Origin: the human T2T-CHM13v2.0 reference genome, Homo sapiens
Assembly: GCF_009914755.1 (NCBI RefSeq)
Contig: NC_060931.1
DNA: 64,000 bases
Reading direction: 5' to 3' (one strand)
The notes below the pieces were generated by a model, which saw only the letters and a list, made by a program, of their open reading frames with translations, was not told the DNA's origin and did not search any database. This document shows positions 1 through 64,000 of this stretch, one piece after another. Within the stretch, counting starts at the first letter, position 1. Every line of letters starts with the position of its first letter. A program made the position numbers and the translations under genes.

Positions 1-84
1 TGTTAGCCAGGATGGTCTCGATCTCCTGACCTCGTGATCCGCCTGCCGCAGCCTCCCAAAGTGCTGGGATTACAGGCCCGGCCA
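1..84 (-). mobile_element. Alu (young S/Y-like), partial at window edge
   Basis: gttagccaggatggtctcgatctcctgacctcgtgatcc...cccaaagtgctgggattacagg. Confidence 0.9.
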
Positions 85-217
85 AGAATAATTGTTATTC
101 TTATTTGTTGTTATGGGTATATGGAGATTGAGGAAGAAGACAACATTTCAGTCTTAAATCTTCGTTTTATTCTGATTATTGAGGAAGATGCTTTTGTGTG
201 AATTATTGAAAAACTTG

Positions 218-1015
<798 letters not shown>

Positions 1016-1502
1016 CTAATATAACAGACTACTAGCACCCTCACCACATGAGTGATTACATTTAGGGTGTTTCTGAAAACAAAATGTATGTGGGGATTAT
1101 AATAGTCAAGTGGCTTCTTGTGATGATGATGAAAGAGTTACATTAAATTTATGTTTCTAGTGATATATCTGGAGTTATGCTGTCATTACACTTCAGGTGT
1201 GCAATGTTAAAACCTTATATTACCTGCCTTTTTCTTTCTTACTGATTTGAATACTCATCTTGCTTTAACTTTAATGAAAATATTATATTCTGAATTTTCC
1301 ACCTGGAAAACTGGAACTTCTTTCTGGGGTATGTGTAGGTGTTTAGAGAGGTGAATGATGGAAATGGGATGGAGGGAAGGACAAGAATGCCTTCTTGATT
1401 TTTTTTAGAGAGATTTGGGTCAGTATCCCAAATGAAAACTTGCCATTACAACTTTTCCTTGAGAGGTCTTTGAGACATTAAATATATTTTTTTCTGTTTT
1501 AG

Positions 1503-1646
1503 AGCAATAACCAGATTGAGATGATCACAGGTTTGGAGGATCTGAAAGCCCTGCAGAACCTGGATCTGTCCCACAATCAGATAAGCAGCCTCCAAGGCTT
1601 AGAGAATCATGACCTCCTGGAAGTGATCAACCTGGAGGATAATAAG
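1503..1646 (+). CDS. LRGUK: LRGUK coding exon, two leucine-rich repeats (SNNQIEMITGLEDLKALQNLDLSHNQISSLQGLENHDLLEVINLEDNK)
   Basis: Acceptor ttttctgttttAG at 1501-1502, donor aag|GTagt at 1647. 144 nt, phase 0/0. SDS22-like LxxLxLxxNxI pattern. Confidence 0.95.
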
Positions 1647-2039
1647 GTAGTGTTGCACTTCACATGTCTTGGTTTCAGTGTTGACATAAGAGGACATATT
1701 AGAGACTTAGCACACACCCTTCATTTTTGGTTTCTTAAGGGCGGACACATTAAATGTCAGCTTAGAAATATTGTTCTAGCAAAATTCCTGGAGTAGTTGC
1801 AGAAGGGTTGTTTTTAAAAATACTTACAATCTTAATTATTGAAAATGTGATGATTCCTAATTACATTGTTTTTAAGGTTTAAACTGCAACCACGTGTGGA
1901 TGATTTTCTAAAGTATACATGTTCATTCAAAATTTTGTGTAGAAAGATGGCAGTAGGAATGTCTGAAATATCAGAGTAAGGAGGTTGGAGATATAAGAAT
2001 AGCCATTGGCTGGTGTTGCTCCATATCTGCCATTTAAAG

Positions 2040-2365
2040 AAAAGTCTAGGGCCATGATGGGGGGAGTGTTGGGAAGATGTTGGTCAAAGGATACAACATT
2101 TTGGTTACATAAGGAGTTTGTTTCAGAGATAGATTGTATAACATGGCGATTATCGTTAATAAAAATATATTGTGTTTTTCCATGCTGAGAGAGTAGATTT
2201 TAAACATTTTTACCGCAAAAATGATTACTTTGTGATGTAACACATTTCTTAAATAGCTAGATTTAGCCATCCTACAATGTAACATGATGATTTGATGAAT
2301 TTCAAGTCATGATGTTGTACACAGTAAGTACATATAATTTTATCTGTCAGTTTAAAAATATTAAA
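2040..2365 (+). mobile_element. L1M 3' fragment
   Basis: ttggtcaaaggatacaa...gctgagagagtagattttaaa...catgatgttgtacacagtaa. Confidence 0.6.
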
Positions 2366-3289
2366 AAGTTTTAAAAATGCAAATACCCTAGGAAAGGCTT
2401 AAACCCTCAAAAATAAAATAAAGAGAAGAGGCACAGGAAGGGAGTTCTTATATACCAATCTGCATGGTGGCTTGGGGACTGGGTTTACTCAAATTTTCAG
2501 GTCTGGCTTAATAACGCACACTTTACTTCAAAAACCACAGAAACTGGCTTTCACTCTTAATTACATTTTATTTTTAATAAAGCATTTGTGTTCCTAATCA
2601 TGGCATATTAAGTTGGTAACTTTAGCAAACTTCTTATGCTGTAAGGTCTACAACGTTATTTTATTTATATCGAATACTTTATCACATTTTTGGGAGAATG
2701 CTTTCATAAGGAAGTTCAATGTTTATTTCTTCTTGAAAATGAAAAATTGGGCTGAGCCTGAAAGGGACAGTTGGTGCCAGCTCAAGTGAGCTGGGGTGTT
2801 GTGGGGATCTTGCTGTGTTCTGCTGTGGTGGTGCTTGTCGGTTTTGTGTGATGAGCCTTTTTTCCAACAGACTTCCCTCATCTGTTAGGTTGCTAAGAAT
2901 CAAGAAAAGTCAGTTATTAGTCCTGGGAACAGAGGAGTTTTCAATCACAGACAAAGCTGTTCATCTTCATTCTCCTTGACTTGTATATTAAGTTGTTTTG
3001 GCAACTTCTCCAGTTAATTCTGGTGGACAACCTTTGTTCACTGTACCACGTGTCTTAGGAAGTCCACACAATCTCCATCTCATGTGGTTTTAGTGTCCTG
3101 TTCATGCATTTGCCATTGAAGACTGATTTTCAGAAAATTTCTTACTTAAAATGATTCTCACATATATACAGAGGCTGGTGAAAGGGTGGAAAGCTCTCAT
3201 TAAATCTCAACTCAATGCATCTCAGGATTTAGGAAAAGGAGTAACAATAATGATAATAATAACAATTCAGGTCATAAAATAATCTAGAG

Positions 3290-3505
3290 ATATTTGTTGA
3301 GTACTTATGTACCAGGCACTTTCCTAAGTACTTTATCTCATGTAATCCTTATTATAACCCTATTATTATTGTCATTTTACAGATGAAGAAACAGGGGCAG
3401 AAAGAGGTTAAGTAACTTGCCCAAAGTCATATATCCAGCAAATAGCAGAGCCAGCCTGCACATAGAGAATGGTTTGCCTCCGGTTTCAATGTTCTTAACC
3501 TCTGC
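3290..3505 (-). mobile_element. MIR
   Basis: MIR core attttacagatgaagaaacaggggcagaaagaggttaagtaacttgcccaaagtca. Confidence 0.85.
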
Positions 3506-3573
3506 AGGGTGATATAGTGCATAAAATGCTAATGGGCCTCCCTTCTGAAAGGGCCTGTTGTAATGCCCCAATA

Positions 3574-3898
3574 CAGTGCTTTCTCAGCGAAACATCACGT
3601 GAGCCACAGATGTCATGTAAAATTCTCCAGTAGCCACAGTAAAAAGATGCAAAGAAACAGGTGACATTAATTTTAATAATGCATTTTACTTAACCCAGTA
3701 GATCCAAAATGTTGTCATTTCAACATGTAATCTACATACAAACTTATTGATGAGATATTTAACCTTCTGTTGTTTCATACTAAGTTTCTGACATCCAGTG
3801 TGTATTTTACACTTAAAGTATGTCTCAATTCATCCTGGCCATATTTTAAGGTCTGGGCAGCTGCATGTGGCTAGTAATTACCATATGGGACAGCACAG
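3574..3898. mobile_element. MER33-like hAT-Charlie DNA transposon
   Basis: cagtgctttc...agtagccacagtaaaaag...aggtgacattaattttaataat...atgtggctagtaattacc...ggacagcacag. Confidence 0.75.
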
Positions 3899-5789
3899 AT
3901 CTAGAAATACCTCATAAATAGTATGTTGTTCTCTTCCATTTCAAGAGGCTTTTCAAATTGTATTTGACAAACTTTAAAGAAAAAAGAGGAGTATCATCAC
4001 GTGAAGAAAGGAGTTTATAATTTTCAAATGTTAAAGAGGCTCCATGAAAAAAAAGTGGCCACGTGTCCCAAAGGGGGATCCTTTGGCACCCATGAGCTCT
4101 GTAACAATCACCTAATTCCCCGACTCCCCCTGGGCAGGTTGAGGAGCAACCCGCAGGCTCCCCAAATATTCTTTGAGCCTTCAGGAAAGTTCCTCAGAGA
4201 ACTCTACAGGACTACCGAGAATACTGTGTATCTCGGTGGAAAATTTATCATTTAGCAGAAACATAACCTAGCTTCTGCTTCTCATATGATTAATCTGATG
4301 TTAAGAATATTGTTTTATTGGTAGCACTTCATCAGTATTATGTACTTGGTTTTAGCAATTGAAACATTGTAGCACCCACATGTGATCATTTGAACATCTT
4401 CTTAAGGCCACTTGAGAATGTTTACCATCAGCTGGGAATTTGGGGACCTTAGTTACCCTCTACTCTGTAGTCTTGTTAGATTTTATATCATTTCCAGCAT
4501 TTAAAACATATCCCAAGCTGTTAGCTCTATTATAACCTCAGTCCTTTCTTCTAGAAGCAAGATATCAGTCTGGGAGTGACTTCGAAAAACGCTGTCTTAC
4601 TTCTCTAAGTCTCAGTGTCGTTATGTCACACTGTTGGTTCCCAATTACTTTTCTGAATTTTTGTGAGGATTCACAAGGTAATACTCATAAAGCAATGGCA
4701 GCATGGAGAGAACTTGAATCCTGAGTAATAACAGTGCTCCTCCCAGAGCTCCCCATCTCTCCATTCTTTGCAGTGCTCTGGCTTTCCTTCTAAATCATTC
4801 TCTTGAATGCTGACGGAGACAATGGCAGCTGAAGACCATTATTCCACTCAATTTTTGTGCTGCTTTGTATAGAAGGAACATTCTTTGCCGAAGACTCCTT
4901 GCTTCTTGTTGTTCAAAGACAGATGCCATTTAATGTCCCCGGCAAGCAATGTGCATTACCCCCCTCTTCACTGAACCCTGGCTCACACTTCTCTTCACAT
5001 ACGTGAGCAAAAGGAACTTTGGGGGCATTAAACCCAATCAGGCTTCTAAGTGAATTTAATTTCTCTCTGGATTTAAGTTTGTTAGATTAGGCCTGTAATG
5101 AGAAGGGTTGGACTGGGTGAGTCCTTGGGGCCTCCAGGGGCTGACAACATTGATGCAGAGGCATGCCATTGATGCTCGCGTGATCAGATCTCCTGCTAAA
5201 GTCAATCTCCATTCCACCTGGCCAACATACTCCTGCCCTGGGATGCAAACAGGAGGGAGGACCCCTTGGAGGTCTTTGGCCTCCTTACACCCAAAGGTGA
5301 TGCCCAAGGCAGGATACCCTGATCTGCTCAGCAACTGCTCTCTGGATAGTCTTGGCTCTCTGCAGAGAGTGCTGATGGGTGCACACTTTAAGTCCAGGTT
5401 TTGATGCTGCTTCATCACTTTTACAAACAATTTTTGAACTCTCAGACCAAGGTGAATGTGACTTTCCCCTTTGCCCCTGACCCCTTTCTTAATGCCTGTA
5501 TCACAGTGATGGACTTGGCCTGCTTCCTGGTGCCCTGGCTCCATGGTGATGGGGTCAGCAGGGATAGTTACCCTTTGCCTGCTTTAGCACTGGCTCACTG
5601 AGTAGAGTGCCGGCCGTTGAACAGGAGACCGCAGGTTCCACACCGTCTGACTTGGTTAGGCCAGCTACGCAGGACTGGCTGTCAGTGGCCAGTTTATGTG
5701 ACTGAGGATAGAGACCAGCACTCTTAGGGGCAGCTGGTGGGGTGCAGTGCTCCCTTGCAGAAGGGGCGGGAATGTGAAGTCAGCCATTT

Positions 5790-6506
<717 letters not shown>

Positions 6507-7057
6507 CAGGACCCTCAGGAGCTCTCAGGAATACCCAGATTTGCCTCCCTTCTATCAAATGCTTGGTTGATGTTTGAGCTGCATGGGATGAGATTCTGGA
6601 ATGACTGTGTATAAGAAGTGAGGCTTGAGTGTCTTCCTACAGGGCAGAGAAGGGAGATGGTGAATGGAGATCACAGGAATGGCTTGAGCTGAGAGGACAA
6701 GGGCCTTCAATCAGGTAGCAGTAGTAAGGAAGGGAAGGAAGGCTGGGGTCTAGAGTTATTTCTGAGGAAGAATTACTAGGGCAGATTGGAGGTGGTGGAT
6801 GAGGAAGAAGATGTGGCTGAGGATGACTCCCGGGTTTGCAGCTCAGGTGACTCAGGTAACTGGGTGACAGTGCTGCCATCCAGCCTCCTTACTGTCATCG
6901 AGAACCCCTGGTTCATGGTTCTTTATCTTGTCCTAAACCTTAGAGGCAGAGTGTCCCATTCCAACAGCAGGGTGGGGACATGCTGTGCCAGCTCTCTGTG
7001 ACAGAAGGCAAGCCCTGGCCATGGAGCCACTTCTCTTGGAAGCTAATCCTTACTAAG

Positions 7058-7238
7058 TATAGTGGGTGGAATTGTGTGCCCCTCCCCTCCAAAAAGCCTA
7101 CCCTCAGGAAACTGAATGTCCCCTCATGTGGAAAGGGGTGTTTGCAGATGTAATCAAGTTCAGGATCTAAAGAGAAGAACATCTTGGATGTAAGGTGGCC
7201 CTAAACCCAATGTCCTGATAAGAGGCTGAAGGGAAGAA

Positions 7239-7281
<43 letters not shown>

Positions 7282-7540
7282 AAGGCCATGAGAAGACCCA
7301 GGTGAAGATGGGGCAGAGATTAGAGTTATGTTGCTGCAAGCCAAGCAAGGTCTGGAGTTACTGGAAGCTGGAGAAGGTAGGGAAGGGTTCTCCTCCAGAA
7401 CCTTCTGAGAGAGCACAGGACTGCTGACACCTTGATTTCAGACTGCTGGTCTCCAGAACTGTGGAAGGAAGAAATTTCTGTTGTTTTAGACCTCCAGGTT
7501 TGTGGTAGTTTGTTATGGAAACCCTAGAAAACTTATATAT
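7058..7540 (+). mobile_element. MaLR LTR (MLT1C-like) containing (CA)n at 7240-7279
   Basis: tttgcagatgtaatcaagtt...gcaagccaag...caccttgatttcagact...ccagaactgt...aaatttctgttgtttt...tttgttatg. Confidence 0.8.
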
Positions 7541-8524
7541 CAAGTGAAACTGTATGTCTGGGGAATAGAGGATGAGGTCTGAAAGTTATTCTTCACTATG
7601 ATCTTTTGTAATTTCTGCTTTTTATGTTTTATTGAAGAAATTTCTCTATACCCTAAGGTTTTAAATATTCTTATATATTTTCTTATAATTTCAAGTTTTG
7701 TTTTTCCATATTTAGTCTTTAATCCAATTGGGATTTACTTTTGTGGGTACTGTGAAGTGGGCATCTAGTTCCCAGGTAGGAAACAAATTGTCCCAACATT
7801 TCAGAATTCTGATTAATACTTGTAAAATATTCTATTGAATGGATAAGTCAGGATTTATTGAGACATTTACTTATTGAAATTTATGTTTAAAATTTGTTGT
7901 AGTATATATTCTTATTTATAAATCTTTAAGTGTATTTTAAATTATTTACTTAGGATAGATTCTTGGAAATACCATTACTGGATATAGGCATTTTTAAGAC
8001 TCTTACTATATTTCATAAAGATTCATACTAATTAGTGTCCTACCAGCAGTATATGAAGTTAGAATACTATATTATAAGCACATCTTACTACACCTTTGTG
8101 AGCAAATATCTTTTAAAAATTATGTCACTCTGGTAGAGAAAAACAGTATTTTGCATTATTTTATATAAAAATTTTTGATTACCCATGAGGTTAAACATTT
8201 TTTTGACCTGTTTGTTAGACACTTAGTTTTCTTTTTAGAAATTGTCTATTCATGCCCTTAACTATCATTTATTTTATTATCGTTCTTCTGCTTTTCGTTG
8301 TACTCATTGTACTTTTGAAACACATTTGAAAGTAATTTATGAAGTCTATCAATATTTTTCTTTGTGTCTCCCTTTATTATTTTTAAAATTTTTATGAAGT
8401 CTTTCTCTGTTCTGAAATCTGTTAGGTGTTCACCTAAACTTTTTTCCCCTGGTTTCTTTCATTACCTTTCAACTCTTAATCCATAATTTATTTTATGGTA
8501 CAATTGAAACAAAAATTTTAATTT

Positions 8525-8785
8525 ATAGAAGGAATAAGATCTAGTGTTCAATAGCACAATGAGGTGACTATAGTTAATAATATTTTACTGTATATTTCAG
8601 AATAACTAAAAGAGTAGAATTGTCACATTTCTAACACAAAGAAATAATAAATGCTTGAGGTGATGGATACCCCAGTTACCCTGATTTGATCATTACACAT
8701 TGTATGCTTGTATCAAAATATCACATTTACCCCATAAATATGTACAACTCTTCTGTATCCACAATAACTAAAAATGTAAAAACTT
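8525..8785 (+). mobile_element. L1MA 3' end
   Basis: gaataagatctagtgttcaatagcaca...tgcttgaggtgatggataccccagttaccctgatttgatcattacacattg. Confidence 0.8.
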
Positions 8786-8948
8786 AATTTACTTTTTCCA
8801 ATATCTAATAGTAATATAATGATAACAGCTATCATTTATTGAGAACTCATTATATCCTCAGCCTTGTGCTAACCAATTCCCATTCATTAACTCATTTAAA
8901 AAATAGTTTCATTGAATAATACTAATTTTCTCACTGATACAGAAATAC

Positions 8949-9395
8949 TTTCTGAAGTATGCATTCGGTTCCATTGATCTGTCTGTTGATTCTTATTCCA
9001 GTAATGCACTCACCATCATCATCAACTAGTTGATAGATCCTCACAGTTTGAAAAATATTTGTGGTTCATCTTTTAAGTATACACCATTCTTATTTCTCTT
9101 AAGATTCTACTAAGATACAGAAAACGTAAATAAAACTATTTGTCTTTAGTTTAGTGGAGAATTCAGGCCTGCGGCAACCCAAGTTCTAACCCTGGCCAAA
9201 TATAGGAAGTCAAGCAATCTTTTTTTTTTTTCTTTTTCCCCCTTCTTAAAATTGTAAAACAAAACCAATACTGAGAAGATCTGTTTCTGAAGTATTTATT
9301 CTGTTCCATTGATCTGTCTGTTGATTCTTATTCCAGTATACACTTACCATCATCATCAACTAGTTGATGGGTTCCCCGCAGTTTGAAAAATATTT
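8949..9395 (+). repeat. 112-bp direct repeat (8949-9060 and 9284-9395) enclosing a copy of 11590-11755
   Basis: Both copies read tttctgaagtat..ttc.gttccattgatctgtctgttgattcttattccagta...catcatcatcaactagttgat...cagtttgaaaaatattt. Confidence 0.9.
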
Positions 9396-9531
9396 TTCTG
9401 CACAGATTTATGTTTAAATGTGGCAGCGAAAAAAATTTTAATGGTTGTACCCAATTGTTTTCTAAGACGACAAATATATATATGTGTGTATATATAACAT
9501 ATATTTATATGTACTTATATATTTTTATATA

Positions 9532-10560
9532 TTCACATATAGAAATGTATATTCACATATATAAGTTTTTTTTTAAAGAAAAGACTTTAGTAGTTCCCTT
9601 TAGATCTGGATGGTGATGCTTAGAGACTATGGCCTTGAGGGAAATGGTAAAAGAAGAAAAGAAGAGGAAGTCAACGTGCTTTGGGGATGGGGGTGTGGAC
9701 TATCGTCAATAGGGGCAAAGGAGGTGAGAGAATGCGCTGGACTGGAGTCTGGGGATCAACTGTGCTGAGATGACATTCTTGGCAGCAGATGGCTGAACTT
9801 CCCATAGGAATATAACCTTTCTGGTGGTATTTCACTGCAAGCTATTTGGGGTGCTGTTGTCTCTACTCCTGCTGTAAAAGTCTGTTATGCACACAGCCCT
9901 GGGTTTGTGGCCTTTGCAGAGAAAAGATGTGAGGGTGGAGTCCTCGGGGTAGGTTGTGCAGGAGAGGGAGGGCGCATGCAGGGCAAGCAGTATCTGTGGC
10001 ACTTTGCTAATTCAGTAGATGTGGGGAGGTGAAGCCAGGCCACCCCATACCTTCTCCCATCTTACCTCATCCTACCCATGGAAGGCCAGGAAGGGAAGAT
10101 GGGTCCCTTTCATTTAATTCTCAAAAAACCAACTGATCCCAGCTGACATCTTGTGGTAATATAATTTTGTATGTTCCATGATCACTCAGTTCATGGTGTT
10201 TGTAACATATTAAGGAAATCTTTCCATGTCAATCATTGTAAATATCACTATCTTCTAAAATGAGCATGTAGTGTTCCTACTATAGGACTGTACTGTTACC
10301 CATTTAATTACAGGATCATGGTGTTCTTAGGAATTCATACTTGTTTTACTTTTACTGATAATGTTAGACTGAATATTCTTGTATCTAATTTTTTTACAAA
10401 AAATTAGAATATAGAATATTTCACATATAGAAATTACATATTCTATATAAATTTTTTTAAAGAAAAGACTTTAGTAGTTCCCTTTAGATCCAGATGGTGA
10501 TGCTTAGAGACTATGGCCTTGAGGGAAATCTAATTCTTTACAAAAAAATTAGATACAAGA
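9532..10560 (+). repeat. ~110-bp dispersed duplication (9532-9645 and 10420-10529); second copy bracketed by a duplicated palindrome
   Basis: ttttaaagaaaagactttagtagttccctttagatc(tg/ca)gatggtgatgcttagagactatggccttgagggaaat in both. Confidence 0.9.
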
Positions 10561-10778
10561 CGATCTCTTTAGTATAAACCCCTTGAAGTGGGAGAACTGG
10601 TTCACAGCTTATGAAACAAATGAAATACATCAGATTGCCCTATAGAAAGAATGCACCAGTTTCCACTCTGACCAGCAATGTGTGCAAGTGCACATGGCCA
10701 CAACTTGTTGGTGAGACGTGATAAATGAAGGAACACATCTCCTCTTAACATTAGTGTTAGGTCCAAAAAACAAGAGCA

Positions 10779-11100
10779 GGCCAGTGTGGTGGCTCACGGC
10801 TGTAATCCTAGCACTTGGGAATGGGAAGTCGAGGTGGGTGGATTGCTTGAGCCCAGGAGTTCAAGAACAGCCTGAGCAACATGGCAAAACCCTGTCTCCA
10901 AAAAAATACAAAAATTAGCTAGGCTTGGCAGTGCACACTTGTAGTCCCAGCTACTCGGGGGTCGGGGGCTGAGGTAGGAAGGTTCCTTGAGCTAGGGAGG
11001 TTGAGGCTGCAGTGAGCCATGATCATACTACTGCACCCCAGCATGGGTGACAGAGCAAGAACCCATCTCAAAAATAAATAAATAAATAAATAAAAAAGAA
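10779..11100 (+). mobile_element. AluJ with (TAAA)n tail
   Basis: Dimeric Alu; TSD aagagcag. Confidence 0.9.
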
Positions 11101-11916
11101 TAAGAGCAGATGGAATGCTAGAAGGAAATTAATCCGTTGTTCACAAGTTTACTTTTCCACTTTCCTGAATAATACAATAGAAAACAATTGATCCCTTTTA
11201 AAAAAAGATAATCCAAATGGCAGACTGATGGACAGTTTAGTCATCTTACGGAAAAAGATGTGTATAATAGTATAACGTTGCTCTAACAAGATTAATGTGT
11301 TCAGGTTGTAGATTGCAACTCTGGTGTTCACCTTTCATATTGTATCTTTGAAAATGGCATCCTTTGAACATGGTGCATATGTTTGTCCTCTGACTTGGCT
11401 TTGGGTCTAGTTTGCATTTTAGCTGTGTATTGTGGTTGGATAACTCAGGAGTTTTTGGTGACCCTTCTGTAGGAGTGCTTTCCAATGCATGCAGAAATGA
11501 TTGGAGAAAAATAGAAATGAAAAAGTGATGATTAACTTTTTGCAAAAGTGTAATATCTACACTTGAGATAAAATTGTAATTATGCTAATTACAGAATATT
11601 TAAGTAAACCTATTTGCCTTTAATTTAGTAGAGAATTCAGGCCTGCCGCAATCCAAGTTCTATTTCTGGTCAAATTAAGGAACTGTCAAGCAATCTTTTT
11701 TTTTTCTTTCTGTTCTCCTACTTTTTAAAATGGTGAAACACAACCTATACAGAAAAGTATATAAAACATAAGTGTACAAGTTAGCTAAAGAGTTCAAGGT
11801 GAACAGTACACACCCATCAAGAAATATGTCATACAATTTTTAGTTTTTTACCTTGAAATAATTCTCTGTTGGAAAAAGTGATAAAGCCATATATGTACAT
11901 GCAGTAAGAAGGCTTT

Positions 11917-12217
<301 letters not shown>

Positions 12218-12638
12218 TCATAAATGACCAGGGTAACAGAAGCAGGATTGGGGAAGGAAGTTGGGGGGCTGGAAGGCTAGGAATGGCGGTGGGGTGGGTA
12301 ACCAGGTCATCCTTGGGTGCATTTTTGTACTGTTTTTCTGACTTTGAATGCTATTTTATTTCTGCCTTAAAGTGAACATGGATAAGAGGAGGAAACTTAC
12401 TGTTCCCTAGCTAGAGAAGAAGAAAGAAAACGTGGTTGTGTGCATGCACAGTTATAGAAGGGGTATGCAATAATTCCCTTGTTCTGTGAAGTTCTGTGGA
12501 ATTCTCATTAAAAAGCTAGACAGAGCAATTTTTAAAATAAGTTGAATTTAAAGGACCCAAACTGGCTTCTATTGTATTATGTTTTCTATTGTCTTTGTGC
12601 ATTTAGTCTGTTGATAATTTTTTTCTTTGATTGAACAG

Positions 12639-12719
12639 ATTGCTGAGCTGAGAGAAATAGAATACATTAAAAATTTACCCATCCTTCGAGTTCTCAATCT
12701 TCTAGAAAATCCAATTCAG
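12639..12719 (+). CDS. LRGUK: LRGUK coding exon, last LRR (IAELREIEYIKNLPILRVLNLLENPIQ)
   Basis: ttgaacAG acceptor, cag|GTgag donor. 81 nt, phase 0/0, in frame with neighbours. Confidence 0.95.
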
Positions 12720-13733
12720 GTGAGACATTATTTATATCAGGGAGGGAGACAGAGAAGAAAGTGGGATGGTGGAGGGAAACTATCTAGGAATTCTTCAAGA
12801 AGTACTTTTGATAAAAGAATATCAGGAATGTGAATAGAGTTTGTCTATCTTCCTTCTTTCTAAGGAAGGGTTTAGTAGTACCTAAAGTGACAATTTTTTT
12901 TTTAAGACATAAGATCTTCTCTCATGACTAACAAGCTGTCACATGACTGTCAGCGAAGGAAAGCCTGAAACTGAATATCATTTAGTTGCTCTGCTGGTCA
13001 TTTGTGACTCATCCCCTGTGGTAAAGGTTACAGGAAGGAGGTAATAAGATTGCAGAACAATGTTCTCTGACATTAGACAATGCAAGACACCAGAGGTGGA
13101 GACAGAATGTGGTTCCTATTCTATAACAGGGGAAAGAAAATCTAAGATTAGCTACCTAATTTACCTGGATATAGCCATGAAATTGATGTATATGTGAAAT
13201 AATTATAGAACAGAATAATACATTTCCCAGGAGTTCTTCACACCTCTGGGACTGAAGGATCAGGGAGTGTTTCAAGTCCTTCTCTTTCTCTCCATTGACA
13301 GATGCTTTCTCCCGGTCTCCTCCCCTCTCTCCTTGTCTGTTTGTCCTTCATTCCATTCTTCTACCTGTATCCTTCACTTAGTTTCCACAGGCTCTTGACT
13401 TTGCATGTAGCTCTTAGTAACTTTCTTTTTGTTTGTATCTTGATGAACATGTCTAGATAGGTGAAAAACAGAAAATACAAGAAAGATTTATAAATTAAAA
13501 GCTGCCCTTGGGACAGGAACAGTGGGAGGCAATTTAAAAGCATTTCTGGAAAAGTAAGAGGCAGGGCTTAAAGTGGCCAGCACACCTCAGTTTCAAATCC
13601 CTGAAGGGTGTTTGTGCATATGCATGAATAAGCATCACAAGCCGTTTGACACATTAACTGATTTATATACAAAACCTCTCCCCAACATTTACACCTAAGC
13701 TTTGTACATTCACCTCATATACGGTCTCATCTA

Positions 13734-13812
13734 TTGGACTGGCGCAAAAGTAATTGTGGTTTTTTTCATTCTTTTAATGACAAAGACCACAATTACTTTT
13801 GCACCAACCTAA
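13734..13812. mobile_element. MADE1 (Hsmar1-derived MITE)
   Basis: ~80-bp palindrome tt(g)gactggcgcaaaagtaattg...caattacttttgcaccaacctaa with TA target duplications. Confidence 0.88.
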
Positions 13813-14171
13813 TATATAACAGATCATCCGCTAATATCTAATGTCTTTCCCCTCAAAGAGGCATGGCTTCTTACTACAAAAACTCTAATTATAATTTCCA
13901 AAAGGCAGATAATCCTGATGGTAGGGAGTAATAAGGAGTTTGTTTTATAAATGAATATCATTTTATTATTACAAACAAATTCATAATAATACAAATTAAT
14001 ACGAAATATTGCATATAAATAATAACAAAATAATATAAAATATTAAAGTTTCATTATTTGCAGAATTGAGACTTGTTGGAGTTACAAGACAGGGTTTGAG
14101 TCACTGGCCACGGGATCTTAGATGAGACGCTTCACTTTTCTGAGGCTTGGTAGCCTTTAGAAATGAGGATA

Positions 14172-14465
14172 ATCTGGAAGCCATTATCCTCAGCAACCTA
14201 CCACAGGAACAGGAAACCAAACACCACATGTCCTCACTTAAAACTGGGAGCTGAACAATGAGAACACATGGACACAGGGAGGAGAACAACATACCCTGGG
14301 GCCTGTCAGGGGCGGGAGGAGGGAGAGTATCAGGATAAATAGCTAATGCATGCGGGGCTTAATACCTAGGTGATGGGTTGATGGGTGCAGCAAACCATCG
14401 TGGCACACCCTTACCTATGTAAGAAACCTGCACGTCCTGCACATGTATCCCAGAACTTAAAATTA
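14172..14465 (+). mobile_element. L1PA (older) 3' end
   Basis: ctggaagccattatcctcagc...gagaacacatggacacaggga...ctgcacatgtatcccagaacttaaa. Confidence 0.88.
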
Positions 14466-14472
14466 AATTAAA

Positions 14473-14762
14473 TTTTTTTTTCGACAGAGTCTCCCTCTGT
14501 CAACCAGGCTGGAGTGCAGTGGCGCGATCTCGGCTCACTGCAAGCTCCGCCTCCTGGGTTCATGCCATTCTGCTGCCTCAGCCTCCTGAGTAGCTGGGAC
14601 TACGGGCACCTGCCACCATGCCTGGCTAATTTTTTTGTATTTTTAGTAGAGACAAGGTTTCACCATGTTAGCCAGGATGTTCTCGATCTCCTGATCTCGT
14701 GATCTGCCTGCCTTGGCCTCGCAAAGTGCTGGGATTACAGGTGTGAGCCACTTTGCCCGGCC
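14473..14762 (-). mobile_element. Alu (Sc/Y-like) inserted in the L1 tail
   Basis: Reverse Alu; TSD aattaaattaaattt. Confidence 0.93.
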
Positions 14763-15059
14763 AATTAAATTAAATTTTAAAAAAAGAAATGAAGATAATC
14801 CACCTGTCCTGTTAATCTCAAATCTCACAGGGAGATTAACAAGAGTGTACACTTGAAGACCTTTATAAGTTACAAGGCACAGTCTGCATTGAGTTAATGT
14901 AAGGGGACTGGGAAGCGTGAAATGCATAGTCCTGTGAGGGTGTGTGTGGGAATGATGAGGTAGTAGGTGAAAGGCCCAAGCTCATGAAAACCCAATGCTG
15001 GTGCTTGTTGATTTGGGAAAAGGAAGGCAACTGAACAGTCCTCTTGATATTTTAAATAG

Positions 15060-15146
15060 GAAAAGTCTGAATATTGGTTCTTCGTAATTTTTATGCTTCT
15101 GCGATTAACAGAATTAGATCAGAAGAAGATTAAAGTGGAAGAAAAG
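15060..15146 (+). CDS. LRGUK: LRGUK coding exon, LRR-cap region (EKSEYWFFVIFMLLRLTELDQKKIKVEEK)
   Basis: tttaaatAG acceptor, aag|GTatgt donor. 87 nt, phase 0/0. LRRcap-like Y...LxxLD. Confidence 0.93.
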
Positions 15147-16585
15147 GTATGTAATCATGTCATAACATTACCATTGTGTTATTGGGTTAATATGCTCAAA
15201 AGCTCGTGTTGCCTGCTGTGGAAGCAATATAATCAATAAATAAGACACATAACAATATGTACATTAATTCATTTAGGGAATGTTTCCTTGCCTTAGGATC
15301 TGTTCATTTAACCCTCTGCAAAGGTGAGTATCAACACAAATGCAGTGAAAGGCCTGATGTCTTGCTGTTAGTACAGTGAAGAGGTTGGCTGTGGGGAACA
15401 GAAGCAGCACTCCACTTATATAGGTCGCAGCTTTATGGCAGACTATCAATTTGAAAAACTTTCCTGTTTGGAAGGTGTATGATTCTATCTGTGTTACCTG
15501 AAAAATTCATTTAACAATAAAATGCATTATAATGTCACTCTACCATATAATCAAAAGGTACTCAAATAAATCACTACTCTGATATTTTAAATCCTTAATT
15601 CTGCTCTTTAAAAAAATGATTCATCTAGTCACAAAATTCCAGAATAACCAGAACTTGAATGCTAGCACCTGCCTCCCTGCTTTTCATACTCATGGTCACT
15701 GCTTTGTCTTGCTTTAGTAGCTGGTGACAGCCAAAATCTCTACTAATGAGGGATTTCTTACACTGGATGCAAATTTGAGACAGGAATGAAAACAGGTATA
15801 AATATGTAGAGAGGCACGTATTCCATCTCATAAATGCCTTTCTGAAATCTTGGTTAAAAGCAGTTACAGATGCCAGTCTGTCATTATTCTCACACTCAAA
15901 GGTACTTATTAGATTCCTCTTTTCCTTTAACATTTTGCAAAAGGAATACAATTTAAAACCATGTATTAAGTAAAGATATGGCATATGATAGATGAGGATA
16001 ATGTATTTAGAAGAATGGGAAAGACAAGGGGATGAAGAACTGTACATTATGAAGAAAAGGCCCATATCCTTGAATGAACAAAGTTATGCTAAATGAGGAG
16101 GAAGTTTTGGTAGAATTTGAGATTGTGGGAATCATTCTTGGTGAAATGGTATGAGGAAAACATTCCGCATGCATCAAAACCTGGAATCTACAGCTATAAG
16201 TTTTATTCCTTTTTCACATATTAAAAGTTGGAATGTTTACTATATTCAAAGTAATCATGGGCTTTAGAGGGGCTGTGGGTTTTTGTTTGGTGGTTTTTTT
16301 GTGTGTGTTTTTGTTTTTTGCCATTTTCCCTCCCAAACCAGGCAGAATAAAGAAGTAGGAGATCAAAAGACTCCACTCAATATTTTTAAATAATTATCAT
16401 TTCTTAAATTTTAGGAAAATTAGAGTAGACATGAAGACTGAATACTAATGTTAATGGGTGTGTGTTAAATTATTTTGTGTACCTGGCTGCACGTGAACAA
16501 CATTTCATTAAGGAAAAATCCAAGCTTTGTCTTCTTTTTAGAAACAAAACTTTTTTTCCCTTTTACATCTCTAATTCTGGAAAAG

Positions 16586-16692
16586 GTTTCAGCAGTGAAT
16601 AAATATGATCCTCCCCCTGAAGTGGTTGCAGCTCAAGACCACCTGACCCATGTTGTCAACAGCGTGATGCAGCCGCAGAGGATCTTTGACAG
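16586..16692 (+). CDS. LRGUK: LRGUK coding exon, linker (VSAVNKYDPPPEVVAAQDHLTHVVNSVMQPQRIFD-S)
   Basis: Weak ctggaaaAG acceptor, ag|GTact donor. 107 nt, phase 0/2. This acceptor keeps the frame into the next exon. Confidence 0.9.
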
Positions 16693-18169
16693 GTACTTAT
16701 TAGAAATCCAAAGGCCGGAATTCAGGGTGAGCAAGCAAAAGACAGCCTCATCACTTCCCCTAACCCCTATTTTGTGACCCCTTTATTTCCTATAAAGGCT
16801 GCTTTTTCCCTTTCTCTGAGGGAAGGGGCCAAGTCTTTATTTGATAGACAATATTGTCTCCATTATGGTATATTATTAATATCATGTACTTGAGTGTGTT
16901 GCTTTCTTGCTGGTATTTTCCCAAGCATGGTGATGAGTTGATTCACCTTCACTAGTTTTTCTGGCCACTTGTATGGTGGCCAGCGTGTGCCACACAACAG
17001 TGAAATCTCAAAAAAAAAAAAAAAAAAAAAACCAAAAAAAAAAAAAACCAGGACCAATTTTTCTGCCTTAGGAGAGAAACACAGACCTTAACCTTAACAG
17101 AAAATTGTGGTAATTTATATCCATTGTAAATTTTCCCTCAGCTGTGAGTGAAAGCTAAATACCCTTGCCAAAGACTGTTCCATGAATTCACATTATTAGG
17201 GAGTCCCTTAGAAGGAAGCCCAGCTAGCCTAAGGAAAACCTGAAACAGTCTTTGCACTAAGCTGCGATAAACTCAGCAGGGAGGAGTCGCCCAGCTCGGT
17301 GGAACACATGAACAGAGTCTCTCACCTCTGAATTCGAAGACAGATTTACCATGCTTTCTTCATTTCTTTTTAAAACAATCTGTTGGAGCAGATGGCCATT
17401 TATGCTCTAAGTATAATGCAGAAATTCTATCAATACCCAAAGGCATTTTAAAAATACTTGTAAAATCTCTTGGATATAAATGGCTTCTCTTCTTCATGTG
17501 GTATTTGCTCCTGTACTTCACATGGCTGGTTTCCCACAGAGAGCAAAATGTTTTATTTTGCAACCCAGGACATGATTTTTACATATAATTTAATAATGTA
17601 GACGTTGACAGTTTCACATGTTTATGGTGGCCCTCTAGGTGAAATGAATTATCATTTATTACATACATCTGGAAAAGCACATTTGATTCAAAAGAGGGGC
17701 ATTTATCTCCTCATTGTATTTCTATTCTAGTTTATGGTATTGCTAGTTGTTTCATGCTTTAGGGTACGTTTAAATAAAAACATATATCAAGGAAATTTGC
17801 AGCAGTGTTTGATAAACACATATGTCTTGATCATTTCTGGCTGTCAGGAAAACAAGAATAAAGGCCAAGTAGGCCCAGATGTTCCAGGGTGGAGTGGCAT
17901 TCATTGTGGAAACTCATGGACAAAGGACCAGTAGCTAGTGTGCAGGCCTGCAATGCCCTTCCTACTCTGTCTAGGCCAGTACACAACTCTCTGTCAGCAC
18001 CAGAAGTCAGGATCCAGGAGAGGAACCCCAACCCTTGGCTTTGGGACTTGTATGCTGCCATTACTGGGGAATCACTGTCCCCTCTCCTGGTATAATTGGG
18101 GTGAGGATACAGTATTAAAATGACATGGCCAAACCTTGACTCTGGTCTGGTAGTCATTGATAGCTTCTT

Positions 18170-20420
18170 ACCTTCTGATATGACAAAGTTCTCCAGACTC
18201 ATCTGGTACATGTCCTGTCCCAAATCTGGAATCAGCCTTTTCTGCAAGAAGCCCCAGTTTTAGTGAAAAATAGTATTTCCCAATTCCAGTCTGGGGGTTA
18301 AGATACTCATTGCTACCAGGTTGGTCATTTATTTAGAGGCCTTTTAGTGGAAAGAGCTAAGAATGTAACTCTTTTCATCAATTCCTCTGTCCATCCATCC
18401 ATCCATCCATCCATCCATCCATCCATCCAATCTATTTGTACCTACCTATATCTGTTCTATCTATATCTATCTGTCTGTTTGGGTAGACCTATCTGTGTCT
18501 ATCTATAGATAGATGGATTAAATACCTCCTGAATTCTTGATATTTACAATTTTGATTCCAAAACTACAGTTAAGCTTTTACTCAACCTCCTCGCTATTGT
18601 ATGGGTATTTCCTTTTTTCCCACACCAAGAAATCTGGTTCTAAGGGACACAGAGGAAGATGAAATTACCAAATCCCATAATTACTCATTTGAAAAAATCC
18701 TAGATTGTACCACAGTGGTATTAGAATACCAGTACTAATACTACCACCAAAATGATTCCTGAAAACATTAAAAATATTTTTTGCCTACAATTTACCCATT
18801 TCCTCCCATGTTTTTTATTGTGGTAAAATATATGTAACAAAATTTGCCACTTTAACAATTTTAAAGTGGACAGTTGAGTGGCATCAAGTACATTCATAAT
18901 GTTATGTAACCATCACCACCATCTATTTCCAAAACATTTTCATTACCCCAAACAGAAACTCTGTACCCATTAAGCAATAACTCCTGGTTCTTCTCTGCTC
19001 CCAGCCTCTGGTAAGCTCTAATGTACTTTTGTCTCTATGAATTTGCCTATTCTATATATTTCATATAAGTGTCAACCACCCCTTTTAGAAAATAGTGTTG
19101 TACTATATTTATATTGTCAAAACATACAGCCATCACATACCGTGCTTTCTCCTTCTTTGCTGTTATTTAGTCTCAATTCTCTGGCTAACTACATAGTTGT
19201 TGCTCACTACCAGTAGTTATATTGATGTCCCTTGAGTCACTTTGGTTGTTTGAAGCTTGTTTTCTAGTATTTTCCTTAGGAAGGGATATGGCATCAGTAT
19301 CCTCTGAATTCTTGCATGTTATAACAATGTATGCCCTTTATACTTGAAAGTCATTTTTGCTAAATATAAAATTCATGATCCACACCTTTTTCCTTGAATA
19401 TATTAAAAATGTTACTCCATTGTCTTTTGGCATAAAACAAAATCTGATGATAATTTAATTTTCTTTCCCTTATATGTAATGTGCTTTTTTTTTTTCTAAT
19501 TGGAAGTTTTTTTCTTTTTCTTTAAAGCCAAGTAATTTTACTAGACTATGTCCTGGTTTAGTTCTGAGCTGATATTTCAGGTATAATGTGTGCCCTTTCA
19601 ATGCGTAGTGTTTTTTGTTTGTTTGTTTGTTTTAATTTCAGGGAAGGTTTTTTTGAAGTATAGCCTCTGTTTTCTGTTCCTTTGGTTTTCATCTTCAGGA
19701 AGAAGCTCTCTTTTGCTTATTTTCAATATTTGTCACTTTCTTTTTCTTAGTTATTTTTTTGAAAAAATATATTTTGAGGTAATTGTAGATTCACATGAAG
19801 TTGTAAGAAATAATACAGAGAAATTCCATATACCAGTCATCCAGTTTTCCTCAATGTTGATATCTTGCATAGCTATAGCAGAACATTAAAACAAGGAAAT
19901 TGACCAGGAAATCCACCAACCTTATCGGATTTCACCAGTTTTGCATGTGCTCTTTTGTCTTTAGTTCTATTTACCTCTGTGCAATTTTATCACATGTAGA
20001 TTCATCTTAGCACCACTACAGTCAAGATATAGAGCAATTTTATCACAAGGATCCCTTGTAATACTCTATAATAGCCATAGCACCTCCCTCCCTCTCATCT
20101 TCCCTAACCCCTGGAAACCACTAATCTGTCCCTGTCTCTATCTATAATGCTGTTATTTCAAACATGTAATATAAATAGAATCATACAGTATATAGCCTCT
20201 TGGGATTGGCTTTTTTTCACTCAGACTAATTCCCTGGAAATGCATTCGAGTTGTTGCATGAATCAGTAGTTCATTCTTTCTTATTGCCATGTAGCATTCC
20301 ATGGCGTGAAAGTATCACAGTTACTTGAACTGCTTACCTGTTGAAAGACATCTGGACTGATTCCAGTTTTGGGTGATTGCAAATAGAGCTGTCATGAACA
20401 TTCATGTCCAGGCTTTTGCA
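18170..20420 (-). mobile_element. Cluster of old L1M fragments with (TCCA)n at ~18390-18428
   Basis: L1M 3' UTR motifs (gttatgtaaccatcaccaccatctatttcc, tagattcacatgaagttgtaagaaataatacagag, tgggattggcttttttcactcag). Confidence 0.65.
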
Positions 20421-20804
20421 CATGTACAGCTTCAGGCTGCCTGCTCTTGGCAGGTACCCAGTGGCTGTTTTGGGGTTCACTTGCTCTCAGATCTGTCAGA
20501 TGCTGCCCATTGCTTCCCTCTTCTTCCTCCTGCATTGACTGTAGTACCACACAGGTTTTGTGGGTCCATGGCTCTTGGCGATACTGTTTCATGTACTTAT
20601 ATGTGTTTCCCATAGGCTTTTGCTCTCAAGTTTTTCTGTGGGAATTCGGAGAGATTGAAAAACTATGCTGTTTCATTGTTTCCACAGACTCTTCTCAGAA
20701 TCTACACCTTCATCTTCATAGAATCCACACCTCAGCCATGTGGTTTTTTAAAATTTTATATTTTATTCTAGATTGCTACAATTTGTGTCATGAGTAGAGT
20801 TTAA

Positions 20805-21142
<338 letters not shown>

Positions 21143-21189
21143 GCGGGAGATTTTATTAATCAATTCATTCTTTAGTCCAGTCTTCAGGC

Positions 21190-21415
21190 TTGGCAGCCAA
21201 ACCTACATTTGTATATCAGCTCTCCCTTATTAACTATCACTTTGAGCAAGTTAATTAACCTCATTGTACTTCAGTTTCTTCATACGTTAAAAGGGGATAA
21301 TGACAGAAACATCTTCATTAGCTTCTTGTGATAATTAAATGAGGTAATGGATGTATGACTCTTAGAATGCTTCCTGGCACATAGTAATTGCTCAGGTAAA
21401 TTTTAGCTATTACTG
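21190..21415 (+). mobile_element. MIR
   Basis: tttgagcaagttaattaacctc...cagtttcttcat...ttaaatgaggtaat...cctggcacatagtaa. Confidence 0.8.
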
Positions 21416-21820
21416 TTAAGTTGGCTTTGCATACCTGCATTCTAATTCAGTAGTTATAAATATTTATCTTAACTTTACAGTCTTATTTAACTTTAACAGT
21501 CTTATTTCTTTCATTGATCAGTTTTGGGGAGGAATATTTCACTCTAGCCATCAAGAACCAATAAATGTTATATTTTTCCTTTAAAAGTCATGTTAAAGTA
21601 AATTTACGTAAGTTCATATTTTACCTTATTTGTTATCTATGCTTTGAATATTATTTTTGACATATAATCAATCTGTTTCTGGAAAGGACAACTATTCTTC
21701 TATGCAGGGTCTTATATAGCAAGTGCTCATTTAGCCAGGTTAATGGTGGCCTAATGGATGTAGTTAATGTGCTGTCTCCCTGACTGCAATAGGAGAACTG
21801 ACTCTGGTCCTGTGTTGTAG

Positions 21821-21940
21821 CACTCTTCCCAGCCTGGATGCTCCTTATCCCATGCTGATACTAGCTGGTCCTGAAGCTTGTGGGAAACGAGAGCTTGCCC
21901 ATCGCCTCTGCAGACAGTTTAGCACTTACTTCAGATATGG
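21821..21940 (+). CDS. LRGUK: LRGUK coding exon, start of guanylate-kinase-like domain with P-loop (TLPSLDAPYPMLILAGPEACGKRELAHRLCRQFSTYFRY-G)
   Basis: gtgttgtAG acceptor, gg|GTaagt donor. 120 nt, phase 2/2. GxxxxGK motif. Confidence 0.96.
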
Positions 21941-22312
21941 GTAAGTTTGTTTATTGGCTTGTTAAGACTTGGAAATTCATCCGAATTATTGGAGGTATCA
22001 ATAGTTGTAGTAAAATCTCCGATATTGCTAATGTTGGCTATTAATTTTAAGCAATTTCAGAAATGTACAAAACAACTTAATATTTAAGTTACACTTTATA
22101 GCAAAGCCAAAAGTGGTAAGTAAATTGAATGTTCAATAGATATTAACTCTTGGTAAGGACAGAGCACCATGTGAGTGTTAATCCTTGATGGTAAATTATT
22201 GATAAAATTGGATCAATGTGATTACCTGGTTCTGGAACGATAGAATCTTGATTCTTGTGCCATTCTAATCGATATGGTAAAGATGATTGCTAAAGTGTAC
22301 TCCTGGCAATAG

Positions 22313-22655
<343 letters not shown>

Positions 22656-23365
22656 GAAACAAAATAATTTTTCTTTTGTCAAGCAGACAGTAAACATACA
22701 GCAATGACTCCCCTGCTCCCTGCTTCCCCCACCCACCACAAAATAAGCAAGCAAACCAGCATGGCTCATTCATGCTGTTCCCCACCTTTTCCATAAAAGG
22801 CTTATTGGCTTCTTTGCCACTTATTATACTGTGATATACACTGTATTTTTTTTAACTTTAATTTTCCAAATGCTTAACTTAATTCAGTCTCAGCCCAAAT
22901 CACCCTCCAGGGTTTGAAAATCAACATCTTTTTCATTAAGCATAAATGGCATGTGAAGGCAGGCTTCTCCTGTTGCCTTGCAGTATGATAGCATGAATCA
23001 CCGTGTTGTGATGTGTGGTGGGCATATCTGTGCTCAGGGACAGCCTCTCCTGTCTGAGCCTGGAACATGTGCCAACGGCACTGGAGCGTCTTTGTCTCTG
23101 ACAGGTCTTCCTCTTTTGGTATTTCAGGAGGAAGGAAGGAGAAGGGGCAGCAAGTTTTTCTTTTTCTTTCCTTCAGGTTAGCATTCAATACACTTCAAGT
23201 TTTCTGGAGCAAATATTTTGCTTAGTGATGTCTTAATGACCCAGTTAAAATAGAGGAACATATCCGAAAAACTAGAACCATCCAAAAAAACAAAAAACCA
23301 AAAACAAACAAACAAAAAAACCACACACACACAAAACTCCAACTGAGTTTAAAGAGTTTTTTAGA

Positions 23366-23629
23366 GGCTGAGACTAGTGGCTCACGCTTCTAATCCCAGC
23401 ACTTTGGGAGGCTGAGGTGGGCGGATCACTTGAAGCCAGGAGTTCGAGACCAGCCCAGTCAACATGGCAAAATCTCTTCTCTACTAAAAGTATAAAAATT
23501 AGCTGGGTGTGTTGGCGCACACCTGTAATCCCAGCTGCTCGGGAGGCTGAGACATGAGAATCCAAGATTGTGCCATTGCATTCCAGCCTGGGCAACAGAG
23601 CGAGACTCTGTCTCAAAAAAAAAAAAAAA
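23366..23629 (+). mobile_element. AluS with internal deletion in the right arm
   Basis: Jump gagaatc|caagattgtgcc; A-tail. Confidence 0.88.
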
Positions 23630-24359
23630 GATTTTTTTTTAGAGGTTTTGGTGAATCAAATTTAGAATTGTCTGTCATCTCTTAAACTGGTTTCCTCTTG
23701 TACTTTTTGTGTATGGCAAAGAAATTACTTTTAGATTAGTGGTGCCTGTCAGTGAGCTGAGGATGTGGCTACAAAGATATATAGGACAGCCAGAAAAATA
23801 AGTGCAAATTATTTCCTAATGCTATTACAAAAAAACTTCCTTCCCTGAAGCTACACATGTTCAAACAATGTAAACACTATTTCAAACAGGTCCATTTATT
23901 TAGATATTTAAAATTACATCCTTTATTTGAACAACTCTAGGCCACAAACACTATGGAAAAATTTATTAATACATTTTAGACACCCGAAGTAACAAAAATA
24001 AATTAAAAGTTAATGTTAGAATAAAAATATAGAGTACATTATGTTTCTGTGGATGTACTGAACCTGTTTTAAAAGATAAGCTGAACGCAATGAATGGAAG
24101 GACAAACTAGGGCAAAAGGGTATATGCTGTTTTGCTAATGCATAAATTTGGAACTTTTTAGCAAACCAAAGTGACCTATGAGGAACCAAGTTTCTCCAGT
24201 TCCTTTCACATCTCTGATACCAGTTATGTTGCAAATGGTTGGTAGCCCAGTCCTGTTTATTTCTCTGTGATATGCTACTGCTAAGACATACTTTGTTGGA
24301 TATGTTTTTAGAGATGTTTATTGACTCATCGTCAAGATTTGGAGCCAATCTGCCCTTAC

Positions 24360-24900
24360 ATTCTTATCTGGTGAGGCCTCCCAGTTACTCATTTTCATTG
24401 AATCTTTTATTTCCCTAATTAGAATGCTTATCCATCATGCTTGTGATTAGTTGATTTAATGTCTGCTTTCCCTGCTTGTCTGTAGCCCATTGAGGGCAGG
24501 GCGCATGTCAGCCTTGTTCACCATTGAGTTCTCAATATCCAGTATATGTCCAGACACTTAATATGTGTGTGATAAATATTTGTTAAATAACTGACTGACT
24601 GATTGAGTGAATGGTTGGCTGAATTAATGGCATGGTGTGCAACAGATCATATAAATGACTGTAATAAGAAGCATGGGTGATCTTCCCCAACCTCCACTGA
24701 TGGAGCTATGCAGAGATGAATGGATTCATCCACTTGTTCATTCTTTCAATACATATTTATTGAATTCCTCTCTTGTGCTAGTCCCTGAGGGTAGAGCAGG
24801 AACAAGACTGGTGAGGTCCTTGCCTTAATGAAATTTGTAATCTAATGGGAGACTCAGACCTTAGATAATCAGTGCTATGTGAAATTTAGGTGGAGGCACA
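24360..24900. mobile_element. Two L2 3' ends in opposite orientation (24360-24620 +, 24720-24900 -)
   Basis: tgagggcaggg...ttgttcacc...aaatatttgttaaata versus cattctttcaatacatatttattgaattcc...gtgctagtccctgag. Confidence 0.6.
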
Positions 24901-26139
24901 AGATGGCAAAACAGAATCCTAAAATTAGCTTCATGCTCCTGTACTGTTACCTCTGCCACTGCTATTTTTCTCTTCTGGCTGGAATTAGTGGTGAGTAGAA
25001 AGACACTCCTAACTGCCCCCCTCCCAACTACAAACTCATTCATCCACCTCCCTCAGAGTTTCAGAAGCACCATCCAACTGTTCACTGTCATTCTCATGAA
25101 GGCAGAGGTCAAGGTTTGTTCAGTGGCAAATTATTCTAAGAATTTCATCAAGGCACGGATAAAAGACTATGCATCGGATGGAAAAGGATATTAGATAGCT
25201 AGTTACTTTATCCATTGAGAAAGTAAGCTACTGCTACCATTATATGCAGCAACTTTCTAGTTAAAATTAAAAAAAAAAACCAAAGCACATTCGCACATTC
25301 TCAAGGACAAGTCATTGCTCTTGTTTAGATTTTCTTTTCTATTATTCTTTATCCAACATAAGTTTTATTGATTTTTAATTATGTGAAAAGAAAAAAGGCG
25401 TGCATAGAGAGTCTCATGGTGAAACATAAAAGCATTTACAAAGGCACTTGCTCCACCATTTGCTTGAATCATTTCTTTCCTTCCTTCTCATTTAATTTTT
25501 TCCTGGCATTTTACTTCCTTTCTAAATTGCATTGACCCAAGATCAAGACATTCAATGAAATTTTCACATGCTAAGTTGCATATCCAGATATATAAATATT
25601 GAAAACATAACTCAGTCACATAACAAATATTGGTGCGGCTGAGAGATTTTGCTGTAGTTAGGTTTTGATTTTACTATTTGTTCTTGGTTTTAGAAATATG
25701 TTGAATGTTCTTTCTTTACCAGTATTAGTTATGGGTGACCTGGAGATATACATTTACTTTCTTCAAAGTCTCTCTATTGATTTCCAGCTGAGCACCCCAC
25801 AAATCAGTGACTTCCTGGAAAAGTGCCAGATAATGAGGGCAACCCAAAACAATATCAGCATGCCTGTTTATCTTCTAGATTTAAGGCCATGAAAGTGATC
25901 TGAATGGCCCTGAAAGAAAAACTTTATTCTTTCTTAGATCTCTATTTTATAGCCATCTCTATTTTCATAAGCTTCTCATGATGTTGACTACTAAACATAT
26001 TTCATTTTTAGCATTATAATAGAGTAAAATAAAAGACCACAGCTATTTAGTTACATGAGATGATATGAGCTGTAGCAACCTAAATGCAGTCTCAGCTAAG
26101 GTGTCTGTTTATACACATGTGACAAATTTGTAGAATGGT

Positions 26140-26640
26140 TCATTTATTCATTCAATATTTATCGAGCACTGTGCAAATGCTATATGCTGGTGATGAAACT
26201 GTGAAATGAACAGGCATGGTTCTTCTCCTCCTGGCAGCTTACAAAGTAGTATGAGATTTAAACAGGTAAATACTAACAAGATAGTTTGATGGGTGCTATG
26301 ATGAGGGAGGTAAAGAGCCTCTGAGATAGAAATAAAAGAGAAGTAGGAAGTGGGGCTTGAGTTGAGGGTGTATTCTAGGCAGAGAGGACAGCATATGGCT
26401 CAGCTTGAACTATCAAGGGAGATGGCAGAAGATAAGACTGGAAGGACAGACAGGGGTCCGGTCATAAAGGATTTCTAAACAGGGAGGGGAATGGCGTGAT
26501 CACATTTGCATTTTAGAAAGCGTATCCTGTTGGCAATTTGGGAAAGGGCTTAGGGAAGGAAGTCTGGAGACAAGCAGACCAGGTAGAATGTAGTGACGGG
26601 TGATGATAGCATGAGTCAGAAAATGGTGTGTAGTTACTGA
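26140..26640 (-). mobile_element. L2 fragment
   Basis: tcattcaatatttatcgagcact...attctaggcagagaggacagc...gtgatcacatttgcattttagaaag. Confidence 0.65.
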
Positions 26641-28285
26641 AAAGTGGGCAGAGTAGTGGCTTCATGGAGTTTGATACTTAGATACAGTATGTGCTGGAAT
26701 CTTTTGTGTGGAGGATCACTTAAATTGTGTCCAGCAAGCTATTGACATATATTTGCATTGGGTATTCAGACCAATTTCATTTACCTCCCAGATTCCTCTA
26801 GGAATACCTGGGCTTTTGTGGCTACCCATTGATAGAGCTCACTTACTAACAATGTGATGTGCTGTAATGTGCTTGAATTCAGATGTGCTCAGAGCCAAGC
26901 CTCTGCCTAAATATTTGCAATAACAAGTTCATTATTTCCTGAGGCAATCTGGTTCAGAATTAAGCTTCTAAATCTGCATGCGTCTGAATGACACAGAAAA
27001 AAAAATACTACTTCCTCATCCACCTGCTAGCTCTTCTTAGATATCTTTTCTTCCTGTTACATTTCCCTGGATATTTTGGGATTCCATTATTTAGCCTGGC
27101 TTTCCAATTCCTTTTCCTCTTGATCATCTCCTTTCTGTGAACTTGGTTTGGTAGTAGCTTCAGTGACACCTGGCCATGAATTGGCACCCTTAGACTTTTA
27201 GGACCAGAGTTGGAGTCTGGGGTTCATCTCTAACTTAGTCCTTTTCTGTGTTAAGTGAAATCACAGGGATTGTGGTTCCCATTACAAACCATAATTTAAC
27301 TAGCAAATTAATTAGTAAATAATGAATATGTGGAAAGATTTAGACAAGGGAAAAGAAGAATTTTGAAAGTCCTGGCTCGAGCAAATTTCTTTGTCTAGAA
27401 TTTGGTATCATTTTTCTTATGTAAGTTTAGTGAAATGTTGCCTTCACTATGAAGCATTTTCTTTTTGAGATGTTCATATTTGGGCAGCATATAACACGGT
27501 GAACATTTCTATATGTGAAAATTGGATGATGAATTAAAAAAACACAGATCATCTTAGGTTCTTCTTAATAGGAAGTCTGCAGTGGCTGCAGGTTCTGTCA
27601 TCAGCATTCTGCACATCAGTGGAGCCATGTCTTTATTTACCTGCCTAGAAGCTTCAAATTGCTCCTTTGTTTTGTCTTTCTTTGAGGTATTCAGAAGAAA
27701 TTCTTGCCACTCAATTCCTTTGTTGAGAAATGTAAGTTCAGCATAATGTGTAAAGGCTATGCTAAGGGTTTGCTGCAAGGGTGCCAAGCTATTGATTTAT
27801 CTTCCCTGACTGTCAAGGACACCAATAGACAGAGGGTGTCAGGTCTCTGCTAAGGCATGTGAAGAAATGCCAATGTATTCAAACAACAAAACAAATGCCA
27901 CAGTGTTTTGACAGCCTTCTCTTAGAATGTACTCTCTTTCCTGAGTATATAATTTAAATATGATGTTAAGACCTTAAAATGTATTAGTACAGTTAATTCT
28001 TAAGTATAATGGAAAGGGAGCAGTGGTATGAATTATAAACATTTATTTGTCTTTGACTTTGCAACGAAGAGCCTTTCGAGGTTGGAACTTTACTCTCTGA
28101 ATTAGTATGATATTAACAAGAATTGACTTTTGAGTCATCCTGGCGTTGCTACTTAGTAACATTACTTAATCGCTGTGCCTCCAGTTTCATTATTTGTAAA
28201 ATAAAAATAAGAAATAATACCTAGCTTATGGTTTTTGTAAGAAATAAATGAAATAACATGTCAAGTGTCTAGCTAGTCTCATCTC

Positions 28286-28619
<334 letters not shown>

Positions 28620-28965
28620 TAAAATCTAAAAATCAGTTTGCATTTCTGCACTTAACAGTGGAAGGCAGAATTATATGAACTCAAGAGTCCTGGTGGTTGG
28701 GACCACCATATTCTTGTAGGACCAACACTGGCCTGCTGTGTGACCTTAGAGGAGTTATTTTTGTAGTCATCTATAAAATGGAGTTCTTAGCAGCTGTTAT
28801 CCACTTCTCCTGTTTCATTTTTCATTCATTTTACAAAAATTTATCAAATGCCTACTATGTGCCAAGCATTGGGAATGCAGTGGCGAATAAGACATGGTCC
28901 TCCCCTTTAGGATTCATATGTTCTGCTGGGAAAGATAGGAAAAAAACAGATAAATATATAAAAGA

Positions 28966-29067
28966 AAGCAGTTCTGGGGATAGACAGTAGTTGAGCGGTA
29001 AGCAGTTCTGGGGATAGACAGTAGTTGAGCGGTAAGCAGTTCTGGGGATAGACAGTAGTTGAGCGGT
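28966..29067 (+). repeat. Perfect 3 x 34-bp tandem repeat (aagcagttctggggatagacagtagttgagcggt) inside an L2 fragment (~28810-29420, -)
   Basis: Three identical units starting at 28966, 29000 and 29034. Confidence 0.95.
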
Positions 29068-29775
29068 GTGGTGGGATGGGGAGGCTATTTCAGACAGTGG
29101 AGAGAAAAGGCCTCTTTGGCTGAGCTGAGACTTCCATTCAGCATTGGCACCATGGATTGCCACAGGAGGTTTATACACAGTGTTGATATGGACCAAGCAC
29201 AGGGCACATGAGATAGATTTGCCCTCAGGTGGTGGAGGGGATGGGCCCTGAACATACAATTGGAATGCAATTGGCAAAGACACTAAGGCTGTGGAAATAT
29301 AAAGAGATGAATAATCCAGCCATAGAGGTCAGGGAAGGATTTTTGGAGGGGTGACATTTAAACTGAGTTCTGAGAAACAAGTAGGCCAGCCAGGTGGAAG
29401 GAGAGAAGGACAGCCTGTGGAAAAGGCTCATAGATTAAACACGAAAGCAGGTGGGTGGAAAATAGTTGAGTGATAAGTATTGATTTACTTCTTAAAGTAT
29501 TATTACATGATGGCAGAGGAAGTGGTTCAGAAGGTGATAAGTAATAATGAGTAAAAATTTGGTATGGATAATCCAAATTTTGTATAATCTTTATAGATGA
29601 TAGCAACTGAATATAATTTAGCACTTCGAAACCAACATATTCTTACAACTGTATTACTTTATGATTTATGATTTGTGGATTAACTTCATTTTTTAAAACA
29701 TAATTTATATTGAAACCTTTTCCATTTTGAATTTCAAGTTAGAAATGGACTAGGTGATCTGTTTTATGATTTCAG

Positions 29776-29872
29776 GGCCTGTCATACCACAAGACCACCT
29801 TACTTTGGAGAAGGGGATCGAGTTGATTATCATTTTATCTCTCAAGACGTTTTTGATGAAATGGTGAACATG
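29776..29872 (+). CDS. LRGUK: LRGUK coding exon, GK nucleotide-binding subdomain (ACHTTRPPYFGEGDRVDYHFISQDVFDEMVNM)
   Basis: atttcAG acceptor, atg|GTaaga donor. 97 nt, phase 2/0. HTTRxP..GE..DYHF guanylate kinase signature. Confidence 0.96.
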
Positions 29873-32588
29873 GTAAGAATGTTTGCCTTTGTTTTTATTG
29901 CACAAGAAATACACGTTCTCTGGCAAAAATGTTAGGAAATAGTTATAAATAAAAAAAGGAAGAATTAAATTTTGTGCTTGTTATGAGAGGTGAGTTTTTA
30001 TGGGGTTTTTTTTTTTTCTTAAAGTGCTTAATACGTCATTCTTCACATGCTTTTTTATTTTATGGTCTTGGAGAAAATATTGTAAATTTCCAATAAAAAT
30101 GAATGAGTAGGCATTTTAAGGAAATAGAACTAAAGCAGTATGAAAAATTCTTGTGATCTGTGCTTATCAGTTGCTGCTACTGTTATTAGTCAGATTTACT
30201 CAAGAAAAACAGTTCTTACATAACCGATGGCACAGAAATCTTGTAAATTAAGTATGTCTGGGGATTTGGGTATTCTGTCCAGAAAGTAGTCTTTCTGTGT
30301 ATTATCTGTGGTGCTTTCTAATTGTTACAACCCTAAGCACCATTTCAGTATGGCGTGTCCCATTTAGTTGGCTTGTTCTGGACATGTTACCATGGTCATG
30401 TTCCTGTTTGAGAAGTTCTCAGTCCTGGAGGCCAAGCAGTTCACTAATGCAGATGGCAGCCCTTGCTAGAAGATGGGAGATGATCCCTAACTTCTTTGAG
30501 GACTATGTTTTTACAAGGTCAAGGTAATTACCATGCATTAGTCTATTTCACAGGCACTCAGAACAATCTTGTTTAAGTTTTGGGTTTTTGCATTTGTTTG
30601 TTTTTTACTGAAACCCTGACAATCTGGTTATTGATAGTAACTCAAAACACTCTTGTCTTTGAATTCATTTTCTTCAAAACAACTTATATGTTCCTTCTTG
30701 GCCTTCACATACAAAGGGAACCCTCATAATCCTCGCATGTTTTATCTGTTGAAAGTGTATGCTAATGTAAATATGTATCTGCCCATGACTTCAGTTAAAC
30801 TGAAGGAGTAGCTCATATTTTCATCACGACCAATGAATCTGTAAACCTTTTGTTTTTACTTCTCCATGGCCCTTATTTTTGTTTATATCTTCATTGTTTC
30901 TATCACCAAGTAAATCCTACACCACTTTCTTTTCTTTTCTGAAGTCCACTGAACTATCAGATGAGGGACTCATCTGTGTTTCTGCTTTTGAAAGATTACC
31001 ATCCAACTGGTGATTCCCTTATAGCTACATATCCTCTTTCCTCTTTCCCCTTCTTTTTCCTTCTTCCTTCCTCTGTTCCCACCCCCCAAATAATGGACCT
31101 GGCTTATTCTTCATTGTACAAAATCATGGAACATTTCAGCATAGGCTTTGCAGTTTCTATGAGTTTAATTTTGAATGGCCAACTCTATACATGGTGCCTG
31201 TTTTCTGGACTTCTCTTGTGTTTGTGGAGATATACAAGTGAGATAATCCTATGATCCCTAGGCAATTTTTCCTCTAACTTTGTCAAAAGAACATCTTGGA
31301 AATTCTTTATAATTTTCTCTCCTAGGGCTATATTTTGGCAGTTCAGTTTAATTGATTAAGAGTACTCTGGGACTTTATGTTTCTAAAAGCCTCAATAGAG
31401 ATTTGAGAAGTTATCTTGATATTAGTAAGAAGCATTCTCTTAGGACTTTTTAAGTTGAAAGACAACTAATTCCCAAAATTAATGTTAATTTATCTTGTTA
31501 GAGTATGAGGCAATTTTTTTCTCACGTCAGTTCATCTGTTCTCAGTACCCCATCTGCTCTCTGGTGTTTCATACCTTATCAGATCTGTAATCTAGTCTGG
31601 TTCAATTCCTAGTCTAAAAAGTCACTACACTTCTATACTATATTTAGTCTTAGAATTTTACTACCTCTACAGAAATCCTCCTGTGTTTGAGAAGTACTTA
31701 TTTTTACTGCTTCTGATAACATATATATACATTTCAGGATAATGTAATTTTCTTGAACTTGAATTGTGCCTCTGATCTCTTTTCCTTTAATGTAAGCTTG
31801 AGACTGTTTGATGAAGAGAGACAAACTTAGAGATGACAAACTTATGACACATTGTCAGCTTTGCCAATCACCCACAGACACTCAGCCTTCTGTTCACAGA
31901 ACCCCCCTCTACACAGCAGCCACCCAGACAGCCTGCCCGCCATCCTCCATTACAGCAGGCCCACTGACGGACAGCCTTGGCACACCCTTACTGTGGACAG
32001 TCACACCTTTCTGCTCTGACACGTACAACACATAGACCTGTACACCTTCCCCCACACAGGGGCCTCCTCTATCCCATCAGACACTTCCCCCACAACACAC
32101 AATCATCCCCCTAACATGCCCACAGATATGAGAACCCTTTTAATGGACACATACACAGTCCCCACAGAAACTCTCCCTCTCCTGTAGAAATAAAACCACA
32201 GACCCTGAGGTTTCTGGAGTATGACTATTGCTATTTATTAGGAAATCCATATGCAGCAAGAAACCAAAGTAGCATCACCAGCCAGAATGGGGTGGAGGGA
32301 AACCACTTAATCCCAATTCTTAACAAACTTGTAATGGGGTCTCTTTTATACCTATGTACTATGCAAGATTCCTCCCAACTCTACATCTCTACATCTTTCT
32401 AGAAAATGTTTTTTTTAATTATCCACAGTAGAAGGTCCTTGTACATAAACAATAAAAAAAACTTACAGTATATATCTGAAAAGGAATTCAAGTATACATT
32501 TTGAAAACAGCGAGTCACAGAGTGTTAGTCAGGGTTCTCCAGAGAAACAGAATCAATAGGATGTGTATATGTATAGCAAGAGATTTAG

Positions 32589-32868
32589 GGTTGGGCTCAC
32601 ACCTGTAATCCCAGCACTTTGGGAGGCTGAGGTGGGAGGATTGCTTGAACCTAGGAGTTTGAGACCAGCCTGGGCAACAAAATGAGACCCTATCTCTTCA
32701 AAAAATAAAGAATTAGCCTGGTGTAGGGGTTCATGCCTGTAGTCCCAGCAACTCAGGAGGCTGAGGCAGAAGGATTGCTTGAGCCCAGGAGGTCAAGGCT
32801 GCAGTGAGTTATGATTGCCCCACTGCACTCCAGCCTGTGTAACACAGCAAGACTCCATCTCTTAAAAG
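32589..32868 (+). mobile_element. AluJ nested in MLT2
   Basis: TSD aagagatttag. Confidence 0.9.
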
Positions 32869-32956
32869 AAAGAGATTTAGTGTAAGAAATTGGCACACAT
32901 GGGTTATAGGGACTGGCAAATCCAAATCTGCAGTGTGAGCCGGGCAGCCAGGAAAT

Positions 32957-33631
32957 CCTAATGGGTTCACCTTGCCCGCTGCCTAGACAGAGCCGATTTT
33001 TCAAGATGAGAATTGCAATAGAGAAAGAATAATTCACACAGGGCCAGCTGTGCAGGAGACCACATTTTATCATTACTCAAATCAATCACCCTGAGCATTT
33101 GGGGATCACAGTTTTTAAGGACAACTTAGTGGGTGGGGGGAAGCCAGTGAGCCGGGAGTGCTGATTGGTCAGAGATGAAATCACAGAGAGTCAAGCTGTC
33201 TTCCTGTACTGAATCAGTTCCTGGGTAGGGGCCACAAGATCAGATGAGCCAGTTTATCGATCTGGGTGGTGCCAGCTGATCCATCAAGTGCAGGGTCTAC
33301 AAAATATCTCAAGCACTGATCTTAGGAGCAGTTTAGGGAGGGTCAGAATCTTGTAGCCTCCAGCTGCATGACTCCTAAACCATAATTTCTAATCTTGTGG
33401 CTAATTTTTTAGTCCTACAAAGGCAGTCTAGTCCCCATGCAAGAAGGGAGTTTGTTTTGGGAAAGGGCTGTTATCATCTTTGTTTTAAAGTGTAAACTAA
33501 GTTCCTCCCAAAGTTAGTTCAGCCTGTGCCCAAGAATGAACAAGAACAGTTTGGAGGTTAGAAGCAAGATGGAGTCAGTTAGGTTAGATCTCTTTCATTG
33601 TCTCAGTCATAATTTTGCAATGGAGGTTTCA
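32957..33631 (-). mobile_element. LTR8 solo LTR (ERV1) nested in MLT2
   Basis: Minus strand starts tgaaacctccattgcaaaattatgactgagac and ends tctaggcagcgggcaaggtgaacccatt. Confidence 0.85.
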
Positions 33632-35112
33632 GTGGTGCAGATGAAATCCAAAGGCTGATCTTTTTGTTCTATTGAGGCCTTCAACTGATTGGATAAAGTC
33701 CACCTATATTATGGGTGGCAGTCTGCTTCCTTGAAGTTCACCAGTTTAAATGTTCATCTCACCCCAAACATCTTCCAAGTTGACACATAATACTAACCAG
33801 CAGATGCAATAAACAAGATAAAGTGTCTATCTGAAAGGAGAGCCAGACATATATATATATATAGAAAAGGAGTCACAGTATTTGTTCCAAATAACAAAGA
33901 AAGTATGACATTGAAGGAGTAAAATAGTAAGGATATTTATTGTTGAGTTTTTAACTTTTGGAATATATAACATAAACTTCTTTTGATTATGGGGGATGTG
34001 GATCTTCCTCATCACCTGCAGCAGACACATTGCCCAGAGACCCATCCCCCAACCTCAAAAGACACCCTACGCCTTCTGGTCTCTGACCTGTCTTCCCTGA
34101 CAGACAGCCCATCCCCGTACCCTCACATCTCCAGAACATCTGGGGCCAAGACACAGGGTAGCAATAGACCCAACTGCTGCTGTTCTTAATGCTGCCACCG
34201 CCATTTGATGGGATTCAATGCAGCCCTGGAAGTTTTCACTTCATTGTTTATTTCAAAATCACATATATGAGAAGTCACACTTGCCAAGATCATCCACGTT
34301 TTTATTCCTTCTGTTGTCATCAGTTACCCAGTTTAGATTTGACCTAGTGGTTTAATGAATATAGTATTGCCAAAGAAAAAATCACAGACAATTTTAAGAG
34401 ACATCTTTTTACTTGCCCCACCCCTCCTTTTTTTTTTCCCAAGGGAATACCGTTTTTGGAAGAACTGAGCTTCCAGAATACAGACAGAGGCATCATTTAT
34501 AGTTCAAATGGCTATAGGGCAGACACCAATTCTGTTGGATGACATTTGGGGCAGTTTCAGTAGAAAGCTATCTTTATGAGGAAAAACAGGATGGGTCTGC
34601 TTTTTCAAAGCTTTTAGGATGTCCCTGTAATTCATGGCCTCCCAGAATTATCTGTAATTCATGGCTTATCTTGGTAATGCAAGGCTTTTGGAAATGGAAG
34701 GCTTTTCTGGGTTGCCTGGTGTGCTGGCACAGCTGAAATGGCGGCAGTAAAGGGCAGGCCATTAGTTTTGTTCTCTCAGTAATGAAGGTTTTGGTGCGGG
34801 TTTGGCAGGAAGTGGGTAAGTAAACAAAATAGTCTATTTTACCATATGCTGCAGTGCCTTAACACTCCTCAACATTTTGTCAGCAAATTATTTCTAAAAA
34901 CCTATTTTTTTTTTGTCAGCTGAGAATTCTGAATAAATTTCTCTGTCACAGTTTGAAATTAAGTTTCATTTACCCCATTGTCATCCTTATATAGTTGCTA
35001 AAATTTGTAAGGTTTTTGAAATTATTTAGAATAAGACATCAAATGATTTGAGTTATGTAAATTCCATGATGGCTGCTGTTATATGAAAATCTTTGTTCTT
35101 CTCGAATTCCAG

Positions 35113-35226
35113 GGGAAATTCATTCTAACATTTAGTTATGGTAATCACAAGTATGGATTAAATAGGGACACCGTAGAAGGTATCGCAAGAGATGGTTTGG
35201 CAAGCTGTATTCATATGGAAATAGAA
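35113..35226 (+). CDS. LRGUK: LRGUK coding exon, GK domain (GKFILTFSYGNHKYGLNRDTVEGIARDGLASCIHMEIE)
   Basis: attccAG acceptor, gaa|GTaagt donor. 114 nt, phase 0/0. GxF...YG motif. Confidence 0.95.
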
Positions 35227-35252
35227 GTAAGTGTTTTCATTCAACCAATTAA

Positions 35253-35310
35253 TGTGTGTGTAGTTTGTGTGAGTGTGGTGTGTGTGTATGTGTGTGTGTG
35301 TGTATATATG
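35253..35310 (+). repeat. Imperfect (GT)n microsatellite 27 nt downstream of a donor site
   Basis: Direct reading. Confidence 0.85.
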
Positions 35311-37337
35311 TATAAACTTTTTACTGATACATAATTGAGGTACATATATGGGGTACATGCGTTAATGTATATACATATTTGAGGTTGGGGAGGGGTATAC
35401 AATGCACAGGCAACACATTGCCAGGCACAAGATAAGATATTCCGTTTATAATTACTATGGGGGGCAAGACACATGAAACATTAAGTGACAGGAGTTCGGT
35501 TACAATACAAGAAATTGCACAGATATTGTGAGTGAAACTGCCACTCGAGCTTTATTTTCTGTTATTTCCTCACTAAATGCTCCTTTTTCTTTTTAGAGCA
35601 TGGCCTCTGTTTACATAAAAGGTTGTAGATAAAGCCTGATTCTTAGAGTGTGGAACTGGTTCCCCATCCCCTCAGGACAATGGCAGCCCCATGTGGTCAA
35701 CTTTGTTCCTTCCTTCTGCATGAGATGTGTGGGCTGTGCTGCCATTTAACTGCAGTTGCTCACTGGGTGTAATATTTTCATACTTCTGGCAATTTAGACC
35801 TGTAGATGTCAGGAGATTTTTCTCTCTACCCTGATACCCTGTCTTCCCCCAACAATGATCTATAATTAGAGTATATAGAAGCTTCTCCAAAATTAAGATC
35901 CAGAGTAAAACTATGAATTTCCCACTCATTTATTTTTTAAAAATATAGCTTTATTACATACTTGGAACCTTCAAAAATAGTTGATTGTTTTTTCAAGATC
36001 CTTTAACTGAGCAGTATGACACTTTTGGAATTAAAAAAAAAGCAATTATAAAACTAATTCAATTAGATCAAATATACAGAAAACAAAACCTAGGCAAATC
36101 AGGTACATAATCCTTCGATGTCAACTCTGAATCTTTCTTTTTTCCTTTGTGACTTCACACAGTAGGAGACTGCAATTCCCTTTTGGCTCTTTGTGTTGGT
36201 ATAAGTGTTCCTAGCTTACACATTTCTTCCAGCTCTTTAACTTTCCTGACGTAGAATATTTCCAATCTTACTTCTCAGTGATTAATTGGTTTTGTATCTT
36301 TAAGGAATGTTTTCTTTGTTTCTATAATAACTAGCAAAAATAAAAGGTCTTTTCTAAAAAATTTCTTCATTTGACAAGGCAGAAACAAAAATTAATGCAT
36401 TTTTGAGTCCAGAAACTCTCCATCTTTTGTGTCTATCTTTCACTGTTTTTCTCCCTGGGAGTTCACTCTTCCTCATTTCCAGGAGGTTGAGTCTATAATC
36501 CATGCTTGATTCCCCTGATTCTCCCCAGCTGAAGTATTTTTCCAGACTGCCCTGGTCATTGACTGTTTCAGAAATTGTTTTGGAAATAGCCTGTATTTCT
36601 TCCAACTGAATTTTTAAAACAAAGACTTTGAACATTGAGTGAAACTGATTGAGATGGACGGGACTTTAGAGTCCATTTGGAATGGCTCTTTCATTTCACC
36701 CGTGAGGAAACTGATAGCCAGAGAACTTGAAGGATTTGTGCGGCGTCTACAGGAGCCAGAGAGCTGCAGTTGTGACCAAGCCCTCCAGACTCACAGACCA
36801 GTCAGTTCCTTACACAGTTCCATGCTGTGATCTCCTGGTCTGCAGGTGACGAGGAGCTTGGCCTTCCCAACCAGGGTGCTGATTTAGGTGCAGAAAGGGT
36901 CCCAAGATGATGACAAAGGGGTCACAGAAGAGCCTTTTCTCCCTGGTAAGATCTCTATCTCCTGGTGCTCCACAGAACCCTTTTGAAATATAGAATTGAA
37001 ATTACCTTTCTGTAATAAAGTTGCAATATTGCTATGAATGTACCTATTTTATATCCAGCAATTTTCTAACAGTCATATTCATTAGAATGATTAATTAAAG
37101 GAAAGCCAGGTGGAGTGAATTGTAATATTTCCAATGACAATTTAAAACTTGATGAAGAGAGAAATGTAATCCAATCTTGAGATATTTATAGAAAAATAGT
37201 AGCTAACTATACAGATGAAATAAATTCTTCAATATATTAATAATACTACTTCTTATACCCATGTTGTCAGATGGCTCCAAAATGATTTCTAAATCATGTA
37301 TCTGTTTCCAATTTATTATCTTCCTTTTAATGCACAG

Positions 37338-37539
37338 GGTGTAAGAAGTTTGAAATATTCCTATTTTGAGCCTCGTTATATCCTGGTGGTGCCCATGAAC
37401 AAGGAAAAATATGAGGGATATTTGCGGAGAAAAGGATTATTCAGTCGTGCAGAAATTGAATTTGCTGTCTCCAGAGTGGACCTTTATATTAAAATTAATC
37501 AGAATTTTCCGGGATATTTTGATGAGGTAATCAATGCAG
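37338..37539 (+). CDS. LRGUK: LRGUK coding exon, GK domain (GVRSLKYSYFEPRYILVVPMNKEKYEGYLRRKG...YFDEVINA)
   Basis: tgcacAG acceptor, gcag|GTtggt donor. 202 nt, phase 0/1. FDxVIxN motif. Confidence 0.95.
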
Positions 37540-38096
37540 GTTGGTAATTTTCAGCAAAGTTTTGTTTTTGAAATGTAAGATTACTGAATTAAAAGTTTGT
37601 TTCATGGGGATAAAATTCTTGGGTAAAAGCTATTTTTCTTGTAACGGTGAATCACAAAGAGCTGCGAAAAGGGGTAAGAATCCAAGAGGTCTAATCTTCC
37701 ACTGTTTTAATGAGAGCATTGTCTCAATTATTTCTTAAGATTGTAGCTAATAAGATTTGGTGTAAAATGAGCCTGAACTAAGTTCATTTTTTAGGGGACA
37801 TTGTGAGAACAAAGTTAAATTATATATAATTTGAAATACACATTTAAATTTCTAGAAAGGCATATGAAACTCAGGTAATTTGATTATAATCTACACGTAG
37901 GTTAAAAACCCAACTACTCAAAATATTATAACTTAAAAATGTATGTGTAAAATAAACATTTTCAGAAACTAGCTTAGAAATGACCATTTAATTTAAAGCA
38001 ATAGTTCATGGGAGAATTTATCAAAATATGAAAATTTCTATATATATATGTACATATTTTTACACATATAAAATTTCTATAGATATATTCTAGAAA

Positions 38097-38099
<3 letters not shown>

Positions 38100-38149
<50 letters not shown>

Positions 38150-38451
38150 AATTTTTTTTTTTGAGATAGAGAGTCTCGCTCTGTCACCCAGGCTGGAGTG
38201 CAGTGGCGTGATCTTGGTTCACTACAACCTCTTCCTCCGCCTCCCAGGTTCAAGCAATAGATCTGCCTCAACTTCCTGTATAGCTGGGATTACAGGTGCA
38301 CGCCACCACGCCCAGCTAATTTTTGCATTTTTAGTAGAGACAGGGTTTTACCATGTTGTCCAGGCTGGTCTCAAACTCTTGACCTCAAGCAATCCACCCT
38401 CCTCAGCCTCCCAAAGTGCTGGGATTACAGGCGTGAGCCACCGCACCTGGC
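38100..38451 (-). mobile_element. AluS (38152-38451) with (TA)n microsatellite at 38100-38145
   Basis: Reverse Alu; aaatttctata on both flanks. Confidence 0.92.
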
Positions 38452-38854
38452 AAATTTCTATATATTTTTAAAGTGCACTATGTTACACAGTCATAAAAAG
38501 GAATGAGAAAATTCTCTGTGTCTAGATAGGGAAATATCTTCAAGACATACAGTTACTGAAAAAGACAGGTTTACAATATAGTATGCCATAATTTATGTAA
38601 AAAAATTGTGCAATTGTATTTTCTTGTGCTACATAAAAAAGTTCTCTGGCAGAATCCTCAAAAAAACTAATAACACTGATTACCTCTTAGGGGGAAGGGA
38701 AACTAGATGAACTAGATGGACAGGGGACATTAGTTGAACCATATGAAATTGTTGATATTCAACTATTTTGACCTATGAAAACAGCAATGTCATATGGTTC
38801 AAATTATTAATAATAGTTTTTGGTCTCTGAAACATGTTAAAGTATTACACAGTT

Positions 38855-39489
38855 GAATTTGTTTTCTATTCCTGCATAGAAATTATCACACTTAGTGTCT
38901 TAAAGCAACACCCATTTATTAATTCACAGTTTCGTAGATTAGAAGTCTGGTACAGCATAGGTGGATTTTCTGCTCAGGGTATCAGGAAGCTGAGGGCTCA
39001 TCTGAAGGCTCTGGGGATAAGTCCCCAAAGCTCATTCTTGTTGGCAGGATGGAGTTTCTTTTGGTTGTAGAACTGAGGTCCCAGTTTCCCTGTGGGCTGT
39101 CTGCCAAGAATTATCCTCAGTTTCTGGAGGTTGCTCTCAGGTCTCATCCACGTGGCCCCACCATCTTCAAGCCAGCACCAGCACATCGAATCCTCCTTGT
39201 GATCTGAGTCTCTGACTTCTTTTTCTGCCAACAGCTGGAGAAAACTCTCCTTTTATGTGGCTCATGTGATTAGGGTGGGCCTGCCTGGATAATCTCCCTT
39301 TTGATTAACCCAAAGTCAACCCGTTAATAACCTTAACCACATCCGCAAAAATCCCTTTTGCTGAATGTCACACAATCGTGGAGGTGGTATCTCATTGCCT
39401 TCACAGGTTCTGCCCACACTTAAGGGGAGGAGATTGATTATACAAAGGTGATGTGTCCTTAGGGTCATCTTAGAATTCTGCCTACCATA
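38855..39489 (-). mobile_element. MaLR LTR (MLT1E/F-like)
   Basis: cttaaagcaacacccatttatt...ggctcatctgaaggctctgggg...cttagaattctgcctacca. Confidence 0.75.
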
Positions 39490-39596
39490 ATATATATAAA
39501 ATTAAATGCAGTAAACAAATCATTACCACCGATAGTTGAACATCAACTGTATTGGATGTGATCCTGTTGCTTTAAAATGTACTCTCTTTGCTGCAG

Positions 39597-39692
39597 ATGA
39601 TCTGGATGTTGCCTACCAAAAACTGAGTCAGCTCATTAGAGAATACCTTGGATTGACTGAGGAACCTGCCAAGAGTTTGGCTACAACTGCAG
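39597..39692 (+). CDS. LRGUK: LRGUK coding exon, end of GK domain (DDLDVAYQKLSQLIREYLGLTEEPAKSLATTA)
   Basis: ctttgctgcAG acceptor, gcag|GTact donor. 96 nt, phase 1/1. DDLxxAYxxL GK C-terminal helix. Confidence 0.95.
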
Positions 39693-40394
39693 GTACTATT
39701 CTATCATTTTTGTGCCAGGATTTTTTTTTTTTTCATGGAAAGGAAAACAAATCTGAGTTGCTATTTGGGTACTCATCACTTGGGCTAAAGCTGGTTCTCT
39801 TTTATTCCTGTACTTCTTCTGGGGCAATTGTCCCCAAAACAAGCAGCATGAGTCAGCTTTCTGGACCTGTAACTCTGCTTATCTCCATGGTCATGATGGA
39901 CCTCCAGGTACTGCCCTTCAGGAACAGGCTAGGCAGTGCCTTGGCGGAGGTAATAGATAAGGGTTAACCTCATGGTTCAGAACTCAGCCTTCCAGAGGTT
40001 TCATTCCTTAGAGAGCTGAGATGTTGTTCTACTTGTCGAGTTTGTATTTAGTCTGAGAGTTTTCTTTCCCCTTTTCTTTGCGTTACCCCAGTCCTCAAAA
40101 TACTGTGCTGCGGAATACAGTGGCAAGAGCCCTAGTCATAGGATCAATGTTCCTGATCCTAGCCCTGTGCTCTCTTGGGTGAGCTCCTTCGCTGTTCGGA
40201 GCTTCAGTTTACTGTTCTGCTACATGGACCTAATGCTCCTTATCTAATGCTCCTCATCACCACATGGATGGTGAGCAGCACATGATGTAGTATATGTAAG
40301 AGTGCATTCCCTTGGAATCCAGGAACTCTAAAGCCCTAAGTTAGAATTTTGGTACATGAATTTTGAGATGTATTTAAAAGTCTCCCTTTAATCC

Positions 40395-41385
40395 ACCTCA
40401 CAACTATTAGGATGGCTACTATAAAAACAAAATTAAAAAAAAAAAACAGAAATTAACAGGTGTTGGCAAGGATGTGGAGAAATTGGAACCCTTGTGTGCT
40501 ATTGGCAGGAGTGTAAAATGGTATTGCTCCTGTGGGAAACAGTATGGAGCTTCCTCAAAAAATTAGCAATAGAACTGTCCTATCATCCAGCAATCCCACT
40601 TCTGATCTACCTCCAAAAGAATTGAAGGCAGGATCTCAAAAAGAGAGCTGCACACCCATGTTTTTAGCAGCACTATTCACAATAGCCAAAAGGTGGAAGG
40701 AACCCATAAAATAGAATTTTATTTGACCTTAAAAAAGGAAGGAAATTCTGGCACATGCTACACATAGATGAACCTTGAAGACATTGTGCCAAATGAAATG
40801 AGCCAGTCACAAAAGGACAGCTATTGTATGATTCCACTACATGAGGTATCTAGAGTAGTCAATTCATAGAGCCAGAAAGTAGAACGGTAGTTGCCAGAGG
40901 CTAGGGAATGGGAGTGGTTTAATGGGTACAGTGTCAGTTTGAGAAGATGAAAAGAGTTCTGAGGATAGATGATAGTGACGGTGGCACAGTGTGAATATAC
41001 TTCATGCCACTGAACTGTGTACTTAAAAATGGTTAAGATGGCCGGGCGTGGTGGCTCATGCCTCTAATCCCAGCACTTTGGGAGGCCGAGGTGGGCAGAT
41101 CACGAGGTCAGGAGATAGAGATCATCCTGGCCAACATGGTGAAACCCTGTCTCTACTAAAAATACAAAAATTAGCCAGGCGTGGTGGCATGTGCCTGTAA
41201 TCCCAACTACTCAGGAGGCTGAGGCAGGAGAATTGCTTGAATCAGAGAGTAGGAGGTTGCAGCAAGCCAAGATTGCACCACTGCACTCTAGCCTAGTGTC
41301 AGAGCAAAACTCCATCTCAAAAAAAAAAATGGTTAAGATAGTCAATGTTGTGTTATGTGTATTTTGCCACCATAGTAAGTTTTAA
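40395..41385 (+). mobile_element. L1MB 3' fragment with AluSc-like insertion (41040-41329)
   Basis: ggcaaggatgtggagaaattggaaccct...gcagcactattcacaatagcc; Alu TSD aaaaatggttaagat. Confidence 0.88.
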
Positions 41386-43011
41386 AACTTTCCCTTGATG
41401 GACTGAACCCCATTCACACACTGCATATTGTGAAATGTTAACCTGAGACCCTGGCTGCTTTGCAAGTATGTTCAGCTTTGTGTTTTAGCGGTTGTGACTT
41501 TTTGCCCAAATAGGATTTTGTTTACCAGGTTGCATCCTGGCAGACTGAGGCAGGGCAGGTCATGATTTTGCCAGACTTCAAACCAATGCTGTTTTGTAAT
41601 TTTGCACACTTTTCCCAGGTTGAGGGCCCCTGGTATTTTGGAATGAGGTCAACGTGAAACTGGTAAAAATCAACAGATAATGGCTGAGAATTTCCTTCTC
41701 CATATGTCTTATAGGAGATGAAGTGACCAGGGTATGACCTGCTGACTGGAATGTTCCTGGAGAAAGTTTGACCTGTCTTAAAATAGGAATGGAGGACTGG
41801 AGGACTGTGCTCAGTCTACAAAGTGGGGATTGGGGAACATTAGATTGGGAGCATGTCAGTGTATGTATCCAGCCCTGCTCAGAATCTCTGCACTGGGCGT
41901 CGGTTCTTTAGAAAGCCATCTCTATGGAGAAGGGCTGTGAGTGTATCTAATGAGGCTTCTGTAGCTCAGTAGAAGTTTCTCTTGAGAAAATCTGGCTCCC
42001 CTTGCCTTAATTCTTTGCTACCCAAGCAACCTTCTGATCTTTAATTTGGTCCCATCGGGTGGACCTGCTCCTGTCGGGGCTGTACCCTACGTTACCCACC
42101 CTGCCCTGATCCCTGAGCCAGGCTTGTCTCCATTGTAAATTAATTAATTGGTGTACTGGCTTTTAAATCAGCCTCTTGTGGGTTTGGATAAACATGAATC
42201 AGTCCCCTGAGCCTGACCAGCTCTGAGTAACTGAGAACAGTGTGTTTCTCAATCTGAGGTTGCCACTGACTGGGGGGGCTTGAACAAGACTTTGCCTCAA
42301 CAGCCAGTGAGAGTCCGTCTCTGTATCTTTTCTTATTCTACAACTATCAAGAACACTGGCTATTGGGTGCAGTTGCCATTTGGTAAATTAATAGACCAGA
42401 TAATGTGTGCATAGAAAAATAGACTTTGATTCTAACGGGTATAATAAAATTTTATTTATTTGGACTAATGAGGTTAGGCTTGGCTGATTTAATGAAAAGC
42501 ATGAATTACTGAATTTGTAAAAATGTTTTAGCTTTCAGTTACATTTTATAACTGAAACTGAGCCATCTAGTTACTGACTAATAGAATTCCAACTGTAAAA
42601 GGTAGGTAGGCAGATTTGTAATTAATGGATCAAATCACTAGCCTCAAGGCCCCTTTGTTTTTTTGGCATGTTTAGTATTTTGAAAAACAATGTGTTTTCT
42701 GAAGCCAACCACTTTATCTTATCTAGACAATTAATTTGCTGAGGAAGTTACTTTTTCTACTTGTGGGTTTAAGAATAAACTTGCACATTGTAGAGGCCAG
42801 ACATTATTCAAGTGAGTATCTAAAAAGTTCTAAGGAACATGGTCCTTATTAACACACATTTAATGGTGTCTCTAGTGGGACAAGAAGTAGAGCCAGTGTT
42901 CTTCCTGAGTCTCAGGGCTGTGAAGAAGGTGCCAAGGAATGGGGACCAGATGTTTACAGGTTCAGTGCACAAGAGTGGAGCCAACCATAGTTACCTTAAA
43001 ACAAGTGTCAG

Positions 43012-43488
43012 TGTGTCCAGAGTTGGTTCCTGCCAGTGGGTTCGTGGTCTTGCTGACTTCAAGAATGGAGCCGTGGACCTTCGTGGTGAGTGTTACAGCC
43101 CTTAAAGATGGCAAGGACCCAAAGAGTAAGTGGTAGCAAGGTTTAGTGTTAACAGCGAAAGGACAAAGTGTCCACAGCATGGAAGGGGACCTGAGTGGGT
43201 TGCCGCTGCTGGCGGGGGTGGCCAGCGTTTATTCCCTTATTTGTCCAGGGAATGGACATGTTCCATTTGTGTCCTATCAGAGTGCCCTTTTTTCAATCCT
43301 CCCTGAGATTGGCTACTTTTAGAATCCTGCTGATTGGTGCGTTTTACAGAGCGCTGATTGGTGCATTTTACAAACCTCTTGTAAGACAGGAAAGTTCCTG
43401 ATTGGTGCGTTTTACAATCCTCTTGTAAGACAGGAAAGTTCCCCAAGTCCCCACTCGACCCAGGAAGTCCAGCTGGCCTCACCTCTCA
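43012..43488 (-). mobile_element. LTR12-family (ERV9, LTR12F-like) solo LTR, antisense to LRGUK
   Basis: TG...CA termini, 4-bp TSD tcag (43008-43011, 43489-43492), repeated ctgattggtgc CCAAT units, gctgacttcaagaatg. Confidence 0.88.
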
Positions 43489-44351
43489 TCAGCACTCCCC
43501 AGGAAGGGACCCAGAGTCCCAGCAGAGTCACCATCATGTGCCCAGCTGGTGCTTCACCTCATTGCTCCTGCTCTGAGCTGGGTCACTCTGATTTTAAGTT
43601 CTATAATTTAGATATATGTGTATAAACACATTACTCACATAAATGGGACCTCTAGAAATAAAAAACAATAGTTTTAGTATAATGAATTTTTTAAAAAATA
43701 ATTGAGCTGTCAAAAGGAAGAAATTGAAATAAAAAATATTTATGATTCTGTGAAAGACAGCTTTGTCTGCGCAATTAGGAAACTGGACTGGAAATATGAA
43801 GCCTTGGTTTTCTATTCTAAATCTAACCAATAACCATTAACTTGATTCGAGAAGTAATTTTGAGCTCCCATTTCTTAAAATAAAAACCTATACATAATGT
43901 CATGGTGCACTATTAGAATCCGGCTGTCTAGAGCTGAGGTTTTTCCCAATTGGATTAGGCATCAGTACAAACAGAAATCTTATGACCAACAGCATTGTTT
44001 TTCTTAAAGTGGTAATCCTGTATCAATGCAAACAGAAAAGTATTCCCAGATATCTGAAGTAGTAATACATAACTTGATCTTTTGTAATTTTATGTTGCTA
44101 ATTTATAACTAAGAATACAAGCTGAATTTCTACTCTTAACAATGAGAGTGGAACAGAGTGATAAAAGGAAGCGCAAGGTTTATCAGTTCTGAGTACAGCA
44201 TCTTTCAGCCTGGACCCAGAAATATAAACTTTCACTAATGGGTGGATTAATTGAATTTTCACTTAATGCATGTATAAAATACTAACTTTAGGTACACAGT
44301 GATTATAAACCCTGAAATCTTCAGATATCCCCTTAATTTAAAATACATATC

Positions 44352-44717
44352 AGCCAGGTGCGGTGGCTTACGCCTGTAATCCCAGCACTTTGGAAGCCCG
44401 AGGAGGGCAGATCACGAGGTCAGGAGGTCGAGACCATCCTGGCCAACATGGAGAAATCCCGTCTCTACTAAAAATACAAAAATTAGCTGGGCGTGGTGGT
44501 GCGTGCCTGTAATCCCGGCTACTCGGGAGGCTGAGGCAGGAGAATCGCTTGAACCAGGGAGTCAGAAGTTGCAATGAGCTAATATTGTAGCACTGCACTC
44601 CAGCCTGGTGACAGAGTGAGACTCCATCTCAAAATAAATAAATAAATACATATATATATATAATATATGTATGTGTATATATATATGTGTGTATGTGTGT
44701 GTGTGTATATATATATA
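44352..44717 (+). mobile_element. AluSc-like (44352-44648) followed by a (TA/TG)n microsatellite
   Basis: Dimeric Alu; TSD aaatacatat. Confidence 0.92.
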
Positions 44718-45254
44718 GAATTGTCTTATTTTCCCTATTGTAATGTGGATAACATTTATTTCTAATACCCAAAGGCTTAAAAAGCACAAGTAAACAAAAT
44801 AGTTTCTACAAAATAAGGTAAAAACTATATTCACAACTCAGTATTAAGGGATGTCTTTCCTTCCATTTGTCTCTAAACAACCTACTTCTGGGATAGTCAA
44901 TGCTTCCAGCAAAGCTTTTAGAAAGCTGTACCAACTATCACCCTGAGTTCTTGCTATATAGATCATAAAATAAAATTGTATTTGCAAATCATTAATCTGA
45001 CTAATGGTAGAAAGAAATGATGATGGTTATGATAAGTCAGACAGAGGAGAACTGAGCAGTTGACTAGTCCGTAAAGTTTTCCTTTATCTTTAATAAAAGG
45101 CCTGGTATGATTTGCCAAGTTATGTCAATTGTTAAATTGTAAAAGTGGGGAACACATCCTTATATATCTGATTACAGAAAACCAAGAGAGATTAAGGAGC
45201 AAAAGAAGCTTTAGCACAGGATTTCATTGTTCTTATATTTTTCCATCTTTTAAA

Positions 45255-45500
45255 ATTAATTTTATATTTTGGTTAAAAAGCATACCTTAACATAAAATTT
45301 GCCGTTTTAACCATTGTAAGTATACAATTCAATGGTACTAATTACATTTACAATGTTGTATAACCATCATCACTACCTATTTCCAAAATTTGTCATTACC
45401 CCAAACAGAAACTCTATACCCATTAATCTATTACTCCCCTCAACTCCTGGTAACCTCGAATCTACTTTCTTTTCTCTATGAGTTTGCCTACTCTCGATAT
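45255..45500 (-). mobile_element. L1MB fragment
   Basis: cataaaatttgccgttttaaccatt...attaccccaaacagaaactct...tctatgagtttgcctactct. Confidence 0.75.
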
Positions 45501-45527
45501 TTTCACAGTTTTATTTTTCAATTTAAC

Positions 45528-48403
45528 CTTGTTTCTTGTCTAAGCTAGTATTTCAGTTTATAACAGTTATAAACTAGGGAGTTCCAAATGATGAACAGGA
45601 CACCCCCTCAGAAACTGCACCAAGAGGGAAGCCTTTCTTTGTTCCCACCTGTCCCGCCCTCTCCCTAGAGAACACCGGTTTGATGGGATGCAAAGGGTGC
45701 GTGTCCAGACCAGGGGCTCAGTGAGAACCCAGCAGTGCAAGCTCATCCTGCGTCAGTGGAGGGGATCGGGGGCTGGGAGCCTGGTTTGCCTCTGGGGAAT
45801 GGATCACTCCAAGGTCACCTCAGAGGTCTGATTTGGGTTGGAGTCTCTGAGTATCAGATCTCCCCCAAAGTGAGCTGAGACTAGCTTCTTCAAGGCTGTT
45901 CCAGTCTGGTGTGCCACCTCTGACTGCTCCACATTTCAGAGCTATGCCCTTAGGACTGGGGTAAGATGGTATTTGGGCCCCCAGAATCCGTCTAGTGAAC
46001 AAGCGCTCACTGAACAAGTGCCTGCTGGATGATGGCGTCTGTGAGACTGTCCCAGAGATCAGTCACTCTGAGAACTTGCCATCAACACCAAGTTGACACC
46101 TCTGTGTAACACCAGCATTGCTAGTGGCCTCTGAGAGCCATTTTTGAAGGCAAGGTAGATGTGGAAGCCCAAGAGGAGGCCTGGGGATGTGAGTGCGGGA
46201 ATAGCAGCCTGGATGGGGGTCCTCAGGAGCAGCTGTTCTGAGCCATGGTGCCTTGTGATTCTGTCCGGCCGATTCTTTCCTTCCTTCTTACATTCATCAC
46301 CCATTTCCTCAGTTCCTGCCCCTTTGCCAGGTATTGGTGAACAGACATAACTCTTCACAGAGCTCACGGCTTATATAAGAGGGCTGCCGTTAAATAAGGA
46401 AACAAACAAATGGGATTTCATCTGGCTTGGATGTCCATCCTCTAGTTTCTACCATCAAAAACAGCATTGATCTCTAAGTTGGTAAAAATTTAAAGTCTCA
46501 TTCACTTGGAAAATGTCTCACCACCCACAAATCTGGATGTAAATTTTGGTTCTATGAATAAGAACCAGACATAAACCTCTTATGTTTATTCATTGAAGTT
46601 TATGTTTTCAGTTGACTAAAATTGTTCTAAGTTCCACTAAATGAGAGAATTATAGACACTTAGTATCTCCAAGGAGAAGGGAAGGTTAAGTTCTCCTATA
46701 TGTGTAATTTTATTCCTTTCAAGGGCCTATGTGCATCTAACAGGGGAAAGATGTTTTTCTTATTAATTTCTAAGCAGTTAGTTAACTTCTGTTTATAGTT
46801 AATTTCTTTTTATATTAAAGCAGGAGCTCCCGCTAGCAAGAAGACTGTCTCTGGGGTGCCAGCACACCTGGTTCCATCTCCCAGGTGCTTGGCGAAACTG
46901 CAAGCAGATGGCCAGATGACAGAGCATCTCTCTGGAATGCAAATTCATGCCAAGCACCTAGAAAATCAGAGCGTAACTCCTGCCCAGAACCAAGAGCTGG
47001 CTCAGGATGGAGAAACCCATCAAAAAGAGCTTTCTCCTGACAGCCATCTCAATCCTGAGCTCCCTCAACACCTCAGTTCATCAGCACTGGGTCTTCCTCA
47101 GCAGGCCCAGGACCTATCCCTAAACCCAACGGAAGAGGATGTCCAACAATCAGATCTTCCCCTAAAACAAATAGCCACTGAGACAGATGTCCCTGAGATG
47201 GAAGCCAGTGAGGTTGGGCAGTCTCCCATCACCCCGACCCTGGTGCCTCCTGTGCACCCTTCCCCTCCCTCGTCCCGCAGCCCTCAGCCAGGCCAGGACA
47301 AGGAGTCAGGGGAGGCCCAGGTAACCCCTACTGGCCCTCCTCTGTCTGAACCTCTACAGGGACCTGGCCCCACTCCCCTCAGCCCTCAGAGAATTCAGGA
47401 TGAGGAAATTGAGTCAGACAAACTTCCACCCAGCAGTTCCCACCATGATCCTCCAAAAGATTCTTCCCACACTGACTTGGTGCAGAAACTTGCTGGCGAT
47501 TCTCAGCAAGCTCTGAAGGAGGAAACCTCCAAACCGGAAGCCATCCGAGTCAGTATCCCTCACCCAGAACTGCCACATCCCCAAGACTTAGCAACAGATA
47601 CCAAGCAGCCCCAGGCCAGGGGAGCCCCGGGGACCTTGCTTCCTAGAAGCCGGCTGGCTCCCACTCGGCTGCCCCAGCCTCAGGTGCTGGCTCCCCTCCA
47701 GAGCAGGAGGCCCACACCCAAACTCCTATCGCCCAGCAGGGAAGAGGCTTTAGGAACAACCTCCCATCAAACCATGACGGTCTCTCCCAGGCTTCCACCA
47801 ACCCGGGAAGCAGACACCAGTAAACTTCCTCCCATCAGCCCTCCGCACTCAAAACCACCACCAAATCTGAGCCCCCAGGCAGCCCACAGTCTTCAGCAAG
47901 TCCAGGAAGAGAAGGTCAGTGAGGTGAAACTCCCTCTTATCAGTCCCCCCAGCCAGGAGCAAGCAGAACCTCGCATCCTCAGTCCCGCCCAGGAGGAGGC
48001 GGCTCAGAAAGTGAGGCTCCCTCGCATTCCTGCTCCTCTTCCGGAGCCAGGGCTGCCCCAGAACTCGGGGACTCAGCCTGATCCAAGGCCTGCAAAGGAA
48101 AGGAAAGCTCCCCAAGCAGGCAGCTCCTCCAGGAGGAAGATTCCAGACATGCGGGCCTCACCCCACAACCAGGGGCCACTTCAGCAGACAGGGGCTAGGG
48201 AAAAAAAGCTCCCCAACCAGAAAGGGACGGCTAGAGGACTGGCACCTCTGGAAGAGGCACCACCTGGGAACCACCAGCCAGCCTTGCAGCTAGAACCCCA
48301 CGATCAGCCAGCTCCCACCATGGTGCCCGACGATCCCAACCCCAGCCCTCCTCTTGTTTCTTGTCTAAGCTAGTATTTCAGTGTGTAACTGTTACAAATT
48401 AGG
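45528..48403 (+). repeat. 51-bp dispersed duplication (45528-45578 intronic; 48353-48403 exonic), 46/51 identical
   Basis: First 30 nt identical: cttgtttcttgtctaagctagtatttcagt. Confidence 0.95.
46824..48373 (+). CDS. LRGUK: Alternative terminal coding exon of LRGUK, ~516-aa Pro/Gln/Ser/Glu-rich disordered C-terminus (GAPASKKTVSGVPAHLVPSPR...PSPPLVSCLS*)
   Basis: tttctttttatattaaAGcAG acceptor. Phase 1 joins the donor at 39692 in frame with the 505-codon ORF 46856-48373. Sharp GC rise at the acceptor; no repeat signature. Confidence 0.8.
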
Positions 48404-49084
48404 CCATCTGAGCAACCAGAGAAGCAAAGTCCATACACCAGAAATTCCTGAGCCGCCCCACGCCGAGCCATCACCTAAGACCCCCAATTACAAGAAGATT
48501 AAAAAAAACATAATTCCAGGAAAAGGACCCATACCAACCTCCCCACAAATGACCTGGCTTGGAATGTAGATGTGTCCAAACAAGGGCCATCTTGTAAGAG
48601 AGAGATTTTTGGAGGGTTATCTCAAGAAAATAAAACTCCCGTCAATGGTGATCAGCCAGCTCAGGAGGGCCAGCCCTCACCCGGGAGACCTCTCCAGAGG
48701 GAAAAGGCCCCTGCGGAGTCGCTACAGGATAGCTCGGCTCCTGTGGAGCATCCAGGGAGAAAGGGACAGGTTCATCGAAAGGGCAGGTCTCAGAGGAGAG
48801 AGATTGCTTCGCAATCCCCAGAGCAGGACAGTGAGCCCCCAACCCAGCAGCCTGTCAAAGACACACCAGCCCATCAGGGGAGAGGTCAGGCCAGAGAGAG
48901 CTCTGTCCAAAGGCACAATGCACTTGCTTCCAAGCAGCAAACCAAAGAGAAGCGAACCTGAAAACATGGGGCAGTGCCACAGGACAAAAGCCCCGCCACT
49001 CCCCAGAACCAGGTGTCTACTGTGGAGCAGGGCAGCTGGAAGGGAAGACTGCGCCCCAGGAGCAGTCAGAGCACCAAGGTTTAA
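48404..49084 (+). pseudogene. Decayed in-frame continuation of the alternative terminal exon (now 3' UTR), ~227 codons
   Basis: Same frame as 46856-48373 and similar composition (PSEQPEKQSP...QEGQPSPGRPLQREKAP...RSSQSTKV*). Internal stops only at 48449 TGA, 48476 TAA, 48500 TAA, 48959 TGA; no frameshift needed. Confidence 0.7.
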
Positions 49085-49819
49085 GCCATCCCTGGAGCCA
49101 CCAGCTCATTAAGGTCTGGGAACCCCGAGGCAGCACTGTCACAGAACGACCAGCTATGGCTGGGTCCTGTGAGTCTCCACACTGGCTTCCTCCTGAACCC
49201 ATGGTCAGCGTAGGTGGAGGGGCTGTTCAGCACTGTCCAAACCTTGGATTCCTAGAAGGCAGCCAATCTGCACTCCTGTGCCTCTTCTGCTGTTGCCGTC
49301 ACAGCCTGGAAGAGCAGTTGTTGCAGAGGGATGCAGCTCTATCAGCTGCTGCCACCAAATTGAGCCATTCTGGAAGGCTGGTGTCAGCAAGTAGCCTTTG
49401 TGTCCAGACACGAATCCAACCTGAGTTCCAACTCTGGCTGAAGCAGGGCCATATTGCCATTAAGTTTTCTTCTCTTCATAAGGAAAATTCGCTTCTAGAC
49501 TTCTAGAAAATTCTCTCACCCCTCTTGCATTATCGAGGAGTTCCAAAGCAAAAAGAACTTTTGAGACAGGAAGACTTTGCTGTTCCTGGAGGTTCCAAAC
49601 CTACAGTTAACTTGTGGGAATCTTCTGTAGGGAAGAAGACATATTTTGCATGCATGACTCTGTGATCAAATGCTTCAGATTTGTCTTGGCAATATGTTGC
49701 CTGAAACTTACTTTTGCTTGAAATGTATTTCAAAATGAATACCTTCCTTCTTTCTCTGAATAGAAATCTCATGTAAATTAGCTCATGCCTTTATTATGCC
49801 AAACCATCTGGTTGAATCA

Positions 49820-49825
49820 ATTAAA
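49820..49825 (+). terminator. Candidate polyadenylation signal (ATTAAA) for the alternative terminal exon
   Basis: PAS-like hexamer downstream of the GC-rich exon-like block, followed by GT/T-rich sequence near 49850-49875. AATAAA at 48629-48634 is an alternative. Confidence 0.35.
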
Positions 49826-50807
49826 AGAATTAATGGGGAGAACATTTAAGTGAATCAGTTGTTCGTTTATCTATTCATACCATCAGGATTCTTTCGCTGG
49901 CAAATGATAGGAGTCCACTCTAAGCCAGCTTCTGTGACTCTATTAGAAGGGAGTAGAAGATTTCATATGAACAAACTATGGGAAGGGCAGGGCTACAGCA
50001 AGTCTCAGAGAGACTGGGGGCCAGTTGTGGAACATAACCAGGACTCTAGTCATCTCCTGGACTCTGGTCTAGGACTCTCACCACTTCTCTTCTCTGTTTC
50101 TTTCTCCATGTTGGCTTCATTCTTTGGACTACAGATGACTCTATCAGTTTCTGCACATGGTGGGAAACATGGTTACCAGCAGCTCTCAAGCCCATATCTG
50201 ATTTTACCTCTGGAAGCTCCCAGTACTGTAAAGGGATTAATTTGAATGAATGTTCATTAATCCTAATCCAAAGAAAGTCTTGTTGGCCTAGCTTGGTTTA
50301 GGCACTTGTTCTTAAACCAATCTACTCTGGCAAGGACCAGGGTTACCTTCAGACATACCTATTGAACCTACTCCTATGTATGGACACTATACTCCACCCA
50401 AAAAGAGGATAATTGTGACTGAAACGGACAACTCAAGATGTGACTCTTAAAAAGCTGCAAGATATCTATTGAGCACTTACTGTGTACACAGCAGCATGCT
50501 AAACTGTATTTGGTATCTCATATTTAAAAATGTAACTGATGACTAAATGCCTGTGTAAATGTCTCTTACACAAAAGAGAGGTGTCTATGAAACTATGAAT
50601 TTCAAATGTTATTTCAAGGGCAGTAGAGGAAACTGATATTTTAGAAATCCAGGATATAGAAATCCTCTTGCAAAATGAAGAGCTTATATAATGCCAGTAA
50701 TTGCCCTCTGATTTATCTGATTTGTCCATGATGAAAATAATACAGTAATTGTAGAAAATATATCATTTGTTTATTTTTACTAAAAGTGTATTTATTTTTA
50801 CTAAAAG

Positions 50808-51580
50808 TTCATTCATCCAACAAGCATTTATTGAGCACACGCTATGTGCCAGACAGTGATGGTTGCTAGATAAGGGGAAGTGATGAGGATACTTCAAGAA
50901 GCTTTGTCTTTTATCAAGGAAGACAGAGAGTTCATTATATTAATAACACCATGTGATTAGGGCAGCTGAAGGCCCCACAGCGTGTTAGGCTACATTTTAC
51001 ATCCTACAGACAGGAAAATCCATTTGTTAACTTTTCCAGATGTCATAAGAATACCAAGGAAGGACACTGAATTCGGCCTGGGATACAAACATTGGATCAG
51101 GAAACACTCCTAAGAGAAGGTCAGCCTTCAGCTTAGTCATCGCGGTTGCAGAATAGTCAGCAGACTGATGGAGAGGGGAAGTTTTCTTAGAAGAAGGAAC
51201 CACGTACGCCTAAGCAGAGGCACGCGCAGGCATAGCATCTTCTAAGGACCCGAATGCCAGGAGAGATGCAGGTCTATATAGATCCAAAGTGCTTTTTGTG
51301 CTACACCGAAGAGCTTGGAAACTTGATCTTTAACAATGGGGAGCTGCTGAATTTGTATCTAAGAGGCATCTGTCTGGAGGGGATATAGAGGATGAATTTG
51401 AGGAGAGCAATACAGGAAGCAGGAGGAGTGGCAGGGAAGTTATTGCTGTAGTCCAGGAAAGAAGGTTAGGCCTGAAATAAGGCTGTGGGGGCAGGAATTG
51501 TCAAATTAGGTAAATATTTAGATTGCATGTGGGAGAGGGTAGATTGTGCAAGACAGGAAGAAAATTAAGATCATTACCCA
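50808..51580 (-). mobile_element. L2 fragment
   Basis: ttcattcatccaacaagcatttattgagcacacgctatgtgccagacagtg. Confidence 0.75.
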
Positions 51581-52229
51581 TTTTCTGTGAGGTGGGTGTG
51601 GGGCACTTTAGAGTTGTCCGTGTCTCATTTAGGTGAAGAATTTTCGAAATTTAAAATTGCTTTTAGAAATGTATAATTTTCCTCTTCGGGCGCCTGTTTC
51701 TGAGGCTCCTGAAGGCATTTGGGGTTGCATTTCCATTAGGGTACAAAAGGGAAGCGATAAGCCAAATTTTTTTTATCACTTGTTTGTGTTTCTGTTATTG
51801 CTTTGGTAGTATATGTTCCTAATGTCTCAGATTCAGTGGAACTGGACAATATTTTGTTTGTGGTCAGAGGAAAGGAGTGGAAAAGAGTATCAACAGGAGA
51901 TTTTTAGTGCTATTATTGATTCTCTTGGTATAAGGGAAACCTCTGATTTTTACACATAGAATAACAATGTTTAAAAATTGCCATTTTCCATCTATATTTA
52001 CAAGGTTCCTATCATTCCCATTTGATATGTTGCTCAGCAAGGTGATCTTTATAGGAACAAAAAAACATTGTGGCTTATAGTGACTACATTAGTAATACCA
52101 TCTTTAGCTCCTTTAAAGAAAAGTGGCACCTAATATTCAAATCAATGGAGATAATATTGCCACTTGGCATGAAAGCCTTCCTCAAATATTTAAAGAGCTA
52201 AATCAGTTATTTCCAAAACTTCAAAAGAT

Positions 52230-52870
52230 AATTGAACAAAGGGCATGATTGGGAAATTCACAGAAGAGGAAATAAAAATGGCCAATAGATATGTCAAAAA
52301 GTATTTAACCTCATTATAAGTTGAAACAGGATAGACTTTTTTTTTTTGTACTGAATTGGCAGATGAAAAACAACTTAATGCCTATTGTTGGCGAGGCTGT
52401 GGGTAAATGCACTTTCTATGTCTCAGGAGAGAAAGTAAATCGGCACAATTTTTCTGGGGCACAGTTTTACAATTTTCTGTCAAAGCCTTAACATTTTGTA
52501 TATCTTCAGTCTAGTAATTCGAATCTGAGGATTATCATAAGGAACTCACTTATGGGCAAGGATGTTCATATCAGTGTTTTTTATGATAAAATCTAGAAAT
52601 AATCTAGCTATCTAATGGGATTTTAGAAATAAGTTATGGTATAGCTATATGCTGGAATATTATGTTGTCATTATAATCATGTCATAGAAGAATATTTAAT
52701 TAGAGGAAACTATTTATTGCGTAGTAAGTAGAAAGCAGGTTAAGGAGGTAGAGCCAGTATGGCTCTAGTTATTAGCTCTGGATTATGGATTATGCATAAT
52801 TTTTATTTTCCCATCTATGCTTTTTAGTATTTTTTAAATTTTCTACAATGACCTATGTTTATTCAGAAAA
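52230..52870 (+). mobile_element. Old L1ME fragment followed by (CA)n at 52893-52928
   Basis: gaaattcacagaagaggaaataaaaatggccaata...tgttggcgaggctgtggg. Confidence 0.6.
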
Positions 52871-52890
52871 AGTTATATAGAATTAAATTT

Positions 52891-52930
<40 letters not shown>

Positions 52931-54164
52931 TGAAGAGCTGTCATGAGAAAGCAACAGCCTTACATTCTATTTTGATTTGACATCATGAACTTTCTAAGAG
53001 TTAGAGGTGATTTGCAGAGGAACAGACTGGCTTGCTCCAGAAGTTAGATGCTGTGTTATGGGAATCTTATAGAAGGTCTTCATATGTTGGGTGATTTAGT
53101 TGGACTGGCTAAAATGTAAGGTTCATTTTATGATCTAAGATCCACTTACTGCAGCTGACTCCATTTGCTTGTTATGAGGAATCCTGTTTTATTAAATGTA
53201 GTGCTTAGAAAATTATATGTACTTAGTACTCCTTAGATATGTGGCTTTCAAAGTTTTATTGACCAAGATCCATAATTAGAAGTATACATGTTACAATATC
53301 ATGACCCAGTAAACACATAAAACACCTGGCAAAAAAAAAAAAGTGTCATAAAACACCTTTACTATGGTGATAGACAACTCTGATATTTTCTATGGCGCTG
53401 AATTTCAATTTTTAAAATTCTGGTTGTGGCCTCCTAAATTGATTTCACAATTTTGTTTGCAACCTGCAGTTTGGAAAACCCTGCACTGAGTGCCCTAGAG
53501 GTTTGCTTTGATGCTGTCCTTACTTGGAGGCCTGTTACCAGACTTCCCCCCAGCTCTGGTTGCCTTCAAGTGAGGTTGGATGGGTTGACATCATTTATGC
53601 TGAATTCTTCTCTGGGACAAGGATCTGGTGTATTGGCAGTTATGTTCTTTGTCAATGTGGGGGCTCAGGATAAGATACATCCAAAATCTATATGTATACG
53701 TTTTATATAAAGCTTTTAAAAAAAAAAGGCACTTGAGAACAATCTTGATCAGCTTACTTCCTTGCCTTTTGCTCCATGACAAGCCCGAAAATCATCTTAT
53801 TACCATAAAAAGATCCACCAAGTTCCACTTCAGATAATTGCACTATTTATATACTATGTAGCACAGTACGTCTGTAAATGAATTTAATTGCGTAGTCCAA
53901 TTTGAAAGACATAATTCTAGAAATCACTTTTCTGTATTGACCAGGCATTCAGAGAAGAGGATAAGAAGGGCCTAACCATTTCTTTGTGTTGATGACAGAT
54001 AAATGGTGTTAGAAGATCAAACCTCTAATCTTAAAACTGATTATGAGAGTGCAGTCATGATTTGCAAAAGCTGAAGACTTTTTATTACAGATTGTAACCT
54101 TAGAAATTCATTATTGCAAACAACACTAAAATTCAAAATAATTCTTGAAAATTCCATTTGCATT

Positions 54165-54320
54165 ACAATCTAGCCATGTGACCTTGGGCAAGTTACAGAG
54201 TTCTAATGTATAAAATGGAGGTAATAATAGTACCTACCTCAGTATTTTTATGGGGATTAAATGAGTTAATATACTGAAAACCACCCAGAACAATATCTAG
54301 CACACAGTAAATGCTTCTAT
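54165..54320 (+). mobile_element. MIR
   Basis: tgtgaccttgggcaagtta...tataaaatggaggtaataatagtacctacctc...gattaaatgagttaata. Confidence 0.8.
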
Positions 54321-55919
54321 GAGTAGTGTTTGTTCGTATTAACATGAAAGCAGCAAAAAAATGTTTGCATTTTCCTGTTCATTGAAAGAGGATGATACTG
54401 TTCAAACTGGGTGGAAATATTTGGTAAATGAGATGGTCTTTGTGAAAATCCTTTTTTAAAAATTTGATAACCTTGATTTAATTAAGTAACTTAAAATTAG
54501 AATAATATTGGAAAGAAATTGCAGTTGAGCAAAATATTACAAAAATCAAGAGGTTCTTCAATGGGCATTCATAGGAGGCATTGCAGTTTGGAGAAGTGAG
54601 TAGGGAAACATCAATTCTGAGATTATTATGAATTTCCATGTGATACACACATAAAAGACCTGTAGTAACATCTGGCACATAGTACATGCTCAATAAATGC
54701 TATCTGTTATTTTTACTATGATTTCATTATTGATAAAATCAAGATCATTTATATTCTGGGTTTCAGATTGGTTAGATAGGAAATGCTGTCAAGTCACTTG
54801 TCCAGATAGTAGATATTTTCTTTTCTTTTTGTGGCTCAATTGAGACAAAGACCAGCTTCTACAATTACCAGATCTATATACCCTCAGTGTCCTAGGATAA
54901 AAATAGAAAAGCAAAGTGAAGAAAGACAGAGAATGTTTTTGCTGGAGAAAGTGACCAATGAAGTAACATCTTTGAAAAGGTTATTCTTGAAGGATAAGCC
55001 CTTAGCAAGCAAAGATCATGCTTAGGGTGTGGGATTGGGTGGCAATCCCATCAGAAATACAGTTATTTGAACATGTTAGTTGAAGGAAAGGAAATCTTTA
55101 GCGTATATTGAAGCTTCCTGCCAATCATTGCTACCTCTTTTCTTTCCCAAAATCTGCTATATTAATACAGATCATATATAGCAAGTTTCCACTCTTGAAA
55201 TTTACCTGTTCTATGTGTTTTATCTTCTTTAAAGTGTCAAGTAACTACTTCATTAAATACTCATCCTTTTTTTTTTTTTTTTCGGAATTCTGGGCCTTAT
55301 TGCTCTATGTTTTAATTGGAACATTCTTGATGCAAGGCCCAAATATTGACCCATTAGTTCACCTCCACTGAAGACATTACAATGTATGAAGTTTACTGGA
55401 AAAGAACGTTTTTGTACTTTATTTGCTCTTATGAATGTAAATGTGTATGTTTTCCTTTTTCTTGATATAGAAATTGTTTTTGTTTAAATAACTAATTATT
55501 CCTTTGATTAGACACTCAAGAATATAGCACTTCACTGTTAGTATAGTTTAATAAATGTATTCACTTTCCCATATATAACATGACTATTTACAACATTATT
55601 ACTGTATTTCCTTGGACTTATGTGATAACTTTCTACTCTAAAAGTTTATTTTGCTATGGAAATTATCATGGATACTATGCAAAATTATTATTTTTCTAGT
55701 TGATATTATTCTTTTCTTAGAAGCACAGATAGACAAGACTTTTAAGATGTAATTCTGTCCTAGAAAAATAGCTTATTTTGCCACCTTTAGTTTTGAGATA
55801 GCACTTCTTAATGAACTAAACTTTTGTCTTAATTTTCCACTACAAATTATCTATCATATTAAAAGTATTTAAAATTCAATAGCAGATTATTCTGTTTTCT
55901 TTTAAGCTCTTTTTTATGA

Positions 55920-56351
<432 letters not shown>

Positions 56352-57792
56352 AAGCCCCATTTGAGTGGGGAAAAAATAAGTGATTCTGAAGTTGTCTGTG
56401 CATCTCAGGACTTTTATTTAAAAATTAAAGTCTGTTTCTAAGTCATCCATTTCTAAGTGCTTTCAAAGAGAGATCAACTCTAGTGTTGATACATTTTTTT
56501 TGCAAGGTTTTATTTAAATGTCAAAAGCTCATTTTGAAAAGTAATCAGTCATATTTTTGGACAGGATAATGACTAAATTGCCTTGCTGTATAAGAAATCT
56601 TATTAATGTAGAAACACTTGTCATTAAAATAGAGATTTTTGTTTTTCAAAATATTTATAACTTGACCCCCAAATGGTAAGTTCATCACTAATTATTGACC
56701 TGGCTACATGCCTGTGATACCAGATCATCAACATCTTCTATTTTTAACTTTCCTTTTTGCAGTAAATGGCCCTATTTAGTCTGTTTGATGATACAATGTG
56801 AAATATACATACAAATCTTTTATTCTTAGGTACATGGCCTCTACTGCTTTTGTTGTTTAGGTTGGATTTTATGCTTATTGTTTTAAAATGTTTTATACAA
56901 ATATTGTTTTAATTTGTTTGATTTCAAATGAGTATGTCTAACATAAAAGATCTAAGCCATTTAGAAGTAATTTGAAACATGGTTCCAGTTGTTCCAGATA
57001 CTTCATTTATATTTTCCTGCATTTGTAATGATACTAATCCATAAAATAACTTTAAAAATCTGCCTGGGATCATTAAATTCATTTATGCTTCATTGCAGGT
57101 ATTTAAATAAATTTAACTAGCCTATATACTGAAGAACTTGGTTCTTTTTGTGGACTGTAAAGTAGTTTATACATATTAAAATGTTGCCTCAAGGTTGACT
57201 TTAATTTAGATAGCTTGAATAAAATCACATTAAGAAAATTTGTCACATGGTATTATAACATTGGTAATTATGGTTTTTTCCTTAAATTGGGAAGTAAGCT
57301 GTTTTGTCCATTGATGTACTAAGACATTAGACAATATATTAAGAACTCTATGAAAGTCTTTATTGTAGGAGTTCAAGTCGTTAAAGCGGCAGTATTACAA
57401 TGTAGTTTAATAGTAATCTAAACACATTATCTTCACCCAAAACGTTTTGTTCCCAAGAAATCATTAAGACACTATTTTGGAATTACAGCTGCATTGTGTC
57501 ATCAGATGGAACTTGACTTATTTACACCACAGTACAGGCAACTTATGTCTTAGAAAACTGGAAAAAGGAACCCGGACACAAAAACTATATTTTGAATAAA
57601 GTTTTATGTATTATGTAGGATCTATTCTATGGAAATTATTTCAGTGAATATAGCTTTTGTTTCTTTAAATTTTATCTTATTTATATGGTTCCAGTTCATC
57701 TAGTCTTTTTCCTAATGCGCTGTACTTAGAGTGACATCAACAGGACAAGGGATTTTTCCAAAAGATAAATTAGCACAGGATGCACCTCCTTT

Positions 57793-58225
57793 GTCTCTCT
57801 CTCTCTGTCTCTCTCTCTCTCTGTCTCTCTCTCTCTGTTTCTGCCTCAGCCACACTGAATTCTTTACTGTGATGAAGTTATATTAAGGATACATCTATGT
57901 TCTTATACCAGCCACTTTTCCTGTCTGATCTAGTTTCCCCCAGATGCTTGAATGCTGTTCTTCTTTATGCCTTTTAATATTTGTTCAAGATGTCACCACC
58001 TTAGGTGGACTTCCTCTGACCACCATGCCATCTCTCATGCTGTCCCCTCATCCAGCTTCCTGTTTCTTCATCACACTTGTCGTTACTTGATATTATTTAA
58101 CGTGTTATTTGTCCGACTCCAATATTAGAATGTAATCCCCACAGGTCAAGAACTTTTTATTTACTGCTGTATCCCCAGCATCTAGAGCACCAGTCGGCAC
58201 GTAGCAGGTGCTCAATAAATATGGG
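57793..58225 (+). mobile_element. (CT)n microsatellite (57793-57837) and L2 3' fragment
   Basis: tagaatgtaatcccc...actgctgtatccccagcatctagagca...gtagcaggtgctcaataaatat. Confidence 0.7.
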
Positions 58226-58682
58226 TCAAGTGGCTTTTATCACAGAGATTCAACAGAGAATGTTTCTGCATACAGTTGTCTCATTTTGTCACTTTGTGAT
58301 TAAACACAGTTTCTTTAATATTCCTTTCTATATTGTTCTATTACCTGAAATTCTTTTGATATAGTCCTCGCCCATTTGTTGCATCTGTTCAAGCTCCCTT
58401 TCTCAAGACAGGGGCTAGGTGGAACTTTAGACTTCCTTACCATGATTAAATAGTTTTACTTGTCTGCAACAACTTTTACCTTGTGTTATTGGTTTGGGAT
58501 TGCCACACAGTTTGGGAGGAGTTCAAGTTCAGATTCCAAACCAAAGTAGAGTCTGATTTCCTACAGGTGTTTCTATCGTCTGGTTAGGTAAGAATCTGTC
58601 CCCAGGCAAAGTCCCTACATCTGTGGACTGACATTTCCAGATACCCCTTTTCCAACTTGTCAACTTATCAAACAGTCCAGGT

Positions 58683-58982
58683 CTTCTTCTTCTTTTTTTT
58701 TTTTTCTTTTGTCGTTGTTGTTTTGAGGCAGGTCTCACTCTGTCACCCAGGCTGGAGTGCAGCCTCTACCTCCTGATCTCAAGTGATCCTCCCACCTTAG
58801 CCTGCCAATTAGTTAGGATTACAGGCACACACCACCACATCAGGCTAATTTTTGTATTTTTTTGTAGAGATGAGGTTTCACCATGTTGGCCAGGCTGGTC
58901 TCAAACTCCTGGGCTCAAGTGTTCTGCCAACCTCAGCCTCCCAAAGTGCTGAGATTACAGATGTGAGCCATTGCACCTGGCC
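58683..58982 (-). mobile_element. AluJ/S with internal deletion
   Basis: Reverse Alu motifs. Confidence 0.88.
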
Positions 58983-59891
58983 AAGTCGGGTCTTGTGTGC
59001 CAAGCATGCAGGGGCTGTGGCTTCCCCCTCTCATACCATGTATTCAAACCTCAGCCCCTGATGCCCTGTGACCTCTTAGCATCAATTCCCACTCCTCTGA
59101 CTTCGAGTCTTCACTACACTTGTAGTGCCTAGAAAATTTTCTTTCTTAGTTTCCGCCTTACTATCTATTAAAAACAAAACAAATTTATGTTATATATTAG
59201 TATTTTTTTCATCTTTGGGTGGGGGTAGCTTTCCACTTCTGCTCAGTCCATCATATTGACTGAAGGTACATGTGGATATCATTTATTTTAGCATTTTAAA
59301 AGCAATACTCCTGAAATTGTTGATGCTCCCATATAGCCAAAGCTATTTACTCCTAGCCCTCTGTGAATGAGCAGTAATAAAAATTTATACAGTATTCTTA
59401 TATTCTAGGTCTCTGAACATTCTAACATCTTAAAGGAAATATTAGATATTATTTATGAATAAATTCTGTGAAACAGTGGGCTCATCATTCCATTCTATTT
59501 CAAAGCCTCTTAGCATTGCATAGTTTATTTTCCTTTTAGCCTTTTGGACTTTCATCAAATGAAAAGTCATTATAAGGGTAATTTTTCAATTAAATATCTA
59601 GAAGCCACTGTTTTTGACATGTCTTACTTCTTTTGATTTTATTTATAAGCCTGAATTGATTAAGTATTGGGTATATTCGGAGGATATATCTATTAGGTAT
59701 TATAGGCTGATTTTATTATTATGAGTTATTTTATTCTAAGATATATTTTTATTTTATTTTAAAGTTGAAATGCGCACATTTTAAGTATCCAGCTTGTTAT
59801 GTTTGGGCAAATAAAAATATAAAACATTTCTATCACTTCAGAAATTTCCTTTATGACTTTTATTTTAAACTTTATTTTTTTTTCCTACCAG

Positions 59892-60031
59892 ATGTTAAGA
59901 CATCCCACCTGAAACCTGAAGCGCATCCTACAAAGTATATTTCTTCGAATATGGGTGATTTCCTGCATTCTACAGACAGAAACTACCTCATTAAATTTTG
60001 GGCCAAACTTTCAGCCAAAAAAACACCAGCG
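59892..60031 (+). CDS. LRGUK: LRGUK coding exon of the canonical isoform (DVKTSHLKPEAHPTKYISSNMGDFLHSTDRNYLIKFWAKLSAKKTPA)
   Basis: Long polypyrimidine tract and cctaccAG acceptor, gcg|GTaaga donor. 140 nt, phase 1/0, in frame with the exon ending at 39692. Confidence 0.93.
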
Positions 60032-60593
60032 GTAAGAGAGGAATAGAAGGGGTGAAGCCACAACTGAGCTCTATACAATGTCAGACAAAGAGGGGATTTA
60101 ATATTTTGAGACTAATAAGTTTCCCCAAAATTATTCTCTCACTAGTGTCAGCTGAAGACAGGATTTTGACTCTTTGTACATCCCTGAGAATAGACACTGG
60201 TTCTAAAAGTAGAATATTCAATATCAGATTCTGTGAGTACCTTTCTCCTGGGCTCCCAGTGAAAATTCTGACATTCAAATCTTCTATTTTGTAAGAACAG
60301 AAAAGCACTACAAGAAAATTAATGCAGTGAAAGATGTATTTCAAGGGAAAACTTGCTTTGTTGCTAGGGTATAAATTTGAGTATTCTTGGGCTGAGCCTG
60401 AAAAGTGAGTCCACTCAAAGAGTCCGTGTTTTATAACTTAGCACTTCTTAAACCAGTCGCATCACTTAGTCCCAACTTATTTCTCTGAAAGTTTTGAGAA
60501 AGCAGCATGCACAGGAGTGTGGAATGCAAAATTGGCACTGCATTCAGATTAGGTTGTACTTGTTTTCCATCTGTAATCATTTTTATGTGATGA

Positions 60594-61010
<417 letters not shown>

Positions 61011-61891
61011 AAGGATAGCCTGTTCTAAACAAATAGGTGCATCAAGTCAGAACCATTGGCAGTGTTCAGTGGTCAAAAGAATCAGACTGATTACTGATTA
61101 CTTCAGGCAAAAAGTCTTAGGCTGGGGCATATACAGATATAGTATGCTATATACATTTTACTCTTACTGAGTCACAATAGTTGTTGGGTGTTCTAGGTGC
61201 AAGAAACAGTATCTCCCTGCTTCTATTTCCTGCATGTGGTAGCCCTCCCTCTCCTGGCTGGCCTCTTCCATTCACCCACAGGCTTTGCTCCCACTAGCTT
61301 GAGCACTACTCTCATGCGCCATCCAGCCCTGACTGTCCTAGGCCTCTTGGCTCTGTGCTCATTCTTCCCGGCAACTTCCTTCCATCTCTTTAATTCAAGT
61401 CGCTGAAGGCAGGAGAATCTACCCAGCCCAGCTTGACTTTTCAAGCCATGCTGTGGTGGTCATATTAGCCTGCCTGTGTGGTCACCTGTGGCAGGGCAGA
61501 AGGCACGACCTGTGGCTCAGGCTGCGGCTTCTCAGAGGCAGCAGGGGGTAGGTGGGTGCCCACTAAACATCTATAAATAAGATGAATTTGTTCCATGATA
61601 CTGAGTGTAGGAAAGTCATATTTATCCAAAATCAATGAAATCTGGAATTGTTCCCATCTCACCAGGATTTCTGGGAAATCAAATGTCGTTAGAAATGGGG
61701 ATCACTTCCCATATTTGGATTAAGTTCAAGAATCCCGAGAGTTACACAATCCTGGGAAATTGCAGAAGGGCCTCTAGCCTCATAACCACCATGGTTGACA
61801 TGGAGATGCTTTTCATCTAAGGCACTGAATCCCATTCTGAGCCAGTGGCCCTGGTATTCTCCATATCCTACTTTTTCCTACTATTAGTAGC

Positions 61892-62033
61892 TTTTTTCTT
61901 TTACTTTTTTCTTTTGTAGAGACAGGGTCTTGACATGTTGCATAGGCTGGCCTTGAACGCCTGGCCCCAAGTGATCCTCTCACCTCAGCCTCCCAAAGTG
62001 CTGGAATTACAGGCATGAGTCAATGAGCCCAGC
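61892..62033 (-). mobile_element. Alu monomer (FLAM/AluJ left arm)
   Basis: tagagacagggtcttg...cccaaagtgctggaattacaggcatgag. Confidence 0.8.
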
Positions 62034-62514
62034 TAACTAGTAGGTTTTTTTCTTATACCTACCCCTGAGATCTTGCTATACCTGGGGTAATGGGTAGAAG
62101 TCAACAGGTAAGGCTCCCTCTGCATGAGGAACCTATCACTCTTTGTCCTTCCAGTCCTGGGAAATCCAGCTCTTTCCAGATCAGCCCACAGCTTTCTCTC
62201 CTGCCCTTGGTATTCCAGCCTTCTTGGATGGTGTGGCTTGATGCTTCTTGGACTTTCAAATACAGCATCAGTTCTTTAATGTCCCCTTGGGACATGGAAA
62301 TCCAGAGTGCAAACCTTCAGACCACTAAATCCTGTCCATCTTTAATCCTTGGTGATAAGACTGCACCCTGACAATCAGAGGCAGCCCATTTCCCAGGTGG
62401 GCTGTCCTGATGCACAGCTGGATTCACACTGATAGGCAGAAGCACATGCCATTGACTTGCACCCCTCTTCCACTTAATGGGTATTCATGGTTTATTTAAA
62501 CGTGTTTAGGGATC

Positions 62515-62822
62515 ATGTCCTTTGCAGGAACGTGGAGGCCATTATCCTTAGTAAACCGATGCAGGATCAGAAAACCAAGTACCACATGTTCTTACTTATA
62601 AATGATGAGGACACATGGACACATAGAAGGGAACAACACACACTGGGGTCTATCAGAGGGTGAAGGGTGGGAGGAGGGAGAGGATCAGGAAAAATAACTA
62701 ATGGGTACTAGGCTTAATAACTGGATGATGAAATAGTCTGTACAACAAACCCCCATGACACAAGTTCACCTAACAAACCTGCACATATACCCCTGAACTT
62801 AAAATAAAAGCTAAAAAAAAAA
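62515..62822 (+). mobile_element. L1PA/PB 3' end
   Basis: acacatggacacatagaagggaacaacacacactgggg...acaaacccccatgacac...ccctgaacttaaaataaaag. Confidence 0.85.
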
Positions 62823-62883
62823 TGTCCAATCTAAATATCACCTGTTAGAAAATGTTGGGGCCTAATTAAAGAGAGTGCTGGTT

Positions 62884-63183
<300 letters not shown>

Positions 63184-64000
63184 GTGTTGGTCAAGGGCAA
63201 TAAGGTACTAAGGGCTGGGGACAGGGGAACAGAACTGGAAAAAAAAAAAAAAAAAAAAAAAACCCACTCTGTGCTCCTAACTGTGATTCAGCCGTAACAT
63301 TTTAATATAAAATGAAGACAGTATGGGGAAACTGGAGAGAGGAGAGGATAAAAAGGCAGTGTGAGAGTGGAAGGGGCCACCCTGGTGATGATTGGTGGGG
63401 GAAAGGACCCAATATCCCAGGCCACCTGTTACTGGAAACAGTTTCATGAACTTTTACACCAGATTGCTCCTTGCCTGCAGTGCCCCTCCCTGAGAAACTG
63501 AGCAGCCCCCATAATCCACAGCATCTAGAACCCAGTGTGGAGCATGTGTTGTGTCCAGTGTCAGCACTGTGGCATTTACTGATCCCTGATGGTAGTAATT
63601 TGCAGAGCCCTGAGGTTCTGGTGCCTTTGCCTCTCAGTGCTAGTAGTTTAGGTGGAAATACAAATGTAACAAGGTAGTTTCATAGAAAAGCAAATCAAAC
63701 TCCCTCAGAACTAACAGATTCACTCTTAAGAAATTAGGGCAAATATAATACTGAATTGCTCTTGTCATATATGTGGGTGAATTCACCTAAGATTATGTTT
63801 GGTGCCTCATTTTTCTTTTAAAGATTATGAATTCAGTGCTCTTGGAATTTGCAAGTATTTATCACATTTTAGGAGATCTCATAGGTTGTTAACCTTTTGC
63901 ACAGCTGGTATAATGCTGCAAAACAAGCAACATACCTTTCTGAGACCATCACAACAGAAGATTCCGTGAGACATTATGATGTGTGTTAGAGAACACACAC

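What the first reader, a model, noticed from the sequence alone, without database searches (positions are those of the whole stretch)
45528..49084. A 51-bp intron-templated insertion appears to have created the stop codon of LRGUK's long alternative C-terminus
Seen: the TAG ending the large exon (48371-48373) lies inside a 51-nt AT-rich block (48353-48403) that matches intron sequence 2.8 kb upstream (45528-45578) at 46/51 positions, with the first 30 identical. The block fits the AT-rich intron but is foreign to the GC-rich Pro-coding exon. It starts on a codon boundary and is 17 codons long, so removing it joins ...PNPSPP directly to PSEQPEKQSP... in frame. Inference: a local templated insertion (template switching or polymerase-theta-type repair) truncated the protein and added the new end LVSCLS*. 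Established: a premature stop in a last exon escapes nonsense-mediated decay, so a truncated isoform could persist.
Basis: partly seen in the sequence, partly recalled or inferred. Interest (0 to 1): 0.85.

Follow-up and report, generated by a model that had tools for sequence, protein, structure and literature searches.

The report
Intron-copied insert ends LRGUK long isoform
A 51-base piece of intron was copied into a coding exon of the sperm-assembly gene LRGUK in an ancestor of apes and Old World monkeys, and it supplies the stop codon that cuts off a protein tail of about 220 residues that most other placental mammals keep.

Summary
Window 48353-48403 matches 45528-45578 at 46 of 51 bases, the first 30 identical. 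It is the only such pair in the whole T2T genome. The exon TAG at 48371-48373 lies inside it.

Orthologous proteins show the exon copy is derived. Pan, Pongo and Macaca models end ...PSPPLVSCLS. Two strepsirrhines and many other placentals read on about 220 residues to a conserved ...GRLRARGSQSTKV end. The human DNA still holds that tail as a decayed relic, down to the ancestral TAA at 49082-49084.

After the block its frame stops 15 codons later, at TGA 48449. The ancestral frame is shifted by +1. The net length change against outgroups is +46 nt, not 51. A 1-nt deletion and two more stops lie downstream.

New World monkeys and gibbons have separate upstream frameshifts, so it is not shown that the insertion was the first truncating lesion.

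This is a fixed templated insertion of a known kind. It is closest to class 2 templated sequence insertions. The enzyme and the template type, DNA or RNA, are unresolved. Interest is moderate.

The parts
45528..45578 (+). Intronic donor copy of the 51-nt block
   Evidence: It lies in unique sequence and its GC of 0.29 matches the local intron at 0.30.
45555..45575 (+). Perfect 21-nt palindrome (10-nt arms, 1-nt centre) inside the donor; all 5 differences between the copies fall here
   Evidence: One search gives the palindrome and the mismatch positions 31, 33, 38, 43 and 47. In one search the donor folds at -4.9 kcal/mol (z -2.54) and the exon copy at -2.3 (z -0.04).
45287..45502 (+). Old L1-like dispersed-repeat fragment next to the donor; it does not include the block
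   Evidence: In one search, 38 of the 40 scored hits cover only query 1-104. One search gives the alignment. In one search nhmmer gives E 1.6e-53 for 45287-45502 with no extension.
46821..48373 (+). Coding part of the long alternative last exon (acceptors 46821 and 46824), ending ...PNPSPPLVSCLS*
   Evidence: In one search, 81 orthologous LRGUK proteins cover it.
48353..48403 (+). Inserted 51-nt block, the exon copy
   Evidence: It is absent from outgroup proteins.
48371..48373 (+). TAG, the present stop codon of the long isoform, inside the block
48404..48407 (+). Four bases (CCAT) between the block and the resumption of recognisable ancestral coding. They may be filler from the event or a remnant of altered ancestral sequence; this is unresolved.
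   Evidence: Inference.
48405..48479 (+). Relic of the ancestral tail, read in the +1 frame relative to the upstream ORF
   Evidence: 15 of 23 identical to horse residues 1140-1162, E 6e-8.
48479..48480 (+). Inferred 1-nt deletion (K-D junction, AAG GAC read as AAGAC) that returns the relic to the upstream frame
   Evidence: Inference from the three-frame translation and the outgroup ...PKDPQ....
48482..49081 (+). Relic of the ancestral tail in the upstream frame, with in-frame TAA 48500-48502 and TGA 48959-48961
   Evidence: tblastn of Nycticebus 176 of 361 and Equus 200 of 363, running to 49081. and one search give the stops.
49082..49084 (+). TAA at the position of the ancestral stop, after ...GRLRPRSSQSTKV

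Best explanation
In a primate ancestor, after the split from strepsirrhines and before the common ancestor of apes and Old World monkeys, a break or stalled synthesis occurred in the large alternative last exon of LRGUK. It was patched with a direct copy of 51 nt taken from the gene's own intron, 2,825 nt upstream on the same strand.

The patch carries TAG in the reading frame, so the long isoform now ends ...PSPPLVSCLS. The event, or small later indels, also shifted the frame by +1. The net change is +46 nt against the spacing implied by outgroup proteins.

The roughly 680 nt downstream encoded a tail of about 220 residues that is conserved across placentals and ends GRLRARGSQSTKV. It became 3' UTR and has since picked up a 1-nt deletion and two nonsense codons.

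Shown: the copy, its uniqueness, its derived state in the exon, the shared stop in catarrhine models, and the relic tail.

Inferred: the direction (intron to exon), the repair-patch mechanism, and that the junction was complex. The features fit a break repaired with a templated patch, as in class 2 templated sequence insertions or end joining with templated synthesis. They do not fit transposition, gene conversion or L1-driven insertion.
For: The pair is unique, with sharp 51-nt borders.

The exon copy is derived. Of the 89 proteins held, 9 end in LVSCLS: 1 Pan, 4 Pongo, 2 Macaca and 2 unnamed. A further 56 end in the GRLRARGSQSTKV-type motif: 49 by a strict pattern, plus 7 that I judged by eye from the same listing to differ by one residue. 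These 56 include the strepsirrhines Nycticebus (P0022) and Microcebus (P0085), and also afrotherians, xenarthrans, rodents, carnivores and ungulates.

The relic tail aligns to outgroup tails down to the ancestral stop (176 of 361 and 200 of 363).

The block's composition fits the intron and not the exon.

There is no target-site duplication of 5 nt or more, no poly(A) and no flanking homology. These are the junction features that passages of PMC5110952 give for class 2 insertions.

The copies differ at 5 of 51 sites (Jukes-Cantor 0.105). With recalled neutral rates this is compatible with tens of millions of years, and so with sharing by macaque and human.
Against: No non-human DNA could be read. 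Presence of the donor in outgroups, the pre-insertion junction, and presence of the block in New World monkeys or tarsiers are all untested.

The +46-nt net change means the event was not a simple 51-nt insertion, or that later indels blurred it.

New World monkey models (Callithrix, Sapajus) stop about 120 codons upstream through a shared frameshift, and a gibbon model has another. The end of this exon is therefore eroding in anthropoids generally, and the insertion could have landed in a tail that was already disabled.

The long exon evolves fast: 491 of 510 residues are identical between human and Pan, against 348 of 349 for the upstream exons. Its function in catarrhines is therefore uncertain.

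All primate evidence rests on predicted protein models.
Confidence: 0.8

Rival explanations
1. Passenger insertion. The tail had already been disabled in an anthropoid ancestor by another lesion, such as the TAA at 48500, the 1-nt deletion at 48479/80, or relaxed selection. The templated insertion came later and only moved the stop 43 codons upstream.
For: New World monkeys and gibbons truncate independently upstream. The long exon evolves at a near-neutral-looking pace in catarrhines. The relic holds several lesions whose order is unknown.
Against: The block is the most upstream lesion, and the Pan, Pongo and Macaca models share it. The relic has only about 3 further lesions in 680 nt, so nothing demands an earlier one.
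Confidence: 0.3
2. RNA-templated patch. The insert was reverse-transcribed from LRGUK pre-mRNA or an excised intron and used to fill a break, as proposed for class 2 templated sequence insertions.
For: Donor and target lie in one transcription unit, in the same orientation. The donor is intronic and left intact. PMC5110952 (passages) reports intronic templates and evidence for RNA intermediates.
Against: Nothing in the sequence tells an RNA template from a DNA one. The 2.8-kb proximity in cis is explained equally well by DNA template switching.
Confidence: 0.25
3. The 51-mer is part of a dispersed repeat that landed independently at both sites.
For: An L1-like fragment lies 25 nt upstream of the donor.
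Against: There are only two copies genome-wide. A profile of 12 family members covers 45287-45502 and does not extend into the block. A profile of the family's continuation gave no hit in the intron stretch and a best E of 2 on the exon stretch, which is not significant.
Confidence: 0.02
4. The exon copy is the original and the intron copy was derived from it, or non-allelic gene conversion occurred between pre-existing homologous segments.
For: Neither copy can be polarised from human DNA alone.
Against: All 56 outgroup proteins with the tail motif lack the block. The block is AT-rich like the intron. Homology ends abruptly at both borders, so there is no substrate for conversion.
Confidence: 0.03

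Closest known systems
Class 2 templated sequence insertions (TSI/TSIP; Onozawa and Aplan, PMC5110952, passages read)
   Same: A patch copied from elsewhere with the donor left intact. There is no target-site duplication, no poly(A) and no L1 endonuclease site. The junction shows signs of microdeletion or filler (net +46 nt, four unexplained bases). The donor is intronic and transcribed, and the event is heritable.
   Different: The donor is only 2.8 kb away in the same gene rather than distant. The insertion is shared by the ape and Old World monkey models rather than polymorphic. No evidence here bears on an RNA intermediate.
Polymerase-theta end joining with templated insertions (PMC7165422 and PMC4490562: search listing only)
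   Same: A direct-orientation copy of nearby sequence at a repaired break, probably with loss of a few bases. A 2-nt CT overlap is possible at the left junction.
   Different: From recall, typical templated inserts are shorter and copied from much closer to the break. Microhomology cannot be scored without the pre-insertion sequence.
MMBIR templated insertions (MMB-TI; PMC8421209, passages read)
   Same: A germline-transmissible templated insertion of 25 nt or more. About 100 such events per person are reported (n = 103 and 99).
   Different: That class is defined there as inverted copies of templates within 100 bp. This one is direct and 2,825 nt away.
Short-range template switching at inverted repeats (PMC8604942 and PMC5453318: listing and start of abstract only)
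   Same: All 5 differences between the copies lie in the donor's 21-nt palindrome. They include a mirrored complementary pair (A>G with T>C) and a flipped centre base (A>T). That is the arm-homogenisation and spacer-inversion pattern named in the PMC8604942 abstract.
   Different: This concerns only the later divergence of the copies, or errors made while copying. It does not explain the 2.8-kb copy itself. The support is post hoc (P 0.0087).
LRGUK-1, the characterised isoform (PMC4363142, passages read)
   Same: Same gene and same N-terminal LRR and guanylate-kinase-like region, up to exon 39597-39692.
   Different: LRGUK-1 (93 kDa) uses the downstream exons. The long-exon isoform is not among the three mouse variants described in the passages I saw: about 1,130 aa in catarrhine models, and mostly 1,200-1,360 aa in other placental models that end in the tail motif.

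Membership tests
Class 2 templated sequence insertion (DSB patch) | Inserted sequence is templated from another genomic site, which stays intact | tested here: met
   46 of 51 identity to 45528-45578, which is still present. The pair is unique in the genome.
Class 2 templated sequence insertion (DSB patch) | No target-site duplication of 5 bp or more, no poly(A) tract, no TTTT/A target | tested here: met
   The flanks CCCTCCT | block | CCATCTGAGC share at most 2 nt. The block ends ...AAATTAGG.
Class 2 templated sequence insertion (DSB patch) | End-joining scars at the junction (microdeletion, microhomology, non-templated bases) | tested here: inconclusive
   The net +46 nt and the four unexplained bases fit, but the pre-insertion DNA sequence is unknown. 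Later indels could give the same picture.
Class 2 templated sequence insertion (DSB patch) | Template derived from RNA | not testable with these tools
   The sequence cannot tell an RNA template from a DNA one.
Class 1 TSIP / L1 ORF2-mediated insertion | Target-site duplication, poly(A) tail, TTTT/A site | tested here: not met
   None of the three is present.
MMBIR templated insertion (MMB-TI as defined in PMC8421209) | Inverted copy of a template within 100 bp, flanked by microhomology | tested here: not met
   The copy is direct and 2,825 nt away.
Polymerase-theta-mediated templated insertion | Microhomology between the primer end and the template flank, and at re-annealing | tested here: inconclusive
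   CT is possible on the left and nothing on the right. The ancestral junction is needed.
Dispersed repeat / transposable element copies | Many related copies in the genome, or a match to a repeat family | tested here: not met
   There are 2 copies only. The L1-like profile stops at 45502. No repeat library was on hand.
Non-allelic gene conversion | Homologous flanks around the converted tract | tested here: not met
   The BLAST borders fall exactly at the 51 nt.
LRGUK long C-terminal isoform of placental mammals | The exon is spliced in frame after the guanylate-kinase-like region and is orthologous to the extension in other mammals | tested here: met
   One search shows the phase. In one search, 81 proteins hit at E <= 0.001; the 59 best-ranked non-primate placental models (P0010-P0068) are 44-64% identical over 93-100% of the query, while a further 7 placental models cover only 25-99% of it.
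LRGUK long C-terminal isoform of placental mammals | Conserved C-terminal end ...GRLRARGSQSTKV | tested here: not met
   The human ORF ends LVSCLS. The motif survives only as an untranslated relic, GRLRPRSSQSTKV, at 49043-49081.

The most novel reading that the evidence does not exclude
The copy-paste insertion was the founding lesion. It removed a placental-conserved module of about 220 residues, ending in a basic GRLRARGSQSTKV motif, from the long LRGUK isoform in the catarrhine or anthropoid stem. New World monkeys and gibbons then shed the same region by separate frameshifts. Anthropoids would thus have repeatedly remodelled the C-terminus of a sperm-assembly protein. In addition, the palindrome-confined, mirror-symmetric differences between donor and copy would record hairpin-driven template switching during or after the copying.
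Probability: 0.25. Interest if true: 0.6.

Novelty: new member of a known kind. Interest (0 to 1): 0.45.

Why it matters
This is a clean, datable example of a templated insertion with an identifiable local donor. It became fixed and defines the stop codon of a predicted protein isoform in apes and Old World monkeys, removing a tail that most other placentals keep.

It gives a concrete case for studying how break-repair patches reshape coding sequence. It also flags an uncharacterised long LRGUK isoform whose C-terminal module differs between primates and the rodent models used to study this male-fertility gene.

The mutational class is known, the isoform is only predicted, and the region evolves fast. 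The interest is therefore moderate rather than high.

Tried and rejected
1. Dispersed-repeat origin. Genome-wide pattern and BLAST searches and a profile built from 12 copies of the neighbouring L1-like family gave no support.

2. Dating with New World monkeys or tarsier. The three protein searches gave only New World monkey models that stop upstream, and no tarsier. The date stays bracketed between the strepsirrhine split and the catarrhine ancestor.

3. Tail search with the Nycticebus tail. It gave 15 proteins and no further primates.

4. A single template-switch history that would turn one palindrome version into the other. I worked this by hand from the arm sequences printed; no call tested it. 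No single event fits.

6. A search for LRGUK + primates + stop codon found 0 papers.

7. I checked LVSCLS by eye for a CaaX-type prenylation box. The cysteine is third from the end, not fourth, so I dropped the idea. The motif definition is recalled.

8. Inverted match 46170-46192 against 48334-48356 across the left junction (20 of 23). It is low-complexity polypyrimidine/polypurine and I did not pursue it.
Full report
**1. The observation**

Window 45528-45578 and 48353-48403 are a 51-nt direct repeat with 46 matches, the first 30 identical. Chance is excluded.
- The 30-mer with up to 3 mismatches occurs twice in the window, and 0 of 100 dinucleotide-preserving shuffles gave two matches.
- With up to 2 mismatches it occurs at exactly these two places in the 3.1-Gb assembly that holds the window.
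- BLAST of 61 nt, 217 nt and 361 nt around either copy returns only the query itself and its partner. The borders fall exactly at the 51 nt.

The exon copy has GC 0.33 inside an exon of GC 0.58. The donor has GC 0.29 in intron of GC 0.30.

**2. The gene context**

The open frame 46799-48373 (524 codons from stop to stop) is entered in phase from exon 39597-39692 through a tandem pair of acceptors at 46821 and 46824. It gives an alternative C-terminus of about 517 residues that ends ...PNPSPPLVSCLS. The TAG at 48371-48373 lies in the block.

A protein search with this exon found 81 LRGUK proteins at E <= 0.001 among the 8000 candidates scored. The exon is therefore an orthologous part of a long LRGUK isoform across mammals.

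The one functional paper I read in passages (PMC4363142) describes three mouse variants with LRGUK-1 (93 kDa) as the longest. The long-exon form does not appear in those passages.

**3. Which copy is derived**

I held 89 proteins and sorted them by C-terminus.
- 9 end in LVSCLS: 1 Pan, 4 Pongo, 2 Macaca and 2 unnamed 485-residue entries identical or nearly identical to human.
- 49 end in a strict GRLRARGSQ-type motif. Another 7 differ from it by one residue, which I judged by eye from the same listing. That makes 56 of 89.
- The other 24 are partial models, other isoforms, marsupials, a monotreme, New World monkeys and a gibbon.

The 56 include two strepsirrhines (Nycticebus P0022, Microcebus P0085), afrotherians, xenarthrans, rodents, a rabbit, carnivores, bats and ungulates. 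At the site of the block they read straight on, for example PSPP-LNPRGNQRGK... in Microcebus and PSPP-QSPGGNQRRKVHTPE... in horse. They continue about 215-225 residues to ...GRLRARGSQSTKV.

So the exon copy is an insertion on the lineage to catarrhines. It arose after the strepsirrhine split and before the ape/Old World monkey ancestor. The intron-to-exon direction is inferred from this, from composition, and from the lack of any third copy. The presence of the donor in outgroups could not be tested, because no non-human DNA is reachable with these tools.

**4. The relic tail**

Tails of Nycticebus and horse align by tblastn to the human DNA right through the block and on to 49081 (176 of 361 and 200 of 363 identical, E 4e-100 and 1e-127). 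The TAA at 49082-49084 follows, after ...GRLRPRSSQSTKV.

It also shows that the former coding tail is still recognisable in what is now 3' UTR.

**5.

Deleting the 51 nt joins PSPP to PSEQPEKQSPYTRNS and then TGA at 48449. Further stops in that frame are at 48476, 48500 and 48959.

The stretch just after the block is homologous to outgroups in the +1 frame. 48405-48479 reads HLSNQRSKVHTPEIPEPPHAEPSPK, which matches horse residues 1140-1162 at 15 of 23 (E 6e-8).

From the last PP codon to the NQ codons, human has 61 nt where outgroup proteins imply 15 nt. The net change is +46 nt, which is not a multiple of three. Two readings fit:
- The event was a complex insertion-deletion: 51 templated nt with about 5 nt lost, or 51 + 4 filler nt followed by a separate 9-nt loss.
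- Small indels accumulated afterwards.

At 48479/80 one G of the K-D junction (outgroups ...PKDPQ...) is missing. This returns the relic to the upstream frame. In the ancestral frame the later lesions are TAA 48500 and TGA 48959.

This amount of decay in 680 nt is of the order expected for tens of millions of years without selection. That is my estimate, using recalled rates.

**6. Age from the copies themselves**

Five differences in 51 nt give a Jukes-Cantor distance of 0.105. With recalled neutral rates of roughly 1-2.2e-9 per site per year on each copy, this is about 24-52 million years. The error is very wide, but the range is compatible with sharing by macaque and human.

**7. An unexpected detail**

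The donor contains a perfect 21-nt palindrome at 45555-45575, with 10-nt arms around one centre base. All five differences between the copies lie inside it. The probability for a given 21 of 51 positions is 0.0087, a post hoc figure.

Three of the five differences are a mirrored complementary pair (A>G with T>C, which keeps a 6+1+6 palindrome in the exon copy) and a flipped centre base (A>T). As single-stranded DNA the donor folds at -4.9 kcal/mol (z -2.54; 4 of 200 shuffles fold as well). The exon copy folds at -2.3 (z -0.04; 94 of 200).

Arm homogenisation and spacer inversion by template switching at inverted repeats is a described process (PMC8604942 and PMC5453318: listing and start of abstract only). 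The pattern may reflect hairpin-prone copying or later palindrome-driven mutation. I could not find a single event that converts one version into the other.

**8. Rivals**

Dispersed repeat. An old L1-like fragment lies just upstream of the donor. Of the 40 scored hits to 45400-45720, 38 cover only 45400-45503.
- A profile from 12 family copies matches 45287-45502 (E 1.6e-53) and stops there.
- A profile of the family's continuation gave no hit in the intron stretch; its best hits, on the exon stretch, had E 2 and 2.7.
- This rival is rejected within the sensitivity of these searches. No repeat library was on hand.

Gene conversion. It is rejected for lack of flanking homology.

L1-mediated insertion. 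It is rejected: there is no target-site duplication, no poly(A) and no TTTT/A site.

The passenger rival stays open.
- Callithrix and Sapajus models both end ...PVP(L/P)RRRRLRK. This is the +1 frame of human 47951 onward, which reads ...VPPRRRRLRK and then a stop. New World monkeys therefore share an independent frameshift about 120 codons upstream.
- A siamang model is frameshifted at the A-run near 48205. That one could be an assembly error.
- The long exon is 96.3% identical between human and Pan (491 of 510) and 88.4% between human and Macaca (450 of 509). The upstream exons are 99.7% (348 of 349) and 94.8% (331 of 349).
- Against seven outgroups, the relic is 0 to 13 points less conserved than the still-open part.
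- The region is therefore weakly constrained, and the order of the lesions is unknown.

**9. Mechanism and family**

Passages of PMC5110952 define class 2 templated sequence insertions. They have no target-site duplication or poly(A); they show microdeletion, microhomology or non-templated bases at the junction; the donors are intact, often transcribed and sometimes intronic; and the events are heritable. This case fits those features. It differs in that the donor is only 2.8 kb away in cis and the insertion is shared by the ape and Old World monkey models.

MMBIR insertions as defined in PMC8421209 (passages) are inverted copies of templates within 100 bp. That definition is not met.

Polymerase-theta templated insertion remains possible. 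From recall, such inserts are usually shorter and copied from closer, and microhomology cannot be scored without the ancestral junction.

The statement that a stop in a last exon escapes nonsense-mediated decay is established knowledge. It applies here because the annotated exon runs to 50779 as a terminal exon (annotation table given with the task).

**10. Verdict**

The finding is real and mostly read correctly. A local intron-templated insertion supplies the stop of the long LRGUK isoform in catarrhines and cuts off a tail conserved in other placentals.

- The insertion is not a clean in-frame event.
- The frame does not reopen when the block is removed.
- It is not shown that the insertion was the first truncating lesion.
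- The enzyme is not identified.

I found no paper that mentions this (0 papers for LRGUK + primates + stop codon). Supplements were not examined. It is a new instance of a known mutational kind.

Noticed in passing
window 47951-48014 (human), proteins P0009 and P0089: Callithrix and Sapajus LRGUK models share an end, ...PVP(L/P)RRRRLRK. It equals the +1 frame of the human exon here. New World monkeys therefore carry their own frameshift truncation about 120 codons upstream of the block.
   Followed up: partly
window ~48197-48215, protein P0007: The siamang model shifts frame at the A-run (GGGAAAAAAAGC) and ends 28 residues later. It is either a real gibbon truncation or a homopolymer assembly error.
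   Followed up: partly
proteins P0013 (Ursus americanus), P0017 (Sciurus vulgaris), P0008 (Daubentonia, partial): Three further models depart or end at the very residue where the block sits. The bear reads ...PNLSPN-LIKCLVQSERHNSRNRFFF, the squirrel ends at ...PVPP and the aye-aye at ...PSPPL. This could be an annotation artefact, or a sign that the polypyrimidine site is recurrently hit.
   Followed up: no
window 46170-46192 vs 48334-48356: A 23-nt inverted match (20 of 23) lies between intron and the exon sequence spanning the left junction of the block, including its first 4 bases. It is low-complexity and possibly chance.
   Followed up: no
window 46821 / 46824: There is a tandem NAGNAG acceptor (AAAG|CAG|GAG). 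The two annotated exon starts differ by one alanine codon, and both are in frame.
   Followed up: yes
window 45287-45502: An old L1-like repeat fragment with many genomic relatives at 72-91% identity ends 25 nt before the donor block.
   Followed up: yes
window 46823-48352: The long exon evolves much faster than the domain-coding exons: 19 of 510 against 1 of 349 residue differences between human and Pan. It also holds degenerate internal direct repeats (47267, 47369 and 47876; 48096 and 48197).
   Followed up: partly
proteins P0082, P0083: Two unnamed 485-residue database proteins are 100% and 99% identical to the tested human stretch (the last 187 residues of the exon ORF), and both end in LVSCLS.
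   Followed up: no

What the first reader, a model, noticed from the sequence alone, without database searches (positions are those of the whole stretch)
48404..49084. Fossil coding tail: ~227 more in-frame codons broken only by C>T-type stops
Seen: the same frame reads PSEQPEKQSPYTRNS*AAPRRAIT*DPQLQED*KKHNSRKRTHTNLPTNDLAWNVDVSKQGPSCKRE...QEGQPSPGRPLQREKAPAESLQDSSAPVEHPGRKG...KQQTKEKRT*KHGAVPQDKSPATPQNQVSTVEQGSWKGRLRPRSSQSTKV*. The four internal stops (TGA 48449, TAA 48476, TAA 48500, TGA 48959) are each one transition from CGA or CAA, and no frameshift is needed. The supplied ORF 48572-48961 is a piece of this frame. Inference: this is an ancestral, more basic (R/K/Q-rich) C-terminal extension now decaying as 3' UTR, a lineage-specific loss of about 225 aa.
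Basis: partly seen in the sequence, partly recalled or inferred. Interest (0 to 1): 0.75.

Follow-up and report, generated by a model that had tools for sequence, protein, structure and literature searches.

The report
Fossil coding tail of LRGUK long isoform
The stretch is a real fossil: most mammals still translate these ~225 codons as the end of a long LRGUK isoform, but in humans, apes and macaques a 46-base copy of nearby intron DNA brought in a stop codon, and the rest now decays as untranslated RNA.

Summary
Openness alone is not significant: the tail is 14% T, another frame has only 1 stop, and shuffles give P(≤4 stops)=0.22. Homology settles it.

- **Orthologues.** 47 of 85 LRGUK-exon relatives align in one piece from 46820 to 49081 and end on their last residue there. 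They include mouse lemur, rodents, carnivores, bats, eulipotyphlans and afrotherians. The ancestral stop is therefore TAA 49082.
- **Truncated primates.** Pan, Pongo and Macaca proteins all end ...LVSCLS at TAG 48371.

- Frameshifts are present. 48402-48478 is homologous in another frame, bounded by 46 extra bases (48356-48401) and a 1-base loss near 48478. The net +45 mimics continuity.
- TGA 48449 and TAA 48476 are therefore out-of-frame artefacts.
- Only TGA 48959 fits CGA>TGA (R in 30 of 49). TAA 48500 faces K in 34 of 49.
- The extra segment copies intron sequence 2.8 kb upstream (46 of 51 identical). Its core occurs only twice in the genome.

This is a new instance of a known kind of event, of moderate interest.

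The parts
46821..48373 (+). Retained coding part of the alternative last exon of LRGUK (annotated exon 46821/46824-50779). It is open in frame mod2 and ends at TAG 48371-48373.
   Evidence: 0 stops in this frame against 16 and 17 in the other two; shuffle mean 11, minimum 2 of 500. Pan protein P0002 residues 615-1131 align to 46820-48370 after the upstream LRGUK exons. Pfam finds no domain in it.
48356..48401 (+). 46 extra bases absent from all intact orthologue proteins. They carry TAG 48371 and TAA 48386 and shift the downstream frame by +1. The similarity to the template spans 48353-48403.
   Evidence: Frameshift-aware alignments show 15 extra codons plus 1 base between ...PSPPL and the SNQRSKV segment. 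46 of 51 bases are identical to 45528-45578, with no similarity beyond the edges.
45528..45578 (+). Presumed template of the insertion: intronic sequence 2825 bases upstream, on the same strand.
   Evidence: blastn-short E=1e-12 and alignment A2. The 29-base core has exactly 2 matches, at up to 3 mismatches, in the whole 3.1-Gb assembly, both here; the backwards control has 0.
48402..48478 (+). Fossil segment A. It is homologous to the orthologue segment SPQGNQRRKVHMPEIPEPPHAEPLPK only in frame mod0.
   Evidence: alignments. 37 of 49 tail queries give frame-mod0 HSPs, the significant ones at 48402-48518 (best E 2.5e-8).
48478..48479 (+). One-base loss (AAG GAC collapsed to AAGAC) that returns the homology to frame mod2.
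   Evidence: Called in 9 of 9 orthologue alignments, at 48478 in 8 and 48484 in 1. The close-relative ORF P0088 has one more base at this spot.
48479..49081 (+). Fossil segment B: 201 codons in frame mod2 homologous to the orthologues' C-terminal ~200 residues. It ends GRLRPRSSQSTKV against the conserved GRLRARGSQSTKV.
   Evidence: 49 of 49 tail queries hit this frame, best HSP 48479-49081 at E 8e-60. See also alignment A1.
48500..48502 (+). In-frame TAA in the ancestral frame, next to a run of A and a 2-3 codon shortening.
   Evidence: The orthologue column has K in 34 of 49, E in 8 and Q in 3.
48959..48961 (+). In-frame TGA in the ancestral frame, consistent with CGA>TGA.
   Evidence: The orthologue column has R in 30 of 49, Q in 7 and W in 4.
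49082..49084 (+). TAA at the position of the ancestral stop codon of the long isoform.
   Evidence: For 47 of 85 relatives the best HSP ends at 49081 on the protein's last residue.

Best explanation
Window 48402-49081 is the dead C-terminal quarter (about 225 codons) of the large alternative last exon of LRGUK.

**The intact form.** In most placental mammals this exon is one uninterrupted ORF of about 700 codons. It is proline/serine/glutamine-rich with no Pfam domain. Its tail is more basic and ends in the conserved motif GRLRARGSQSTKV.

**The truncation.** On the lineage leading to Old World monkeys and apes, a 46-base copy of intron sequence lying 2.8 kb upstream was inserted right after ...PNPSPPL (48355). 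The inserted bases read VSCLS-TAG, so translation now stops at 48371. Everything downstream became 3' UTR.

**Later decay.** The tail has since picked up a 1-base deletion (about 48478), a short deletion with a TAA in an A-run (48500), and a TGA (48959, probably CGA>TGA).

**Why it looked unshifted.** +46 and -1 sum to +45, so the far part of the tail happens to sit in the frame of the living ORF.

**Shown:** homology, the shared stop position, the frames, the local duplicate, and the shared stop in chimpanzee, orangutan and macaque.

**Inferred:** that the insertion was the first disabling event; that it arose by template switching or microhomology-mediated repair; and its age.
For: (1) Relatives: 85 with E<=0.001. 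Non-anthropoid LRGUK isoforms cover 95-100% of the read-through query; ape and monkey ones cover <=68%.

(2) For 47 of 85, one HSP in frame mod2 runs from about 46820 to 49081 and ends on the protein's last residue. All 47 carry RARGSQS.

(3) Tail-only tblastn: 49 of 49 queries hit frame mod2 (median E 2e-37). Reversed controls reach 0.03 at best.

(4) The intact ORFs include many predicted on short unspliced contigs (P0018, P0020, P0021 and others, about 650-730 aa). No intron therefore needs to be invoked at the junction.

(5) Pan, Pongo and Macaca proteins all end ...P(P/S)LVSCLS.

(6) Frameshift-aware alignments place the +46 and -1 events.

(7) The extra segment is 46 of 51 identical to 45528-45578, with sharp edges. 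Its core is found only at these two places in the whole assembly.

(8) The orthologue column at TGA 48959 is R in 30 of 49.

(9) Human differs at 2 positions (A>P, G>S) of the motif that all 47 end-reaching orthologues share.

(10) P0088, an ORF from an unnamed contig, is 175 of 194 identical to human frames. It threads frames 1>0>2>0, so that relative's tail carries different indels (about 48479, 48508, 48879). This is independent decay.
Against: No outgroup DNA was available, so the polarity and exact edges of the insertion rest on protein alignments.

A relative-rate test found no excess change on the human branch in the tail. Human-only versus lemur-only changes against a >=60% consensus were 16 versus 13 (p=0.71). 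The still-coding part gave 45 versus 36. Relaxed constraint therefore shows only as disabling lesions, not as faster substitution.

The tail is weakly conserved even where intact: the majority-residue fraction is 0.2-0.7 over most 15-residue windows.

Several non-primate models also end early: Ursus, Sciurus, Crocuta, Camelus, Odocoileus, Manis, Hipposideros and the marsupials. These may be further losses or model artefacts.

Whether marmoset or tarsier carry the insertion is unknown. The marmoset and gibbon models leave the frame further upstream. Nothing here shows that the long isoform is translated in any species.
Confidence: 0.88

Rival explanations
1. Chance open frame: the tail is just T-poor 3' UTR that happens to have few stops and never coded.
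For: Stops per forward frame are 4, 1 and 8 in the tail, and shuffles give P(<=4)=0.22. Other frames are open for 180 and 223 aa.
Against: 49 of 49 orthologue tails match frame mod2 at a median E of 2e-37, against 0.03 at best for reversed controls. 47 proteins end exactly at 49081.
Confidence: 0.01
2. The tail is still coding in humans. The 46-47 bases 48356-48402 (GT...AG) would be removed as a tiny intron, or the stops read through, giving a full-length isoform.
For: 48356 starts with GT and 48401-48402 is AG. The far tail is in frame with the upstream ORF.
Against: Removing 47 bases gives GCC ATC TGA at once. Removing 46 bases restores segment A but has no AG acceptor. The 1-base loss at about 48478 then leads to a stop at 48567 in frame mod0, and TAA 48500 and TGA 48959 remain in the ancestral frame. 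From recall, 47 bases is far below the usual length of human introns. Unspliced orthologue ORFs lack the segment.
Confidence: 0.02
3. The 46-base insertion was not the first lesion. The tail was disabled first by another change (for example TGA 48959 or an indel), or the whole long-isoform exon lost its function in anthropoids, and the insertion came later.
For: Gibbon and marmoset models leave the frame well upstream, at about 48217 and about 47962. Human-chimpanzee identity over the retained 517 residues is only 96%, orangutan 93% and macaque 88%. From recalled genome-wide divergences, these values are close to neutral expectation.
Against: The retained 516 codons have 0 stops in human. The same ORF end is kept in Pan, Pongo and Macaca. 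The -1 at 48478 is not shared with the close relative P0088, so it is younger. The insertion is the most upstream lesion and is shared by all catarrhines sampled.
Confidence: 0.15
4. The human remnant ORF 48572-48961 (130 aa, or 152 aa stop to stop) is itself a translated downstream ORF with a new function.
For: It is the longest open piece of the fossil frame. The protein database holds it as a predicted ORF, P0087.
Against: That entry is only a mechanical ORF call. In the close relative P0088 the same DNA is frameshifted at about 48879, so the ORF is not preserved. Its length is unremarkable for 14%-T DNA.
Confidence: 0.02

Closest known systems
Long LRGUK isoforms predicted in other mammals (named by sources: rat 'isoform 1' 1270 aa, dog 1273 aa, Mus spicilegus 1310 aa, Microcebus LOC142872961 721 aa)
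   Same: Same gene, same alternative last exon and collinear sequence: 45-64% identity of the human fossil to 16 named orthologue tails (42% to Suncus). The stop position and the C-terminal motif are the same.
   Different: The human copy is interrupted by a 46-base insertion with a stop, a 1-base deletion and two in-frame stops. The human, ape and macaque proteins end about 211-226 residues early.
Lineage-specific C-terminal truncation leaving 'fossil' codons in a 3' UTR (partial, unitary pseudogenisation)
   Same: An intact ORF in outgroups, a shared disabling lesion in one clade, and further lineage-specific lesions downstream.
   Different: Only part of one alternative isoform is lost. The canonical 825-aa LRGUK (NM_144648.3) does not use this exon at all, according to the annotation supplied with the finding.
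Short templated insertions from nearby sequence (template switching or microhomology-mediated repair; mechanism recalled, not tested)
   Same: The inserted bases copy a unique sequence 2.8 kb away on the same strand. The similarity span (51) exceeds the net insertion (46) by 5 bases, as microhomology at the junctions would give.

Membership tests
Orthologous coding tail of the LRGUK long-isoform last exon | Significant collinear similarity to the tails of intact orthologues, in a defined frame | tested here: met
   49 of 49 tails hit frame mod2 (median E 2e-37); reversed controls reach >=0.03. Single HSPs run 46820-49081.
Orthologous coding tail of the LRGUK long-isoform last exon | Same termination point as the orthologues | tested here: met
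   47 of 85 proteins end on their last residue at 49081, just before TAA 49082.
Orthologous coding tail of the LRGUK long-isoform last exon | Uninterrupted reading frame (still a coding sequence) | tested here: not met
   There is a +46 insertion carrying TAG and TAA, a -1 at about 48478, TAA 48500 and TGA 48959. It is a fossil, not a living exon part.
Clade-shared truncation followed by neutral decay | The disabling lesion is shared by related species and absent from outgroups | tested here: met
   Pan, Pongo (2 species) and Macaca (2 species) end ...LVSCLS. Microcebus and 46 other relatives read on. Platyrrhines and tarsier were not resolved.
Clade-shared truncation followed by neutral decay | Faster substitution in the dead part on the affected branch | tested here: inconclusive
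   Human-only versus lemur-only changes are 16 versus 13 in the tail (p=0.71) and 45 versus 36 upstream. No DNA was available for dN/dS.
Clade-shared truncation followed by neutral decay | Independent extra lesions in different descendants | tested here: met
   P0088 (90% identical) differs from human by indels at about 48479, 48508 and 48879.
Templated (duplicative) short insertion | The inserted sequence matches a nearby template and is not a dispersed repeat | tested here: met
   46 of 51 identical to 45528-45578. There are only 2 genome-wide matches of the 29-base core at <=3 mismatches.
Templated (duplicative) short insertion | Microhomology at both junctions with the pre-insertion sequence | not testable with these tools
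   This needs outgroup genomic DNA. Only the 5-base excess of the similarity span over the net insertion hints at it.
Retained or unrecognised intron | GT...AG borders whose removal restores the orthologous frame, with an intron at that place in orthologues | tested here: not met
   GT 48356 to AG 48402 removes 47 bases and gives an immediate TGA. Unspliced orthologue ORFs run straight through the junction without the segment.

The most novel reading that the evidence does not exclude
The long LRGUK isoform, with its basic tail and its C-terminus GRLRARGSQSTKV, may be a functional and unstudied product of this sperm-assembly gene in most mammals. The motif is shared by all 47 end-reaching placental orthologues and ends like a PDZ-domain ligand (the PDZ reading is recalled, not tested). 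Old World monkeys and apes, humans included, lost that terminus through one 46-base templated insertion. Part of LRGUK's interaction network in spermatids would then differ between catarrhines and the mouse and rat models used to study it.
Probability: 0.2. Interest if true: 0.6.

Novelty: new member of a known kind. Interest (0 to 1): 0.45.

Why it matters
LRGUK is required for sperm head shaping and axoneme growth in mice (PMC4363142, abstract and passages). A truncating variant is linked to human male infertility (PMC13631085, abstract and passages). Both papers deal with the canonical 820-825 aa protein. In PMC4363142, passages matching 'isoform', 'LRGUK-2', 'LRGUK-3' or 'splice' describe only isoform 1 and two shorter variants. 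PMC13631085 has no occurrence of 'isoform'.

The sequence record shows a much longer isoform kept open in dozens of mammals. Humans, apes and macaques make at best a shortened version lacking the conserved terminus. This matters in three ways:
- It bears on carrying results from rodent models over to humans.
- It affects how variants in this exon and 3' UTR are interpreted.
- It is a clean, datable example of a short templated insertion truncating a protein.

It does not open a long-standing question.

Tried and rejected
- **Openness statistics.** They do not support the finding on their own (P=0.22). The argument was moved to homology.
- **More primates.** A second database search with the lemur tail (20 hits) found no further primate with an intact tail. 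A search among shorter proteins (2 hits) gave only the human remnant ORF and one close relative.
- **Relative-rate test.** It showed no acceleration for relaxed constraint.
- **Pfam.** No family was found on the exon product (0 families for P0011 and P0001).
- **Dispersed repeat.** Rejected as the source of the 46 bases.
- **Micro-intron reading.** Rejected on frame, length and the unspliced orthologue ORFs.
- **Ursus.** The bear model ends ...NLIKCLVQSERHNSRNRFFF, which loosely resembles human LVSCLS (3 of 6 residues). I treated this as chance or a separate event and could not check it without DNA.
- **Literature.** ('LRGUK', 166 papers, 25 listed; 'LRGUK' plus 'primates', 14 papers, listing only; uninformative: none of the 10 listed held LRGUK) showed nothing on a long isoform or its loss in primates. 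Supplements were not opened.

Full report
**1. The observation**

In that frame the stops are TAG 48371, TAA 48386, TGA 48449, TAA 48476, TAA 48500, TGA 48959 and TAA 49082. The frame is open from 46799 to 48373, 524 codons stop to stop.

Few stops alone mean little here:
- The tail is only 14% T.
- The three forward frames have 4, 1 and 8 stops.
- 2000 dinucleotide-preserving shuffles give a mean of 6.3 stops and P(≤4)=0.22.
- Frame mod0 is open for 180 aa (48570-49112) and frame mod1 for 223 aa (48835-49506).

The upstream ORF is different. It has 0 stops against 16 and 17 in the other frames, with a shuffle mean of 11 and a minimum of 2 in 500. The remark that each stop is one transition from CGA or CAA is true of every TGA and TAA, so it says nothing.

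**2. Homology**

I translated 46823-49084 with X at the stops (P0001) and searched the large protein collection. It returned 85 relatives at E≤0.001, nearly all mammalian LRGUK isoforms or unnamed ORFs.

Ape and monkey entries cover at most 68% of the query. These are Pan, Pongo abelii and P. pygmaeus, Macaca, Symphalangus and Callithrix. Most non-anthropoid entries cover 95-100%. These include Microcebus, many rodents, dog, lynx, bats, moles, shrews, hedgehog, elephant, tenrecs and sengi.

Evidence that the tail is the same coding sequence:
- tblastn of all 85 against window 46000-51000 gives, for 47 of them, one HSP in frame mod2. It ends at 49081 on the protein's last residue, and all 47 carry RARGSQS. 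TAA 49082 therefore sits at the ancestral stop.
- Using only the last 230 residues of the 49 orthologues that carry the terminal motif, against 48374-49600, 49 of 49 hit frame mod2. The best E is 8e-60 and the median 2e-37. Reversed sequences reach 0.03 at best.
- About 20 intact relatives are ORFs of 644-727 aa predicted on short contigs of 2.5-8 kb, such as P0018, P0020 and P0021. These are not spliced models, so the reading frame is uninterrupted in those genomes.
- Alignment A1 shows the human ending GRLRPRSSQSTKV under GRLRARGSQSTKV.

**3.

I wrote a protein-to-DNA alignment that allows frameshifts and ran it with 9 orthologues.
- All 9 place a 1-base loss in human at about 48478 (one at 48484).
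- 6 of 9 place 15 extra codons plus 1 base between ...PNPSPPL (ending at 48355) and the SNQRSKV segment. A seventh places a 2-base shift at 48353 and reads the same stretch in frame mod0. The other two alignments start further downstream.
- 48402-48478 is thus homologous in frame mod0: GHLSNQRSKVHTPEIPEPPHAEPSP against SPQGNQRRKVHMPEIPEPPHAEPLP.
- 37 of the 49 tail queries give HSPs in that frame, and the significant ones lie at 48402-48518 (best E 2.5e-8).

TGA 48449 and TAA 48476 are therefore not decayed codons. They are out-of-frame reads of CCT GAG and CCT AAG. The +46 and -1 events sum to +45, which is why the far tail falls back into the frame of the living ORF.

In the ancestral frame the real nonsense codons are two:
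- **TAA 48500.** It lies beside an A-run and a 2-3 codon shortening. The orthologue column is K in 34 of 49, E in 8 and Q in 3.
- **TGA 48959.** The column is R in 30 of 49, Q in 7 and W in 4.

**4. The truncating event**

The extra segment is not anonymous. 48353-48403 is 46 of 51 identical to 45528-45578, in the intron 2825 bases upstream on the same strand (blastn-short E=1e-12). Similarity stops sharply at both edges.

A 29-base core, searched over the whole 3.1-Gb assembly with up to 3 mismatches, occurs only at these two places. The backwards control gives 0. It is therefore a local duplicate and not a dispersed repeat.

All intact orthologue proteins lack it, from marsupials to lemur. 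The exon copy is therefore the derived one. It reads VSCLS-TAG, which is exactly the ending of the chimpanzee, orangutan and macaque proteins.

The similarity span exceeds the net insertion by 5 bases. Junction microhomology would give this, as in template switching or microhomology-mediated repair. That is inference, and the mechanism is recalled, not tested.

The two copies differ at 5 of 51 sites (95% CI 3-21%). With a recalled primate neutral rate of about 1e-9 per site per year on both copies, this is of the order of 50 million years, with very wide limits. That agrees with an origin before the human-macaque split.

**5. Decay after truncation**

The human tail carries the lesions listed above. 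It also carries two substitutions (A>P, G>S) in the terminal motif that all 47 end-reaching orthologues share.

P0088 is an ORF from an unnamed contig and is 175 of 194 identical to human frames. It threads human frames 1>0>2>0. That relative therefore has one more base at about 48479, one more at about 48508 and one fewer at about 48879. The -1 at 48478 is thus younger than the split from that relative, and the tail has decayed independently there.

Gibbon and marmoset models leave the frame upstream of the stop, at about 48217 and about 47962. These may be further lesions or assembly or model errors.

**6. Results that do not help the story**

- A relative-rate test (human, mouse lemur, 15 outgroups) shows no excess of human-branch changes in the tail. 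Against a ≥60% consensus, human-only versus lemur-only changes are 16 versus 13 (p=0.71). Upstream they are 45 versus 36. The lemur branch may simply be faster, or constraint on this low-complexity tail may be weak. I cannot tell which.
- Conservation across intact tails is modest except for the last ~40 residues.
- Several non-primate models are shorter: Ursus, Sciurus, Crocuta, Camelus, Odocoileus, Manis and Hipposideros. Marsupial models stop at about 48586-48670.
- Human identity to chimpanzee, orangutan and macaque over the retained 517 residues is 96%, 93% and 88%. From recalled genomic divergences this is close to neutral, so the retained part may also be under little constraint in catarrhines.
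- No tool here shows that the isoform is translated in any species.

**7. What the tail was**

Pfam finds nothing in the exon product. The LRR and guanylate-kinase domains lie upstream.

In five intact orthologues the last 215 residues have K+R of 17-19% and net charge +0.03 to +0.07 per residue. The preceding 500 residues have K+R of 10-11% and net charge near 0.

The terminus ends S-(T/I/S)-(K/T/A/N)-(V/M/I). This resembles a PDZ-ligand C-terminus. That reading is recalled and untested.

**8. Literature**

PMC4363142 (abstract and passages) describes mouse isoforms 1-3 and studies the 93-kDa isoform 1. PMC13631085 (abstract and passages) uses NM_144648.3 only. The searches listed nothing on a long isoform or on its truncation in primates. 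Supplements were not read.

**9. Verdict**

The route of decay is different from the one proposed, and more specific: a 46-base templated insertion with a stop, then two indels and two nonsense codons. It is a new, well-documented instance of a familiar kind of event. Interest is moderate.

Noticed in passing
window 46818-46823: The exon's acceptor is a tandem AAG|CAG (NAGNAG). This matches the two annotated exon starts, 46821 and 46824.
   Followed up: no
window 46820-47218: Canis aureus (P0083) and Dama dama (P0084) models use only the first ~130 codons of this exon. They then continue into the canonical exon at 59891-60040. An internal donor near 47206-47218 may therefore make it a cassette exon in some species.
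   Followed up: partly
window 47820-48040: The retained ORF contains a loosely repeated motif, KLPPISPP / KLPLISPP / RLPRIPAP, that is among the best-conserved stretches of the exon across mammals.
   Followed up: no
window 48217 and 47962 (gibbon P0010, marmoset P0017): The gibbon and marmoset predicted proteins leave the human reading frame well before TAG 48371 and end in unrelated residues. These may be further independent frameshifts of the retained part, or model or assembly errors.
   Followed up: partly
window 48570-49506: Three staggered long open frames overlap here, plus a 127-aa one on the minus strand: mod2 48503-48961, mod0 48570-49112 and mod1 48835-49506. The T-poor composition explains them. 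Only the mod2 frame has homologues.
   Followed up: yes
window ~48586-48670: Marsupial LRGUK models (P0080, P0082, P0085, P0086) end ...IPKERES or shortly after, about 140-165 codons before the placental stop. The last part of the tail, with the conserved motif, may therefore be a placental feature.
   Followed up: no
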